The notes beneath the pieces were generated by a model. It had not been told where the DNA came from. It saw nothing but the letters and a program-made list of their open reading frames with translations, and did not search any database. Below, in pieces: positions 1 through 64,000 of a stretch of 64,000 bases of DNA. The DNA lies in assembly GCA_029953675.1 (NCBI GenBank), contig JAMWBK010000004.1:2170001-2234000 (forward strand), written 5' to 3'. This stretch comes from Rhodosorus marinus CCMP1338 (taxonomy: Eukaryota; Plantae; Rhodophyta). Position numbers and translations under genes: made by a program. Within the stretch, counting starts at the first letter, position 1. Every line of letters begins with the position of its first letter.

Positions 1-22
1 ACAGTGTCATTCGTGGAACGCC

Positions 23-60
23 ACAGACAAAGTGCGGAGCTTAATCCGCACTTTGTCTGT
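23..60. other. Perfect inverted repeat (16-bp stem, 6-nt loop)
   Basis: ACAGACAAAGTGCGGA (23-38) is the exact reverse complement of TCCGCACTTTGTCTGT (45-60); loop GCTTAA. Confidence 0.9.
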
Positions 61-306
61 CATTCAACGCTGTCCGGCACCTAGCCAGCAGTCCGGTTTA
101 CGCGGATATGATACCAGCAAGCCGGAAGGTGCCAGAAGGCCCAGCGACCGCGAACGCAGCGCCCAGAGCGTAAACCTCTGCACGCAAAAACAGTCATAAG
201 TGGCTACGTATTGTCGACATGTACCGTTCGTCTCTTCTCAGGGCGATGTTCTCTGGCGTCCTCGAGCAACGACCTTCGCGAGCACCTTATATTTAAACAA
301 ATTCAT

Positions 307-3300
307 TCATATAAAATCGTCGTCAAGTTTCGTATCAACCTTTTTGGGCTTCGTCTTCACTGCCTCCTCATCTTCGGCGGCCATAGAGAAAAGCCAATCA
401 AGTGATACCTCCTCCTTCGATTCTTCCTCGTCCTTAGCGGCCGTGTTCTCGATTGGCACTTTCGTGTCCTTCGCATGCCCTGAACCGGTCCCCTTCGCTG
501 GAGGACGAGTACGATCGTCTTCGGATACCATGGAGAACAGCAAATCGAGTGGCACATCTTCATCTTCTAATGCTGCTTTAGCATCTGCTTCATCTATATC
601 GTCTTCCAAATCGAGGTCGTCCAGGCCTTCGAGCTCACTAAGCTCATCGCCGTCGTCATCTACCTCGAATTCCTCGGCCAGCGTCCCGTCCTCGTTGAAC
701 AAGTCTGCGATCTCTGTGTCGAGACGAAGATTCAAATCGTCCTCTTCGTCCTCTAACTCAGACTCATTATCCACCTCATCCTCATCCTCTAAGACGTCTT
801 CAAGGTCCAAGAACCCATCCTCGCCTTCATCGTCAAAGCCCAGCAACTCTGTTCGGGAATCACCCTCCTCCGCCAAGCCGGCTTTGAGGAAGTTGATGTC
901 GTCATCCTCTTCCTCGTTTTCGTCTGCTGCTGCTTGAGGTGCGAGCGGATCATCGAGCTCGTCCTCATCCTCATCTTCGATGATCAAGTCTTCTTCAAAG
1001 CCCTGATGGTCGGACGGAAGATCTTCAAGTTCGTCACTGTCCATTAAGGGTGCAAGACCCAATGAGTCAAGATCATTGGCCGGGACTGGAGCCTTCTTGA
1101 ACCAGGTTTTCGAATCCGTCACCTTTGTCCTCGAACGCCGATCCTGGAAGTCCGACTCGCCAGGATCTTCGTCCGGAATAGACTGGTCGATTCTCTGCAA
1201 AAATTCCTCATCACTGACATCATCATCCTCTTCTGTACTCGGGTGTTCGGTGAAGTCCTTCAGAACTGACAGCAACTGCTTGTCTTCACTTCCCTCGAGT
1301 TTGGCTGAAGCTGCATCAACGCGGGATACGTCTTCCCCTTCTTCAAAACCATCATCATCCGTTTCTGATCCAACGAAGTCTTCCGACTTGTCTTCTGTGA
1401 GCAGATTGCCCTCGTCATCTTCGTTCTCAAGCCGGACAACATCATAGGGCAAGTTCTGCTTCAAAGTTCTGTTGAACATCTTCAAAGCCACAGTCACCTG
1501 GCGACCAGAGAACGTATCAGCCAAATTGGAAAAGGAAAAAACCAATTGTAGCCACTCGGAACATTCTTACCTTGCCTTGACGGGGAAGAGTCTGCTTCAC
1601 CACTCCAGTGCACCCGCCATACGGCCCAGACTTCACAACTATAACATCACCCTTCTTGAAGTCTCTATTACGACGACGCAGTTTCTTCATGTTTACGTTG
1701 GACAAACCTTCCACTTGGCCCAGAATCTCATCCAACTGAGAGAAAGCAGGTTGGAAGAAAAAGAACGCAGTTGCTATCAGCACAGGAAGCTCGAGCAGGC
1801 AGATCTCCCCTTCCCCCCCCCCCCACCCCCCACCAAAGGTCAAGTCCATCTTTTTCATCCCTACCTCATCCGTTCCATCCTCGGGACTCCGCTCCTTGAC
1901 TTCCATTTGATCAAAACTGACCTCCTCTTCTGTTATTCGATTTAGCACAAAGACTTTCACAGTAGCCTAGATCATGAGGGCAACTCGCTTAGCCACGGTG
2001 GGGGAACACAACAAAAGCTTAAACAAATGACATTTCGAAAACGATAGACTACTAAACTCTTGAATGCACAAAGTCATGTAACCGGAACGTAAGCCGAATG
2101 CAAACTTGATAAACAAATTGCAGGTTCAGCAGGTTGTGCAACATAGTCGAACAATGCACCCTGGGACATGCTCAAACAAAGACTCTCTTCGGCGAAAATA
2201 CGACCTCGTCACAACGGACACTAAAAGCGATTTTTTCGCATCCTGAGATCCACGAACGCGCTAAACTTACCACTGACTGTTCAGGAATAACCTTGACAAC
2301 GCTTCCTTCATAATTAGAGAAGGGTCCGGCAGTGATTTTAATTCTCTGACCGGGCAGAAACTTGGCGTCAGGCTCATTTGTGCCATCCTCAGCTCCTTCA
2401 CTGGCGAGTCTCTGGAAAATTTGTTGTATCTGCGCAAGAGCATGTGCAATCAGTTCCTTGCCTCCACTTGATCCTCCGAATACAAGCCTTGGCAATCGTA
2501 TCAGTTGAAATACTTACAACTTGAGGGGGAACCGCAGGGGGCTTCTGAAATGTCCCCTTGAAGTCCTTTTGATTCGTATCCCCGACAAAACCTTGCACAT
2601 ACGGAACGTTGTTAATCTCACGCCAAGTTGGGAAGTCCATAACCATATATATGAGCAGATAACCGGGAAACATCCTGGTTTGTCGGAAGTGGAAACAGGG
2701 CCATGTCTCAATATTTTCAATTCCAAGCTTTCTGAAGTGTTCTAGAAGTCCCTGCAGCGTTCTCACCTATCGTCCTTCTTCACAGTTTTGCCGGCTTTCG
2801 TCAGCTGCATGACACCGATTTTAGGGACTATGACGTCCGCAACCTTCCTGGCAATATTTGGTAGCGAATTGACCATGCCATCAACAGAAGCTCGCACGCG
2901 GTCCTCCATTCCTGCACGTGCTTGTAAAAAGAACCATTCTGGAGCTCTGTTTTGATCGAAATGAAGCCCGCTCTATGATCCAAGCACACACCAGCAAACA
3001 TGTCAGGAAGAGCCTTTCCACACCTGTCCAACAGCTGATAGCAAGACTTTTCTCACCTCTGCTACCAACTCCGCTCCACTCGCTACTTCTTGTACACCGT
3101 CGTTCTCAGAGTCCTCTTCAGGATCTCCTAAAGAAGTCTCTTGGGGCTGATCTGGCAAATCCTCATCATCCTCCTCTTCATCCAGACTACCGAATTTGTC
3201 CCAATTCCGATCTAAGCACGCCTTGAAATCGTCCCCAAATTGGGACGAACCATGGCCACCAACACTCATTCCAACAATACATCTTCTTCTGCATCCAGAA

Positions 3301-3377
3301 CTACCCTGACGTCTTCCGATGCAGCTCACAAACCCCCCTGGCACAAACGCCAGCTTCACCTTCGGCTTCCAATTCAT
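307..3377 (-). CDS. nusG: Plastid-targeted NusG-family transcription factor (NGN + 2 KOW + long acidic C-terminal tail), multi-exon
   Basis: Spliced exons give an NGN domain (APEWFFLQARAGMEDRV...VIVPK...RMFPGYLLIYMVMDFPTWREINNVPYVQGFVG), KOW1 (FLPGQRIKITAGPFSNYEGSV...VKVFVLNRITEEEVSFDQME) and KOW2 (FKKGDVIVVKSGPYGGCTGVV...VTVALKMFNRTLKQNLPY), then about 370 D/E-rich residues. N-terminus MNWKPKVKLAFVPGGFV is transit-peptide-like; GT-AG introns e.g. 2675-2766. Confidence 0.85.
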
Positions 3378-4281
3378 ATTCTTCCCAATAATACCTCAAA
3401 ATATCAAATGAAACAAGCTAACCCTTACAAAACTCCTACCGAAACAAACCAAGCCAGCAAGAAAACCGTTATGGACTCATCGCAAACCCCGTATATCGTC
3501 CCACATATCAAAAGTCAAAAATCAAAACTTCAAATTGGACGGATCGCACCCTCTCCAATATCATGTTTTCCACCCCCTGCCCAAAACTTCCACACACTCC
3601 AACTTCCTCCCACCCACAATCCACCCTCTTCCCCTCCAACCACCTTCTCCTCACCAGCTAAATTGAAATATCCACAGAACCCTAAAAACATAGATTTCAT
3701 GTGCAATCTACTAAAAGAAAGAAAAAAAGAAGAAAAATCTCGTGATCCATTGCGGGGCCAAACTGACGACGGCAGATGGCGGATGATACTTTTTCGTCAC
3801 TTTTGATACCCATTTTGAGGATTTTCTTGTTATAGCGTTTTTTTCCTTTCCTTGAAGTGGCGGAGGGTGGTTGACCTGGGCGCAACACCAAGGTGAACAA
3901 CACACACCGCCAGACAGTTTCAACTGTTGTCTTCTCGTTGTCGTTTGGATTCGCGCAGAAGCAGAGCTGTTGAAATCTGGTACTTTCCTGTTCGTCCGCT
4001 GGATGGCTTTGTCCCAGTGTGTGGATCTGGTTTTCGCGGAGGGCAGATACAACCCCTAAGAGCTGTCTCAGTTTGGCTTGCTAGACTGTGATGATATTGG
4101 CTGGCGGTGTGGATTTCTCGAATCTGGTGTGTTCCACATGCTGTCGCCTCGTAACCGGGGACGATGAGTGTTCGAGTATTCCTGTTAGTGCCGCGCTTTG
4201 CTGTCTGTAAGGAGCTGACGTGATGGATCAAGTTGTAAACCCCAACGACGTGAGAAGATTCTAGTTAGTTTATGTTCACAG

Positions 4282-5514
4282 TTAGCAGAACTTGCTAGGT
4301 AGTCTCGGAGTTTGGGATAGAATAACACTGAGTTCTTCGTAGGTGGGTACAGAGCGTGCTGCGTCAATATGAAGGCACGCGGAGATCAGCGCATAATCTA
4401 GGAGCAGATTTGGATCAAGAGCGGTGTTTCTTTGTAAGCAGGAGACTGTATAGGCCAAAGCTCCAGCTACGAATGCATCGCCAGCGCCCGTAGAGTTGAT
4501 AGTTCCCTCTGGCATGTACGGGCCTCGAAAAACGCGCAGACCAGCGGACGTTCCTTTCAAATTTCCCTCGCTCAGCTTTCCAACGGTGTCGGGATCAGCG
4601 TTCGTGGCCAAGTATGCGCCGTGCGCTCCTATTGAGATGGACACAACGCCAGCCCCACGACTGAGAAAGAAGTCACCCAAAGAAATCACATCCTCCATAG
4701 TAGCAGTTTCCTCATCGATGGAAGCCCTGAGAGTGTGAACGAGTAGCGGCCGATCAGAATTCAATGCGGGGTCAAGGTTTGCGTGGACTGGGTCATGGGG
4801 CTTACCCCGAAACAAACGCAGCTTCTTCGAGGTTTGCATGGACGAAAAAGCAGTGTCGCAGAGCTTCTGTGATCACGCTGGGCTCAGGCTTATCCGCACC
4901 GTTGATGTCGAGGCTGACCAACAGAGAGGCGCGCTTTGCAGCGGAAAACATTTTGTCAAGATTTTCACCCTGTAGATTTCGCATCAAATGGGGATAACCG
5001 AAGTGGAAAACTTTACAGAAAGGTACTCGCTCGAAGAGATCTAGCTTATCTCCGAGAAGAATCTCTGGTGTTGCGACAGAGTTTGCACCCAGGTCCACGT
5101 AACAACCTCGGCCACCGCCTTTAAAAACCGGTAACACTGCTAGCGAGGTGTTGACCTGAACGGTTTACAGAAGTAGTTAGTTAGGTCCGGCACAGAATAA
5201 GGAAACGCTTGCAGGTGAGTACCAACCTCCGGATCAATGACTACGTGGTCTGTATTAACCCCGTTCTCATTGAGCTGTCTGAGGAGCTCTTTTCCGTGAG
5301 GATCATCACCGAGTAGAGTTGAGGCTAGAACTCGTATCTGCAGAGATCCAAGCACACGCGAAGTATTGCTGCATGAACCACCAGCTTCCTGTTTCGTGCC
5401 ATCGAAACTAGTAATAGCCTCTAGAGTTTTCGGACGCTCAGCAGCCATCAGCATCATGTCTACGCAGCTCAGGCCGCAGCACAGGACTCCATACCGATCG
5501 ACCCCTGCCATCAT
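4282..5514 (-). CDS. PfkB/ribokinase-family carbohydrate kinase, 3 exons
   Basis: VLCCGLSCVDM, GGSCSNTSRVLGSL, LGDDPHG, HANLEEA and the PfkB anion-hole signature NSTGAGDAFVAG across ORFs 5140-5655, 4802-5137 and 4282-4839. Confidence 0.85.
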
Positions 5515-6720
5515 CTCCAGCACAAAAAGAAGGACGACAACACCCCCTGTAGATTTTAGGGTCAGGCGAATTCTTCCCAGTCCAAAACAGATCCACCTCC
5601 CATTCAGCGACATCCCTCCCCACCAAATCGATCCGATCAGCAAAACATCCTCCATCCTACTCCGTGAAACGATTCAACCACAAACTACCCATAATGCTTG
5701 ATATTTATTTGTTTCGTGTTTATTCCTGGAGATCACTTGAAAATTAGAAGCTTTCTTCTTCAATCGATAATTCTCAACCACTCTACCCAGGCCCTCCCCC
5801 CCCGTTTAAAGAGGAGCGACAATACTTCTCTGAGTTTGTTTTCAAAAACAAAAACAAGCTTGTGACGAATCGAGGACCTATTTCAATAGTTGATTAACCC
5901 CGTGGATCGTTCGATGGTCGTGCGCGGGATATTATTAAATATAAAAACTATTTTGAGGTTTTATGGCATTTAGATATTTGCTGTACCCCTCATGAAAAAA
6001 AGGGATGTATGCGTTTGTACTATTGTACTACTTTTTTGCGTTCGACATTAGTACAACCAGCGATTCAGACGAATACGATCCATTTGGGTTGGATAGTACG
6101 CTGTCAGTACCTTTAGTGAATTCTGGTAGGAGTTTATTTGTTTTTATTTCTTTTTGTACGGACGCCGTTGGTGGGGACATTTTTTTGTGCAAGACTGGGA
6201 AAAGCAATCGAAGGCGGTGCGGTGGAGCTTGGTAGGGGGTTTTGACTTTTGATCGATCCTTTTCGGGGTTTTGCAGAACTGCGCGGAAGGAAGGGAGGAG
6301 GGTGTATTTGCGTTAGGAGGAAGGAGTGGTCTGGATCTGTTGGAGGCTATCGTGATTGAGGAAGAGAACGATCTTATTGAACTGACCATCGGAACCGATG
6401 CTGTGAAGTGGTTGGATATTTTTCTTCGTTCTGTTTTGGATTGCTGAGTGGGATTTTGGGGAATCCGTGAAGATCCATCAGCGATCTTGGAGCGGTGATA
6501 ACTTTTTGAGACGAGCTTGGAGGAAGAGGATCGCTGGTTCCCATTGGTATGGGAGGCAGACGATAGGGAAAGAGGGTGATGGACGGGATGTTTAGATTGA
6601 TAGGAATTCCCGTCCATGCTATCACCTCCTGTCGCTCTTTTTTAGAGCTAACTGCGTGAGGTTTTTGAATACGATCTGACGTTGAACGTGTGGAGAGTGT
6701 GAACACAGAGGAATTCAATC

Positions 6721-8554
6721 ATGGGAAAGCTCCAGTCGGTGAAGAGGGTGCTGCCGATGCGCCCCCCTCCCCCAAACTGGCAGCTTTTCGAGTTGAAAAG
6801 ATTTTGCTTCGAGGGCTTGGACATTCCCATGTTCAGAAATCCAGCTGTTCTGAGGAGAGCGCTGACTCACCCCACGGAGAGAGACCTTTCTAGAAGATAC
6901 GGCCACAACGCAGCCTTCCAGTTCCTCGGGTTGAGGCTCATCTCTGCAGTCATGGGCAACCTTGCTCTAAAATCCAAGCCCCTACGACTGCAAAACATGG
7001 TTGAGTATGTTACAAGTATGAGCGAGCTCGCGAAATGTGGAAACAAGATTGGACTAAAGCACGTAGTCCACTTCCAGAGAAACAAGATGGGCAGCCCTAC
7101 AGACGTGAATCTGCTTGGCTCCACATATCAGGTATGTCTGTTTCGCAGATATCCCCAAAGCCGTCATAGATCCACTACTTAAAAGAATTCCCTTCGTTTT
7201 CTCGCCGTGTCTCAAGGCGGTAGCGGCAGCAATACTGGTAGACTTTGGTTATGCTGAAGCACAGAAGTTTGTGGAGAGAGGCTTTGCGGAGTTGCTCAAG
7301 GAAAAGCTGGCAGAGGAAGAGGACAGATTCCCCCGCCAACCACACCAAGCCATCTCGGCGGAGATTAATTTCTGGAGGAATCAATCAAAGAAACTGCACA
7401 AGAACAAGAGACCCGAACCACGAGGAGAAATCATCGCGGAAGAAGTGAGAGGACGAATTTACTGTAGAGTACGACTGGAAGTCCTGGGGATCGTTTTGGG
7501 GGTAGGTTCTTACTGTCCGAGCTTCATTTTCAGCAATCCTTGCCAAAGTGTCGTTTAGGCTGTCTAGCTCTGCCTACATTTCTCCGTGACTAAACCGCTT
7601 CTTTCGCCCCCTGTCGTAGAGAGGTGATGGACGTGGGAAGACGCAAGCTGTTAAGAACGCTATTCGTGGAGCTCTGGCTACTCTTCAGAGTCCATACGAG
7701 ACCTTTGAGAGACAGGAGTGGATCCACGGAGACGTTTTCAAACAACCTGCCCACAATGGGCTTTTGTTCTTGCAGGCCCTAGGATGTGTGAAAGATGTCC
7801 GGTATGTTTCAGGTGCTTGCTGAATCATGTGTCTTCTCGATTGGCTGACTCTCTTCTTAAATCTGCCAATGTACACCATAAATAGAAAGACGAAGGATGA
7901 TTGTATATTAGTAGACAGAAAAAAGAAGTACACCACGGGTGAAGAAGCGATCGCGGAACTCCGCCAGCGGACTAGCCACGATTTACAGGATACTGAACAC
8001 ATGCGTTTTGGGTTGGATCTCGACACGAAGAGATTAAGCAAGTACCTCGAAGAAGCCGACATGAAGCAAGTGGCAGAGTTAATCATGGTACGTAGGATTC
8101 GACCGAACCATCTCTATCCCGCCCTGCATGCCGAGGTTCTCATGCAGCAGTGTCACTCGTTGTGACTGGCTCGTTTCCCCTCCAGGTGGCGAACGATAGG
8201 AGCCAAAAACGGCAAGTTTCAAATCGTCTGGTTGTTGGACACATGTTGGTCGATCTGTTCGCATCCGAGGAGGCTTTCTGGGCACTTGCCGTGAACAACG
8301 AACGAGCTGAGGCCGATGGAATGGATCGTTTGATGAGAGCACAGTCGCAGATATGGCTCCAAGCACAGAGAGCGGAGCTGTTGGGTTTCCTCGCAACTGA
8401 TAAGACGGTGGTTGAAGATGCGAAGAATCCAGTCAAAAGAATTTTGGAATCTCAAATGGCAGGGGCCCTGCGGCTGACCCTTTCCGTCGTCTTTGAAAAT
8501 CACGGTTTCAGTGCTGTAAGAGACTTGATGCATGCTATTACATACTATGAGTAG
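6721..8554 (+). CDS. RNase III-like (degenerate) - dsRBD - second RNase III-like (degenerate) protein, 5 exons
   Basis: Domain 1: LRRALTHPT, HNAAFQFLGL, KIGL, GSTYQAVAAAILVDFG. dsRBD: CRVRLEVLGIVLGRGDGRGKTQAVKNAIRGAL. Domain 2: SNRLVVGHMLVDLFASE, AELLGF, GALRLTLSVVFENHGFSAVRDL. Phase-compatible introns at about 7132-7216, 7502-7619, 7802-7882 and 8088-8185 join the ORFs; an upstream exon cannot be excluded. Confidence 0.7.
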
Positions 8555-8695
8555 GGCTAATTATCGACTAAATAGAAAACTAGAACTTGTACACCACTTT
8601 CGTAGTTTCGGCGTACCGAAATTGTTAGGCTCCTGTTAGAATGGACATACGTGCACTCCTTTCATGAGCCTGCGTCCAAGCATTTTAAGCTCGAT

Positions 8696-10917
8696 TCAGA
8701 GCTTCATCTCTTGAATCGCCATGAAGCTATGTCTCATCCGGCTCAAAGTTTCCAGCTTCGTCTTAGGTGTGATTAGGTACAGTCTAAGAGTTTCCAAATC
8801 CTCCAACAGCAGAGATCTGCTCTCGCCGGTCTTCCCATGTCTGTTCATGTAGTTCAAAAGCGCTTGCTCTAATATTGCGACTTGAACGAGAATTCTGGTA
8901 TTGCACATGAGCCTAGCACGGAACGGAAAGAGGTATCTTCTCAGGTCTAACTGCCAAGCCGAAAGCGGTGGGCATGAAAAGACGGCCTTACCAATTCTCG
9001 TCGTTGAGCTTTTCGGGATCTGCGCAAGACGAGTAAAGCTGTAGGCTCCTGTCGATGTCGTGCAAGGCGACAGCCCCCCTGATCGTGGATGACATTTTGT
9101 CTATCGTGCGCTCTCTCATCAGCCTCCTGTTACTTAAAGTCATCACCCATCCCAAGAGAACCATTATTATGCCAGCTGGTGCCAAACTGCGTCATGGCAA
9201 GAGGAAGGAGCCTGCAATGAGCCTATATCACCTTCATCGGAAGTTTCTTGCAAGTCAGCTGGTCGCTTACGAAGAAATCCACAGATTGATCTCATTCGCC
9301 CTCATCAGCTGCTTTACCGAGGTCATGTCCTCCTCGAGTTGAACCATAATGCGTTGGACTTGGATTAGCATCGCCTGTGTGAGGTACCCGGCTACCATAT
9401 TTCTGAATGGGTGAGCCATTTGCTCTTCTATCGTCTTCATTACTAGCGTCATGTCTCCCTGGAGCGACGCAGCAGTTAAGGTCAATTATAAGGTTCGCAT
9501 CTGTCGATTCTTGGAAGCTTGCTCACCAGCTTCGCGCTCTCCAGATGGCTTGGATCGGTGGACTTGGTTTTAACAAAGTCCAGAATCATCGTGTGCAAGC
9601 TTTCTCTTGCCTGTTTAGTGAAGGAAGAACCCATATCTTAGAAGAACTCCCCCACATATTATTCACTTGAAAACAGCGTGGCCTGTCTGTTGAGGGGAGA
9701 CCCGTACATCTGCAGCGGACTTCACCTGCTTTTCGGTATCATCGGATTCGCTGACAAGGTCCAAATAAATATGCAGGAGTGGGTCCACCATCCGGTCCTA
9801 TTGGAAAAGGGAATACGGCGAGTAAGTAGTGGGTGGGCGGAAAAATAAGCATCTACTAAGTGCAGTTCCCGTAGGGTGACGGGACAGTTTGAGCCCCTAT
9901 AGCGGTAACTTACGTTTATGAAGTCCTTAGCAAATTCACCGCGAGAGAGTACCCATCTTGAAAAACCATCAGAATCGCCCTTGGTAAGTTTGTAGTAAGC
10001 TACGGTTACCCCGACTCCTGCCATCACCGCCGTGGTCACTGGAAGCCTGTTTTAGTATCCGAAGCAAGTGGGGTTGCTTTAGTCTTGAGTGCACTACATC
10101 AGCACGTTGAAGCTACGCTTAAGATCGGGAAGTCCAACGTACCAGTTTCTTCTCCACCATCTAGGGATGGATGAGATCTGAACCACACAGTTCCTAATTG
10201 CATGCGTGTTCGACTGTATGGTTTCCTCAAAATCTGCCATCGCCACGTCACTTCCGGGTGAAACTTTATCAACCGACATGAACTGCAGTCTCTCTAGGTC
10301 CGCGTCGGATACGGCATCAATCATTGCAAGAATATGTGCCCTGATCTGCTTCGTCTTGGTCTCAACGTCCGTCCAAACCTCAGAGCCCAACTTTAAAACT
10401 GAAACCGCTCGATGGATTTCGCCTACTAGTCTACAAAGAACCGCGTCCAGCGCTTCCAGGGATTGCAACCTCTGCGATATAGTTCTTTCCGAAAACTTTC
10501 TCCATCCTGATATGGGGACCTGATATAACTTCTCGGTATGGGCTTGGACTAGATACCAAATAGGTCTATCACACCACGGCGCCAAAGCATACAACGCATG
10601 CCCAAGAGAAGGCAGATCAGACTCACTCCTTTTTCGTGCTGGGCGAGCGCATAAGAACCCACAGCTCACCTCCTGAGGCAATACTGCCAGTATCTTCTCT
10701 CGGCGGAGAGCGTTGCCAGTCCATCCACGCAAGAATCGATAAATACCCCAACGCATCTCAAAAAATGATCAATCTGCTCCAGGGCGCGCTCGGCACTCTC
10801 GGACATTCCATCTTCACCGGGCTCAAACGGAGTGGACTCCAAGGGTATTAATAGCGGAAGATCTGATTCTCTCAGCGCGCGAAAAAACTTCCGACTCTGC
10901 CTCAACTTCAGATCCAT
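8696..10917 (-). CDS. NCA2/DGS1-family mitochondrial outer-membrane protein, multi-exon
   Basis: LTQAMLIQVQRIMVQLEEDMTSVKQLMRANEINLWIS matches the NCA2/DGS1 C-terminal LLIQ..K.D...AM..LDQIL.ANEIN pattern; hydrophobic segments at 9722-10039 and 8988-9185. Confidence 0.7.
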
Positions 10918-10944
10918 GGCAGTGCACACTGTTCCTTATCCTCC

Positions 10945-11525
10945 AGCTCAAACCTTAACAAAGCCTTGCTCGTAGCCCCGACCAAGTCTTTTCTCAGAGT
11001 CTCCTCGCCCTGCACACCTACCCACGAAGAAGTCTTCCGGATCAAACCTTAATAAAGCCTGGTTCGGAGCCTCCGCCAACTACTGTCTCAGGGCCTCTTC
11101 GCCCTGAGCACCTGCCGAAGAAGAAGCCCTTCAGTTCAACATCATCTGTTTTCTGCCTCTGGCCAGAACCAGTCACCCAGGTACCCCATTGTTCCTCAAA
11201 AAAACTCGTACCAGAAAATATTTCTCTTCAGTGCCTGCTGTATCATGCGCCAGGTTCCATGGGCCAAGTTATGTGTTCTTCTAAACTCCTTTCAGAAATT
11301 TTCACTCCCGCATTGCCTGTGTATCATGCGCCGTTCTCCGATGGCCCGGTAAATTATTGCCCTAATCTCCTTCCCGAAAGACCTCCTCTAGTATTTGCCT
11401 GGACCATGCACCAGGTTCCACTTGGCCAAGTAAATCCTTCTTCTAAACTCCTTCCAGAATCAAGCGTTCCCAATCGCTCGTCTGTATCATCAGCCTTGTT
11501 CAATTGGCCAGACATTTATTCTCGT
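10945..11525. repeat. Degenerate tandem repeats: two ~94-bp units followed by three to four ~81-bp units
   Basis: AAACCTTAA-AAAGCC recurs at 10950 and 11044. The + frame shows GQVMCSSKLLSE / GPVNYCPNLLPE / GQVNPSSKLLPE at an exact 27-codon period. Confidence 0.75.
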
Positions 11526-11767
11526 TAAAGCCACCGCACAGAAGGCTCGCTCGCCACCCGAAATCGATCGATCGATGAATCAAGCGTGCTTGGCCAGCAG
11601 TTTGATCCCGTCATCAAATCAGTTGGGACAGGTTTTTCGGTTCTTGAATATCCAAAACTATTCTACCGGATTGATACGAGATTTAGGGTTTCCAATAGAA
11701 TTTGGGACAGAAACGAAACGGGACAAACTGGTTGCTGGGTGCGAAAGTTCGTGAATCATCCAGAAAG

Positions 11768-12267
11768 GACATGGGGCTGGACAACGCGCTCGAATGGCTT
11801 GATCTCACTGGCGCACTTGCTGCATTTCTGTCTCTATATTTGAAAATACTCGAAGGATGCGCAGAAGACGATTACGACTACGAAGAAATTAAGTGCAGAC
11901 TACGCGAGAACTTCTTCGGCAATGCAACCGCAAACGCGTGAGTCACAGCGCATCAAAGCGCACTGGAAAATGTACTGGGCACTGGCATGACTGTACCAAG
12001 TGACGTAAAGAGGGAAAACCCATCTCCTGGCGCCAGATATGCAACTGTCGCAACCTCTTGCAAAAGTACGGTGAATCCAGTGCACTTTTATGCATTGTGA
12101 AGATCCTCATCAGTTTATCAGCTGCTTCGAAAACTTCAATGAGAGAAACAGGACTGCTACTCACCCTGTTTGGACTGAAGAGTACACAGTCATTGATGCG
12201 TCGCGTCTCGATCGTTTCAGGCCTGGCGGGTCGCCGATGGCTGTTGGGACACCAAAAATTTGACTAG
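11768..12267 (+). CDS. Hypothetical small spliced protein
   Basis: Protein-like ORF MGLDNALEWLDLTGALAAFLSLYLKILEGCAEDDYDYEEIKCRLRENFFG followed by a GTGAGT donor near 11939; downstream frame unresolved. Confidence 0.3.
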
Positions 12268-12464
12268 AAAAAATTCGTGACGACTTTAAACGGACTGCTG
12301 ATTTCTCTCCTGGATTCCACGTTAGTTCTCCTCATCGTGTAGCCTAGCAGAACATACGTACAGGAGTCGTTTATCTACACCGCAAAGCAAACGGCTATGA
12401 GTACTGCATTCCGTAGTGCTGTGTGCTTCAATTCCTGTGCTAAATGCATCAGTTCCCAAAGCGT

Positions 12465-14777
12465 TTAGCGGAAGTCTTTATCGACATCAGCCGCTGTTGC
12501 CGAGAAAAGTTCCTTCGCCCCAGCACCTATGAGCAGGGTGCGGCTCTTGACAAGGAAAGGATCTGTCTCACGTCGCCTGTAGCGATGTCGATTTTTCTCT
12601 TCGATGTTCGCATGACTTCGAGAAAATGCGATGAAAGGATGGACAAAAGCAAGTACAGCAGGCTCTTCTCCCTCAGCTACTAACATATCTTTAATGGCTT
12701 CTGAATATAGATTCAACTAGCTTCGGTCAATCAATCAGCATACAATCCTCCTTCCAAATCCTTCTCCTTGCCAAGCTCCATGAACGTCCTGTTCTCTTCT
12801 TTGATACATGCGAGCTCTGCCTTTAGAGTCTTAATCTTTGATATAGTCATTCGAATGCTACCTTCGGACTTTTCATGTTCGAGTTCCATGTGAGTCTCTT
12901 GGTATTGTCTCCACCATTCTCGTTCTTCTTTGAGCCTCCGACTATGTTCGGACTTGAATTCGCCCACCCAAGTCGCAGCCTTCTCAGCTGCTACCCGGGT
13001 TAGCCGTTGCGAAGTAGCGTGATAGTCCTTTCGACGCCTGTGAAGTTGAATTCTTGCTTTCTGCCTCACGTCCTGAACTTGGTACCTAGACACAGCTTTT
13101 AGCGCATCCTCAACTTTCCGTAAGTCTTCTGAGAGGCAAGGGAAGTTACAATGGACGAAACGGCTGTTAGCGAAATCTATTGAAGTCGAACTTCTCAAAA
13201 ATATGGCAGCTTGTTCACCTTCAACTTCACTGTCACAATCTGTATGAACATCATTAGCTTCTTGCAGACGTTCGGAACGACGTTCGGGCTGCACCAATGC
13301 AAGAAATGTTAAAGTTAGATAGATAGAATAAGAGGTGAAGCCTGTTAATTGACTTGATTCATACTGTTAGGGTGGATGAAGCTAGCGATTTTCCTCTTGG
13401 AAGATCTCTGATAAGTGATGGAAGTACCAATTCGTCGCCATTCGATATGTCCTTGGAACAGAAGAGCTTTTTGTTCAGCCGGCGGCTTCTGTTTGATAGA
13501 AGTGAAATTGTGGAGCTCTTACCTTGCGTGGTGACTGTATCATGGGGCTCTGCAGGTTGCCGCAAGGAGATGAGAAAGTAGACGAAAAGGAGCTCTCGGA
13601 ATCATTGTCGCTCTGCTTGCAAACAAGCAAGGGGCACACTATGAGAAACCCAGTGACTATTAAACGGGATCCAGATGTTTTAAACTCCATACTTACCTGG
13701 TAAAGGCTTAGACTACGCCGTTCCTTCTTAGTGGGTGTAGAATTATTTTCCGCCGCAGCGCTGTCAAAGCGAACTCTCGCTTCATTGAGCTCCACTAGCT
13801 GTTTCCTAGTTTCCTCGAGTTCCTGTTTGAGTTCTGTTAAAAGAGAAAACTGGTAAGCAGCAATATAGGACTTCTCTAATCTAATAACTCTTGCTTCACG
13901 AGCACGATCAGCCTCTGCTGAGCTTGAGAAAAAAATTACCATCCTGAGCATCATGGACTTGAGCCAGGTCTTGTATTGATCTACTGATTTGCATTTCTAG
14001 CTCTGGGTCAAACACATTTTTCTTGACTGCGTCTCGCTCTTCATATTTCTGAGTTTCTGAAGGGCTTAAGCTTCCCTGTATTTGATAATGATCAATTGAA
14101 AAGGTTTAGTTGCAGTCTTGCTGGCCACATCCCTCTTTTCCTGGACAAGCTCACCTCTGATGAGCTTTTTGAGAACCGCTCAACAGGAGATACTGGAGAG
14201 CTTGGCTTGCGACTTTTTACGCCTTTGCCCAACCATCCCTTCGCGTTTTGCTCCCTGACGCTTCCGTCCTGTATTTTTTGGTACCCCATCTCTGCATTCA
14301 AGAAAATGAGTGGGGAGCAACAATTAGTAGTCGCAAGTGCGGCGCGGTGTAAAATGGTGCGTACTTTTTTGCTTATCATCAGGTGATGTCGACTTTTCTC
14401 GAGGTGCGAGCTTTGCACTTTTGATTGGCCTCGAGTTTCTAGGCCAGGGCTGTATTCTTCTGTCTTGAAGATTGCTCGCCAACCCATTGTTTTCTTGATT
14501 CCTAGTCGCATTGGCCTTGTCCAAATCCGCCTTTCGTTTGGCGCTTACATCTCGTAAGTCGCTATGTCCTCCCCGTGTTTGCGAATTCTTCTGCGCAGAG
14601 TTGCGACTGTGCGATCTTCTTTCCGCTTTCCAAGCTTCCAGCCTCGATCGCATTTCTGCTTGACGCAGGTCTGTATATCTTAACACCTAGACAAAAAAGA
14701 AGAACGAGACCCCAAAACTGCACTCTGAGCTTTTTGGAAGGTCATCCCATCCTCAGAGCAGCGTTCACTCTCACCAT
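12465..14777 (-). CDS. Hypothetical coiled-coil protein, multi-exon
   Basis: ATG then GTGAG intron at 14777. Exons are rich in E/K/R/L heptads (LTELKQELEETRKQLVELNEAR; IKTLKAELACIKEENR); canonical donors e.g. CAG/GTAAGT at 13697. Confidence 0.55.
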
Positions 14778-15208
14778 GGCCGCTTTCGCAGCGAAGCTAG
14801 AAGGCTACAACCAAAAACTAACCCTTTTTGCAGTAGTACTGGGATTCTAAAAATATGGAGCCCTAAAGATTATCCGTCCATAACCAGCAATCGTTCGACG
14901 AGTTTTTCAAGGCAGCTCAGCAGCACATATACCACATCGTCCCCCACGCAAACATCGTCGTCCACGACTCAACTGCAAAAAGAACTCGTTCACTACTAGA
15001 TTAAAAAAACCATCAACACTGGAACCTGGCTCATGCTACAAGGCCACCTACATTTCCACCTACTAAGGAACTTGCCCACTAAAACCAACGCCGGTTTCAG
15101 CCCCAATCTCAAAGCTCAATCAGCTTCGTAACGGCTATGATCCGTTGAGATTTAAAAATTACTGCCAAAAGAACCAGTGTCAGGAACCTACTACAAATTG
15201 TTTTCCTC

Positions 15209-15298
15209 CACGTGTTTATTTCTTGAAATATATCAAATTGATTCAATACACGTGTCAAAATAATCAGTTTGTGTTTACGACTCATATTTTTACACGTG
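15209..15298. promoter_or_regulatory. Cluster of three CACGTG (G-box/E-box) motifs in an AT-rich intergenic island
   Basis: CACGTG at 15209, 15249 and 15293, about 430-520 bp upstream of the coiled-coil gene start. Confidence 0.4.
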
Positions 15299-15896
15299 TC
15301 TCTTAATACATATACAGTCCTAACGTTAAGCATAGTGTTTTCGTCGATGTTGATTGACAAGATCTGATCGTTTGGTGCGCCTGGGGAACTAGAATGTGGA
15401 AGCCGGTTTACACTAGGAGAGGCCAAAAAACCTGTCAAAAAGGACGGGGGACACCTGCCTACAGCTTTGTACGGCCGAACCTCGTCTATTGAAACCATCG
15501 GCGGAAACGATCCTGCCTTGAATCAACTAGTGAAAACGGCTGGTCTGTAAGTACGCCGCTGAACCCGGGAATGAACTCTCCATTGGTTGGCAATCGCGCA
15601 GATCCGGTCCGGAAGCGGCTACCCAACAATAGGTATTGCTATCTATTAAGTATTAAATTTCTGGTACAAGGAGAGCTGATACGAGAGTCGCAGCTCGGTT
15701 TTGCGACACAATATACGGGTTACTCTCTAGACCATTTCTGCTGGGTTTTGTATACATACTCATAGACTTGAGTTCGGACTCAAATGGACCAACTCCCCGA
15801 CGCATAGGGCGGAACAACACCCCACCTAAGCGATCGTGGTCTACGTATCTTATATGCAATGACGATGCTCTAATCCATGGTCGAGTAGACACAAGT

Positions 15897-17958
15897 CTAG
15901 TCCACTATTGCTCTTCCGAAAATTCCTCCGCTGCTGTTCCTAACAGCGTCACTCTTCATTATTTCGTTCGGAACGTGAGCCCCTGCTTCCTCCAGTTTTA
16001 GCTGTTGTCGCAAGAATAACACAGACGTTCAGTTCTCGTGCCTGCGAGTGGCTCTCATAAGACCGCAATACTAATACCTTCAGATCATAGAAGACATCGG
16101 AATCAGCAGCAGTGACAAGAGTCCACGCCGTTCCCTTTCTTCCTGCTCTTCCGGTTCTCCCGATTCTGTGGATGTAAGGGTCAATCCTGTACAGTTACAA
16201 CGAAAACGAGGAAGAAGCACATCGACATGTCAGCAATTACAGCAATGTAGTAAACGAATCTGGCGACTATTCTCTGAAACTTACTGTTTCGGCATTTCAA
16301 AGTTGATAACATGGTTAACCCCTTTGATGTCTATTCCTCTGCCCAGAACATCTGTTGCAATCAGGACTCCAAGCTTTCCGGACTTGAAGCTGCTGAGGTT
16401 CTCCTCTCGTTGCTCCTGGTTCTTGCCGGAATGGATTACTGCAGTCCGAACTCCAGTGTCCGCTTCGATCGATCGAGAAACCGCATCACAGCCTTTCTTC
16501 GTGTTCACGAAAACGATTATGGGAGGTTCCAGCATCCGAATAAGCTCCGACAGACGGTTCTTCTTCTTCTGCTCTGAGGGAAGGAATTCCACCTTCTGCT
16601 CGACTAGATCTGCTGATTTCCCGGTCTCACCAACGGCAATGATTACGGGCCTTCTCAGAAACTTTCTGGCTAGCCTTTCCACGGCAGGAGGCATAGTCGC
16701 AGAAAACATGAAGGTCTGCCGGTACACTTTAGAATCTGTGTCCATCAAATCATCTTCTTCCTCGGGCTTCAAATTAGAGGAGGGAATTGCATCAAGTACT
16801 CCCTGGACCTGTGGCTCGAATCCCATGTCGATCATTCTATCGGCTTCGTCCAACACGAGGTACTTGCACTGGTTGAGAACGCAGAACCGTCTATCCAAAC
16901 AGTCGATCATTCGTCCGGGAGTGGCTACAACGATCTCACATCCTTCACGAAGAGCCATTCCTTGCGTTTCGATGGGGAGCCCACCAACGACCGAGCAAAC
17001 TCGATAGCCCAGTGGCTCAGCAAACTTCCGGGCCTCTGTTTCGATCTGCTGCGCGAGCTCACGAATTGGAGCCATGATCAGGGCATAAGGTCCTTCAGCG
17101 CTGTTCGCAGAGGTCATGGGCGGCATTTTGGATATGTACACGAGCATTGGAAGAACAAACGCAGCAGTTTTCCCAGACCCGGTTTCGGCGAGTCCAATCA
17201 TATCCTTTGTTTGAAGAGCAATTGGGATTGCAGCCATTTGGATTGGTCGCGGCGCGGGATACCCTGCCTTCTCGACAATCAGCTTTTGTAGAAGTGGAGG
17301 CAACCCAGATTCCTCCCAGCTTCTCGCCGGGTTGGGACAGTTTCCTCCACGTACGGCGATGGAATGATCCTCCTTAAATATTCTCCAATCTCGCTCCGTA
17401 AGCTCGTCGCGGTCTTTTTCAGACCAGTGCCTCGTGTCCTTCATCTTTTTGCTCTTACGCAAATGAACCGGGTCCGCCCATTTATCATCGGCCTGCCTGT
17501 CGTTTCCTGCTACTCCTCGTGCTTTGCTTTCCCTACCATTTCGTCTCGGGCTATCGGCAGCGCGGTCCTTCCCAGTATCCGCATCCATACCCGCGAGTCT
17601 GCCTCGTCCGAAGGCGACGCTGTGCTCGGCTTTTGCAAGATCCGCATAATATCCATACGCGTTGTCCCTGGACGTATCCTCGGTGGCTTCCCAGTCAAAC
17701 TTGAAGCGAAATTTTTCTGACGGTCGAACCGTCCGCTTTCTATCTTCCTTTTCATGCATGTAATGCCTTCGAATGGCCTCATGCAGTTTATCCTCCTCAC
17801 GACGTTCCCTCGCACTCCGTCGATCTCTGTCTCTGTCTCTGTCTCTGTCTCTGTCTCTGTCTCTGTCTCTGTCTCTGTCTCTGTCTCTGTCTCTGTCTCT
17901 GTCTCTGTCTCTGTCTCTGTCTCTGTCTCTGTCTCTGTCTCTGTCTCTGTCTCTGCCT

Positions 17959-18012
<54 letters not shown>

Positions 18013-18777
18013 TTGTCCCTCCACCTCTCAGTTCTATCGCTCCTCTCCCGCGTTGAGGTGCCCTAAGCGTATCAGTTCACAAGAAAGCGCAGTGAAGAAG
18101 GAAGAGCCACTGATATGTGAGGTCCAAAGACCAAGGAAGGAGGGTGGCTCGGTCGGTTTTCTTACGTCCTTTTGCCGCGGCAGGCCATCCCTGCTCGGTC
18201 TCTCTGGGTTCTGCATTGTTCTCTGCATAGCTCGCTTCTCCGCAAGTCTCGCAAGTGCCTGAGTCTCCCGTGCTTGCTTGGAGAGGAACACCGGCTTGAG
18301 CTGAGCCTCCGTTTCCTCTTTTTTCTTCTTCAAAAGCTCTTCCAAGGCAAGTGGCTCCTTTTTCCCTCCTTTTTCCTCTGCGGCGGTTGGTTCTGGTTTC
18401 TCCGAAACATGCTTGTTGTCCGCCGCCGCCCATCTAGCATCTTCTCCCCGAGAAGGTGAACGAGGTAAAGACTTCGAACGAGATGATGAATGAGACCTTG
18501 ATCTCCTCCTCCGTCGTGATCCGTCCCTCCTATATTCTCGATCTCGATCTCTCTCTCGGTTCCGGTCTCTGCTAATTTCTCTGTCTCGGCCCCTATCTCT
18601 GTCACGGTCTTTGTTTCTATCCCTATGCTTATCTCTATCTCCATCTCGATCGCGATCGCGATCCCTCTTCCGGTCACGCCCATCTCTATGCTCACCATGC
18701 CGGCTACCAAGGCTCTCTCGACGATATCTGTCCCGCTCCCGACTACGGCTTCGGCTTAAACTTCTATAACGTCCCAT
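15897..18777 (-). CDS. PRP28: DEAD-box RNA helicase Prp28/DDX23 (U5 snRNP), 4 exons
   Basis: N-terminal RS/RD region, [37 protein letters not shown]...[39 protein letters not shown]; spliced C-terminus ends ...GRAIVD* at 15897. Confidence 0.95.
17824..18019. repeat. Hexanucleotide microsatellite (TCTCTG)n then (TCCCTG)n, about 32 units, coding (RD)n in Prp28
   Basis: Near-perfect hexamer array; in the Prp28 frame it reads [11 protein letters not shown]...[24 protein letters not shown] without stops. Confidence 0.95.
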
Positions 18778-19172
18778 AGTCAGCTAACCGCAACGGTGGA
18801 GGATTCCTCTCGTAACAATTCCAAAAAAAAAAACAGTGCTACAAAGGACGCAGTTAAAGAATCACTCCGAGGAAATATTAGCTAGCTGAACTTTCTCCAA
18901 CGAAAATCGAACAAAACATAAGAATAAAACGGTGTTCAAGTCCAAACTCCTCAGTGGGAGTGCGTCTGCAAACGCGTATCTCCTTCAAACAGGACTAATC
19001 CCTAGAACAGCTCACACGCAACCTCATTCGAGAGGGTAACACACGGAAAAGCACAATCAAACAGCTAGAACGCATTTGCTCTCACTAGGTTTAAGCCAAC
19101 CCCTCAGATGCTCCCGTCTGAAACTCCTCGACGCAACCCAACCTCTTCGTCACTATAAACCGTCTCTGGCTT

Positions 19173-19646
19173 ATGAGAAGACGAAAACCAGCTGCTTTTG
19201 AGGAGGTTTAGGGTAGTGGCAGGGGTGTACCAGCTTTCCAGAAAGTATTGAATCATTTGAGCTTCTATAGGAGGCAGCCAGCTCACCAGAGAAGCAAAAA
19301 ACACAAGCAAACTCTCTAGATTGGCGTATTTCAATCGATGATGGTAATCTGACAGGTGCAATGGTCGTGGCGACAAAGTCTGATCCGTTAAAAGCTGAAG
19401 ATCTGGAAAAAAAATTACCCAGCAGCTCGAAAGGCCAATTTCATGGAGTACCATACGGTTTACATGGAGTATTTACTTTCACGGAAGTGTTCAGTGGAAA
19501 GAAGCACCTTGTGAGGCCGTGCTGTCGGTCCACGAGCTCGAACCAGTTCGCCAACTGTTCAGTAAACCATTCGGATTAACTTGCGTCCCTCCACAATGCG
19601 GCAGAGCTGCCCCTATGTGGTTCGAGGGTTTTTCAAACAACCCTAA
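19173..19646 (+). CDS. Hypothetical small protein, 3 predicted exons
   Basis: MRRRKPAAFEE / EAASSPEKQKTQANSLDWRISIDDGNLTGAMVVATKSD...FSGKKHL / SCPYVVRGFFKQP* joined by GT-AG introns in phase 0; no family recognised. Confidence 0.3.
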
Positions 19647-19811
19647 CGTTGTCCGGGTTCATGCCAATTGGCATGTCATTCGCTCGCACCGGATGGAGTC
19701 GGCTAACTAGATCGAAGTTCGCATAGTAGGTTCATTCTAAGTGTGCCATGCTCCGTTCCAATGTCGAAAGGACAGGTTTATTGTGAAATAGTAGTTAATT
19801 AAGGTACATTT

Positions 19812-22092
19812 CTACATGGGTTCCTCAAGACCGTCAAACATGCTACCGATGTGGTGGGGGGTGAGCGCCTCGCCGCCCTCCCCGGATAGATTTGCGAGTC
19901 TCTGGAAAGTTGCTGCGGTTGATCTTTGGTTTGCCGCATCTGCGGGGTTTGTTAGCCATGGTTTGAAGTAGATTTCATCCATTCTCTCGAGCCATCCTTT
20001 GCGCCCTTCGTCAGGTGTGGGATGTTCTTGGCCCGCGGCAAAAGTGTCCATGTCTCTGCCTTCAAGATGAGACACGTGCTTCTGGTTTTTGGACGCGGTT
20101 GCCGCTCCTTCTACTCTTAGGAGTTGCAGAATAGGCAATGTTCCGCCTCCAAGAACGATAACTGTAAACAGCACAATAGCCTAGAGCAGAAATCATGTCA
20201 ACGGTCAGCGCATGAATGGAAGCGTTCAGACAAACGACGCTTACCAGAGTCGTGGATATAACTACACGACGCGTGACCTCGTTTCCTCCAGGAAAATTCA
20301 ACGACAGAGCAAATGCAATGGCTCCGCGCAGACCGGAGAACCACATAATGAACTGATTCTTCGCATCAATTTTTGCGTTCCCGCGATACTTGTTCACCAC
20401 CCGCGACAAGGGGAAAATGTTGGCGGCCCTGTGTGGGTTTTCATCACGAGAGTGGTTGCAAAGAAGGAATTTCAGAACACTCCGATTCCTCAGAATATAA
20501 CCTTTTTGAGGATGCCTCACCTTGATGCTAACGTTAGGACGATCGCGAATGCTACAGTTGCGGAGTCCCATGAATGGTTGAATGTAGTCAAGGCCGTGCC
20601 CAAGTAGACGAACACAAAGGTCTCAGTGAGATAGGCAATGCTTTTGAAGCAGTAGTTTGATGATATCTGCGTGACTGTGCTTAGGTTCGGGTGTGCGTAG
20701 TGTGCGAGTAGGACTCCGCCCGTTAATATTCCCATGATTCCCGACATTCCAAACCCTGGATGGCGCGGAAAGAAATACGGTCAGTTTCCAGTTACTGGAC
20801 AGCAGACAGAAAGCAAGAAACCAAGCGCTCCGTAGTTTTGGATCCCACCTTCACACATGAAGTACGGCACGTACGCCATAAGCATGTAGAACGCCAGTTC
20901 CAGAGTTGGTTGCTTGCTTAGCGAAAGGTGCTTGAGAATGAGCGCTGCTAGTGCACTGGTCAATACTCCAATCACCACTGATCCGGCAAATATGTACACA
21001 AACGAGAAAATCGGAACGTACCAGTGCGGACGAGAGCTTCCAATCATCTGGGCGAACGTGTGGTACAGGACGATTGCTACCTGGAAAAGAGTTCAGAAAG
21101 TAAAGGGCAAGCGCATATTTAGCTAAATCCTTGAGAAATTACGTAGACGATCTCCTGGGTAGGTTCATGGGTTGGGGGGCGGTGACATACAGCGTCGTTT
21201 ACAACACTCTCGCCGAAGACCAAATAGTGTAAGGTACGATTGACCTTGAGTGCATTAAAAATAGCAAGCGTCGCCACGGGATCCACGGCCGATACTAAGG
21301 CTCCAAAGGTTAGCGCCTCCCATAGCCGAAACTTGTACGAAACTGCAAGGGTTCCAAGAAGGTACATTCCGAGCTGCATGACCCGTTACAAACTTCTGTT
21401 AGCAAATGACCACTCTCTGCTTTTCTGACTTGACGATACGTACCCCCCAGAAAAGAGCAGTGATGATAGTTCCGACGACAGCAAACACTAGAATGCTCCC
21501 GGATTGTCTAAAGAAATCGGCCTTGCTCAGAGAATAACCAGCTTCGAAGATGATCGGCGGAATGATGAAAAGAAAAAACTGTTCCTGATTTGGCAGCGCA
21601 TATCCCGCTGTCGCCGATATTCCGCTAAGTCGAAGAATGAGACCAATCATGATCCCAATGAAGACATAGCTTAAACAATCAGGAAGGTTGAAGAAGGAGT
21701 GCTCAGAAATCAAAAAGGACGCCACGATACAGAACGACAAAGTCATTATGAAGATTGCAAGTCCGAAACCGAGTTCATTTTGACTCTCTTCCTCGCTCCC
21801 ACCCTGAGTCAGAAGTCCAATATCTGGATCCTGATCATCGGAAAACACATTGTCAAAGTTCCTTAGTACCCTAAAGCCGTCCTAGAGAAGACATCACTCA
21901 AAAACTTACAAATTCACCAGCACAGTTACAGCTGGGGCATCCACTAGGCCTGCTTCCTTTAGTCGCAATGATGAGTGCCAGCGCAAACAGAACAAGAGCC
22001 AGGAATGCGATCGCGACAGGTAGATACGCTTGCCTCTTCTGAGACCAGGACCCGGGATCCTCCATGCTCTCATCCCTACCATCACCATCCAT
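19812..22092 (-). CDS. NHX: Na+/H+ exchanger, CPA1/NHX (endosomal-type) family, multi-exon
   Basis: [66 protein letters not shown]. Confidence 0.93.
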
Positions 22093-22326
22093 ATTTTAAT
22101 ACTACTTGCAGGTTGTAAAGACTTCTTGAAAGGTCTCTCGTCGAAGTTTTCCTCCTACCTTACCACCACCACCAAACCCTTCTCAACTCTCTAATCACGA
22201 ATGTGCTTCAAATTACTATCTAAATAAAGACAAACCCTAACTCAGATTTGCGCTATCATAAATCTTCTTTTCAATATATTCATGATTAAGATCAACCGTA
22301 CAGCTAAATATTGACAAAGCTGCCCT

Positions 22327-22625
22327 CACGTGGATCCAGACCATAGCTTGTCCCTAAAACAAAGTCCGTGTAGCAGTATAAGTATAATTGACAGGCGAAA
22401 AAAAAAGACAACTCGCCCATTAATTGGATATTTAATACGCGTGGTTGATCTTAGTTGGGTAAATAATTGCAATAGACACGTGTGATATTTCAATTTGGTT
22501 ATTAGACCCTTTTTTATTATTATTCGTGGGATTGCCAGGAGTGCCCGTAGTTTCATTCGCTGGTATACAATGGTTCAGGACGTTTGTCAGCTCTTAATTA
22601 GATTAAAAACAAGACAAAACACGTG
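22327..22625. promoter_or_regulatory. AT-rich divergent promoter (NHX / ADA2) with three CACGTG motifs
   Basis: CACGTG at 22327, 22477 and 22620 in an ORF-poor AT-rich stretch between head-to-head genes. Confidence 0.4.
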
Positions 22626-22954
22626 TCATATTTTTATTTGATATAGTTGTATCACTTAGTTTTTATCTGAAAAAGTTTGAATGGACGTAAATGTGAGAAA
22701 AAGGGCTCGTGAGAAGATATATTCAGGGTTTTTCGTAAAGTGAGTGCCGTGGTGGAAGGGCACCATTTGTACTTGAATGCGACTTGGGTGGAACCGCTAG
22801 AGTTGGGGTCGGGGAGGCTAAGGAGTGAGAGATTAGTGGGTATGTTTTGCATGGGAAGTGAGTTACAATCTTTAGGATTAACTCTTTCGTTTTAGTGGTG
22901 TTTATATTCCTTCGCTCCGTCGAGAGCGAAACAAATGAGGCAAGTTGTTTGAAG

Positions 22955-24755
22955 ATGGTTGAGCCCGATTCGAGCGAAGCTGGTACGAGGTAAGCTGTTC
23001 CTTTTTTTTCGTTTGCTTCTGAGGATGGAGGCGTTGTTTTTTGTTTTGTTTTTTGCTCCACCGCAGCTCTGTTTCTTTCCTTTTTATTTTTGGTGTTTTT
23101 TTGATGTCCTCGTTCGCGTTCCTGACTGTTTCGTTTGGGTTTGAACTTTTTTGACGAACAAGAAAGCGTCAGAGGAGCGACTCGGGGACGAATCCGGGTT
23201 GCGCATACTGCAGGAGATACCTGAGGGGTGTTGCATATATTCAGTGCAGCGAATGCTCCCCGAAATTGGGACGATACTGTGTTGATTGCTTTTCAGTTGC
23301 CGCGCACGTTCTTCCCCACCAACCGGATCATTCATATCGAGTCGTTAGTTTCGATCATGTCGTCGTTTCAGATGGATGGACTGCGCCGGAGGAACTCCTG
23401 CTATTAGATGCGCTCCTTGATTATGGCGTTGGGAATTGGGAAGAAGTAGCTGAAGTTGTCGGTACGAAAACGAGAGATGAGTGTTCAGAGCATTATGAAA
23501 CCGTCTATATGGAGGCGGATACTTTCCCACTTCGGCGCGACATAGGACGGAAGAAGGCTACTGGAGAGCGCAAAGCCGAGGTAAAAGAGGCAAGGGTAGA
23601 ACAGTTGGGCGAACCTCTGGACGGCTCCACCGATAGTACGAAGCACGGAAAGCTGGGAGTCCATCACGAGCTATCTGGCTATTATCCAAATCGCCAGGAC
23701 TTCGATGTGGAATGGGATGACTCCGCGGAAGCCTACTTGGCGGATATGAGCATAGATCCCGGCGACACTGATCACGAGAAGGACTTGAAGCTTCGACTGA
23801 TAGATGTTTACCAACGCAGGCTCAACGAGCGCGAGCTGGTAAAGGATCACGTTTTCGAACGAGGTCTACTTGACTTCGAGAATCTCAGGGGGAAAGAAAG
23901 AAGGATGCACAAAGAAGAGAGAGTTTTAAGCTCCTCTCTACAAGTGTTCTCTAGGCTGCAGTCACAGGTAAGTGCTACTAGTTGCTTACCACTAGAACGC
24001 ACACTATTTGTAGTGACTGTAACTGCTCAATCGTGTAGGAAGAGCATGAGGTCTTCACGAACGCAATGCTGTACGAGCACCGTCTTCTGGCCCGACTGTT
24101 CGAATTGGCGCACTACAGATCGCAGGGGCTGAAGACAGTTAAGGAAGCGGATGTATACGAAGCTGATAGAAGGAGACGTGTTTCTGAACTCCAGCTTCGA
24201 AAAGCGAAGGAGCCGGCGTACAGAACGGGTTTGAAGAGCTACAGTAGAGGAGCTCGATACCTACACCGTGAGAAGCACAATAAGGAAATACCCAGCCCAG
24301 CGGTGCCAGTGAGATCGCCGGGATTGAAGGAACAAAATGTGAAGGACAAACCGAACAAAGCCATCGGAAACAAGGTAAGATAGGACCGTGTACGTGTCTG
24401 GATTATTGTCAACCATGACTGATTCGTTGCTTGATGTATGGGAATGGAATAGCTACAGCATTCGCTTACGAAGGGAGTTGAACCGCCTCTGGCCATAGAG
24501 GGCTTGCCGGGGTACGAGGAGTTGCATCCGAAGGAGCGTGAAATTTGCTCGTTGTTGCGCATTCACCCTCAAACGTATGCGGATGTGAAGGACGAGGCAC
24601 TGGAGACGTGCCGCGAGCTCGCGAGGAGCGATAGGGCAAGTACAACATGTCAACTTCAAGTGAATCTTTCCGAAGGAGAAAACGAGAAACCCTTCAGGAT
24701 TAGCGCTGCGGTTGTCACGACGGAGAACGAGGCACAATCGAATGGGAGAAATTGA
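22955..24755 (+). CDS. ADA2: Transcriptional adaptor ADA2 (SAGA complex), multi-exon
   Basis: ZZ finger (CAYC...IQCSEC...YCVDCFS...HQPDHSY), SANT (WTAPEELLLLDALLDYGVGNWEEVA), GYYPNRQDFDVEWDDSAE, SWIRM (LPGYEELHPKEREICSLLRIHPQTY); first exon uncertain. Confidence 0.92.
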
Positions 24756-24870
24756 AGGGATTTATGATCTTCATTCTCAGTGCCATGCGAAACTAACTTC
24801 ATTAACTGAAATAAAGCTGAACATATCCTCAGCTAGAAGCAGAAACGAACAAGCTCCTCTGTTAGGTAAG

Positions 24871-27504
24871 CTACTGAATGGCAGGGATTGGGCGGTACTT
24901 GACTCGGGTGGGCTCAACGGAACCCAACCTCTTGACGCGATCTTGTTCATACTCCGAGTAGTTTCCGTCAAACCACCGGACTTCGGAATCCCCCTCGAAG
25001 GCGAGAATATGAGTGGCCACCCGATCCAAGAACCACCGATCATGAGAAATCACCATCGCACATCCTCCAAAGTCCAGAACAGCTTCCTCTAAAGCTCTCA
25101 GCGTGTCAACGTCAAGATCGTTCGTGGGTTCGTCGAGGAGCAGGACGTTTCCTCCTTGCTTCAGTACCTAGTTAGATCCACACGCAAACTTAAAATCCCA
25201 TCGGGGAGGAATCTCGCCCAGACAAAAGAGCGAGTCTCACCTTGGCCAGGTTGATCCTATTCCGTTCGCCACCGGAAAGATTTCCCACTTTCTTCTGCTG
25301 ATCACCTCCCTTAAAGTTGAACCACTACAATAAGGTTTATCGCAAGAAGTGTGTCAGCCGTGCACATGTCGAAAGAAGACGACATTCAATTCTACTCCTC
25401 TCACAAAACTCACCCCCAGATAAGCTCTAGAGTTGACGGTCCTCGTTCCGAGCATAATTTCATCGTCATTGTTGGTCACTTCTTCGAACACAGTCTTCTC
25501 AGCATCCAGACCTTCTCTGCTTTGATCAACGTACATGAAGTTTACCGATTCTCCGATCTTCAAACTTCCACCGTCGGGCTGCTCCATTTGCATCAACATC
25601 TTGAAGAGGGTACTCTTTCCCGCACCGTTTCCTCCGATGATTCCTACTATAGCGCCTTTGGGTAAGCTGAAAGACAGGTTGTCGATTAACACACGGTCAC
25701 CGAACACCTTCCTCAAGTTTTCCGCCTCAACGACCTGGTCGCCGAGCTTTGGCCCTGGAACGCGAAGGAATCAGTGAGATCATCCTCAGTACCCCAGGGA
25801 GCGCCTGCAGAGTGAGAAGCTTTTTCAATCTTTTGCCCATTACCAGGAGGGATATAGATATTTGTTGGAGGCGCTCTCATATCATCACGAGCACGTGTGT
25901 CCTCAGACTGGAGCCGGTTGAATCGCTCCATTCGAGCCTTCGATTTCACCTGCTGGCCCTTAGGATTCTTCTGGACCCACTCAAGCTCAGATTTGAGAGC
26001 GCGGGTCCTCGCGCTTGACTCCTTTTCCTCTTGAGCTAGTCTCTTCGCTTTCAGATCAAGCCAACCGGAGTAGTTGCCTTCGAATGGGATTCCTGTGTGG
26101 ACCAAGCGATGACGAAAATAGCGCCGTTTACATCAACAATTATGTCAAGAAATTTGAGGCAAACAAGAACACAACCCAACTTACCTCGTCCGCGGTCAAG
26201 TTCAAGGATCCATTCCGCCACGTTGTCAAGGAAGTACCTGCACACGTACGTTCCTCTTGAGCTTGGCGAATCCTGCAAAAGCGTTGAAGGAGCTTACCTG
26301 TCATGCGTAACTGCGACAATTGTTCCCTGGAAGGTTCCGAGGTATGTTTCAAGCCATGATACGGATTCCGCATCTTAAGTCACACAACGGAGAAGATCAG
26401 TTCGACACCGTGATAACGAGCAAGCTCAACGAAGGCGTTGGAATGAATCCTACCTAGATGGTTAGTTGGTTCGTCCAGAATGAGCATATCTGGTTGATTG
26501 ATTAGAAGCGCGGCCAGAGCTACTCGGCGACGTTCACCACCAGAAAGGACGTCAACCTTTGCATCCGACGGAGGGCAGCGTAGAGCATCCAGTGCTCGGT
26601 CAACTACGCGATCGAGCTCCCAGCCGTTCTTGGCTTCAATGACGGACTGCACGGACTCCAGTTCCGATGATAGTTTCAACATTTTCTCGTCCGAGATATC
26701 TGAGCTCGCCATTTTCTCACTGAGTTCCTTGTACCTGTGAATCCATAACGCTGAGCATTAGAACCGCGGGATCTATCGTTCTTAGCACAGCTGCTCTCTC
26801 GCATCGACCTACATGTTCAAACTTGCTCGGATATCGGTTACTGCTGCTTCGACGTTCTCGCCAACAGTTTCCCCGTTTTTCAGGTCTGGCTCTTGAGCCA
26901 AGTAAGCCAGCTTGAGGCCCGTTTGAGGTAGCGCCTCTCCCACAAAGTCGTTATCAATACCAGCCATGATCTTGATCAGCGTGGACTTGCCAGCACCGTT
27001 GTTCCCGAGGACGCCGATCTTTGCGCCGGGGAAGAAGGATAGATTGATATTCTTCAGGAGCTCCTTGCCGTTGGGGAGGCTCTTCCCCAGCTTATACATC
27101 TGGAATACATATTCACGCTTGTCCGTATCGATTTTGCTGTTTCCTGTGATAAACATACCCGATGGGTCAATTCCATACTGATGTTAGTCAGCGCGACATG
27201 CATCGACAAAGCACGCTCGAAGACCGTACCCTTCGGCGCTGCTCGAGGCTTGTCTCCAGGGCCTGAATTGCCACCCTTTCCCCCTTTTCCTTTCTTTCCT
27301 CCCTTAGACTTCTTTGCCTTGGACGCATTCAGGCCCATTTGCCATCTATCTCTCTGACAGAAGCTCCTATTTTGTGCATACAACGTTGCGGTTTAGCAAA
27401 ATTCCGTAACAGAACATAGAGAAATAGGGGCGGCGTTCAACCTGCCTCTCTCGTGAAAGCCTTGTACCCGCCAGACCGCCCGGAATAAATCCAAGCTCTG
27501 CCAT
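24871..27504 (-). CDS. ettA: ABC-F ATPase of the EttA/ChvD type, probably plastid-targeted, multi-exon
   Basis: [44 protein letters not shown], linker [59 protein letters not shown]; N-terminus [11 protein letters not shown] is transit-peptide-like. Confidence 0.9.
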
Positions 27505-28680
27505 GACTCTTGCTCAGATCGAGATCGAACACGACCGCAAAAACCAACACGACCTGCTAGACACCGCCTCAGATCCTACCCTCTAGAAACTGTAAGAAAC
27601 CCAGAAGCCGACAGCTCGAAGCATACCAAGCTCCAAACAGCGCAAGGTCAAATCTCCCCGACACTCATCTCTAAGCAGTGGTCGCCTTTTGGTAGATCCG
27701 GCTGGTCGGCTTAGAACTGACACCAGTCTCGTGCAGCGACAGCGTTGTGATTCATTTCTAGTAAGGAATTCTGCAAAGGTTTCGAGGTTCCATGTTGGAC
27801 GAGGTTGAGGCTATATCCACACTGTTCTACTGTTCAACTTGGCCTGCGATCTCGAGACGGTGCACGTGCCGGACGGGTGGAATAGATCTCTTGGGCGTGC
27901 TCGGAGTAGACAAAAAAAACATGGAAACTACTTGTCACATGGGATCTTTTCCCAATAATTTGGCCGTAGAGGTCAGCAGGATCAGTGAATATGCCAATCC
28001 TCTCCGGGTTTCAGCGTATGATATGTTCTAGATAAAACTGCCACGGAAGCAGGATCTGGGACCATTCCGACCTCAAGCTCGATGCACACGGTCAGGAAGG
28101 CAAAAAACAAAAACGATATCGAGTAGCTTCCAGGGAAACAAGACTCACCTCTTTCTCAACCAATCCAACCAATGTCCAGATTGAGAAACAAGGTGCAGCG
28201 TGCCTCGTCTTCATCTATCCCAACGACGGTGCAGAGCTGCCAAGAAGACAAGGCATTCAGAAAACGGCTTCGGCTGGAAAACGGTTCAAAATAATCCAAT
28301 AATCGATAAATCCAATTGCATTCAGATCAAAATGAGATTTCAATAAAAACACGGATCGAGGTGAAAACAATCCATTTGTGATACGTAGCATAATATCTAT
28401 TTTTCGATTTTTGTTCATGGTTGGGACGAGTTTGGTGTCCCATAATTCTGTCCCGAGTGTGTCGAAGGCTTCGCATAAGCAGAAGCACACCACTTGAGAA
28501 CTTGAAGAAGAAGATCTGTTGATAGTGGAGAGGTCGTTCTTTTGTACCTCTCCAGGCTCTCGTACTGTTCCAGTTCGATGGAGATCTGCATCCCGATTAG
28601 AAGCGGACTATGGCCGGTCGGTTGTGAGCCTCGGGAAGGGTATCGCGGTATGGTTTTTCGTTTTATTATAGGCTTTTGTT

Positions 28681-29364
28681 CTAGAACTCCAGAAGGTCCA
28701 AGTCATTTCCGAGGGCTTTTGTGGATCGCACTTCTCCTATGTAAATGTTGAGGTTTTCCACGCACGTGTTAAAAGCTACCTTCAGCGATTCTTCGTTCTT
28801 CTTCTGCGCCGCTTTCCTCATTTGCTTGCAAGATTCTAGGATCGCGTTGATAACTGGCTTCAGTTCAGTGTTGGAGGAAGCTTTGTTTCCTTCTGAAAAA
28901 AAGCTGGAAGCGAATAGTTCTAGAGGGTTCTTGACCGAATCCGCGGGTCCATCCTTTTCCGTGAACTCTAGAATTGCCGCCCAGTTCGCAGAGTCCACAG
29001 CAGGTTTCAGGTCCTTCAGACTGTCGCGAAAAGCTGCTATCCTTGGCAGATACCTATACCCAAGAGGAACATATCTCAGGCTTCCAGAAAAATCCAAGTA
29101 CGATGACGTGCCATTTCGAAACAAGAGTTTCCAACTACCTTACCTCCTGGCAGCTGTCAATTTCGTAGAAAATTTGCCTGTTCGATCCGCTTGTGCTGGC
29201 TTTGGCAATAGCAAACTGCTAAAACCAAACCCTGCTACCAAGATTTCTCGTCTGCTCAGCTCCCAAGGCTGTGCAGCGTCCTCTGCCCCACGCGTTGGAC
29301 ATCGACTAGCGAGCTCTCGGGATCCGGAAGCAGTGCCGGAGCCCAAGCAATTCACAAAAGCCAT
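28681..29364 (-). CDS. Thylakoid-lumen protein with bipartite/Tat signal, PsbQ-like helical bundle (tentative)
   Basis: MAFVNC transit start, twin-Arg SRREILV, hydrophobic stretch and AQA cleavage motif; mature part DRTGKFSTKLTAARRYLPRI...LELFASSF...MRKAAQKKNEESLKVAFN is helical and PsbQ-like; intron about 29054-29143. Confidence 0.6.
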
Positions 29365-31785
29365 GGACTAAAAGTTCTCTGAGCTCCAGATAAGACTCAC
29401 TAAACACTCCAGAGCCAGAGCTAGTCAGGTCAGGTAACCAAAATACAGGTCGTCAACAACCAATCCTCCCCCTCCCCGCCCCAAAACAATGGCTCACAAC
29501 TTTTGAACCGAAACACTGTCAAACCCATCGGCAATACACAAAAATCCGAAGTCAGCTAGGATCTCCGATGTGAAAAAATTCGGATATTTGCCAGACTTCT
29601 TTATTCACAGGAATTCTAACTCAATCACACGATTATCATACCAATACCTGTTCTCGGATGGTCCCGATAATACTGGGTAAAGCTTTTACGCCTAAATGAG
29701 GTTACATCGGAAGCTTGAAAAGCTTGCTTGCCTCGATTGGGATGGAAGTGCCACCGCTCACTCGCCATAAAGGCAATTGCGGAGGATCTACTGCCGTGAA
29801 GTCGATGTTGTGCTGTCGTTGTCCTTGTTGTTGTCGAGTGCTCTCCTCCAAGGAAGCAGAACAATGTCTCGCTGGCTTTTTTAAGCTTGACATGGCATAT
29901 GGGGTTGAGGTGACCGCACGCGATCTCCTCATCCAGCAAGGTTTCTGCTGGCTGACAAAGTTTTGTGTCGCCTTTTCTCGCAAACTTTCTGAAGGCGGGA
30001 AACGCCGGGTAACGGCGGACCATGAATGCGTGAGTGTACCATTCTCGACGGAAAACTATCCGCGCGTATGCTCATGGCCCACCCACAGAAGTAAAATAAA
30101 AACAAGCCCCTTCCCCCAGAAACACAGCCACGGTTTTTCACTTCAACAGCCCCGCCGAAGAACTCAGATGCTGGCACACCTTGATTCGAGAGACCTGCTT
30201 CGGTTCTAGGTTAACATCGTGGACGAGATTGTTCCTGGACGAGATTGTTCAACCCAGAAGTTGAAAGGAACGCACCCTGCACAAGTTCAAGTTGCATGAC
30301 AGTGACTGCTACTCTGTCCAAATATTCCAAACGTCTTTCATATCCTTACGACCATAGACTACGTTTCCAAAGGAACCGTTTATACGGCTGGTTCTCGACC
30401 GATCCAGTCCCGAAAGGAGATTCCGAAAGCTGGCCATTTGGTACCATGAACGAGGAAGAGGCGATAAACTACGCTCGAGCTGCTCCAGCGGCAAATTTGC
30501 AGCGAATATCAGAACGCTTGCAGACATTCTGGGCATGATCGTTAGCCTTGGGCACCACCAATGTCCAAGGAAGCGTTTATCTGGATGCCCCATTCGCGTC
30601 GCGCTGGAAGCCGAACTGCACAACCATTCACTTGATGGTGATACCTTCCTTCGACCGACACACTGCTGAAGATTGTTTACGGCAATCTCATCCGTCCTAA
30701 GCGGGCTTCACGAAACCTAGAGGAAGAATACAATCAGCACTCAATCGATGGAGACCGTACGAGGACTGGCTGCAGGTCCGATCAATCGAGTCAACCAGGG
30801 TTCATTCGAGTCCGGTATGGCTCCAAAAGCTTGACCTTGTCAGGCAAGCCGCTCCCAAGGGTCTATTGGATGAAGTTAGATTTTGTAAGCGAATTTCTCG
30901 CCTGGAAGTGCTACACATGTTTCTAGCGATTACAAGAAGGAATCGTCCCTGTTTTACCCGTCTCCGGAGCTATCGCCCGCTCTCCCGTTTTCAAAGAGCA
31001 CTGAATATAGATCATCATCCACGAGAGACTGCCGTACCGCCCGGGGTTCGAAGATCAACAGCCAACGATGAAATGGAACAGCTTTGTTACAAGCTCGACT
31101 ACATGGTGGCCAGACCTCTCCATTACTGGCCCAGTCCTTCGCCCAGTCAACTGGTGCGTGTACTAACACATACAAAGAAAGTACTAAATCCGTCGCCAGA
31201 GAGGGGGTATCTGTTTCAGTACTCATATTGTGAAGAAATAACACACTAATGCATTTATTTTCGAAATTATTAGGGGGGGTACCGATAGCCGGTATTGTGA
31301 GGACGCAACATCGGCCGGTGATTTTCGATAGCTGCCCCAAGGCTTTTTTATAAGTCGTATGAGAGCAAGGGGTGAAGGGTAGGGCCAAAAAATTAATATT
31401 TTTGGACGTTGGCATGGTAATATTGGATGCCTTATGTGGGCCTGGCTAATGGATCAGATTTTTGGGATTTTTCAGTTGGCCGTCGGAGCGGGGAGGTGAA
31501 GACGAGATCTTAGATGTTTGGATAGGGGGAGGCAGTAGGAAGGGGATGCATAGAAGAAACGAAGAAAGTTTCGTTTAGCGATCTAGAAAGAAGGATAGAG
31601 GAAAGATCCCTTATCCTTTCAGCACGGGGATGTGGTCTGCTTCTGCTATCTGAAGAGCTTTTTTTTTGAGGATTTTCTTCGTTTTGTAGAGGGTTTTTGG
31701 TGGGGGAAGGGGGCGGGTTGGGCGTCGGTGTGGCTGGTTTTGTTAGGATTTTTCTTGTTTTTGTTGCCTATCCAAGTAGCAGGCG

Positions 31786-32916
31786 ATGGTAGTGGAAAAC
31801 TTGACGCCTGATGCGGGTGTTGTGAAGCGGGTGGAGGTCCCTGGAGAAGGCGAAAAGCCATCTGCGCATGCGCGAGTGTATATTCACTATACTTTGAGGT
31901 CGGGTGGGAAGGTTCTTGAGAGCTCAAGAGGCTCAAATGAGGTATGTTGTGGGACAGTCGCTCAGCGATCGAGAATTTCGTGAGGTTTTACTCATCCTGC
32001 TTTTCGTGCAATGTCCAAAGGAAATTTCGTTTCGTTTGGGTAGGGAGAAGGTGGTTCCCGGTCTTGAAATACTGGTTAGGTCCATGAGCCCCGGCGAAGT
32101 AGCAGTTGGGACATTGTCCGGTGACTATACGCTTAGGAGTCGGGGAATAAACAAACCGGTTGACATTGAGGTGAGGCTCATTCGAGTCGATCAAGAGGAA
32201 GGCAAAAAAGATTACTTGCGGATGACACCCCATGAGAGATTGGAAGCGGCTACAAAGTACAAAGAAAACGGAAACAAGTAAGACCCTTCACCTCAAGCTG
32301 CAACTCACTCTCAAAAGCAGTCCTCTTAAAAGTCCTGCGTGTTCTGCAACTAGGTATTTTAAAGAGGCAAAGTTCAAGAAGGCGATGACTGACTACCTCC
32401 GGGCGCAGGAGTATCTGTACTACGTGTTTGTCGATGAGAAGGGTAGGGATACTCGAACCGCAGTTCCTGAGAATGGTGACGGTAGTTCTTCAGAAGCGCA
32501 AGCTTTGGAAGAGATGGTTAAGATGGTGAGATGACTTTTTCCCAATAGCGTGACTCAAGCGCAGACTAATGTGCTGAAGAGCTATGCGTTCGGCGAAATA
32601 GGTGAAGATTTCCACGTTCAACAACCTGGCGCTGTGTTATGCAAAGGAGGGCTCAAACAAGAAGGTGGTCAAATATGCAAATGAGGTCCTGTCGCTTGAT
32701 CCTAGAAACGCCAAGGCATTGTACCATCGGGGCATGGCGAGATCTAATTTCGGGGAAATGGAAGAAGCTAAGTTGGACTTGCAGCAAGCCCAAAAACTTA
32801 ACCCCGAGGATCTTCGGGTGAAAAACGAACTGGGTTTGTTGGACAAGAAGATTATGAGCGGCAAGAGAAGAGAAAAGCGAGCCTATGGAGCGATGTTTGG
32901 GTTTGGTTCATCTTAA
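31786..32916 (+). CDS. FKBP-type peptidyl-prolyl isomerase with TPR repeats (FKBP51/ROF-like co-chaperone), 4 exons
   Basis: DAGVVKRVEVPGEGEKP...VYIHYT...LESSR, FRLGREKVVPGLEILVRSMSPGEVA, KENGNKYFKEAKFKKAMTDY, FNNLALCY, NAKALYHRGMA. Confidence 0.88.
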
Positions 32917-33419
32917 GAGTTACGGAAGACCTTCATAGCATGAGTTGATAGTCCTTGGCTAGGTGAAAGCCATAACTGTATTGAGCGACAGCGAGATAAG
33001 CGAACAAATTGTAAAGTGTGATGACGTCATTCGTGTATTTTCGGTTTCTCCAAGGGATGGGAGCCCCGCGAACGCGGAGCGATCATCAACTCAACCTCCA
33101 CGACAAATACGTGTTCATGTGTGCTGATGGCGAGATAAAGGCAATGCAAAGAGCATCTCGATCTCAGATTGCTCACTTTCTTGTTTTGTATACATCTAGG
33201 AGGTTGGCCATACCAGAAAACACTCATAGGGTGAAACGCAGATTGCTATGCCGTCTAGCGTACTCAGCGTAAGCGGACTCTTGACTCGCTCACTTGAAGA
33301 ATGCTTCTGTATTCTATCATACGCGGTGGCACCTCTGCCGCAAGAGAAAGCGGCATCCAGCCTGGTCAGGATTTGAGAATGGCATACGTACTGACCCGCT
33401 TCCGTGAGATACACTTACC

Positions 33420-34754
33420 TTATAGTAGATGGCGGACCATGTCTCTCTCCTCAACGAGCTCCTTCGCTGTAGCGCTCATCATCTTCTTCGAGTATTCATC
33501 AACTTTCAGGTCCTTGACCATCGTGAACTTGCCATCCCCCGGGCACAGACAGGGGATAGAGTACACAAGTCCCTTCGGGATCCCGTAGGATCCATCACTG
33601 AAGAGTGAACACATGTCAGCGGACGAGATCAGAACCGGAGCAATATCACTTTCAATTCACTCAAGCGATATGTACCTCGCCACAGCTATTGACTGCCAAG
33701 CGCTCCCGGAACCGAGGAATAAGTCTCTCACGTGATCGATTGCTGAATTCCCTGCCGAGGCCGCACTGGAAGCACCTCTTGCGGTGATGATGGCTGCTCC
33801 ACGCTTCTGAACAGTTGGGAGGAACGTCTCTGAATACCACTTACTATCGATCACGTCGGACAATCTGACTTTTTTGCCATCGATCATCGCCGTGGCGTGA
33901 GTTATATCCGGATACTGCGTCGAGGAGTGGTTGCCCCAGATGCATAACTAAACCATCGGAAAAATAGACCATCGTAGACGTGAGTATACAGTGCTTCTGT
34001 CGTCTCAACGCGGGCTTCCGATTGCTATTGTACCATACCTTCTCAATATCTGAAACGCCAATCCCTAGCTTGAGTGCCATTTGTCCCAAAGCTCGGTTCT
34101 GGTCTAGTCTTGTCATAGCGTGGATGTGCTTCGGGTCCAGATTGGGTGCGTTCGCCGAAAGCACAAGGGCGTTGGTATTTGCCGGATTACCTACGACTAG
34201 GACCTAGGAGCATGTCTTAGCACCTATATGGAAGTCACTGAAGATTGAACGAATCTGGCTTCTACCTTTGCGGTCTTCTTTGCGCTCTTGTTGATCGCTT
34301 TTCCCTGGTCCTTGAAGATGCTAGCGTTGGCCGACATGAGGTCCTTCCTTTCCATTCCAGGGCCGCGAGGTCTGGCACCAATCAGGAGGCATACATCGGC
34401 ATCGCCGAAGCCTTCGCTCAAATCCGCGGTTCCGACCACGCTATTGAGCAGTGGAAACGCTCCGTCCTGAATCTCCATCATCACTCCTTTGAGGGGCTTC
34501 AACCCTTGTGGAACCTCGATCAGCTTGAGATTGATCGGCTGATCTTTTCCGAGGAGCTCACCACTAATACCAAAACCGAACCAAAAGGAGTGGAGCGATG
34601 AGCACGATCAGGTGTGCGCATCAATACAAAAAAAAAGGCACGTAAGTCCAGGCTACAAAACCTACTTGGCAATACGCATAAGCGCAGCGTATCCAATCTG
34701 TCCAGCAGCGCCCGTCACAGCAACATTCATCGCCGGTTTCACTGACATCGACAT
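33420..34754 (-). CDS. MDH: Cytosolic NAD-dependent malate dehydrogenase, multi-exon
   Basis: [85 protein letters not shown]. Confidence 0.96.
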
Positions 34755-35054
34755 CGCCCTGCTCGATGATGACGAGAGGAGCGACCGTCCAACTCTCCCA
34801 ACTGCTTGACTCAAAGCCATTAGCGCTTTTCTCAGTAGCACAAACTCAACAAGCTAAAAACACCCAGAGGATATGTACTACTAATCCAAAACCTTTCTAT
34901 CTTTTTCACACGACTGACGAATCGACTCTCGCTCAAGATTGATACACAAGCTACCATTCCCCCATCGCCTTACATGGCAACCCAAATTCGATCGAGTTCG
35001 ATCATCACCACCGCCGTTCTAACTGACAGTCAAATTCCGTTCTGTGGTGCATAG

Positions 35055-36090
35055 GAGTACGTCTTCAGGTCTGCGGTTTATCCTTTATGCCTGTCGCTGA
35101 CTTGGTGGCCTCTTTCGTGGTGATCCAGGTCCTGAGAGTAGGGTTGTGCCAAGTGGGTCGGGTTTTTCGCTGTTTACGACCCCCCGCCGCTTAAACCCCC
35201 CTGTTTTCGCGGGTTTAACCACTTCTGGAGTCAACTCACGGGAGCTGTCTTCTACCCTCTGGCGTTCCTACGCTTACTTATTGTTGAGTGCACGTCATTG
35301 TCTGTCACCGGGTAGTTAGACTGAATATAATAATGAGGAAGAAACCTAGTATCACTGATGCGTCCTAGAGCCGCTGGAGGCTAGTTTCCTTATCCAGCTG
35401 GGTTCAGTGTTGAGGTCTGATTAATGCGATAGACCTCCCAGTGAGAATCGATCGTTACCGTCTCCGTTTTCGACAAAACGTTATTTGGGAGTTTGTTAGA
35501 GGTAATTCAAGAGTCGAATATCATGGATGAGTCATGGAGCCTTGAGGCTGGCTTGCCTATCCAGTTGGGATAGATAGGTGAGGTCTAGTAAGTGCGTAAT
35601 ATAGGATTGTTTGCAGCCGCGACTGGAAGCAGCTCATGATCTCCAAGAGAATTATGAACCGGGGCTTTTGGATCGTATGCAGCACGTCGCATGGGAGCTG
35701 CTGAGGAGAGTTGAAGATTTCTTCTTCTTTTTACTATCGGCTTCCTAGCAATCCAAATTTCAACAGAATCAGGTCATCACCACAGCCGTTCAAACAAACT
35801 GCTGTTGTAGAAGGTGAACACGAATAGATCGCCAGATCTACGCGTGATCCTTTTTGCTCGGCACTTGCCTGGTGGCCTCTTTCATGACGATCCACTGGTC
35901 CTGAGAGTCTCAGCATTTTCCGTGGAAGGTAACACGAATTAATCCTCAGACCTACGCTTTATCCACTATGCTTGTCGCTCCTTTGGTGGGCTCTTTTGCA
36001 TAATGATTTTCCGGTCCTGAGAGTATCCTCACAGAGCCGTCGCGTGTGAGCTACTAAGGAGGGTTGAAGTTTTCTTCTTCTTTTTACTAG
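35055..36090. repeat. ORF-poor block built from degenerate internal duplications
   Basis: A 52-bp pair (35685-35736 vs 36038-36089, 46/52 identical), three ~90-bp copies sharing GGTGG(C/G)CTCTTT...GGTCCTGAGAGT (about 35060-35140, 35820-35910, 35935-36025), and a ~45-bp pair (about 35376 vs 35543). Confidence 0.75.
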
Positions 36091-36180
36091 TATCAGAACA
36101 CTCAGCTGTGTGTTTCCACACTCTTCAGCACTCATTTTTTCTCTCGGTATAAGTCAGTTAGCATCCCCCACAAGCAGCGA

Positions 36181-36555
36181 TTACGCCTCATCCGGTTTGT
36201 ACTCTGAGAAGTCTGGAGGCCTTTTCTTGAATCGATAAACGCCTGGGTAAGTGTTGTCGCCTAGATGAACTTTTCTTCCGGCCATGTTTGTAATCCTCAT
36301 AAACCTGTTGTAAGATGACGACACAACGTAATCCTTTCTCTTCTTACCCTCCATTTTCGCAACCTCGGTGTTGAGATGCTCAAGCGCGTCTTTTCCTTGA
36401 TTAAGAATTCTCATATTCTTGTACACAATCGCCATCCTCTGCTTCGTATTGCGCTTCCCCGCTTTCGTAAGTCCAGTGTGTACCTTCACCGCCGAATCGG
36501 CCTTCCGATTCCTCTGCATCGCCTGAATCGTCGCCCGAAAAGGTCCGAACGACAT
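36181..36555 (-). CDS. Small basic hypothetical protein, possibly organellar RNA-binding/ribosomal
   Basis: Intronless K/R-rich ORF MSFGPFRATIQAMQRNRKA...GVYRFKKRPPDF; the N-terminus lacks acidic residues (presequence-like). Confidence 0.5.
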   Translation of the reverse strand: MSFGPFRATIQAMQRNRKADSAVKVHTGLTKAGKRNTKQRMAIVYKNMRILNQGKDALEHLNTEVAKMEGKKRKDYVVSSSYNRFMRITNMAGRKVHLGDNTYPGVYRFKKRPPDFSEYKPDEA

Positions 36556-37718
36556 ATTGAAACAGAAATTGGGTGACACACGCAGATCCTCTTTCACGAT
36601 CTACTTCTTTGAAAATTTTAGCAGCTAAAAAATCGTTCCAAGACCCCAGGGGTATAGCACAATTTTCTACTCCATTATGTCCTCACCTTCCCCTCCACCC
36701 ACCAATCCCCACCGCTCCCGTCCTCGCAAGAAAGTGTTAGGTTCTGTGAGTCCTCTTTGCATCATTCGCCAGTTTTGGGCGAAGAAGACCGAGCTCAGCG
36801 ACGTGAGAGCTCAGTGAATCGGAGATTGTAGGAAAGGAATGGGAGCTCGTCATAAGGACTCTGCTTGTGGGTCAGCTGGACAATCCGTTGATCCCCATTA
36901 TCATTACTTTTACACGTCGCTATAGACCTCCCGGAAGTCGGGGGTTAACTTCAACTTTCCCCTTGAAATCGTGATAGAACTGCGCTATGCAGTTGCTCAG
37001 TAACCGGCTAAGGTTACAGCGAACACAGCAGCATCATATTCTTCGTGCCCTGTACACGCGGAGACGTTTGAGACCACTAGGGAAACAGGCTGAACACTTC
37101 CTTGGGAGGTCGCCCTGACAACCGCAAACATTTCTACTGCATTCAGGAAAGGCTGGGATATTGACCGGTGCTCACTGCAAGGTGAATGCCCTTCTGGCCA
37201 CGCAAGCGGATTAGATGAGTTTCCACGCATGGTAACCACATAACCCACCGTTGGTTTCATAAGGCGTCGGTAGAGTCCCTCTTTCCTCTTTCTAGGATTC
37301 AATTGGGAGATCTTTGCTAAAGCCTTCACGGTTATCTTGTATGAAGATGACAATCGTGGCAGAGTCTTTCGGAAGCGTCAGCAGGTAGGGAATTGCACGG
37401 GAGAGAGAGCCACAAGAATAGTGGCTTTCCAACTCAGCAGCACTGGAGACTTTTTCCGTGCTCCTGCGTTTGCGTGCTAGAGAACTTGTTCGTGGTGGAT
37501 GGAAACGGATTTCGTCGCTTCCTTTTTTCGTTAGTCCTACGATATTGTATTTACCTTTGTGTATCTGAATTACTGCGAGTTAGTTACTTTATCGAACGCC
37601 GAGGAAAAAGTTTTTCGCGGAATTCGCAGAGATGCTCGTCCAGACCGTGGAATTGGAAGTCGTCAGCCTAGCCGTGCCCGTCGTTAGAATTGACGCTTGC
37701 TATTCTATCGTCAACTCC

Positions 37719-38669
37719 TCATGGCACGTGCACATCGACTTTACGGTTTGTTGCTCCTGTGACAAGCTGCAATTCCTCCGCTTCGCCGTTGATATTCTGA
37801 GCCAACAGTGTAAGTTCAAGCGAGCTCTTGCCCTCCACCCACGTGCCGAAGAATTCCACTTTCTTAGCCACCAGCCGAGTTCTCTTGTTCTTCCTCTCCT
37901 TCGCGAGCGCATCAGCAAGTTCCCGGAAGACTCTCAGAGCACATTGCCGCTGTTCGAAGACCTTAGCAGCATCTCGAAGCGATGTCAACGACCCAGTCTG
38001 TTGAAAACAGCTCCTTGCCGTGCTGGGAAGGTCTTTGTATCGTTCATCACAGGATAGAACTGGACTCTTATTTACAATCTCTGCCAAGGTTTCTGAATCC
38101 TTCCAGTCGCCGTTGTACAATCTGGCCATATGGCAGAATATGCTGGTCACCTCAACAGCACTGAAGACAACCAGAGGCGAGGCTTTCCTAGCACCGCTGA
38201 TCGTCGCCTGTGATGACAATCGTGAGCTCCATTCATCATCCCCGGCTGGGAACTCCCACCATGGTTGCCATTCCTCAACCGCCAGCTTTCCCGTTCTCAC
38301 CAGCTCCTCGAACCTAGCCCTTTGTTCTGGGGTGAGCGCATCAAGCGCTTGCTCGTATCGATCCTCCTCAAGCAACAATGCGGCCTGCTCTAGAGCCTCT
38401 GTGGCTTCATCTACTCCGTCCTGATAATCCTCATCTAGCCCCTGCCAGAATTGTGCCACCGTCTCTCCTAATTTTGCCTTCTCCTCCTCTGATACTTCTC
38501 TGCTCTGCTCAAACCTCGCCCGCTCAGACTCTGACTTTTGCGCGAAGCGTGTTTCACAACTACCATTGCTGTGGTTTTTGTAGCATCGAACGCTGCAATA
38601 CTTGCAACCACATTCCGGACATACGTACTGACTGTCCTTGGCGAGGCAAACCTCGCAGAGTTCACACAT
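37719..38669 (-). CDS. HIT zinc-finger protein, ZNHIT2-like
   Basis: CEVC...YVCPECGCKYCSVRCYKNH..C (zf-HIT) followed by LTPEQRARFEELV...WQPWW and YNGDW, typical of ZNHIT2. Confidence 0.8.
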   Translation of the reverse strand: MCELCEVCLAKDSQYVCPECGCKYCSVRCYKNHSNGSCETRFAQKSESERARFEQSREVSEEEKAKLGETVAQFWQGLDEDYQDGVDEATEALEQAALLLEEDRYEQALDALTPEQRARFEELVRTGKLAVEEWQPWWEFPAGDDEWSSRLSSQATISGARKASPLVVFSAVEVTSIFCHMARLYNGDWKDSETLAEIVNKSPVLSCDERYKDLPSTARSCFQQTGSLTSLRDAAKVFEQRQCALRVFRELADALAKERKNKRTRLVAKKVEFFGTWVEGKSSLELTLLAQNINGEAEELQLVTGATNRKVDVHVP

Positions 38670-39296
38670 TCGTACGTCAAACAAGCATTCACGTGGACCT
38701 TCCTCTTCTCATCAGCCTACCATCGAAAACAGTTTACCCCTAAGAGACTGAAAGAAAAAACACAAAAGCTCTTCTAACAAACTACAACTGTTGAATTCTC
38801 CCGTCCCCTCTCCCAAGTCCCAACTCCAACTCATGCACAAACCGAGTCAATGCCTTTCCAAGCTTCTCCTCCAGCTCTCGTTGGCTGTAAATCCCGTTTC
38901 TAGACCTTGTCTGTACTGTACGTGACTTAAGCGAAAATCCTCATCCTACAAACCTCCTTCCACCAGTCGCTGCTATTTCCCTTCCATCTCCTTCCCCAAC
39001 CGCATACAGCCTGCTCACAAAAACCTACGCCAATCTAGACAGCACCAAAAACATTACATCGAATAACCCGCAGACACACTCATCTATTATTATTTAAAAT
39101 ACAAGCTAACATTATCCAATAGCTATGCCGAAAGAAAGCCTTTTTTCCCGGAAAATTGTTTTTAAACTCAATACAAATAAATTGTATTCCCCTTAAAGTA
39201 TAATTTTAATTGAGGTATATACTCTATTGGATAAAAACTACTTAGGCTCGTATGATTGGTTTCTTGTTGACTGTTTTTCAAGAACGTTTTTGTACA

Positions 39297-39342
39297 TGGG
39301 ACAAATGCCTAAACAGAGATTGTCCCAGATTTTTCATGGGAC
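39297..39342. promoter_or_regulatory. TGTCCCA/TGGGAC motif cluster in the divergent ZNHIT2 / DUF3177 promoter
   Basis: TGGGACA 39297, TGTCCCA 39321, TGGGAC 39337. Confidence 0.35.
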
Positions 39343-39556
39343 GTTTTAACGGGGAAAAAACCTGTGTTTGCGAATTATTTGAGCTGTATTCTTAATGCGA
39401 GAGACGGTGCGGGCTGGGTGAGTGAAATGGTATCGGCCGAGTGGGTTAGGAGATGAAGTTTTTGAGATGGTATTTTGAGGACGAAAGCTTAAGGTCTTTG
39501 GTGTGTTTGGTTTTTCAAACCAGGTGATTAAGCCCGTGACGAGTTCGGTATCAAGA

Positions 39557-41265
39557 ATGTCAGGTTGTGGGTTTGTGGGAGGCTTTCGGATGTGCAGCGG
39601 ATCCGGCGGTGAGAGCTCATCTGTTGATCGGAGACCTGAGGATGGGGATAAGATTCATCCTTTGGGTCAGAGGAGGTGGAAGAATGTGAACATGCCGTCT
39701 AGAGTGACCTGGAATCCTGGCGTACCTCCGGAGCTGCACCCGGAGACTGAAAAGCTCATGGAGCTGAACCCGCTGCTGAAACCGGCCTTGGAGGCCATCG
39801 AAAAGGGAACGCGGCGCTCGAAGCCACACATGAAGAACATGCTAATCACTGATTGGTTTGCTGAAATGTATGGTCCTAACTACTTTCGGCCGGTGCTTTT
39901 CGCTGGAGTGCTGTGCTGGGTTTGGTACGCGTTCCAACTCTCTACTAGAGCTGTGCTGATCGCTTCGCTCCCGTATTATACGTCAGTTTTCGGGGTGGTC
40001 GCTTTTGTCGGAGGACTGCTTCTGACCATAGTTTCTTTGGCTTCTTCGCCGGAGCCAACAGATGCTGTTAGGCGTTTAATGCTCCTGTACGGGGCAACAC
40101 TTTTGGGATACCCGATTGTAGGTCTGTTAGGAGCCGCTGGATCCTTTGAGGGTGCTCTCACTGTGGAGGTGGTCACGGTTGGAATGTGTCTCGGTTCGTT
40201 GTGGTTTTGGAAGGATCTGAATCAAGAGCTTCGTTCGGCGCAGTACAGACGTCGATTGGCGGTCTGGTTCATGCGCTGGAGGATGGTCTTCACCGTACTG
40301 GCAGCTCTTGGCGCTGTGATAAAGTCTTTGGTGTACAACTCGGTCTCGGAATTCACGCTGAGGTTCTATCAAAGGTGAGGAGTCCTTCTAGGCCTTGAAT
40401 CCAGAAGTTAACTTCTGGGTTCATGGCACTAGATTTTAGAATAGTGACGCCTCAGGCCCGACGGTCCAGAATTGCGATCCTACCGGCAAGCAACCCCGCT
40501 TCGATATTCTGCTGATCGAGGCGGCAACATATGCTCATGTCACTCAGGGGCAATCAGCTACTCTTGGCTATGACGTCACCTACATTGACACTGTTCTCCG
40601 ACCCTGGAGCCCTGCTTGTTGTCGCGTCTGCCCTTGGTGTCCTCTACATTGTATATTCATTGGTGTTCTTCGCGTTCGTGACCGATGTTGGACGGTATCC
40701 ATATGCGCGCAAGATTGAGTCACCCTTTGCTCTGGACCTCCTGAGAAAGGGGATCTTAGTGCCCTTGGAGAGGGCTCCAGATAGCCTGCGGTGGACTGAT
40801 AGCAGAGGAGGCGTACCCAGTGAGTATATCCGCACAATTGGACAACCCGACAGACCCGGGGAGAAAGAAAACTTGCCGGAAATGGAATACCCATGGCTCT
40901 TCAGGCAACTGGAGAAGCTCGAAAGTGAGGGCCAGTTCCAGGGAACTTATAGCGCTACTGGCTCAGCCTCAAAAACTCCTCAATCCTTCCTTGATACTTG
41001 GGCTGTTTATGCGGAGATCCCTGAGGATGCATCGGTTGAAGACTCTGCTGATATTGTAAATCCGGCGAAGGTTTCTGAGCAGAAAATATCTGCAATCCTC
41101 GATGAGGCCCGGCAGAAACTGGATCAAGGCAAGAGGCGTTTTGAAGACGGTGACGATGATGATGAGTTGGCCCTCTACGACGAGCCCGATGATGATAGCG
41201 TAGAGTGGCTTTTCACAGACCCCGGGGATGACGGTGGTAACACGCAGATCCCGCGCCTGAGCTAA
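39557..41265 (+). CDS. Plastid-targeted membrane protein similar to cyanobacterial DUF3177, 2 exons
   Basis: DAVRRLMLLY, SLWFWKDLNQEL, WFMRWRMVFTV, and a C-terminal LFSDPGALL..GVLYIVY pattern recall DUF3177; MSGCGFVGG transit-like start; acidic C-terminal extension. Confidence 0.6.
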
Positions 41266-42887
41266 TATCAATACTGCATGCGATGCTAATAACGTAAAAT
41301 CCGCTAACTATTTTGATGCGACACCGAGGGGGATATGATGGCGCTCACGCTCTAGCTGCGCATGTAATCCCAATGAACGTTTGCAGCGCAACTGAAGATG
41401 TCGTAATCACATAATACTCGTTCTACAAAACGAACGGAGAACAGTTCGAGCGCACAGGTGCCATCTGAGGTATCCGGCTCACACACACCTCCACGGGGTC
41501 AGGATTGTTCTCCCTTTTACGAAGGTCCGTCTCTCGCCTAGAGATGAAGCTCGTGCACCAGCCGTCTCCCATTGTTGCTGCTCCCAGATGGAAATCATGA
41601 ATACCCCGACCTACCAGTTTTTCCGTCACCCAGATCCAGCGGAATGCCTCTAGTGCTTTGTAAATAGGTACGAACAAACTACTAAGTCACGTACCGCAAG
41701 GTGGACAAAAGCTAACAGCGAATCGGAAGGATCGATGCACAGGGAGCTTCTGTTCATGAGATGACGTACAAAAAAAACTATCAAGCCTGCCTATCCAAGA
41801 AGCGAATCCAATCATAATCGCTGACTACAACCTTTGTCCTTCATCATTCTCACCCACTAACCACCCTCCAAGCAACCGCAAGCACCAACCGGCGCCTCTA
41901 AATTTAAAACTATTTAGCTTAATTAAGACATAGCATCATAAATAAGAATAATCATTCTTTATTAAGAACAATTTATCCAGCAGAACACGTGGCTTGCAAA
42001 AATTCTAACGCCCTAGGAAAACGCGTTCATTATTCATTGGTTAGAAATTATGTTGAATTACATATATTTCCATACTTATATATTTTTTAGTTTTATCCGG
42101 TCTTTCTTTCTTTTTGCATGAATCCAACCCTCGAGGAGGAGCCTGAATCATTAAAAAAACTTTGAAGTCGTTATTTCTTTTTCTTTATCGGGAGGGTAAA
42201 AACGGGTAAATATCCGTTTCGTACCTATCACTCACCGGACAATCCTGGGCGTGGCTAGGAAACGCTATTTTGATCGTTTATTTTGAAATAGTATCTTTTA
42301 GAGGCTGGATCTGAATTTTACTTGAGTAGAAAGGGGTGAATGTGTGCGGCTCGAAAGGAGGGGAGGGGGGAGGGGGGAAGGAAGACAATGTACATTTGAG
42401 GAAGATTTCAATGAAGGGATAGAATGGCAGCTTTTGCCAGTTTGTGGAAGTCCCTAAACATGAAATTTCGATATTTTTAACACTGAGTGTAGATTTTCAG
42501 ACGTTGATGTGAGACGTTGAGGCTTTTTTGTTGGCCACGAAAATTTCTTGTGAACACGATGGCCTTTTGGGGCAAGTTGTACGTTAACAGTTGATGGCAG
42601 ACGCCAGAAAAAATTTGTTTTCCTTTTCTGATGGGAGTCATACGTCAAAGCTGAAAATGCTTATAAAAGCGATAGAACTTGGGTGGGCCGGTCGCGACGG
42701 GGGGGAGTGGGAGGCTAGCATTGGAGAAGAAGCTTGGACATGAGGGGTGTTGGGATGATGGTGGTTGGAAAAGCAGTGTTTTAGCAGTGTTTTAGAGGTG
42801 TTTTCGGGGATCAGAGATTCTTGTTTTATTGTCTCACGGTCTGGTTGAGGGGGAGAGGGGGGACTTGATACGGTTGTTGGAGAGAAA

Positions 42888-44909
42888 ATGGGGTCCGTGG
42901 GTACGACTTGGTATAGAACGACTCTTGAGGATGTGCAGCAGGTCAAGCTGGTTTGCAGCACTCCGAACGCCAGAATTTTCCGGGGCAAGATGAGGATTGG
43001 GGAGGAGGACGTGGAGGTTGCCGTAAGAAAGCCGAAGATTTGTTCTGAGGAAGCTCTCCAGAGATTTTTCGATGAGCTGGAGCTGAGGAGCGGGCTGCAG
43101 CATGAGAACGTATGCGAGCTCCTTGGGGCCTGCAATGAGGCGCCAAATTATTTAACAGTTTCTCCATGGTACGGGGGTGGCTGTCTCTTCGACGTGATTC
43201 ACGGCCAAAGCGTTCGCTTCGCATTTCACCGAATCGTGGAGCTTGGCTTGCAGTTTGCCCAGAGCCTGGAATACCTCCATGAGAGAAACATCGTCCATAG
43301 GGATGTGAAGAGCGCAAATTTGCTCGTGAACGAGACTTGGACGAATCTAAAGCTATCGGATATGGACCTTGCTACGGATATTCACAAGCTCCATAAGAGG
43401 GCAGAAGAGAACAACGGAAGAGCTCTTGGCAGGGGACCTTCGAATGGGCGCTTGAAGCACATGGTCGGTACTCTTGTGTATATGGCTCCGGAAGTCCTGT
43501 CCGGAGCCCCTCATTCGCTCGCTGCAGATGTGTACGCGTTTGGGATAACAATGAATGAGATTGCAGCTGCCTGCGTCCCGTACGTGGATAGACAGCTCCC
43601 TGTTCCTGAGCTGCATACCGTGTTGGAAACAAGATTCAACGAGGTCACGTTGAGGAGGGCGATTGTTAAGGATGGGCTGCGACCAGTGTCTGCGAGGCAT
43701 TGCCCTCTAGAATTCACTGATATCATAGAGAGATGCTGGAGTCCGGATCCAGAGGCGCGACCGTCCATGGCTGAGGTTGTTGCGAAGTTGGAATGTATGC
43801 TTCGCAAAGGCGACGCTTACCTAAATCAATTCGAAGGCGGTGCCGCGGTGAGCCACGTCCAGGAGGAAGAAAGGCTTGACCACAGCCTCTTGGAAGAGAT
43901 TGTGGCGGTCTCGGACAGACCGTTCCGCCATGCTGCATGGGATCCTCTCGTCCGTAGGGACAAGATTCCTGCGACTGTCCTGCCGGGTGTCTCATCTACT
44001 CCGGGCGTCCGTGGAGCCGACCGCATGGAGGATCGGGAACTCGTTGAAATGAATCTTGGTGGGATGGCTGACGTCCATGCTGTCGGTGTTTACGATGGTC
44101 ACGGTAAGTAAACCTTCAACAATCCCGAACCTCACAATCCATGAAATTTCGTAATCAAACTTTGTACTGACTTTATATACTATTTGAATGTACTTAATTC
44201 AGGTGGCGATTCGTGTGCTGAGTTTGTGAAGGAACACCTAGCAAATGCGATCATGCGAAGATGGAACGCCCCAGAGGCCACACAAGAGTCCTCTCTGATT
44301 CACGCATACGAGGACCTTGATGCCGCTTTTCTAGCATCCAAACCTGCCAGTGAGCAGTCTGGATGTACTGCGCTAACAGTACTTGTAGCTGGTGGTGAAC
44401 TGTTCGTGGCTAATGTTGGCGATTGTCGGGCTGTGCTCTGTAGGGACGGAAAAGCAGTGCAACTGTCGAAAGATCAGACTGCTGCTGATCCGGGAGAACG
44501 AGCAAGAGTTGAGGCAAGAGGTGGGCGTGCAACGTACCAAGAAGACCTGAAGCAGTGGCGCGTGAATGGTGAAATTGCCGTAACCCGATCAATTGGAGAT
44601 CGCCGTCTGAAGCCCGCGTTGTCACCGATCCCGGAAGTCCACAAGCACACGATAGCTGATGCTGATGAGTTCCTGATTTTGGCAACTGACGGACTGTGGG
44701 ACGTCATGACTTCCGAGGAAGCTGTCCAGTTGGTCAAGACGACAGTTAAAGTACCAGAAATGGCCGCCAAGCGGCTAGCCCTGAAAGCGCTCATCGAGCG
44801 TGAAAGCCAGGACAACATCACAGTGCTGGTCACATATCTGCATGAAACTAATAGTTTCGAAGAACTCAAAAGTGGGAATGAAAATATTCCGGAACCTATG
44901 GAAACTTAA
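42888..44909 (+). CDS. Protein kinase - PP2C phosphatase fusion (At2g40860-like), 2 exons
   Basis: Kinase VAVRKP, IVHRDVKSAN, MVGTLVYMAPE, ADVYAFG, HTVLE..., GLRP. PP2C VYDGH/GG split by intron 44104-44202, ANVGDCRAVL, IAVTRSIGD, ATDGLWD, SQDNITV. Confidence 0.92.
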
Positions 44910-45261
44910 AGCAGCTGCTCGGCTGCTTTTATTTATGTGTACAAGTAAAGACTTTTAAGAGTATTAACTGAAATCCTTTGCTCAAGTCCGTAGAGTATCA
45001 ATTCAAGTCTCATCAACAGTCAAGATCTCCTTGCCTCACCGTGCCGACGTTCTTTTGACTGGCCATTTACGGCCGGGAGAGGTCGCGAAGAGGATCGAAG
45101 TGGATACCAATTGTCACAGCAAGAAGGGCGAGAGCGTTTTATACGAGGCTTTTTTTTGGAGTGACCAGGACAGAACTGAAGAGGTGGTCGCCCAAGAAGC
45201 TGTGGTAGTACACTAGCATGCGGATGTATCGCACAACGTTTGTGACTACAGAACGGGGGAG

Positions 45262-45747
45262 ATGAGTGATCTAGGATTCAGGCGGTCGGAGGAGACGATT
45301 CGTGCATTGCGCACCTCCTGTGAGCTTCTCTCAGGACTTCTGGTGAAGCTGCAACAGGAGAGGAGCGGACTATCGTCAACACTTGAGACGCGTGATGTGC
45401 AGCTCTCGCAACTGCAGGAGGAGCTACGAAGAGTGAAGCGCGAGCGTTCTCACCTTTTGAACGACCTAGCCGGCACAATTGGCGACCGTCAACGAGTACA
45501 TATTCACTCATCAGAGACATGTACGGGCTACGAATACACGCCACAGTCGGGGGTCATGATCCCTCATTCGGATGCAAGGAACCGAACCGATGTCCAGACG
45601 ACGAACTTGCTTCCAGAAGTATTAGCGTGTAAGGATTCATTATTGTCGGTGCTCAGCAAGCTCGTTCGAGCACAGAATCTCCTGCTTTCGTTATCCCGCG
45701 AAAACGACACTTCACACTTCCACGAATACAGCTCTCTAGTCGCTTAA
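45262..45747 (+). CDS. Hypothetical coiled-coil protein
   Basis: 161-aa ORF with heptad-like LVKLQQERSGLSSTLETRDVQLSQLQEELRRVKRER; no family recognised. Confidence 0.5.
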   Translation: MSDLGFRRSEETIRALRTSCELLSGLLVKLQQERSGLSSTLETRDVQLSQLQEELRRVKRERSHLLNDLAGTIGDRQRVHIHSSETCTGYEYTPQSGVMIPHSDARNRTDVQTTNLLPEVLACKDSLLSVLSKLVRAQNLLLSLSRENDTSHFHEYSSLVA

Positions 45748-46289
45748 CTGTTCGGATACATATTTTGACGATAAACAAATAGTTTGCTATTTGTAGGTGC
45801 GCAATCTGTAGAGCAAGTGCAAAGAGACACAATAGCTCTCTTCTAGAACGGATCTACTGCTTCAACGGTTTCATGGCATGCTCCCCATGAGCTAGGACAT
45901 GATACAAACCTTTGGTCCCTTTGGTCCCACAAACGAGTGGATAACGGAATCATCTCAACGAGAAGATTGTTGAGAGCAATGATCACGACCAACTCCTAGT
46001 TTTCCAGGGTAATGACTATTCTGATTTAGAGTTTCTCCATTGAACGTGGAGCCTATCTTCTGCTCTCATATGCGACTCCTTAAGCTTGGAGTTCGTCCAT
46101 GGCCACTTTCCGACAGGGATTCAGGACTGCACTGGAGCTGTGGATATGCTTTCTGACTGGCAACTTAGTAGGTGCTTGTCCAGGAGGCGCGAAGGCCAGT
46201 CGGTTTTTTTTTTCTTGGTCTTTGTACGCTGTCCGAGATGATTCTATACGCGAGGAAGAAAAGTGAATAAATGCAGGAAGAATCAGAGT

Positions 46290-49200
46290 TCAGTATGCTA
46301 CACCTCGCATTGCCTTTTGGTTCATGTCCAGGCATCGGCGCATGAACCGATCGCTCTCGAGAATGGTTTCGGTATCCAAATGGAGGCGGAACCTATTCCC
46401 GTGAAACAAGAAACGAAAGAGCGGCAGAAGGGCTTTCAGTTAACCTCCAACGATCCACCGTTTCAGTATTCTCTAGTCTTACCGCCAGTAATGCTGAGGA
46501 TTCTCTGGGCGGTTTATTCTCTCCTCGCTGGCGTTCTTTCTTCGTAGTTTTCCATCAATCGCCAGTACATCCTGAATAGGGAAGATACACCATATCGAAG
46601 GACACTCGATGTGCGAGATCAGGGCGGCTTCTGCAAGCCATGGCTCACACGACTGGGGCGCCGACTTGTTCAATTTCAAGATGTTCTTTGAAAGTGGCGA
46701 CAAACAGTGGCACATTCAATCACAAGCGTAAGCTGGTTCACAGTCCCGCTCTTTCGCCGACGGAGAAATACACACCTTCACATAGCGCTCTTTTTGGTTC
46801 GGGTCAAGCTCTTCCTCCCACCAGCCTCGGAAGGTAGTCGTGTCATGAGAACTCAACGTAGCGACCGTCGCATAGGGATACTCCACTGGATCGGAGAACT
46901 CCGAATTATCGCTCTACAGGCACATGAGTAATCAAACGGTGCAATTCAGTATCTTCTAACTGGCAGCCGGTTGATCTGCACAAACGTACCGGCATGCGCT
47001 GAACCCTCAATCCGATGATTGAAGTCTCCTCTATTACGTCCGGTACACAGGCGGGAATCATTCCGAGATCCTCAGCACACACAAGCATGTTGCTTGCGGA
47101 CTTGAGCATCGGAAGCTTCTTCATCCCCTCCTTCCTCCAGAGCTCATCCTGCGTGGTTTCAAGAAGGTTTGTACTGAGCGATTCGAGCGATTCGGCTACT
47201 GCAAATCGGAGTCGCTATTACCTAAATGTACTCACCTGACGATGATAAAAGTATTCCTCATGCAGCTCGTTGAATTGCCGCTTCCACTCATCCGAGAGTT
47301 CTTTGTAGGTTGACTGATTATGAAAAGCAATTCTGGGATGGAACTCGGTTGGGACTTCCTCGTCAACCAGCAGCAGTACGTTGTTCATGAGCAAGAATAA
47401 CCTCTGCTTCAAGAATTCCACCTTTTTCTTCTCGGATGCAGCTGCACTATCGGGCAGCTTCAACTCATCGGCAATCTTTCTCTCAGTATTGTACTCCTCC
47501 TTGAATTTCAATCGGTCTCCCCAAGTTGGCTCGAAGAACCTCTCTCTCACTTGAGCTGCGTTGTTCCCAAACTCCTACAAGCACATATGGAACCAATACG
47601 TACGTTTTGCTGAGACTCAAATGGCCAACGGCTCACGCCTATAGGACCTCTCGGCTAGTGGCACTCACCTGGTGCAGAATTCCATCATGCACGTACGGCG
47701 AGAAATATCTATCCATATCCCACAATCCTCTTTTACTGAGCTCCTCGCGGGTGATAGGTACGCTCTTGTAAAATCGTCCAGAAATTCCTGTAGTGAATCG
47801 TTCGGGTATTTCCCAGATTCTGAAGAACCCTAGGACATGATCAATCCGGTACTAGCCAAAAGCGAATTCGAAAGCCCAGGACTTCAGATCGATGGTACGC
47901 TTACGTCTAGAAGGGCTTGAAAGGGAGAACGAGGAAGTGTACGCTTACCGCATGAAAGTACTTCGAGAGGTTGTTCAGTCGTGATCTCCACCAGGCATAG
48001 TTGTCCTTCGCCATTTCATCCCAATTGTAAGTCGGGAAGTCCCAGTTTTGCCCGTTCCTGTTTTGAGGATGAGCTTGAACCTCAGTGTAATGCAAAGGGA
48101 GGACGTTTTGATGGACCTAAAATAAAATGACTTACTCCGCAAAATAGTCCGGTGGAGCACCCGCACGCATGTGAAGACGGAATAGATGCGGATTGACCCA
48201 GGTATCTGTGCAATAGCGGTTCACGCCTATTGGTAGATCTCCTTTGAAGACAACCTCGTTCACCGCAGCGTATCTTGAGGCTTCCTTCAGCTGTTTGTTT
48301 AGGTGGAACTGCACAAAGTATGCCATCCCTGAAGGTTCACAAGGAAATGATTAGAACCCATGTCAACTTCCGGCTCTGGCCGTGGTGTCATGCTCTCTTG
48401 TACCTATATAGTCAAAATGGAACGTGTCTGGTGCGGCAAGGACTTCCATATCCTTGACCCTGACGGATGAGCGATCTCCCCATCTCTCGTAGTCTGCAGT
48501 TCCGTTAATTTCCATGAAAAGTTTGAAGAGCGCGTAGGGAACGAGCCAGGACTGATTCTCCTTGAAAAAGTCCAGAAATTCTCTTGAGACGAGAAATTCC
48601 GATTTTTTTACGGCATAAATTTTGCGGAGCAACCGAGTCTTCACTGCCATAACCTCTTCGTAGTCAATCTGCGTCAAGGCATTCAACCTGGTTGCAGCCA
48701 TAGCTCAGTTAGCTTCTCGGAAAGCTTGCGAAACTGAACGACAAGCAAAGAGGATAAGTTGAGTTTGCTGCCCCCTCACCTCTCTTTTTCCTTCTTCAAG
48801 TCGTCTTTTACTGAGGCCGGAAGATCCCCGATTGCCTCAATGTTCAGGTACTGCGGATGGAGCGCGAAATTGCTCACGATTGAGTAGGGATAGGAATCCC
48901 GCCAAGAGTTGTACACAGTAGTATCATGAACAGGTAGCAATTGAAGCAGCTGGTATCCTCCTTTCACGCAAAAGTCGACAATTTTCTTCAGATCAACAAA
49001 ATCGCCAACTCCGAGCGACGACTTTGACCTCAGCGAGAACACGGGTACTGATATACCGCAGCCTTTCCAATTGCGAGCGTAGCGGAAGTTGATGCTGCTT
49101 CCAGCAAACACAATAGGCGGTTCTGAGAATAGTTTAAAGCGGCATGCGTCAGTTGATGTCGCCGAACGTCTACCACTAGTGGAGATCCCGATGCGGGTTG

Positions 49201-50109
49201 CGTTTTGCTGCTTACTTGAGCATTTGGAGAGAATCAGCTGCTCCACTTCCGTCAACGCAAAGGTTCTCTCCTCTCCTTCTTCGACTACTATCACATTCTT
49301 CTGGTCTGATTTTTCTCTAATAATCAATCTGTAACTGAAACTCATGCGATTCGGGTGCAGCGGAATCGTCAGGGTCCAGAAGGGTGCGCGGCTATCGGAG
49401 AGCGGAACCGCTTTCGCCTGATTGTTTCCGCCTAGCTCGTCGAGTGAGCCAACGATGCACACTTCGTCTGTGGCCTTTACGCGACCAGCGAATACGTTGA
49501 GGCGAAGGAGCACTGCATCCTTCCCGAGGACCATAGCCTTGTAGTAGGCAGAGGATTCCTCCGCTCGCGTGATAGCCAAACTCTTGCGTTCTTCCCTTCT
49601 AAACACAACATTCCTGAATGCAGATGACGCGAAGATCTCGTGTTCCGGCATCGGGTGTAGACGGAAGTTGTCCTTCAAGATGAAAGTGTTTTCGAGGGTC
49701 CCCAGTTCCATTTCCAGGATCCTCTCTGGTCCTTTCTCCCATGAGATCAGATTACCCTGAGATTCCAGGTACTTGTACCGAAGAGGCTCCCTGACGAAGG
49801 GAACCGTCACAGTGGCTGTCCACAAATCTAGTTTACGGGACAGTGATCAAGGCTGACGGATTAGGGGGTCATCATCGCAAGAGCGAAAAACTACAAACGG
49901 CGGATAACGGCTTAGCGTTCATATCTAAGACCAAGGAACTTACTCGGATGTTCGTACGCCATCTTGACCGCACTGTTGGCGTTGAAATGTCCAAGCTGTG
50001 TGTTTGAACCAGACACCCAGACATCCTGCCCAGGCTTGGCGGAAAACTCCACACAGAACCTTACCGAAACCTCTGCAGGTAAGTTTTCCCCAGATTCTTC
50101 AGATCCCAT
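46290..50109 (-). CDS. DPE2: 4-alpha-glucanotransferase DPE2 (2 x CBM20 + GH77), multi-exon
   Basis: CBM20 (VRFCVEFSAKPGQDVWVSGSNTQLG; VCIVGSLDELG), GISVPVFSLRS..GVGDF, QLLPVHDT..SYPY, GDLPIGV, AEDLGMIP...GLRVQRMP, RINRPENPQHYWR. Confidence 0.95.
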
Positions 50110-52549
50110 TGTCCCCAACGCAAGGAGACTCCAAGAAACAAATCAAAACACTCGAAACGATCCCAACAAGAATCCCTCAACACAGTTCTTCTCGATCACA
50201 AAACCAAATTTCAAGCCGATCTCAGCTGAGGGTAGACCCGTCTTCCTCTTCTCCCTTTGAAGTCAGATCCGCCTAGATGACAAAAAAAACCCGAGACAAC
50301 AGAATTTAATCCATCCTGCCTTCTCTTGACTTTCGAAAAAGCCCTGGATTGTTTATATACATTCAACAAGATACCTAAGCTCTCTGTCCTCACTGATTCC
50401 TCTTCTCCAAATCATCTCACCCCATACTAACCCACCTCTTCCCCGCCCCCTCCCAAAGCGAAGAAGACGCCCCATGTCAACATATAAATAATACCCATCA
50501 CCGCCGAAAATCCCTTTCCGTAAAAAACGAACCGCAAAATGTACCAAAATGGTACCAAAAACAAAGATTCTTGTAGTGCATTTGGCAAAAAAATCTAGTT
50601 CCTTGAGAGGCGCGGTTTTGGTGAAAAATCTATGTACATGGGATGCGGTGTTGGCAAAGAGGACGCCTCTGTGTTCTTGACATATGTGGATGCTCGGCAG
50701 GAACTTGCGCTAAACGATGTGCTTTCTATCTGATGGCTTGTAGGAAATCTACCCTAGTCGATTCACTACTTTGTTCTGGTTGGGTTTTTGCTTGTCAGTT
50801 TCAAATGCTCTAGGGTTTTGGGATGGGTGGGGGGGAGGAAGACGTCCCAGCTTGTTTCGCCTTGACCCACGTGGAATCTGAGCCCCAATCTAGGTCGACA
50901 ACCCGGCAATCGACGGTAGGAGGTTCTTCCGATCCATCCCCGTGCTGACCCGCACGGCCCACCTCAAAGTGTACGGACCAAAACAGGACATACATCAGAG
51001 ACTGAAAGCATAAGATCAAGCGGGCTATTCAGACCCAATCCATTGTCATTCTATTCGTTGCTCGTTCGGTCATGGGCCACATGTTTCTCCTACTTTATGT
51101 CACTGAAAAGTCCAAAAGCTGACCGCGCCCATCCTTTCGTCATATCATCAGCACGGGCACACCGCTCTGAACAACCGAATTTCGATGACGTTTCAGTATA
51201 TAATATTTTAATAGTTTCTGGAACGATATACTTTGGATGTCTTCCCAACGGCTCACCTAAAATGACTGCATTCAGTCAAAAGGTTTGTTTAATATCCTAA
51301 AAATTGTACAGACCCCGTGTTAGCGGTTTAATGGAGTTCCACGTCAATCACATCCTGGAAATACCTGCCTGGTAGGAAAGGACGCAGAAACTCAAGAGAA
51401 ATGAGCTAATTATTTGCGTTATTAAGTTTTATTCGCTACCGTTAGGAGTACTAATCGCAGCCCCCCTTGGCGACTATTGAAAGTTCTAGAGCCATTTTAG
51501 TCAAAAATAGAATAGTATTCGCCTAAAGTTCCGTATCTATTTGATTAAATACTATTTTTGTATTTCTATTTTCTAAATAAGGATTATGCTTCTCTAGATC
51601 ACCTTAAGCCAATCTAAACGCCTCTTCCCCGTTCTCCAATTACGCAGATAATCTTGGGAACAAAATCCCGATTTGGACCTTTTTCTGAATATATTTGGAT
51701 ATGATTCCGAAAATATCTGGACGGCTCATTTATATTTATAAAATATAGCACCTGGATTGAAAATAACAGAAAATTTTGTCACGCACACATGATTGATATA
51801 TTGACTGATATTGATTGTTTGCTGTGCGGAATGGGTGTAGGGAACAACCTTCCCTGGGGAGGGGGGGAGGAAATTCTTTACCGGATGTTGACTATTTGCT
51901 TTACTGAATGCTTCATAGTTAGACGAAACGTTTCAGAAGAAATCCATAGGTGATGCCCGAAATGGCCTTTATGTGCGAAAACTGTGCGTAGTTTTGGGCT
52001 ACTCCATCTCATGTCTGGATCATCTGTGAACTTGCAATCAGGTCGATGGTAAGACTCGATCCGAGTCTTGAAATACGGTTTGTCCGCTTTTACTGAAGCT
52101 CCGGTCCAAAGCCCGAGTCAGCTGGACGAGTAGACACCTGAGTACCCTGAAGCACCAATTCGGGAAAACAACAAACAGTTTACTTTACTAGCCGCGAAAT
52201 CTCTCGAGTTGAGGTCTATAGGAATGAACGCGGAAACAGTTTCTCCGTCTGAAGCGATTCGTGTAGCCAGGATCGTCACGCCAGAGAGCACATTACAAAG
52301 CAGGCTCTTCCCAATCGACTGAGCTCTTCCATCTCTGAGCGGAACTGTGACACCACTTCGATCCTGGGCAGCCAGTTCTGCCCATGAACCGTAGAAAACT
52401 GATCAAAACTCACGAAGCCCAAACCTTAACACCCAAAGTGATACGGAGAGAGGCTAGAAAAACGGCAGGCGCACACCTCCTTCCAGCGACGCCGAGCTTG
52501 CCTCCAAACAAGTCAGCTCACAGAAAGATATATATATATAGGCATTTGT

Positions 52550-53782
52550 CTACAATTCCTTGGGTCTAAAGGATTTCATCTGAAATAGAACCATTCTCTC
52601 CCTCTCCCTTTCAGTTGACTTCCTTGACTTCTTCTTCTCCAAGTCATATGTCCAGACGTCGGCATTCTCTGCCTTCACGCCTTCTGATATGTCCATAAAC
52701 ACAATCTTCGCCGGCTTTCGTAGCATGGGCTTCGGTTCTTGGAGGAGAATGTCACTATTGACAGACATCTGGAAAACATCGAGATTGGTAGGGCGTGTTC
52801 AGTTCTCAAGTTCACAAGGACCGCTTCTCCGGTGCAGGAGATCAGTTCTTCGCTGTGTGTTTAAAAAGGGATAGTGCACGTACTTCTAAGATCTTCTCTG
52901 CGCCCCTCTTCAGACCGGCCACTGTTCTCTGCCGCTCGAGTTTGCGGAACAAGGTCGGGGCAACTTTCTTGATCTCGCCTCGCTCAGTTTCGCCTTCCAG
53001 TGGATTATGAAACGCGTAGTTCGGATCCATAGCTTGCGTGAGCTCTGTCCGCGGCTTTGGTACAAAAGGCGGTGGTTGCTTGAGTGCTTCAAAAGCCCTT
53101 TCCACCTCGGCAATGCCCTCTGGAATTGTGTGGAGCTGAGAACGACAGTATCACGATTAGACGACAAGTTAGAAAACTTCCAAAGCTATGTATAAGAGAG
53201 TCGCTCCTGAAAGCCTACTTTTCCGACGAGCAGCTTTTCCAGGCGTGAGAACTCAGTGTACATGAACTCATCCTCTTCCTTTGGCGCTTCTTTGGCTTTT
53301 CCGCCGTCCTCAACAGCTTCAATTTTAACCTTCTTCGCCATACTAGTATTTTTGGCCGCTTGTCTTTCACCCGCTCCGACTTCCTCCGCTTCTACAATAT
53401 CGTCCGAACTCTTTTCCGATTTTTCAGTTCCTGTATCTGGTACCGCAGAAAGCTTATCTTCTCCATCCTTCGTGTCCGACTTCTTCACAATATTCCACAA
53501 GTACGGTCTTTCAACACAAGACCTTATCGCCTTCTCCACGTACGCCAACTTGATCATCCCGCGGATGTTGGGAACCGGACAATGCGAGATCTCGGCGAGA
53601 TAGTCTGGAGAATACTTCTCGGGATTGGAAAAATGTAGCCTCAAAAGCTCCTTACGATCCTCTCTCGTTATATAACCAACCAGCCTACCCGCTCGACCCG
53701 CCCACTCCGTGTGAACATGCCGAAAAGACCCGCCGGACCAAACAACATCTCCCCGAGCCCTAAAAATGCGCCCAACGATCAT
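52550..53782 (-). CDS. Probable mitochondrial small-subunit ribosomal protein, mS45/Bot1-like, 3 exons
   Basis: Presequence-like MIVGRIFRAR; ITREDRKELLRLHFSNPEKYSPDYLAE...NIRGMIKLAYVEK resembles the mS45 core; C-terminal KIVFMDISEG...RKSTERERERM. Confidence 0.5.
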
Positions 53783-53992
53783 CCTACCTTGTCGTCAGAT
53801 CCGCATGAATATCTTCTACCGTCACTGATCCATGCTCTGATCCAAACTAACAAACAAAAAGATACCTCTAATAACCTAAAGCCATAGTCGTAATCCTCCT
53901 CTATCCCTCCCAACGCCTTTCCAACCGTCTCATCGCCTCAAGCCTTTTGTGCGTTCCCAACTAATTCTCGAAAAGTTGATGGCCTGGTGCGT

Positions 53993-54032
53993 TGTCCCAT
54001 TTCCTCAGTGTGTCCCAGATTAGAATGTCCCA
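53993..54032. promoter_or_regulatory. Three direct copies of TGTCCCA upstream of the mS45-like gene
   Basis: TGTCCCA at 53993, 54011 and 54026. Confidence 0.4.
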
Positions 54033-54214
54033 TAAGTTCGTACAAAAACGATCGATCGACGAGTACATTTTTTTTGCTCGACTTGCTTAGGGGGTTCTGA
54101 GTCCATAGTTAAGGTCCCAACAAGTTAAGTTGTAAGTAGAGGAAACACTTCTGTATTCAGTGTCAAGCTTGGCGCGGACGATCAATTCTCCGCAGACAAT
54201 CAGCGCCCCAATCG

Positions 54215-54400
54215 TCACCTGCCATCAATGCGCCGTCAGCAAGCCGCAGTCCAGAGAAATCCTACATCGTCGACTAGGGCATCTTGGAGAAGAGGCTCTG
54301 GACGTTCTAGCCAGCGGAGGGATTGTCGATGTCGAGGAAATTTGACATCGAACACAGTGCGAAGATTGTAGAAAGGCGAAGATAACGGCAGGCCCAGTAG
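54215..54400 (+). mobile_element. Degenerate Ty1/copia pol remnant (GAG-pre-integrase / integrase HHCC zinc domain)
   Basis: Single frame LHRRLGHLGEEALDVLASGGIVDVEEI*HRTQCEDCRKAKITAGP; in-frame TGA at 54343; no LTR, RT or intact DDE core seen. Confidence 0.7.
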
Positions 54401-54889
54401 GGATGATCCCAAACGGCTTTCCAGGCCAACAGATGTCGAGCCTTTTGTGGTCGGCAGCGTTGTGTTCATCCCAATAAGAACGAGTGCCCGTACGCTGATG
54501 CGATGCTACATTCTGCGTTTCGCGACTCGGCATTGTCATATCGGTTTGTTCCATTCATCATCGAGTACTTTGGCAGTTGATAGTGTAGGGTTCTCGTTGG
54601 CATCGTGTTCTCTTTCGTTGCGACCCTGGGCGTCTTGATGCGGAGCTGTCTCTTTTGACGCTGTGGGGTTCAAACTCTGCTTTGCTGTTGGACGCGCGTC
54701 ACGAGCATCTTGTTTCCCGCTTCTCAGATTAGTTACGCTCTGAATCAACTTAAGAAGAAGAGGTATGCAGTGGCAGAGGTAGAAGCATAGGCAAAGCTGG
54801 TAGTTTGAGGATGTGACCATTGACCCGGTTGAAGCCTCCTAGTCTTTCATAGTTTGGCCTCATCGCCCTAGGGAGATTTGTTTGCTGAT

Positions 54890-55576
54890 ATGGCGGAGAA
54901 CTATGACCACGACGAGCTTACGCAGGACTTGAAATTGACACCAGCGTTCACTGGTGAGGAAGAGTTTTGGGTTGTCTTTTTGACAATGGAAGGATCAACA
55001 AACGACTTCTTTCTTTGTTAAAAGGAGTGGGTGTATTGGTAGGCGGAGACGGATCAGACGAGATTGACGCCGTTGTAGGTCTTATGCCGGTCTTCCTAGA
55101 GCTCTTGAGAGCACTGCGTGAAGATATCGCACGTCCTTGCTGTGTGATCCGTATCCTCCTTCCAATACCTTCCCGTGAGGCCAGGTAGTTAGTTCCGCGC
55201 TATGGGCTCATGCGAAAGATTCCATCCCTTCAGCGCAGGCGAGAAACAACGAGGGCCTCACCGAAGCGCTGGGATCTTTCGCATGTGGGGAATGGCCTGC
55301 GTTGGGTTAACTCCCAGTGCGTAGCCCCGAGAGGGGCGATAGCTCAATACTGCGAACGCAAGTCCTTCTGTGGTTGAGTTCTGCAAATGCACGAGTATTG
55401 AGTGTGTAGAACCCATACTTGATGCAAAGGGAGAGTCAAAATCTTCATTTGATGTGCGCTCGGCTTCTGGAAAGCGCTGGGCCCTCAATCTGGGAATGTC
55501 GTCCGTCTCGATTTTGCCGCTCTCTGGCCTTACTATCAAACGCTCAAAAAACAAAACCAGTCCAGATCATTTTTAA
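54890..55576. CDS. Hypothetical gene, strand ambiguous
   Basis: + strand gives spliceable MAENYDHDELTQDLKLTPAFT/GVGVLVGG...; - strand ORF 55258-55554 has an MSP/PapD-like HLQNSTTEGLAFAV segment; neither can be completed by eye. Confidence 0.25.
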
Positions 55577-55953
55577 TTCCAATCGAAAGGCCAGTGAGCT
55601 CGGTCGGCCTCCCATTGAATACTTCCATTACGTATTTGCAAACCGCGAGGATCCTTTGCATACGTCACCTTTCCAGATTCAATCCAATCTCCCTCCCCCT
55701 GTACTTCCCGAGAGTAGAGGTGTATACACCTGCTGAAAAACCAATGCGCACCCTCACGCAAATCTAATCTCCAAAGATGCCTCGAACAAAGACGCAGGCC
55801 CTCCTCAATGTTTACTAGAGGAGTTGCTTCGTCGCCGCTGGCCTACGATGATATTAAGGTTCCTTCCAAGGTCCTTCATCATCTTCTTCAGGAGTTTCGT
55901 CTATTATCTGGGGGAAACGAGTTCTCGTAAGCCCAGACGCCGAGAAACTAGGG

Positions 55954-56562
55954 TTATGCCGATCTTACTCTTTTCACTTCATTCCATTTCTTCTCCCCGT
56001 ACTCTTTCACTATTGCCTCCTTGTACGCCGTTTTTGCAATCTTGACAATTGAGGGAGAGTCACGCTTGCCCACCAGCTGTTTGATATAATAGTCAGCCAA
56101 AACCCTGCTGTCTCCAATCGAAGCGCCGACGAGAGCTGCAGCTCGTAACTTAACAACAGTAGGCCGCGACTGATCCCAGTGACGATCCCAAATCACTACG
56201 GACGTCAAACGGCGATGGGCGAGCTGCCGCGAGGCACTGTGCTTTACCACAAGAGCTCCGAAATAATTCATAGCACTCCGTTCCGATACTCGAGATCAAA
56301 GAACTTCAACACTATCAGCGGGTACGCTTTCCATAGGCTTTCCTCCAAGGATTCTTGCCTTTTAGAACGAATCCGACTACGGTCCGATAGCTGTCCGGTT
56401 TCCCAATCCGACAAAAATCCTCCAAGTCATCGGAGTCCGCTTGCACTCTGTAGCCCCCTTCTCGGCAGGCTTAAATAAGATGCGTGCTGTTTCAACAGGG
56501 GCTCTTCTGTGCGCTCCGTTTTCCACTATGCAGCCTTTGGTGAAGATGACCAAAGGCTGCAT
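55954..56562 (-). CDS. Hypothetical protein
   Basis: Protein-like C-terminal ORF ...LVGASIGDSRVLADYYIKQLVGK...AYKEAIVKEYGEKKWNEVK; 5-prime exons unresolved. Confidence 0.3.
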
Positions 56563-56755
56563 AGCCCCTAGTCTCTAATCAGTTTAGCAAACTCTTTCCT
56601 TCAAGCTCTTCATTAACCAATTATGCATTTTAATAGATACTGTATATAGTCAAACAATGATCAAAAGTGTTACATACATAATACAACCGTTCTCGATCCA
56701 CGAGATACACCACACAAAACCAGGCCAACTTCCCCCTCCAAGCCACCAACTGCGC

Positions 56756-58825
56756 CTATTCCACTGTCGCTTCCTCCTCTTCATTAGCTGCTTTCACCTG
56801 ACCGCCATCCTTTCCTGACTTTTGCATACCCCCGAAAACAAACCTGTACATGAACGACTCATTCTTCAGTTTTGAGTAGAGTGAAAGCGTTCCGAATGAG
56901 GGCCGTTCAAAACGTTAAACACTTACCTATTAGTTCCTTCTCGACTGAAAATTTCAGATTCATCCCTTTCAGTAACTTGACTGCTATCATCCAGTCTGTC
57001 CATCAGCGCCTTAACCACCTCGTCACAATTCCCGAGCAGCTCAACATCGAACCTGCACGCACATCCGCAGGTTAGATTACGCCAAAGCCTCCCAGCCAAG
57101 CCTAACTACTCACCTCTGACTTGACGATCCAACCACTTCTCTATTGATCAGGATACGCGGAACCTTTGTGTCCAGTAGTGAGGGTAGCCTCGCCACAGGA
57201 GCCACCTTGAGACTAGTTCCCATCACAATCATCAGGTCAGCGTTCTCAATATCTGCATTCACATTGTCAAAGAAAGCGTTGACAAGCTTCTCCCCGAAGA
57301 ACACAATGTCGGGTTTCAAAATCGGCTTCTCTTCTCCCTGCTCGACAGGCCTATCGCGGCACACATTGCAAACGGGAATTCTCTCTGCTAGGACCTCCTC
57401 CCTTATTGACTCGCCAGGTACTTGGTTCTGACAACGTCTGTAAATTGCGAAGGCAAAGGCCGAACAAAAATCAGATCCATATTCTCAAGCCCTTGCGAGA
57501 GTGCGGTATCTCCTTACCTGCACGTGGCGGTTGCAAAAGAACCATGACAGTGGATAACTCTTTCTATGCCGGACATCTTCTCTAGTCCGTCGATATTCTG
57601 AGTGTAGTTGCGCAGAAGCTGCCCTTTCGTTTCAATCTTGCGCACAAAACGGTGAGCAAGTGAAGGTACAACGTTTCCCCCTGAAATATTGCACACATTT
57701 CTGTCAGAACGGAGTGTTTTCGCAACGCAAGAAATAAAACCGCTTACCAGGGAAAATATCCTTGGCCAGCGTAAAAAACGGGTTGGGGTTGAACTTGAAG
57801 AAGTTAATATCAAACAGTGCTTGCGGTTCTTCCAACCCGAAACGATCGCGGACGGTGTCGTACAACCCTCCAGGTGATCTAAAATCCGGAATTCCGCAAC
57901 TGACACTAACTCCAGCCCCAGTCAAAACCAGGATCTTTTTGCTCTTCTGAATCAAGTCAACCACACTACTAAAGTTCTGTACTTCGACAACAAGCTCTCG
58001 CTCCGGTACAAAACTCTTGCCTCCCCTAGCTCTGTCGTACGCAACCAGTGCTCTGCACAGTGCACCAAGTGACAATTGTCCGGACGCGCTGAGTGAGGTC
58101 AGCAGCTCGGAGTCCACGTCATGCTTCTTCAGAAAGTCGTTCAAGCTGAAAAGCTTGCCGTCCTTGCTCTGACTAATTTCAGCTTGCATTTTCTCCATGA
58201 CCACTTCGACTTCTTCCTCAAACGAGCTGTAGGATGAGCTATCATCATCATCTTCTTCTTGTTCATCGGGCTCTTCCCCACCTCTTTGCTCTTCTGCAAT
58301 CTCAGCCTCCTCTCCAGTACCATTCTCCTCTCCAGTACCATTCTCCTCTCCAGTCCCATGATCGTCACCCCTTCCCTCCACCAATACAAACTCATGCCGC
58401 AGTGCGTACTCGTCCGGTTCCTCTTCATCGGCTTCCGGCAGAAGCTGTTGACCATGCGCACCACTTTCGACTGGAAGGTGGTTAAGTTCTTCGCCACTGA
58501 GCTTGTGAGCTTCGCTCAGTGATTCCTCGTCTAGAATTCCTGCTTCGACCTCGTCATCTAATCTCGACTGTTTTGGTGATGAAGTAACCTCATCGGACTC
58601 TTCGAGCGGTCTCTTACTAGAAAGTTTTCCGCTGAAACTCAAGGTAACTTGGTTGGTGTCGGAAACCACGGACTGCTTCGTTTCCTTCTCGGCGGTCCAG
58701 GATTCTGGGGAAACCAAAAGCACGGACGGGCTTTCCTTATCCCCATTATGCGTCCACAAATTTAAGGTACCTTCCCCTCCGCTCTCTTGGAGCGTCTGCT
58801 CCAGAGTTTCGTTCGACATGCCCAT
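56756..58825 (-). CDS. SIR2: NAD-dependent deacetylase, class I sirtuin (Sir2/Hst1/SIRT1-like), multi-exon
   Basis: [79 protein letters not shown]; long acidic N-terminus. Confidence 0.93.
58308..58359 (-). repeat. 18-bp coding tandem repeat x3 (GTGEEN) in the sirtuin N-terminus
   Basis: CTCCTCTCCAGTACCATT repeated three times on +; reads [18 protein letters not shown] on -. Confidence 0.85.
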
Positions 58826-61800
58826 TACGCGGTGGTCCCCGCCTTGAGCAGATATTTCATGGGCAAAAGAGTAAGGAGGCTCAACAAGGGCACACAAAAG
58901 CACTTGAACACAGAAGCTCAAAAACCAACTAGACACGCGAAAAAGCGGGGTTCGTTTGCGGATAGCTTTCAATATTCTGGGTTCCCAGGAAACTCAGTTG
59001 ATGCTCCGCTCTTAGAGTATATCCCTCGCTTCCCCAAAACTCTTTTCCAACTCCCCTTGATAATCCTCTCCAGCCAAATTCTAACCCGGAAAAGCCAAAA
59101 CAAAAAAAAAAAAAAAACTTCCCTCCCCAACGCCAAGACTTTCTCCCAAACGCCCTTAGAAGCGCCCAAAATATTTCAAAAATCAATATATACACCCACC
59201 AGCTACTCACCAAAAAAAAAGAGGGCCTCCCTTCACAAAAATCCAGCTTCTTGTCCAAAAGAGACAGAAATTTCCTCCGTCACGATAGACATGCCATCTC
59301 CCCACGTGAGCCGCATTGTTACCCACTAGCATCGTTAAGAACCCACCAAAGATTCCACTCCAAACGGGCCAAATTCAAAATAAAAATAAAACTCTGAAAA
59401 AGGCAACCCTACTCACCCCCCTCAACCTCCGCAAAAAAATCTAAGCGAGCCAATTCTAATTGGGGTTCGTGTAACACCCCTCTTTTCAACAGTGCAGTTC
59501 ATTATCAACTCCGGTGCGACACCCCTCTTCTCTGCGAACAACGTTCTATAAATGCAAATAAATAAATAATAATTACTCCCAATAAAAACACTTCCACTCC
59601 CCCCTGGCAAAATTGCACTTTCTCGAGGCGCCTGCTTAGCCCCTTTGAGAGGGGGGTTAGGGTGGTGGTACGACCCTCCCATTTACCACTGTCTGCAACT
59701 CCTCTTACGGGGTATATCTCATAAGACAATATTTTGGCGCCTAGTGTTCAAATCATCCTTTGGAAGATTCTACAGATTCAATCAAGATATCATATCAGTC
59801 AAAATATACCATATCGTAAAATTCCGTTGTTATAGCAAGAAAACAATACAAATACAGGTTTTTCGGTTTGGGGAGTCGTTTTCTTTTTTTCTATTTTTTC
59901 CATAGCTGGATATGGGGTCTCTCCCCTCCCGCAAAAAAATTTCTATCCGCGATTATTCGCGCATTCGCTTCCTTACCTTTTGGGGGCGGCGCGGGCGCCT
60001 GGGGTGGGTTGGAACAGTTGTAGTTTGCAAGCAACTCCCCTAAGACGACAGGAGCGAGGCTGGACCTGCCCTGCAACAAGGGCTTATGGAGACGGTTCAG
60101 ACAGTAGAATTTGATTTGCTCTCCTCAGGTTCGGCGGGGAAGCCAATGTCCCTGACTCCCGGAGCATGAGGGTCTTCGCTAATCGCGAACAGTACGATTC
60201 TCTCCCACAAATCTCGGGTATCCAGCTACCGGACGATTTCAGCGCACGGTGTCAGACAATTTCATGGGCGAACCGCAGATCCAAAGCAAGGTGACTAAGC
60301 CCTGTGCGATGTCATGAACGCACTCGGCAGGTACAATCCATGCAGCCCAATTACACAGTTCATCCTCTCCAAGACAGCCTCGCTGTTTGACAGCACTCGC
60401 ACAGCCATGGTACGAAAGAAGAACGTCCAGGAATCCTCCTCAAAGGTCCCATAGTTCGCCACAAACCAACTCCCCGATTGCGGCAAACCCGTCAAGACAA
60501 AAGCCCAGCAACCGAGAGCAAAGACGGCGCGGTTTAAAACGCTCAAAAACTTCGTCGACGGCTGACCCGAAGCTACCCGACCCCCATCACAGAACCACCT
60601 CCAGAAACTACCTACCACAACCACTCCTTCCTCTATAGCCAGAGACCCGTCCTCTTAATATGTAAAGCCACTGTCAAAAACCCCAAAAGGCAGATCGACC
60701 TGCTTCCCCACCGGCAGAACGAAAAAAGTTGTGAAATGTCTTCTCATGTAGCCATCCTCTGATTGGTTCACAAGCGAATACACTCCAAAAATAATAACGA
60801 ATCCAAAGTGTATTCACCAGGCCTTAAGTTTCTCAACTAATTCTGTCAACCCCTTTAAATCCAGAACCACAATCCCATCCTTCCTTCCCCCCTTCAGACC
60901 CCCCCCCCGCCCCTTCATCCGCAATCCAGTTTTCCACTGCTTTCCGAGGAGAAAACCATTTAATTGTAATTTAAAAATTTGTAGGAGGATGAACAGACAA
61001 TAGATATTCAAACTCGGTACAGTCCAATAAAAGGAGGGGGGTGGATGGGTGGGGGTTGGTTGGAGGGAAGGGGGTGGGAGGGGGTTGGGGTTATATAGGT
61101 TTAGGGGAAATCATTCTGAAAAAAAGGGAAGAGGATCAAAATCTATTTTCTAGCTTTTGTTCCGAAGAAAAAACGAGGAGTCTTTGTACGGCTTTCAATT
61201 TAAAAATAAAATGGAGTTTGGAAGAAGTAAAGGGTAAGGATTGGCTAGTTTCATGACTGATAACTAGATTTGTTTGAAAATTAGGTAGGAAGGTGGAAAG
61301 TATTTGTTTTTCTTGTTTTTCCCTTTGGGTTTGTTTGTTGATAGAATATTTGATTGTCGATGATAGGGGGGCGTCAACGCGCCAGTAGATGTTAGATTGG
61401 CAAGCAGGCTCCATCTTCCTGAGAGGGTAGAGACTGGGAAGGTGAGACTTTCGGACCAATCCTCAGGTTCTATGGTTTTGGATTTTCATTGACTACATAC
61501 GGCTTCTAAGCCGCCACCAGCGCAAACGCGGGCTCTAGCTGAAACCCGTCGGGGGTGGGAGGAGTTGATTATACATACGTTGCGGACAAGAGGAGCGCCA
61601 CTGTTGATGCTCTTTTGTGCTGATCTATAGCTGTATGTTCTATGGCGTGTTTGCGTGACTCATCTTCTTTTCACGGAGAGAGAAATGCTGCGGTGTAGAA
61701 TGACGATATGTCCTTTGTCGTGGGTTTTAGGCGCCAACGTTGATGATAGTCCCACAGGCCTATATCGAAAGCACAAAGAGAAGCGCTAAAAGCGTGAAAG

Positions 61801-62607
61801 CGTCAGCGCATGTAGCAGGATATATTTGTAGTCACGCTGCCTTCACAAGCACTACAGCGCTTTTACGTTCTAGTGTTTTACCACCCTAGCTACCCTTGCA
61901 CGGTGGCTGACATTGACTACATGACGGGAGGCTCACATTCTAGAGGCGAAGCGTCTTTCGGAAACCTCAATGCACAACTCTCCATACTGTTAGGCTGTCA
62001 GTTTCGGACTCCCAGTCCATGGGCTTGCCTGGATCCTGCTCTTGCTTCAGTGTGCAGCGACTTCTTGAGACAGATGCTCACATGATGAGACTGGGAGGAA
62101 GTTCGGCACTTGGAGTATCAAAATTGCTTCGCTTGTAGCTTGCCAAGATAAAAAGTCCAGTTCCCCAGCGTTTAATCCCAAGCACCAGCTTGCGTTTGCG
62201 GTAATGAAACAATTTCGCTTCCCCCCCCCAAATGCTGCAAGGGGAATTGAGCGCAAGTACGTGAATACTTGAGACAGAAGAATCAGTTACATCTGGCTAG
62301 ACTAAAACGCAACATTGCAGCTACAGCGGAATTGGTATCACGCTTCCACACTTAGATATGCTGCATACCAGCACTTGTTCTCCTCCGACACCGCGTTGGA
62401 CAATGCGAAGCGCCCTGCAATGCATGGTCGGTGGCAAATGCGAAGGAAGAGCCGTCGAGACCTGGGGGATCGTTGAACTAGAGGCTGCAGATCTGGTACT
62501 GACAAAAATCTACGTTAGAAGACGATCATTGGAGGTCACGCGATTTCATTGTCAAACTGTTGATGCTGATTTGAGCTGGTTGTTCTCTCAGCCGCGAAAA
62601 AATAGAA

Positions 62608-62955
62608 ATGGCATTCGTGAATTTTGGGTCTTTTGGTGCTGTTCGCGGAGCCAAGGAATGCCGGACTTGCTCTCAGAGGATCATAAGAAGGAACAAGGAA
62701 GACGATGACAAGCCGATGTTTGAGCGCCTCGCTGATGAGCCTATGTTCGAGCGGCTTCCTGGTGAGAAGGCACAGTTTTCTGAGGAAAAACCGCTTCCCC
62801 TCGTGGATTTCTGGAATAAGAATACGGGATTTATCGAGGATCTGGCACCTGTGCTTTCATCCTTTCCGCTCCTCATACTGTTGCTGTTTTTGACAATTGG
62901 AGCGTTTACCAAGTTGCTTTTGGACAACAACCTTTCCCTGATCGGTAACTATTGA
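62608..62955 (+). CDS. Small plastid-targeted single-pass membrane protein of unknown function
   Basis: MAFVNFGSFG transit start, duplicated PMFERL motif with synonymous divergence, one C-terminal hydrophobic helix (PLLILLLFLTIGAF). Confidence 0.65.
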   Translation: MAFVNFGSFGAVRGAKECRTCSQRIIRRNKEDDDKPMFERLADEPMFERLPGEKAQFSEEKPLPLVDFWNKNTGFIEDLAPVLSSFPLLILLLFLTIGAFTKLLLDNNLSLIGNY

Positions 62956-63245
62956 AGCAGTCGCGGGAGATGTCCTGAATGCCGAGCGATCTGACTCAAA
63001 GAGGATTAGTGAACTCGAGTACCGCAAATTTCATGCAATACCGACGTCCTTTTTCGTACCCAATGGATGTCGATTGCCCAGCATGCTTCGCCACGGGCAA
63101 GCTCAAACCATACACGAGGGCGGGAATAGTGCGGGCTTGATGACTTCGAAGGTCTAGGCCGATTGTGTTGGTGTGATTTAATGCGTCTTAAGAAAAGAAG
63201 ATTGGCGTAAATTTTGTGAGCCTGAGAATTCCTAACGTCTCATTC

Positions 63246-63956
63246 TCAACGCTCTGCCACGTGAACCTTTCGTTTGACCTCCTTACATTTCTGCTTTGAA
63301 GACAAAGCTTTGATTGAAAGCTTGGTCTCCTGAAGAACCGATAAGTGGCTTCTTATTGTAGCCTTTACACTCTTCTCGCCGTTTTCTCGTATCCATGGCT
63401 CTCGGAGTGCTTTCTGTGTTGACGGTCTTGATTTTGGGTCAGTTCTGAGCAGTTTCCTGACAAAGCCTCGAGCACTCTCACTAACCCATGGTGGAAAGTA
63501 CATGCCCTCAGCTGCATATATCTTGTGCTTAAGCTCACAGAGTCGATCATCTTCGAAGGGCAACTTTCCGCAAAGCATAAAATACAGCACGACACCGCAG
63601 GACCATACGTCTGCATGTATTCCCTCCTTGATGGTGAGCAAGGTAACCCCATTGAACAGCTCCGGAGCACGACAAGAAAGCTGCGATGGAACGTACTGAA
63701 GCACACCTGTAGATGCCTTGAGTTTGATTGCGCCGGTACATATATTCAAAACGCATAACTCGTCGTTGTTACCAATTGAAATGTTTCTAGGTTGGATATC
63801 CCAATGGGCTATTCCCTTGCTGTGGTAGTGCTCCAAACCCGTGAGGAGCTGTACGATCAGATAGCGGCTCCGACTTTCATCTATCCTTCCATTCCATTTG
63901 ACCTCATCCAGGAGAGTCGCCCAACCCCGACCGACCCTATCATGGACGAGGTACAC
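63246..63956 (-). CDS. CAMK-group (SnRK/CIPK-like) kinase-fold protein, predicted pseudokinase; 5-prime end outside window
   Basis: GRIDESRSRYLIVQLLTGLEHYHSKGIAHWDIQPRN, RAPE, ADVWSCGVVLYFMLCGKLPFED, FPPWVSESARGFVRKLLRTDPKSRP..ALREPW; DFG replaced by NIC. Confidence 0.85.
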   Translation of the reverse strand: MYLVHDRVGRGWATLLDEVKWNGRIDESRSRYLIVQLLTGLEHYHSKGIAHWDIQPRNISIGNNDELCVLNICTGAIKLKASTGVLQYVPSQLSCRAPELFNGVTLLTIKEGIHADVWSCGVVLYFMLCGKLPFEDDRLCELKHKIYAAEGMYFPPWVSESARGFVRKLLRTDPKSRPSTQKALREPWIRENGEKSVKATIRSHLSVLQETKLSIKALSSKQKCKEVKRKVHVAER

Positions 63957-64000
63957 CTCACCATCAGATAGAACAAGCGCACGAACTCTGCTTACCGCTG

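Follow-up and report, generated by a model that had tools for sequence, protein, structure and literature searches.

A Rhodosorus marinus gene encoding a probably non-catalytic RNase III superfamily protein with a putative role in holding RNA

Within the stretch of Rhodosorus marinus CCMP1338 DNA that was analysed (64,000 nucleotides of contig JAMWBK010000004.1, positions 2,170,001 to 2,234,000; hereafter the window), a set of separate open reading frames between positions 6721 and 8554 had been joined in an initial annotation into one protein with the order RNase III domain, dsRBD, RNase III domain (RIII-dsRBD-RIII). The question raised by this locus is whether these pieces really form one gene and, if so, what function can be expected of an RNase III-like protein in which the cutting residues are missing. 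We find that this nuclear gene encodes a 482-aa protein of the RNase III superfamily, which is probably, although by no means certainly, non-catalytic and would serve as an RNA-holding or scaffolding subunit.

The two halves belong to a single spliced gene

The coding region comprises five exons and four introns (Table 1). Its spliced CDS (1449 nt) yields a translation that matches KAJ8905935.1 (NDN08_002436, a "hypothetical protein" of Rhodosorus marinus) with 100% identity over 100% of its length. All four junctions named in the initial annotation (about 7132, 7502, 7802 and 8088) are present as GT donors, with the acceptor AGs ending at 7216, 7619, 7885 and 8185, and the motifs quoted there (AAFQFLGL, STYQ, NRLVVGH and GALR) were all found as given in the spliced translation; the C-terminal part, which had been placed from 7883, begins instead with exon 4 at 7886. 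An in-frame stop lies seven codons 5' of the ATG. Because the length of intron 3 is divisible by 3 and this intron contains an in-frame TGA at 7821-7823, the ORF track shows the gene as two pieces.

Table 1 Features of the locus at positions 6721-8554 of the window
Feature	Position	Strand	Description
Coding region	6721..8554	+	5 exons, 4 introns; 482 aa
Exon 1	6721..7131	+	aa 1-137; short basic N-terminus MGKLQSVKRVLPMRPPPPNW, then bulk of RNase III domain 1
Motif AAFQFLGL	6910..6933	+	aa 64-71, exon 1
Motif STYQ	7120..7131	+	aa 134-137, exon 1
Intron 1	7132..7216	+	85 nt, GT..AG, phase 0
Exon 2	7217..7501	+	aa 138-232; end of RNase III domain 1, linker, dsRBD helix 1 and strands
Intron 2	7502..7619	+	118 nt, GT..AG, phase 0
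Exon 3	7620..7801	+	aa 233-293, final codon split; dsRBD helix 2 (GRGDGRGKTQAVKNAIRGALATL), conserved post-dsRBD segment
Intron 3	7802..7885	+	84 nt, GT..AG, phase 2
Exon 4	7886..8087	+	aa 293-360; low-confidence beta-beta-alpha segment, first helices of the C-terminal RNase III-like domain
Intron 4	8088..8185	+	98 nt, GT..AG, phase 0
Exon 5	8186..8554	+	aa 361-482 and stop; core of the C-terminal RNase III-like domain, including invariant LFAxEEAFW and WL(R/Q)xQRAxxLG
Motif NRLVVGH	8222..8242	+	aa 373-379, exon 5
Motif GALR	8462..8473	+	aa 453-456, exon 5
RNase III domain 1 (Pfam extent)	6841..7282	+	aa 41-159, across intron 1
dsRBD	7331..7688	+	aa ~176-255, across intron 2
C-terminal RNase III-like domain	8013..8551	+	aa ~336-482, across intron 4

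The two halves are connected by transcripts. A fully spliced 481-aa transcript peptide from a second strain (P0114) spans both of them and contains the junctions STYQ/AVAAA (intron 1) and KDVR/KTKDD (intron 3), and another transcript peptide of that strain (P0112) also spans both, with 15 extra codons at intron 2 (+VGPYCPRFILSDPCQ). Further isoforms retain intron 2 (P0115, from the same strain) or intron 4 (P0110, P0113 and P0111). The genomic relatives agree with this structure: contig L003 carries an uninterrupted, intron-free ORF of 1449 nt encoding a 482-aa orthologue (P0003) and has a downstream NCA2-family neighbour in common with R. marinus, which indicates microsynteny, while contig L002 has introns 3 and 4 at identical positions and phases. 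The orthologue from a Purpureofilum transcriptome (P0004) is likewise 482 aa long. The N-terminus is identical in P0114 and P0112 and conserved in P0003 and P0004.

We considered whether gene prediction might have merged two adjacent genes, one encoding the first RNase III domain and the dsRBD and a separate one starting from about 7827 or 7886. Such an arrangement would fit the multiple-of-three intron with its stop, the ATG at 7827 that opens an ORF in the same frame, and a transcript-derived 87-aa peptide (P0111) that begins within intron 3. However, P0111 keeps intron 4 too and is therefore derived from unspliced RNA; together with the two transcript peptides crossing both halves, the unbroken ORF of P0003, the equal length of P0004 and the canonical intron that L002 has at this codon in the same phase, this makes two genes extremely improbable. 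The halves belong to a single fused gene, as the initial annotation had proposed, and positions 7883-8554 do not form a gene of their own.

RNase III domain 1, the dsRBD and a diverged C-terminal domain

The first domain was readily assigned. Residues 41-159 match Pfam PF14622 (E 4.8e-12; 46.6 bits against a cut-off of 35), and a profile search retrieved bacterial RNase III from the PDB at E 4.4e-9. A search with the profile of the N-terminal half gave 104 matches, namely four red-algal orthologues followed by 100 bacterial proteins consisting of RNase III and dsRBD (167-419 aa, mostly about 220-270 aa), so that the nearest relatives of this half outside the red-algal clade are, as judged from sequence, the bacterial RNase III enzymes. 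An alphaproteobacterial origin of the N-terminal half was considered and rejected, since proteins of delta-proteobacteria, acidobacteria and cyanobacteria score similarly among the named matches.

A residue-by-residue reading of the alignment to Aquifex RNase III showed that all six acidic active-site residues are substituted (Aquifex numbering first): E37 by A64, E40 by Q67, D44 by L71, E64 by Q91, D107 by S134 and E110 by Q137. Accordingly, the signature (N)ERLEFLGD and the metal ligands corresponding to Aquifex E40, D44, D107 and E110 are absent from the R. marinus domain, which has NAAFQFLGL and GSTYQ at these sites. The six substitutions hold in two Rhodosorus strains, whose proteins are 92% identical. 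Sequence comparison thus identifies domain 1 as an RNase III family member with lost active-site residues.

For the dsRBD, an hhalign comparison of residues 173-295 with 97 bacterial dsRBDs gave P 7.3e-5 over all 77 template columns, a score that was matched by one of 100 block shuffles. A phmmer alignment to the RNase III of T. maritima (1o0w), covering query residues 38-250, also extends through the dsRBD of that enzyme, and the Pfam dsrm model was detected in the P0003 orthologue only, at an E-value of 0.0025 that is below the cut-off. The net charge of the domain is +10. The N-terminal half therefore has the class 1 layout, a single RNase III domain and then a single dsRBD, and the additional C-terminal domain exceeds this architecture. 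The bacterial class 1 enzymes (Aquifex aeolicus, Thermotoga maritima and E. coli) share the order RNase III domain, linker and dsRBD with the N-terminal half at about 19-27% identity, whereas the Rhodosorus chain continues with a post-dsRBD segment of ~75 aa and then a further RNase III-like domain.

The C-terminal part proved far more diverged. Its sequence had no match in Pfam, either as single sequences or with all alignment members, and its profile retrieved only chance matches from the PDB sequences, such as fumarylacetoacetase and TAF14. By hhalign, domain 2 aligned to 97 bacterial RNase III domains at P 0.047, which was equalled by 11 of 150 column shuffles and 32 of 150 block shuffles, and to the protein's own N-terminal domain at P 0.12; because shuffled profiles attain the same score, this likeness was rejected as evidence. 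The resemblance to RNase III motifs that the initial annotation had seen in NRLVVGH and GALR is thus within chance at the sequence level.

The fold was therefore judged from predicted structure. RNase III sequences were kept out of the alignment for residues 297-482, as they would bias the fold test; it comprised seven sequences, none of them an RNase III, with P0006 included instead of the spliced L002 product. A combined alignment of the full-length proteins with bacterial RNase III was set aside for structure prediction, because MAFFT misplaced the fragments P0005 and P0006 onto domain 1. The resulting AlphaFold2 model (pLDDT 80.1, pTM 0.75) was compared with the PDB by Foldseek, and the matches ranked 1-27 were all RNase III domains (probability 0.77-1.00), from bacteria, Drosha, Dicer and plant RTL4, while the first unrelated match had a probability of 0.08. 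The best match reached E 5.9e-3, probability 1.00 and a target-normalised TM of 0.57, with an rmsd of 3.9 A over 115 columns; the top matches had TM values of 0.52-0.57 normalised to the target and 0.45 normalised to the query, and E-values ranged from 6e-3 to 1, with none at or below 1e-3. The modelled structure thus supports an RNase III-like fold for the second domain, and with it the RIII-dsRBD-RIII architecture, in which the second RNase III domain is placed by structure prediction and not by sequence.

The C-terminal part might instead be a helical domain with no relation to RNase III, such as a module for protein interaction, in which case the protein would amount to an inactive class 1 RNase III extended by a tail particular to its lineage. 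The silence of the Pfam, PDB profile, HMMER and word-indexed searches, the hhalign score lying inside the shuffle distribution, and Foldseek E-values in a range where all-helical folds are prone to spurious similarity would all be expected in that case. On the other hand, each of the 27 best structural matches is an RNase III and the next, unrelated one falls to a probability of 0.08, in a model made without RNase III sequences. Moreover, the non-significant hhalign alignment is collinear over 140 columns (template 4-147 of 155) and places G378 on the signature glycine, and the misplacement by MAFFT, which was unprompted, put P0005 and P0006 on the signature region of domain 1. We consequently consider an unrelated domain unlikely and retain the assignment to an RNase III-like fold.

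Relatives of the C-terminal part were sought in sequence databases and metagenomes. Outside six close relatives, no sequence similarity was found: a HMMER search of 1.84 billion representatives with the C-terminal domain gave four matches, all of them clade members or fragments, a word-indexed search also gave four, and two scans of metagenome contigs revealed no additional relatives. Judging from these searches, the protein is so far restricted to a small group of red algae. P0003 is 44-45% identical to the Rhodosorus protein, and the two halves differ little in conservation when Rhodosorus is compared with the Purpureofilum-type orthologues (45-47% and 39-43% identity). The LFAxEEAFW segment, which forms the predicted interface helix of domain 2, is invariant in five to seven aligned relatives. 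The Rhodosorus and Purpureofilum members both belong to the Stylonematophyceae, the clade in which minicircular mitogenomes have been described (PMC10250338).

RNA holding, domain pairing and residual catalysis

Since the cutting residues are absent, the most likely role of the protein is to hold structured RNA, not to cut it. Mutational work on E. coli RNase III is a precedent, as substitution of E117 by K, A or Q abolishes cleavage while dsRNA binding is kept, and the D45A enzyme is inactive in vivo (PMC8708148). The N-terminal half is a bacterial-type (class 1) RNase III with the catalytic-domain fold and dsRBD but with the six acidic residues substituted, and the C-terminal third is predicted to supply another helical domain of RNase III-like fold that has diverged to an extreme degree and in which acidic residues are also absent at the aligned positions. 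These two domains may pair via their signature helices, as do the subunits of bacterial RNase III or the RIIIa and RIIIb domains of Dicer and Drosha, and, together with the strongly basic dsRBD, would line a valley in which double-stranded or highly structured RNA is gripped but left uncut. Such a protein could serve as an RNA-holding or scaffolding subunit. In bacterial RNase III, such a valley is formed by homodimerisation; for the Rhodosorus protein we infer an intramolecular pseudo-dimer, with intermolecular N-N and C-C dimers equally possible. A full-length AlphaFold2 model from a four-sequence alignment had a pLDDT of 35 and was of unusable quality.

The loss of acidic metal ligands claimed in the initial annotation thus stands for domain 1, where all are lost, and for domain 2, where none is present at the aligned positions, but "dead" describes the Rhodosorus protein only. 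In domain 1, the equivalents of E40, D44 and E110 (ALESLGD, STYE) are still present in P0004 from Purpureofilum and in the closely related P0003, so the family as a whole may not be catalytically dead; both proteins also have a D at the D44-equivalent position of domain 2, and both are without the E37, E64 and D107 equivalents.

These residues bear on whether the protein is, or recently was, a single-site nuclease, in which domain 1 carries the active site and the degenerate domain 2 acts as a partner only, as in the heterodimers of the trypanosome editosome, whose endonucleases pair with degenerate RNase III partners. The corollary would be that Rhodosorus has undergone a recent loss of function or uses other residues. 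The three acidic residues retained by P0003 and P0004 fit such an enzyme, and the E. coli D114A mutant is weakly active in excess Mg2+ (PMC8708148). Nevertheless, all six positions are replaced in both Rhodosorus strains, and even P0003 and P0004 are incomplete; besides, overall conservation persists despite the loss of these residues, which argues that the function is independent of catalysis. Both the nuclease and its corollary therefore appear quite unlikely to us, and RNA binding without cleavage remains the function that we infer. The retention of three of four core acidic residues in P0003 and P0004, together with the diverged domain 2, provides a small natural series suited to studying how an RNase III dimer loses catalysis yet keeps RNA binding.

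Relation to known systems and possible location

Dead RNase III domains have repeatedly been recruited as RNA-holding modules, as in RNC1, mL44/mL57 and the editosome partners, and the Rhodosorus protein, which is uncharacterised and clade-restricted and whose function is a proposal, would be a further and apparently independent case. An organellar location is weakly preferred, mitochondrial more than plastid. The N-terminal extension is only about 20 residues long and conserved, unlike a typical cleavable targeting peptide.

RNC1 of land plants resembles the Rhodosorus protein in being one polypeptide with two RNase III domains from which residues essential for catalysis have been lost; it is a high-affinity RNA binder that does not cut and functions in group II intron splicing (PMC9275481, PMC8708148). 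It differs in being plastid-targeted and in working with WTF1. A plastid RNA splicing or maturation factor operating like RNC1 would accord with this demonstration that intron RNA can be bound by a protein whose two RNase III domains are both dead, and with the group II introns carried by Proteorhodophytina plastid genomes (PMC8995046). However, intron proliferation in these plastids is concentrated in the Rhodellophyceae and Porphyridiophyceae rather than in the Stylonematophyceae (PMC8995046). RNC1 had been cited as two RNase III domains plus a dsRBD, but these accounts describe it as RIII-RIII and mention no dsRBD, so that the domain order differs and the parallel is looser than proposed (PMC9275481, PMC8708148). 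Nor did a specific relationship emerge, as none of the 104 matches of the N-half profile has a plant or RNC1 name. Furthermore, three independent models agree in placing no more than about 20 residues ahead of the RNase III fold. Typical red-algal plastid transit peptides are longer than this and have an N-proximal Phe, which the Rhodosorus N-terminus lacks. A plastid factor of the RNC1 kind is thus very unlikely, and an RNA-holding role that is, if organellar, mitochondrial is preferred to it.

The mitochondrial counterparts are mL44 and mL57, vestigial RNase III-family members that are closely associated with each other and with helix H0-ES of the 21S rRNA (PMC11345376, PMC7947838). In fungi, mL44 (MrpL3), with a dead RNase III domain and a dsRBD, is paired with the second dead RNase III-like protein mL57 (MrpL15), and the pair holds an rRNA expansion helix (PMC11345376, PMC7947838); these are two polypeptides, whereas the Rhodosorus protein is one. 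It might accordingly be a mitoribosomal protein, a fused equivalent of this pair that binds an expansion segment in the mitochondrial LSU rRNA, which is very diverged in Stylonematophyceae, as its parts match those of mL44 and mL57. Its N-terminus is short and basic, with the first acidic residue at position 24, and many nuclear-encoded mitoribosomal proteins of R. marinus are without recognisable presequences (PMC10250338). Human mL44 aligns with the N-half profile at P 3e-4 (hhalign), but this alignment is limited to 70 columns of the RNase III core, with a probability of 39.6%. The motif (K/R)RVLPxxPPPPNW also bears a weak likeness to QRLLRCPPPPVRRSEKPNW of human mL44; with a shuffle p of about 0.03-0.05, it was set aside as evidence and kept as a lead only, and no mL44 was among the PDB matches of the N-terminal 63 aa.

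Against a specific relationship to mL44/mL57, which the initial annotation had also suggested, the PDB profile search finds bacterial RNase III, RTL4/NFD2 and Drosha and no mL44 or mL57 chain at E<=10. In the Foldseek comparison of the C-terminal domain, a mammalian mL44 chain appears at rank 30 with a probability of 0.25, and no yeast or Neurospora mitoribosome chain is among the top 50. In the published accounts consulted, experimentally confirmed mL44 comes from animals and fungi only, a jakobid homologue being unconfirmed (PMC7947838, PMC11345376). A fused mL44/mL57 equivalent is hence unlikely, although it deserves more weight than a plastid factor.

Compared with Dicer and Drosha, the Rhodosorus protein likewise has two RNase III domains and a dsRBD in a single chain, and its C-terminal model matches their RNase III domains. 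Nevertheless, their order is RIIIa-RIIIb-dsRBD rather than RIII-dsRBD-RIII, and those enzymes are active; the Rhodosorus protein is also without helicase, PAZ or other accessory domains. Plant RTL4/NFD2 (PDB 9h4a) is matched by both the N-half profile (E 1.4e-4) and the C-terminal model (ranks 14-15), yet the deposited chain is short (143-163 aa) and the similarity is no closer than that to the bacterial enzymes. The RIII-dsRBD-RIII order was not found described in the literature on RNC1, mL44/mL57 and RNase III and is apparently new.

The mitogenomes of Stylonematophyceae are minicircular and hyper-diverged, and their rRNAs escape standard rRNA finders (PMC10250338). A more specific form of the RNA-holding function, to which we give a rather low likelihood, is a single-chain pseudo-RNase III dimer peculiar to this clade, which would have arisen in the Stylonematophyceae independently of Dicer and Drosha and would serve the expression of the minicircular mitogenome, either as a structural component of the mitoribosome or by holding the transcripts of the minicircles. 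If mitochondrial, the protein would open a first way into the RNA biology of the minicircular mitochondria of these red algae.

One five-exon gene across both halves

In a eukaryotic stretch of ~48% G+C around 6721-8554 (+), five ORF pieces are joined at canonical GT..AG sites into a CDS of 1449 nt, which encodes a 482-aa protein, and the four donors lie exactly where the initial annotation had placed its junctions (see table). Along its entire length the spliced product shows 100% identity to the Rhodosorus marinus "hypothetical protein" KAJ8905935.1 (NDN08_002436) at NCBI, named "RNase III domain-containing protein" in UniRef; the nuclear assembly of strain CCMP1338 has been described (PMC10250338). 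The five-exon gene model is correct.

The ORF track displays two pieces because intron 3 (7802-7885), 84 nt long and thus a multiple of three, contains an in-frame TGA (7821-7823) followed by an ATG (7827). Two adjacent genes, the second occupying 7883-8554, are ruled out independently by spliced transcripts, by two orthologues and by intron positions. P0114, a "complete" 481-aa transcript-derived peptide from a second strain of R. marinus (92% identical), contains each of the four junctions, begins with the same N-terminus and joins both halves, while the shorter isoforms of that strain match the expectation for retained introns. P0003, a Purpureofilum-type orthologue (44-45% identical), is encoded on contig L003 by an uninterrupted 1449-nt ORF, and the Purpureofilum apyrenoidigerum transcriptome contains an orthologue, P0004, of 482 aa. 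Moreover, L002, a 1.8-kb contig from another organism, carries, on one strand and in matching order, the dsRBD end, a piece resembling exon 4 and the last exon, and its introns agree in codon position and phase with intron 3 (phase 2, following V-K/R) and intron 4 (phase 0) of the window gene. The proposal that introns join the ORF pieces into one gene is thereby confirmed.

Two peptides of the second strain (P0112 and P0110) are lengthened in frame by 15 residues (VGPYCPRFILSDPCQ) at the donor of intron 2; the insertion separates strand 3 from helix 2 of the dsRBD. Isoforms retaining introns 2, 3 or 4 would yield truncated proteins lacking domain 2.

Features of the gene, its transcript isoforms and its NCA2-family neighbour
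Feature	Position	Strand	Basis or remark
Exons	6721-7131, 7217-7501, 7620-7801, 7886-8087, 8186-8554	+	GT..AG joins
Introns	lengths 85, 118, 84, 98 nt	+	GT..AG
Intron donors	7132, 7502, 7802, 8088	+	GT
Post-dsRBD segment	7689-8012 (aa 256-335, ~80 residues)	+	conserved; between dsRBD and domain 2
NCA2-family gene (ATP synthase regulation protein)	window ~8699-10752; L003 1749-3341	minus, both	Pfam PF08637 (L003 copy), tblastn
NCA2-family gene pieces in window	8699-8914, 8991-9458, 9875-10567, 10684-10752	minus	tblastn; multi-exon
P0115	intron 2 retained		transcript-derived peptide, second R. marinus strain
P0110, P0113	intron 4 retained		transcript-derived peptides, second R. marinus strain
P0111	introns 3 and 4 retained		transcript-derived peptide, second R. 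marinus strain

Domain 1, its active site and the dsRBD

The N-terminal RNase III domain (domain 1; aa 41-159) matches Pfam PF14622 (RNase III-like) with 46.6 bits (cut-off 35), and a four-orthologue profile retrieved bacterial RNase III structures from the PDB (E 4e-9). The N-half profile ranked the four red-algal orthologues first and then 100 bacterial RNase III+dsRBD proteins, 167-419 aa in length (mostly ~220-270 aa); none of these matches belonged to mL44, RNC1 or other eukaryotic families.

In the alignment to Aquifex RNase III, the active-site residues E37, E40, D44, E64, D107 and E110 correspond to A64, Q67, L71, Q91, S134 and Q137, leaving no acidic residue at either metal site of domain 1 in both Rhodosorus strains. 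In the E. coli enzyme, substituting K, A or Q for E117 (the E110 equivalent) abolishes cleavage but not dsRNA binding, and D45A is inactive in vivo (PMC8708148). Since all the acidic residues are replaced and such mutants are inactive, we can safely infer that catalysis is lost in the Rhodosorus protein. Judging from the aligned residues, however, this loss is not shared by the entire family: the corresponding stretches of P0003 and P0004 are ALESLGD and STYE (aligned to window aa 64-71 and 134-137), which keep the E40, D44 and E110 equivalents (three of the four acidic core positions), those of E37, E64 and D107 being missing. This suggests that the active-site loss is incomplete or recent within the clade. 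The initial claim that all acidic ligands are gone thus holds at the aligned positions of both domains in Rhodosorus, but not for domain 1 of these orthologues.

Residues ~176-255 are assigned as a dsRBD by sequence comparison. The phmmer alignment to Thermotoga maritima RNase III continues through its dsRBD (query 38-250), and hhalign against 97 bacterial dsRBDs gave P 7.3e-5 over the whole template, equalled by one of 100 block shuffles; the Pfam dsrm model matched P0003 only, under the cut-off (E 0.0025). The segment has a net charge of +10. The following residues (aa 256-335) show the pattern SPYETFE..W..GDV....N.L.FL..LG and then a predicted beta-beta-alpha unit, without any family match.

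Predicted fold of domain 2

Judged by sequence, the 190 residues at the C-terminus form an orphan region. This part had no match in Pfam and only chance matches in a PDB profile search; HMMER against 1.84 billion representatives retrieved four proteins, each either a clade member or a fragment of the last exon, a word-indexed search added just two further Rhodosorus fragments, and two metagenome scans found no relatives. With bacterial RNase III domains, hhalign produced a colinear alignment over 140 columns that pairs NRLVVGH with ERLEFLGD and GALR with D..E, the same motif equivalences as proposed in the initial annotation, but its score (17.65, P 0.047) was equalled by 11 of 150 column and 32 of 150 block shuffles and was rejected as evidence.

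The fold itself was addressed with AlphaFold2, using aa 297-482 and an alignment of seven sequences containing no RNase III sequence. The model had a mean pLDDT of 80.1 and a pTM of 0.75, with low confidence confined to the first ~40 residues (aa 297-335 being mostly low, higher nearer domain 2). In a Foldseek search of the PDB, ranks 1-27 were all RNase III domains (Campylobacter jejuni, Mycobacterium tuberculosis, T. maritima, E. coli and Aquifex RNase III; Drosha; Dicer RIIIb; plant RTL4). The best match had E 5.9e-3, probability 1.00, TM 0.57 (target-normalised) or 0.45 (query-normalised) and an rmsd of 3.9 A over 115 columns, and the first unrelated match had a probability of 0.08. These predictions give moderately good support to an RNase III-like fold of domain 2, which we regard as highly probable. 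The single RIII-dsRBD-RIII gene first noticed is real, with gene model, domain 1 and dsRBD recognised by sequence and domain 2 by predicted structure.

The hhalign-aligned acidic positions of Rhodosorus domain 2 are S, L, H, G and R. At the D44 equivalent (window aa 379), P0003 and P0004 have D (LIVGD), L002 has N and L001, another contig with a relative, has E. LFAxEEAFW, the predicted signature helix, followed by WL(R/Q)xQRAxxLG, is invariant across five to seven aligned relatives. Rhodosorus and Purpureofilum-type proteins are 45-47% and 39-43% identical in the two halves, indicating similar rates.

Possible mode of action, analogies and distribution

To function, RNase III domains dimerise through the signature helix, with one active site per domain and a shared dsRNA-binding valley, as in Aquifex structures, Dicer and Drosha. 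By analogy, a chain that has two RNase III-like domains, which may pair with each other, and a basic dsRBD but no metal ligands would most simply act as an RNA clamp that binds without cutting, and the invariant signature helix of domain 2 and the similar rates of both halves fit this reading. The interpretation as a single-chain non-catalytic RNase III-family RNA binder is partly supported. Non-catalytic RNA binders of this family are already known, and RIII-dsRBD-RIII is a variant of them; neither the protein nor this architecture was described in the limited collection of literature searched.

The fungal mL44/mL57 pair, which holds an rRNA expansion helix (PMC11345376, PMC7947838), is the closest functional analogy, having the same parts but in two chains instead of one. 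Profile, hhalign and fold searches found no specific affinity to it: no mL44 chain was among PDB profile matches at E<=10, hhalign to human mL44 reached a probability of 39.6%, confined to the RNase III core, and a mammalian mL44 chain ranked 30 (probability 0.25) in the Foldseek search with the domain 2 model. A conserved (K/R)RVLPxxPPPPNW (window 6742-6780, aa 8-20) directly precedes the RNase III fold and resembles human mL44 LLRCPPPPVRRSEKPNW / QRLLRCPPPPVRRSEKPNW (residues 47-65, PDB 3j7y_c) at the equivalent place; its Smith-Waterman score was equalled by 3-5% of shuffles (p 0.03-0.05), so that this resemblance may serve as a lead only. Among single-chain proteins, the closest analogy is RNC1, which binds RNA with high affinity, whose two RNase III domains are both dead, and which is described without mention of a dsRBD (PMC8708148, PMC9275481). 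By these descriptions, the RNC1 parallel drawn initially is less close than proposed; RNC1 is plastid-localised, and a relationship is not detectable at the sequence level.

In three independent gene models the start precedes the RNase III fold by ~20 residues and lies downstream of in-frame stops. The resulting extension (MGKLQSVKRVLPMRPPPPNW), conserved across genera, is basic and has its first acidic residue not before position 24; its length falls short of a usual plastid transit peptide, and as a mitochondrial presequence it would be atypical though not impossible. Many nuclear-encoded mitoribosomal proteins of R. marinus have no recognisable presequence (PMC10250338). All named family members are from Stylonematophyceae (Rhodosorus and Purpureofilum), the other sources being L001, L002 and L003. 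Mitogenomes of this class are minicircular, GC-rich and highly diverged, and standard tools failed to detect their mitochondrial rRNAs (PMC10250338, PMC8995046). This coincidence motivates, but is no evidence for, the idea, which we consider unlikely, that the protein is specific to this clade as a factor serving mitochondrial RNA or the mitoribosome.

L003 also carries an NCA2-family gene (Pfam PF08637, 3e-34) convergent with the P0003 gene and homologous to the downstream gene of the window (tblastn 2.9e-38). The adjacency is conserved in Rhodosorus and the L003 organism, and this shared convergent neighbour indicates that the two loci are syntenic orthologues. Elsewhere in the window, ORFs 4282-4839 and 5140-5655 (minus; span 4282-5655) resemble exons of a carbohydrate kinase of the pfkB family, the first having a GAGDAF motif and a Pfam PF00294 match under the cut-off (E 1.5e-4). 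A 412-aa ORF at 307-1545 (minus) has an extremely high Asp and Glu content and overlaps a plus-strand ORF (200-937) that is serine-rich, as complementary codons predict.
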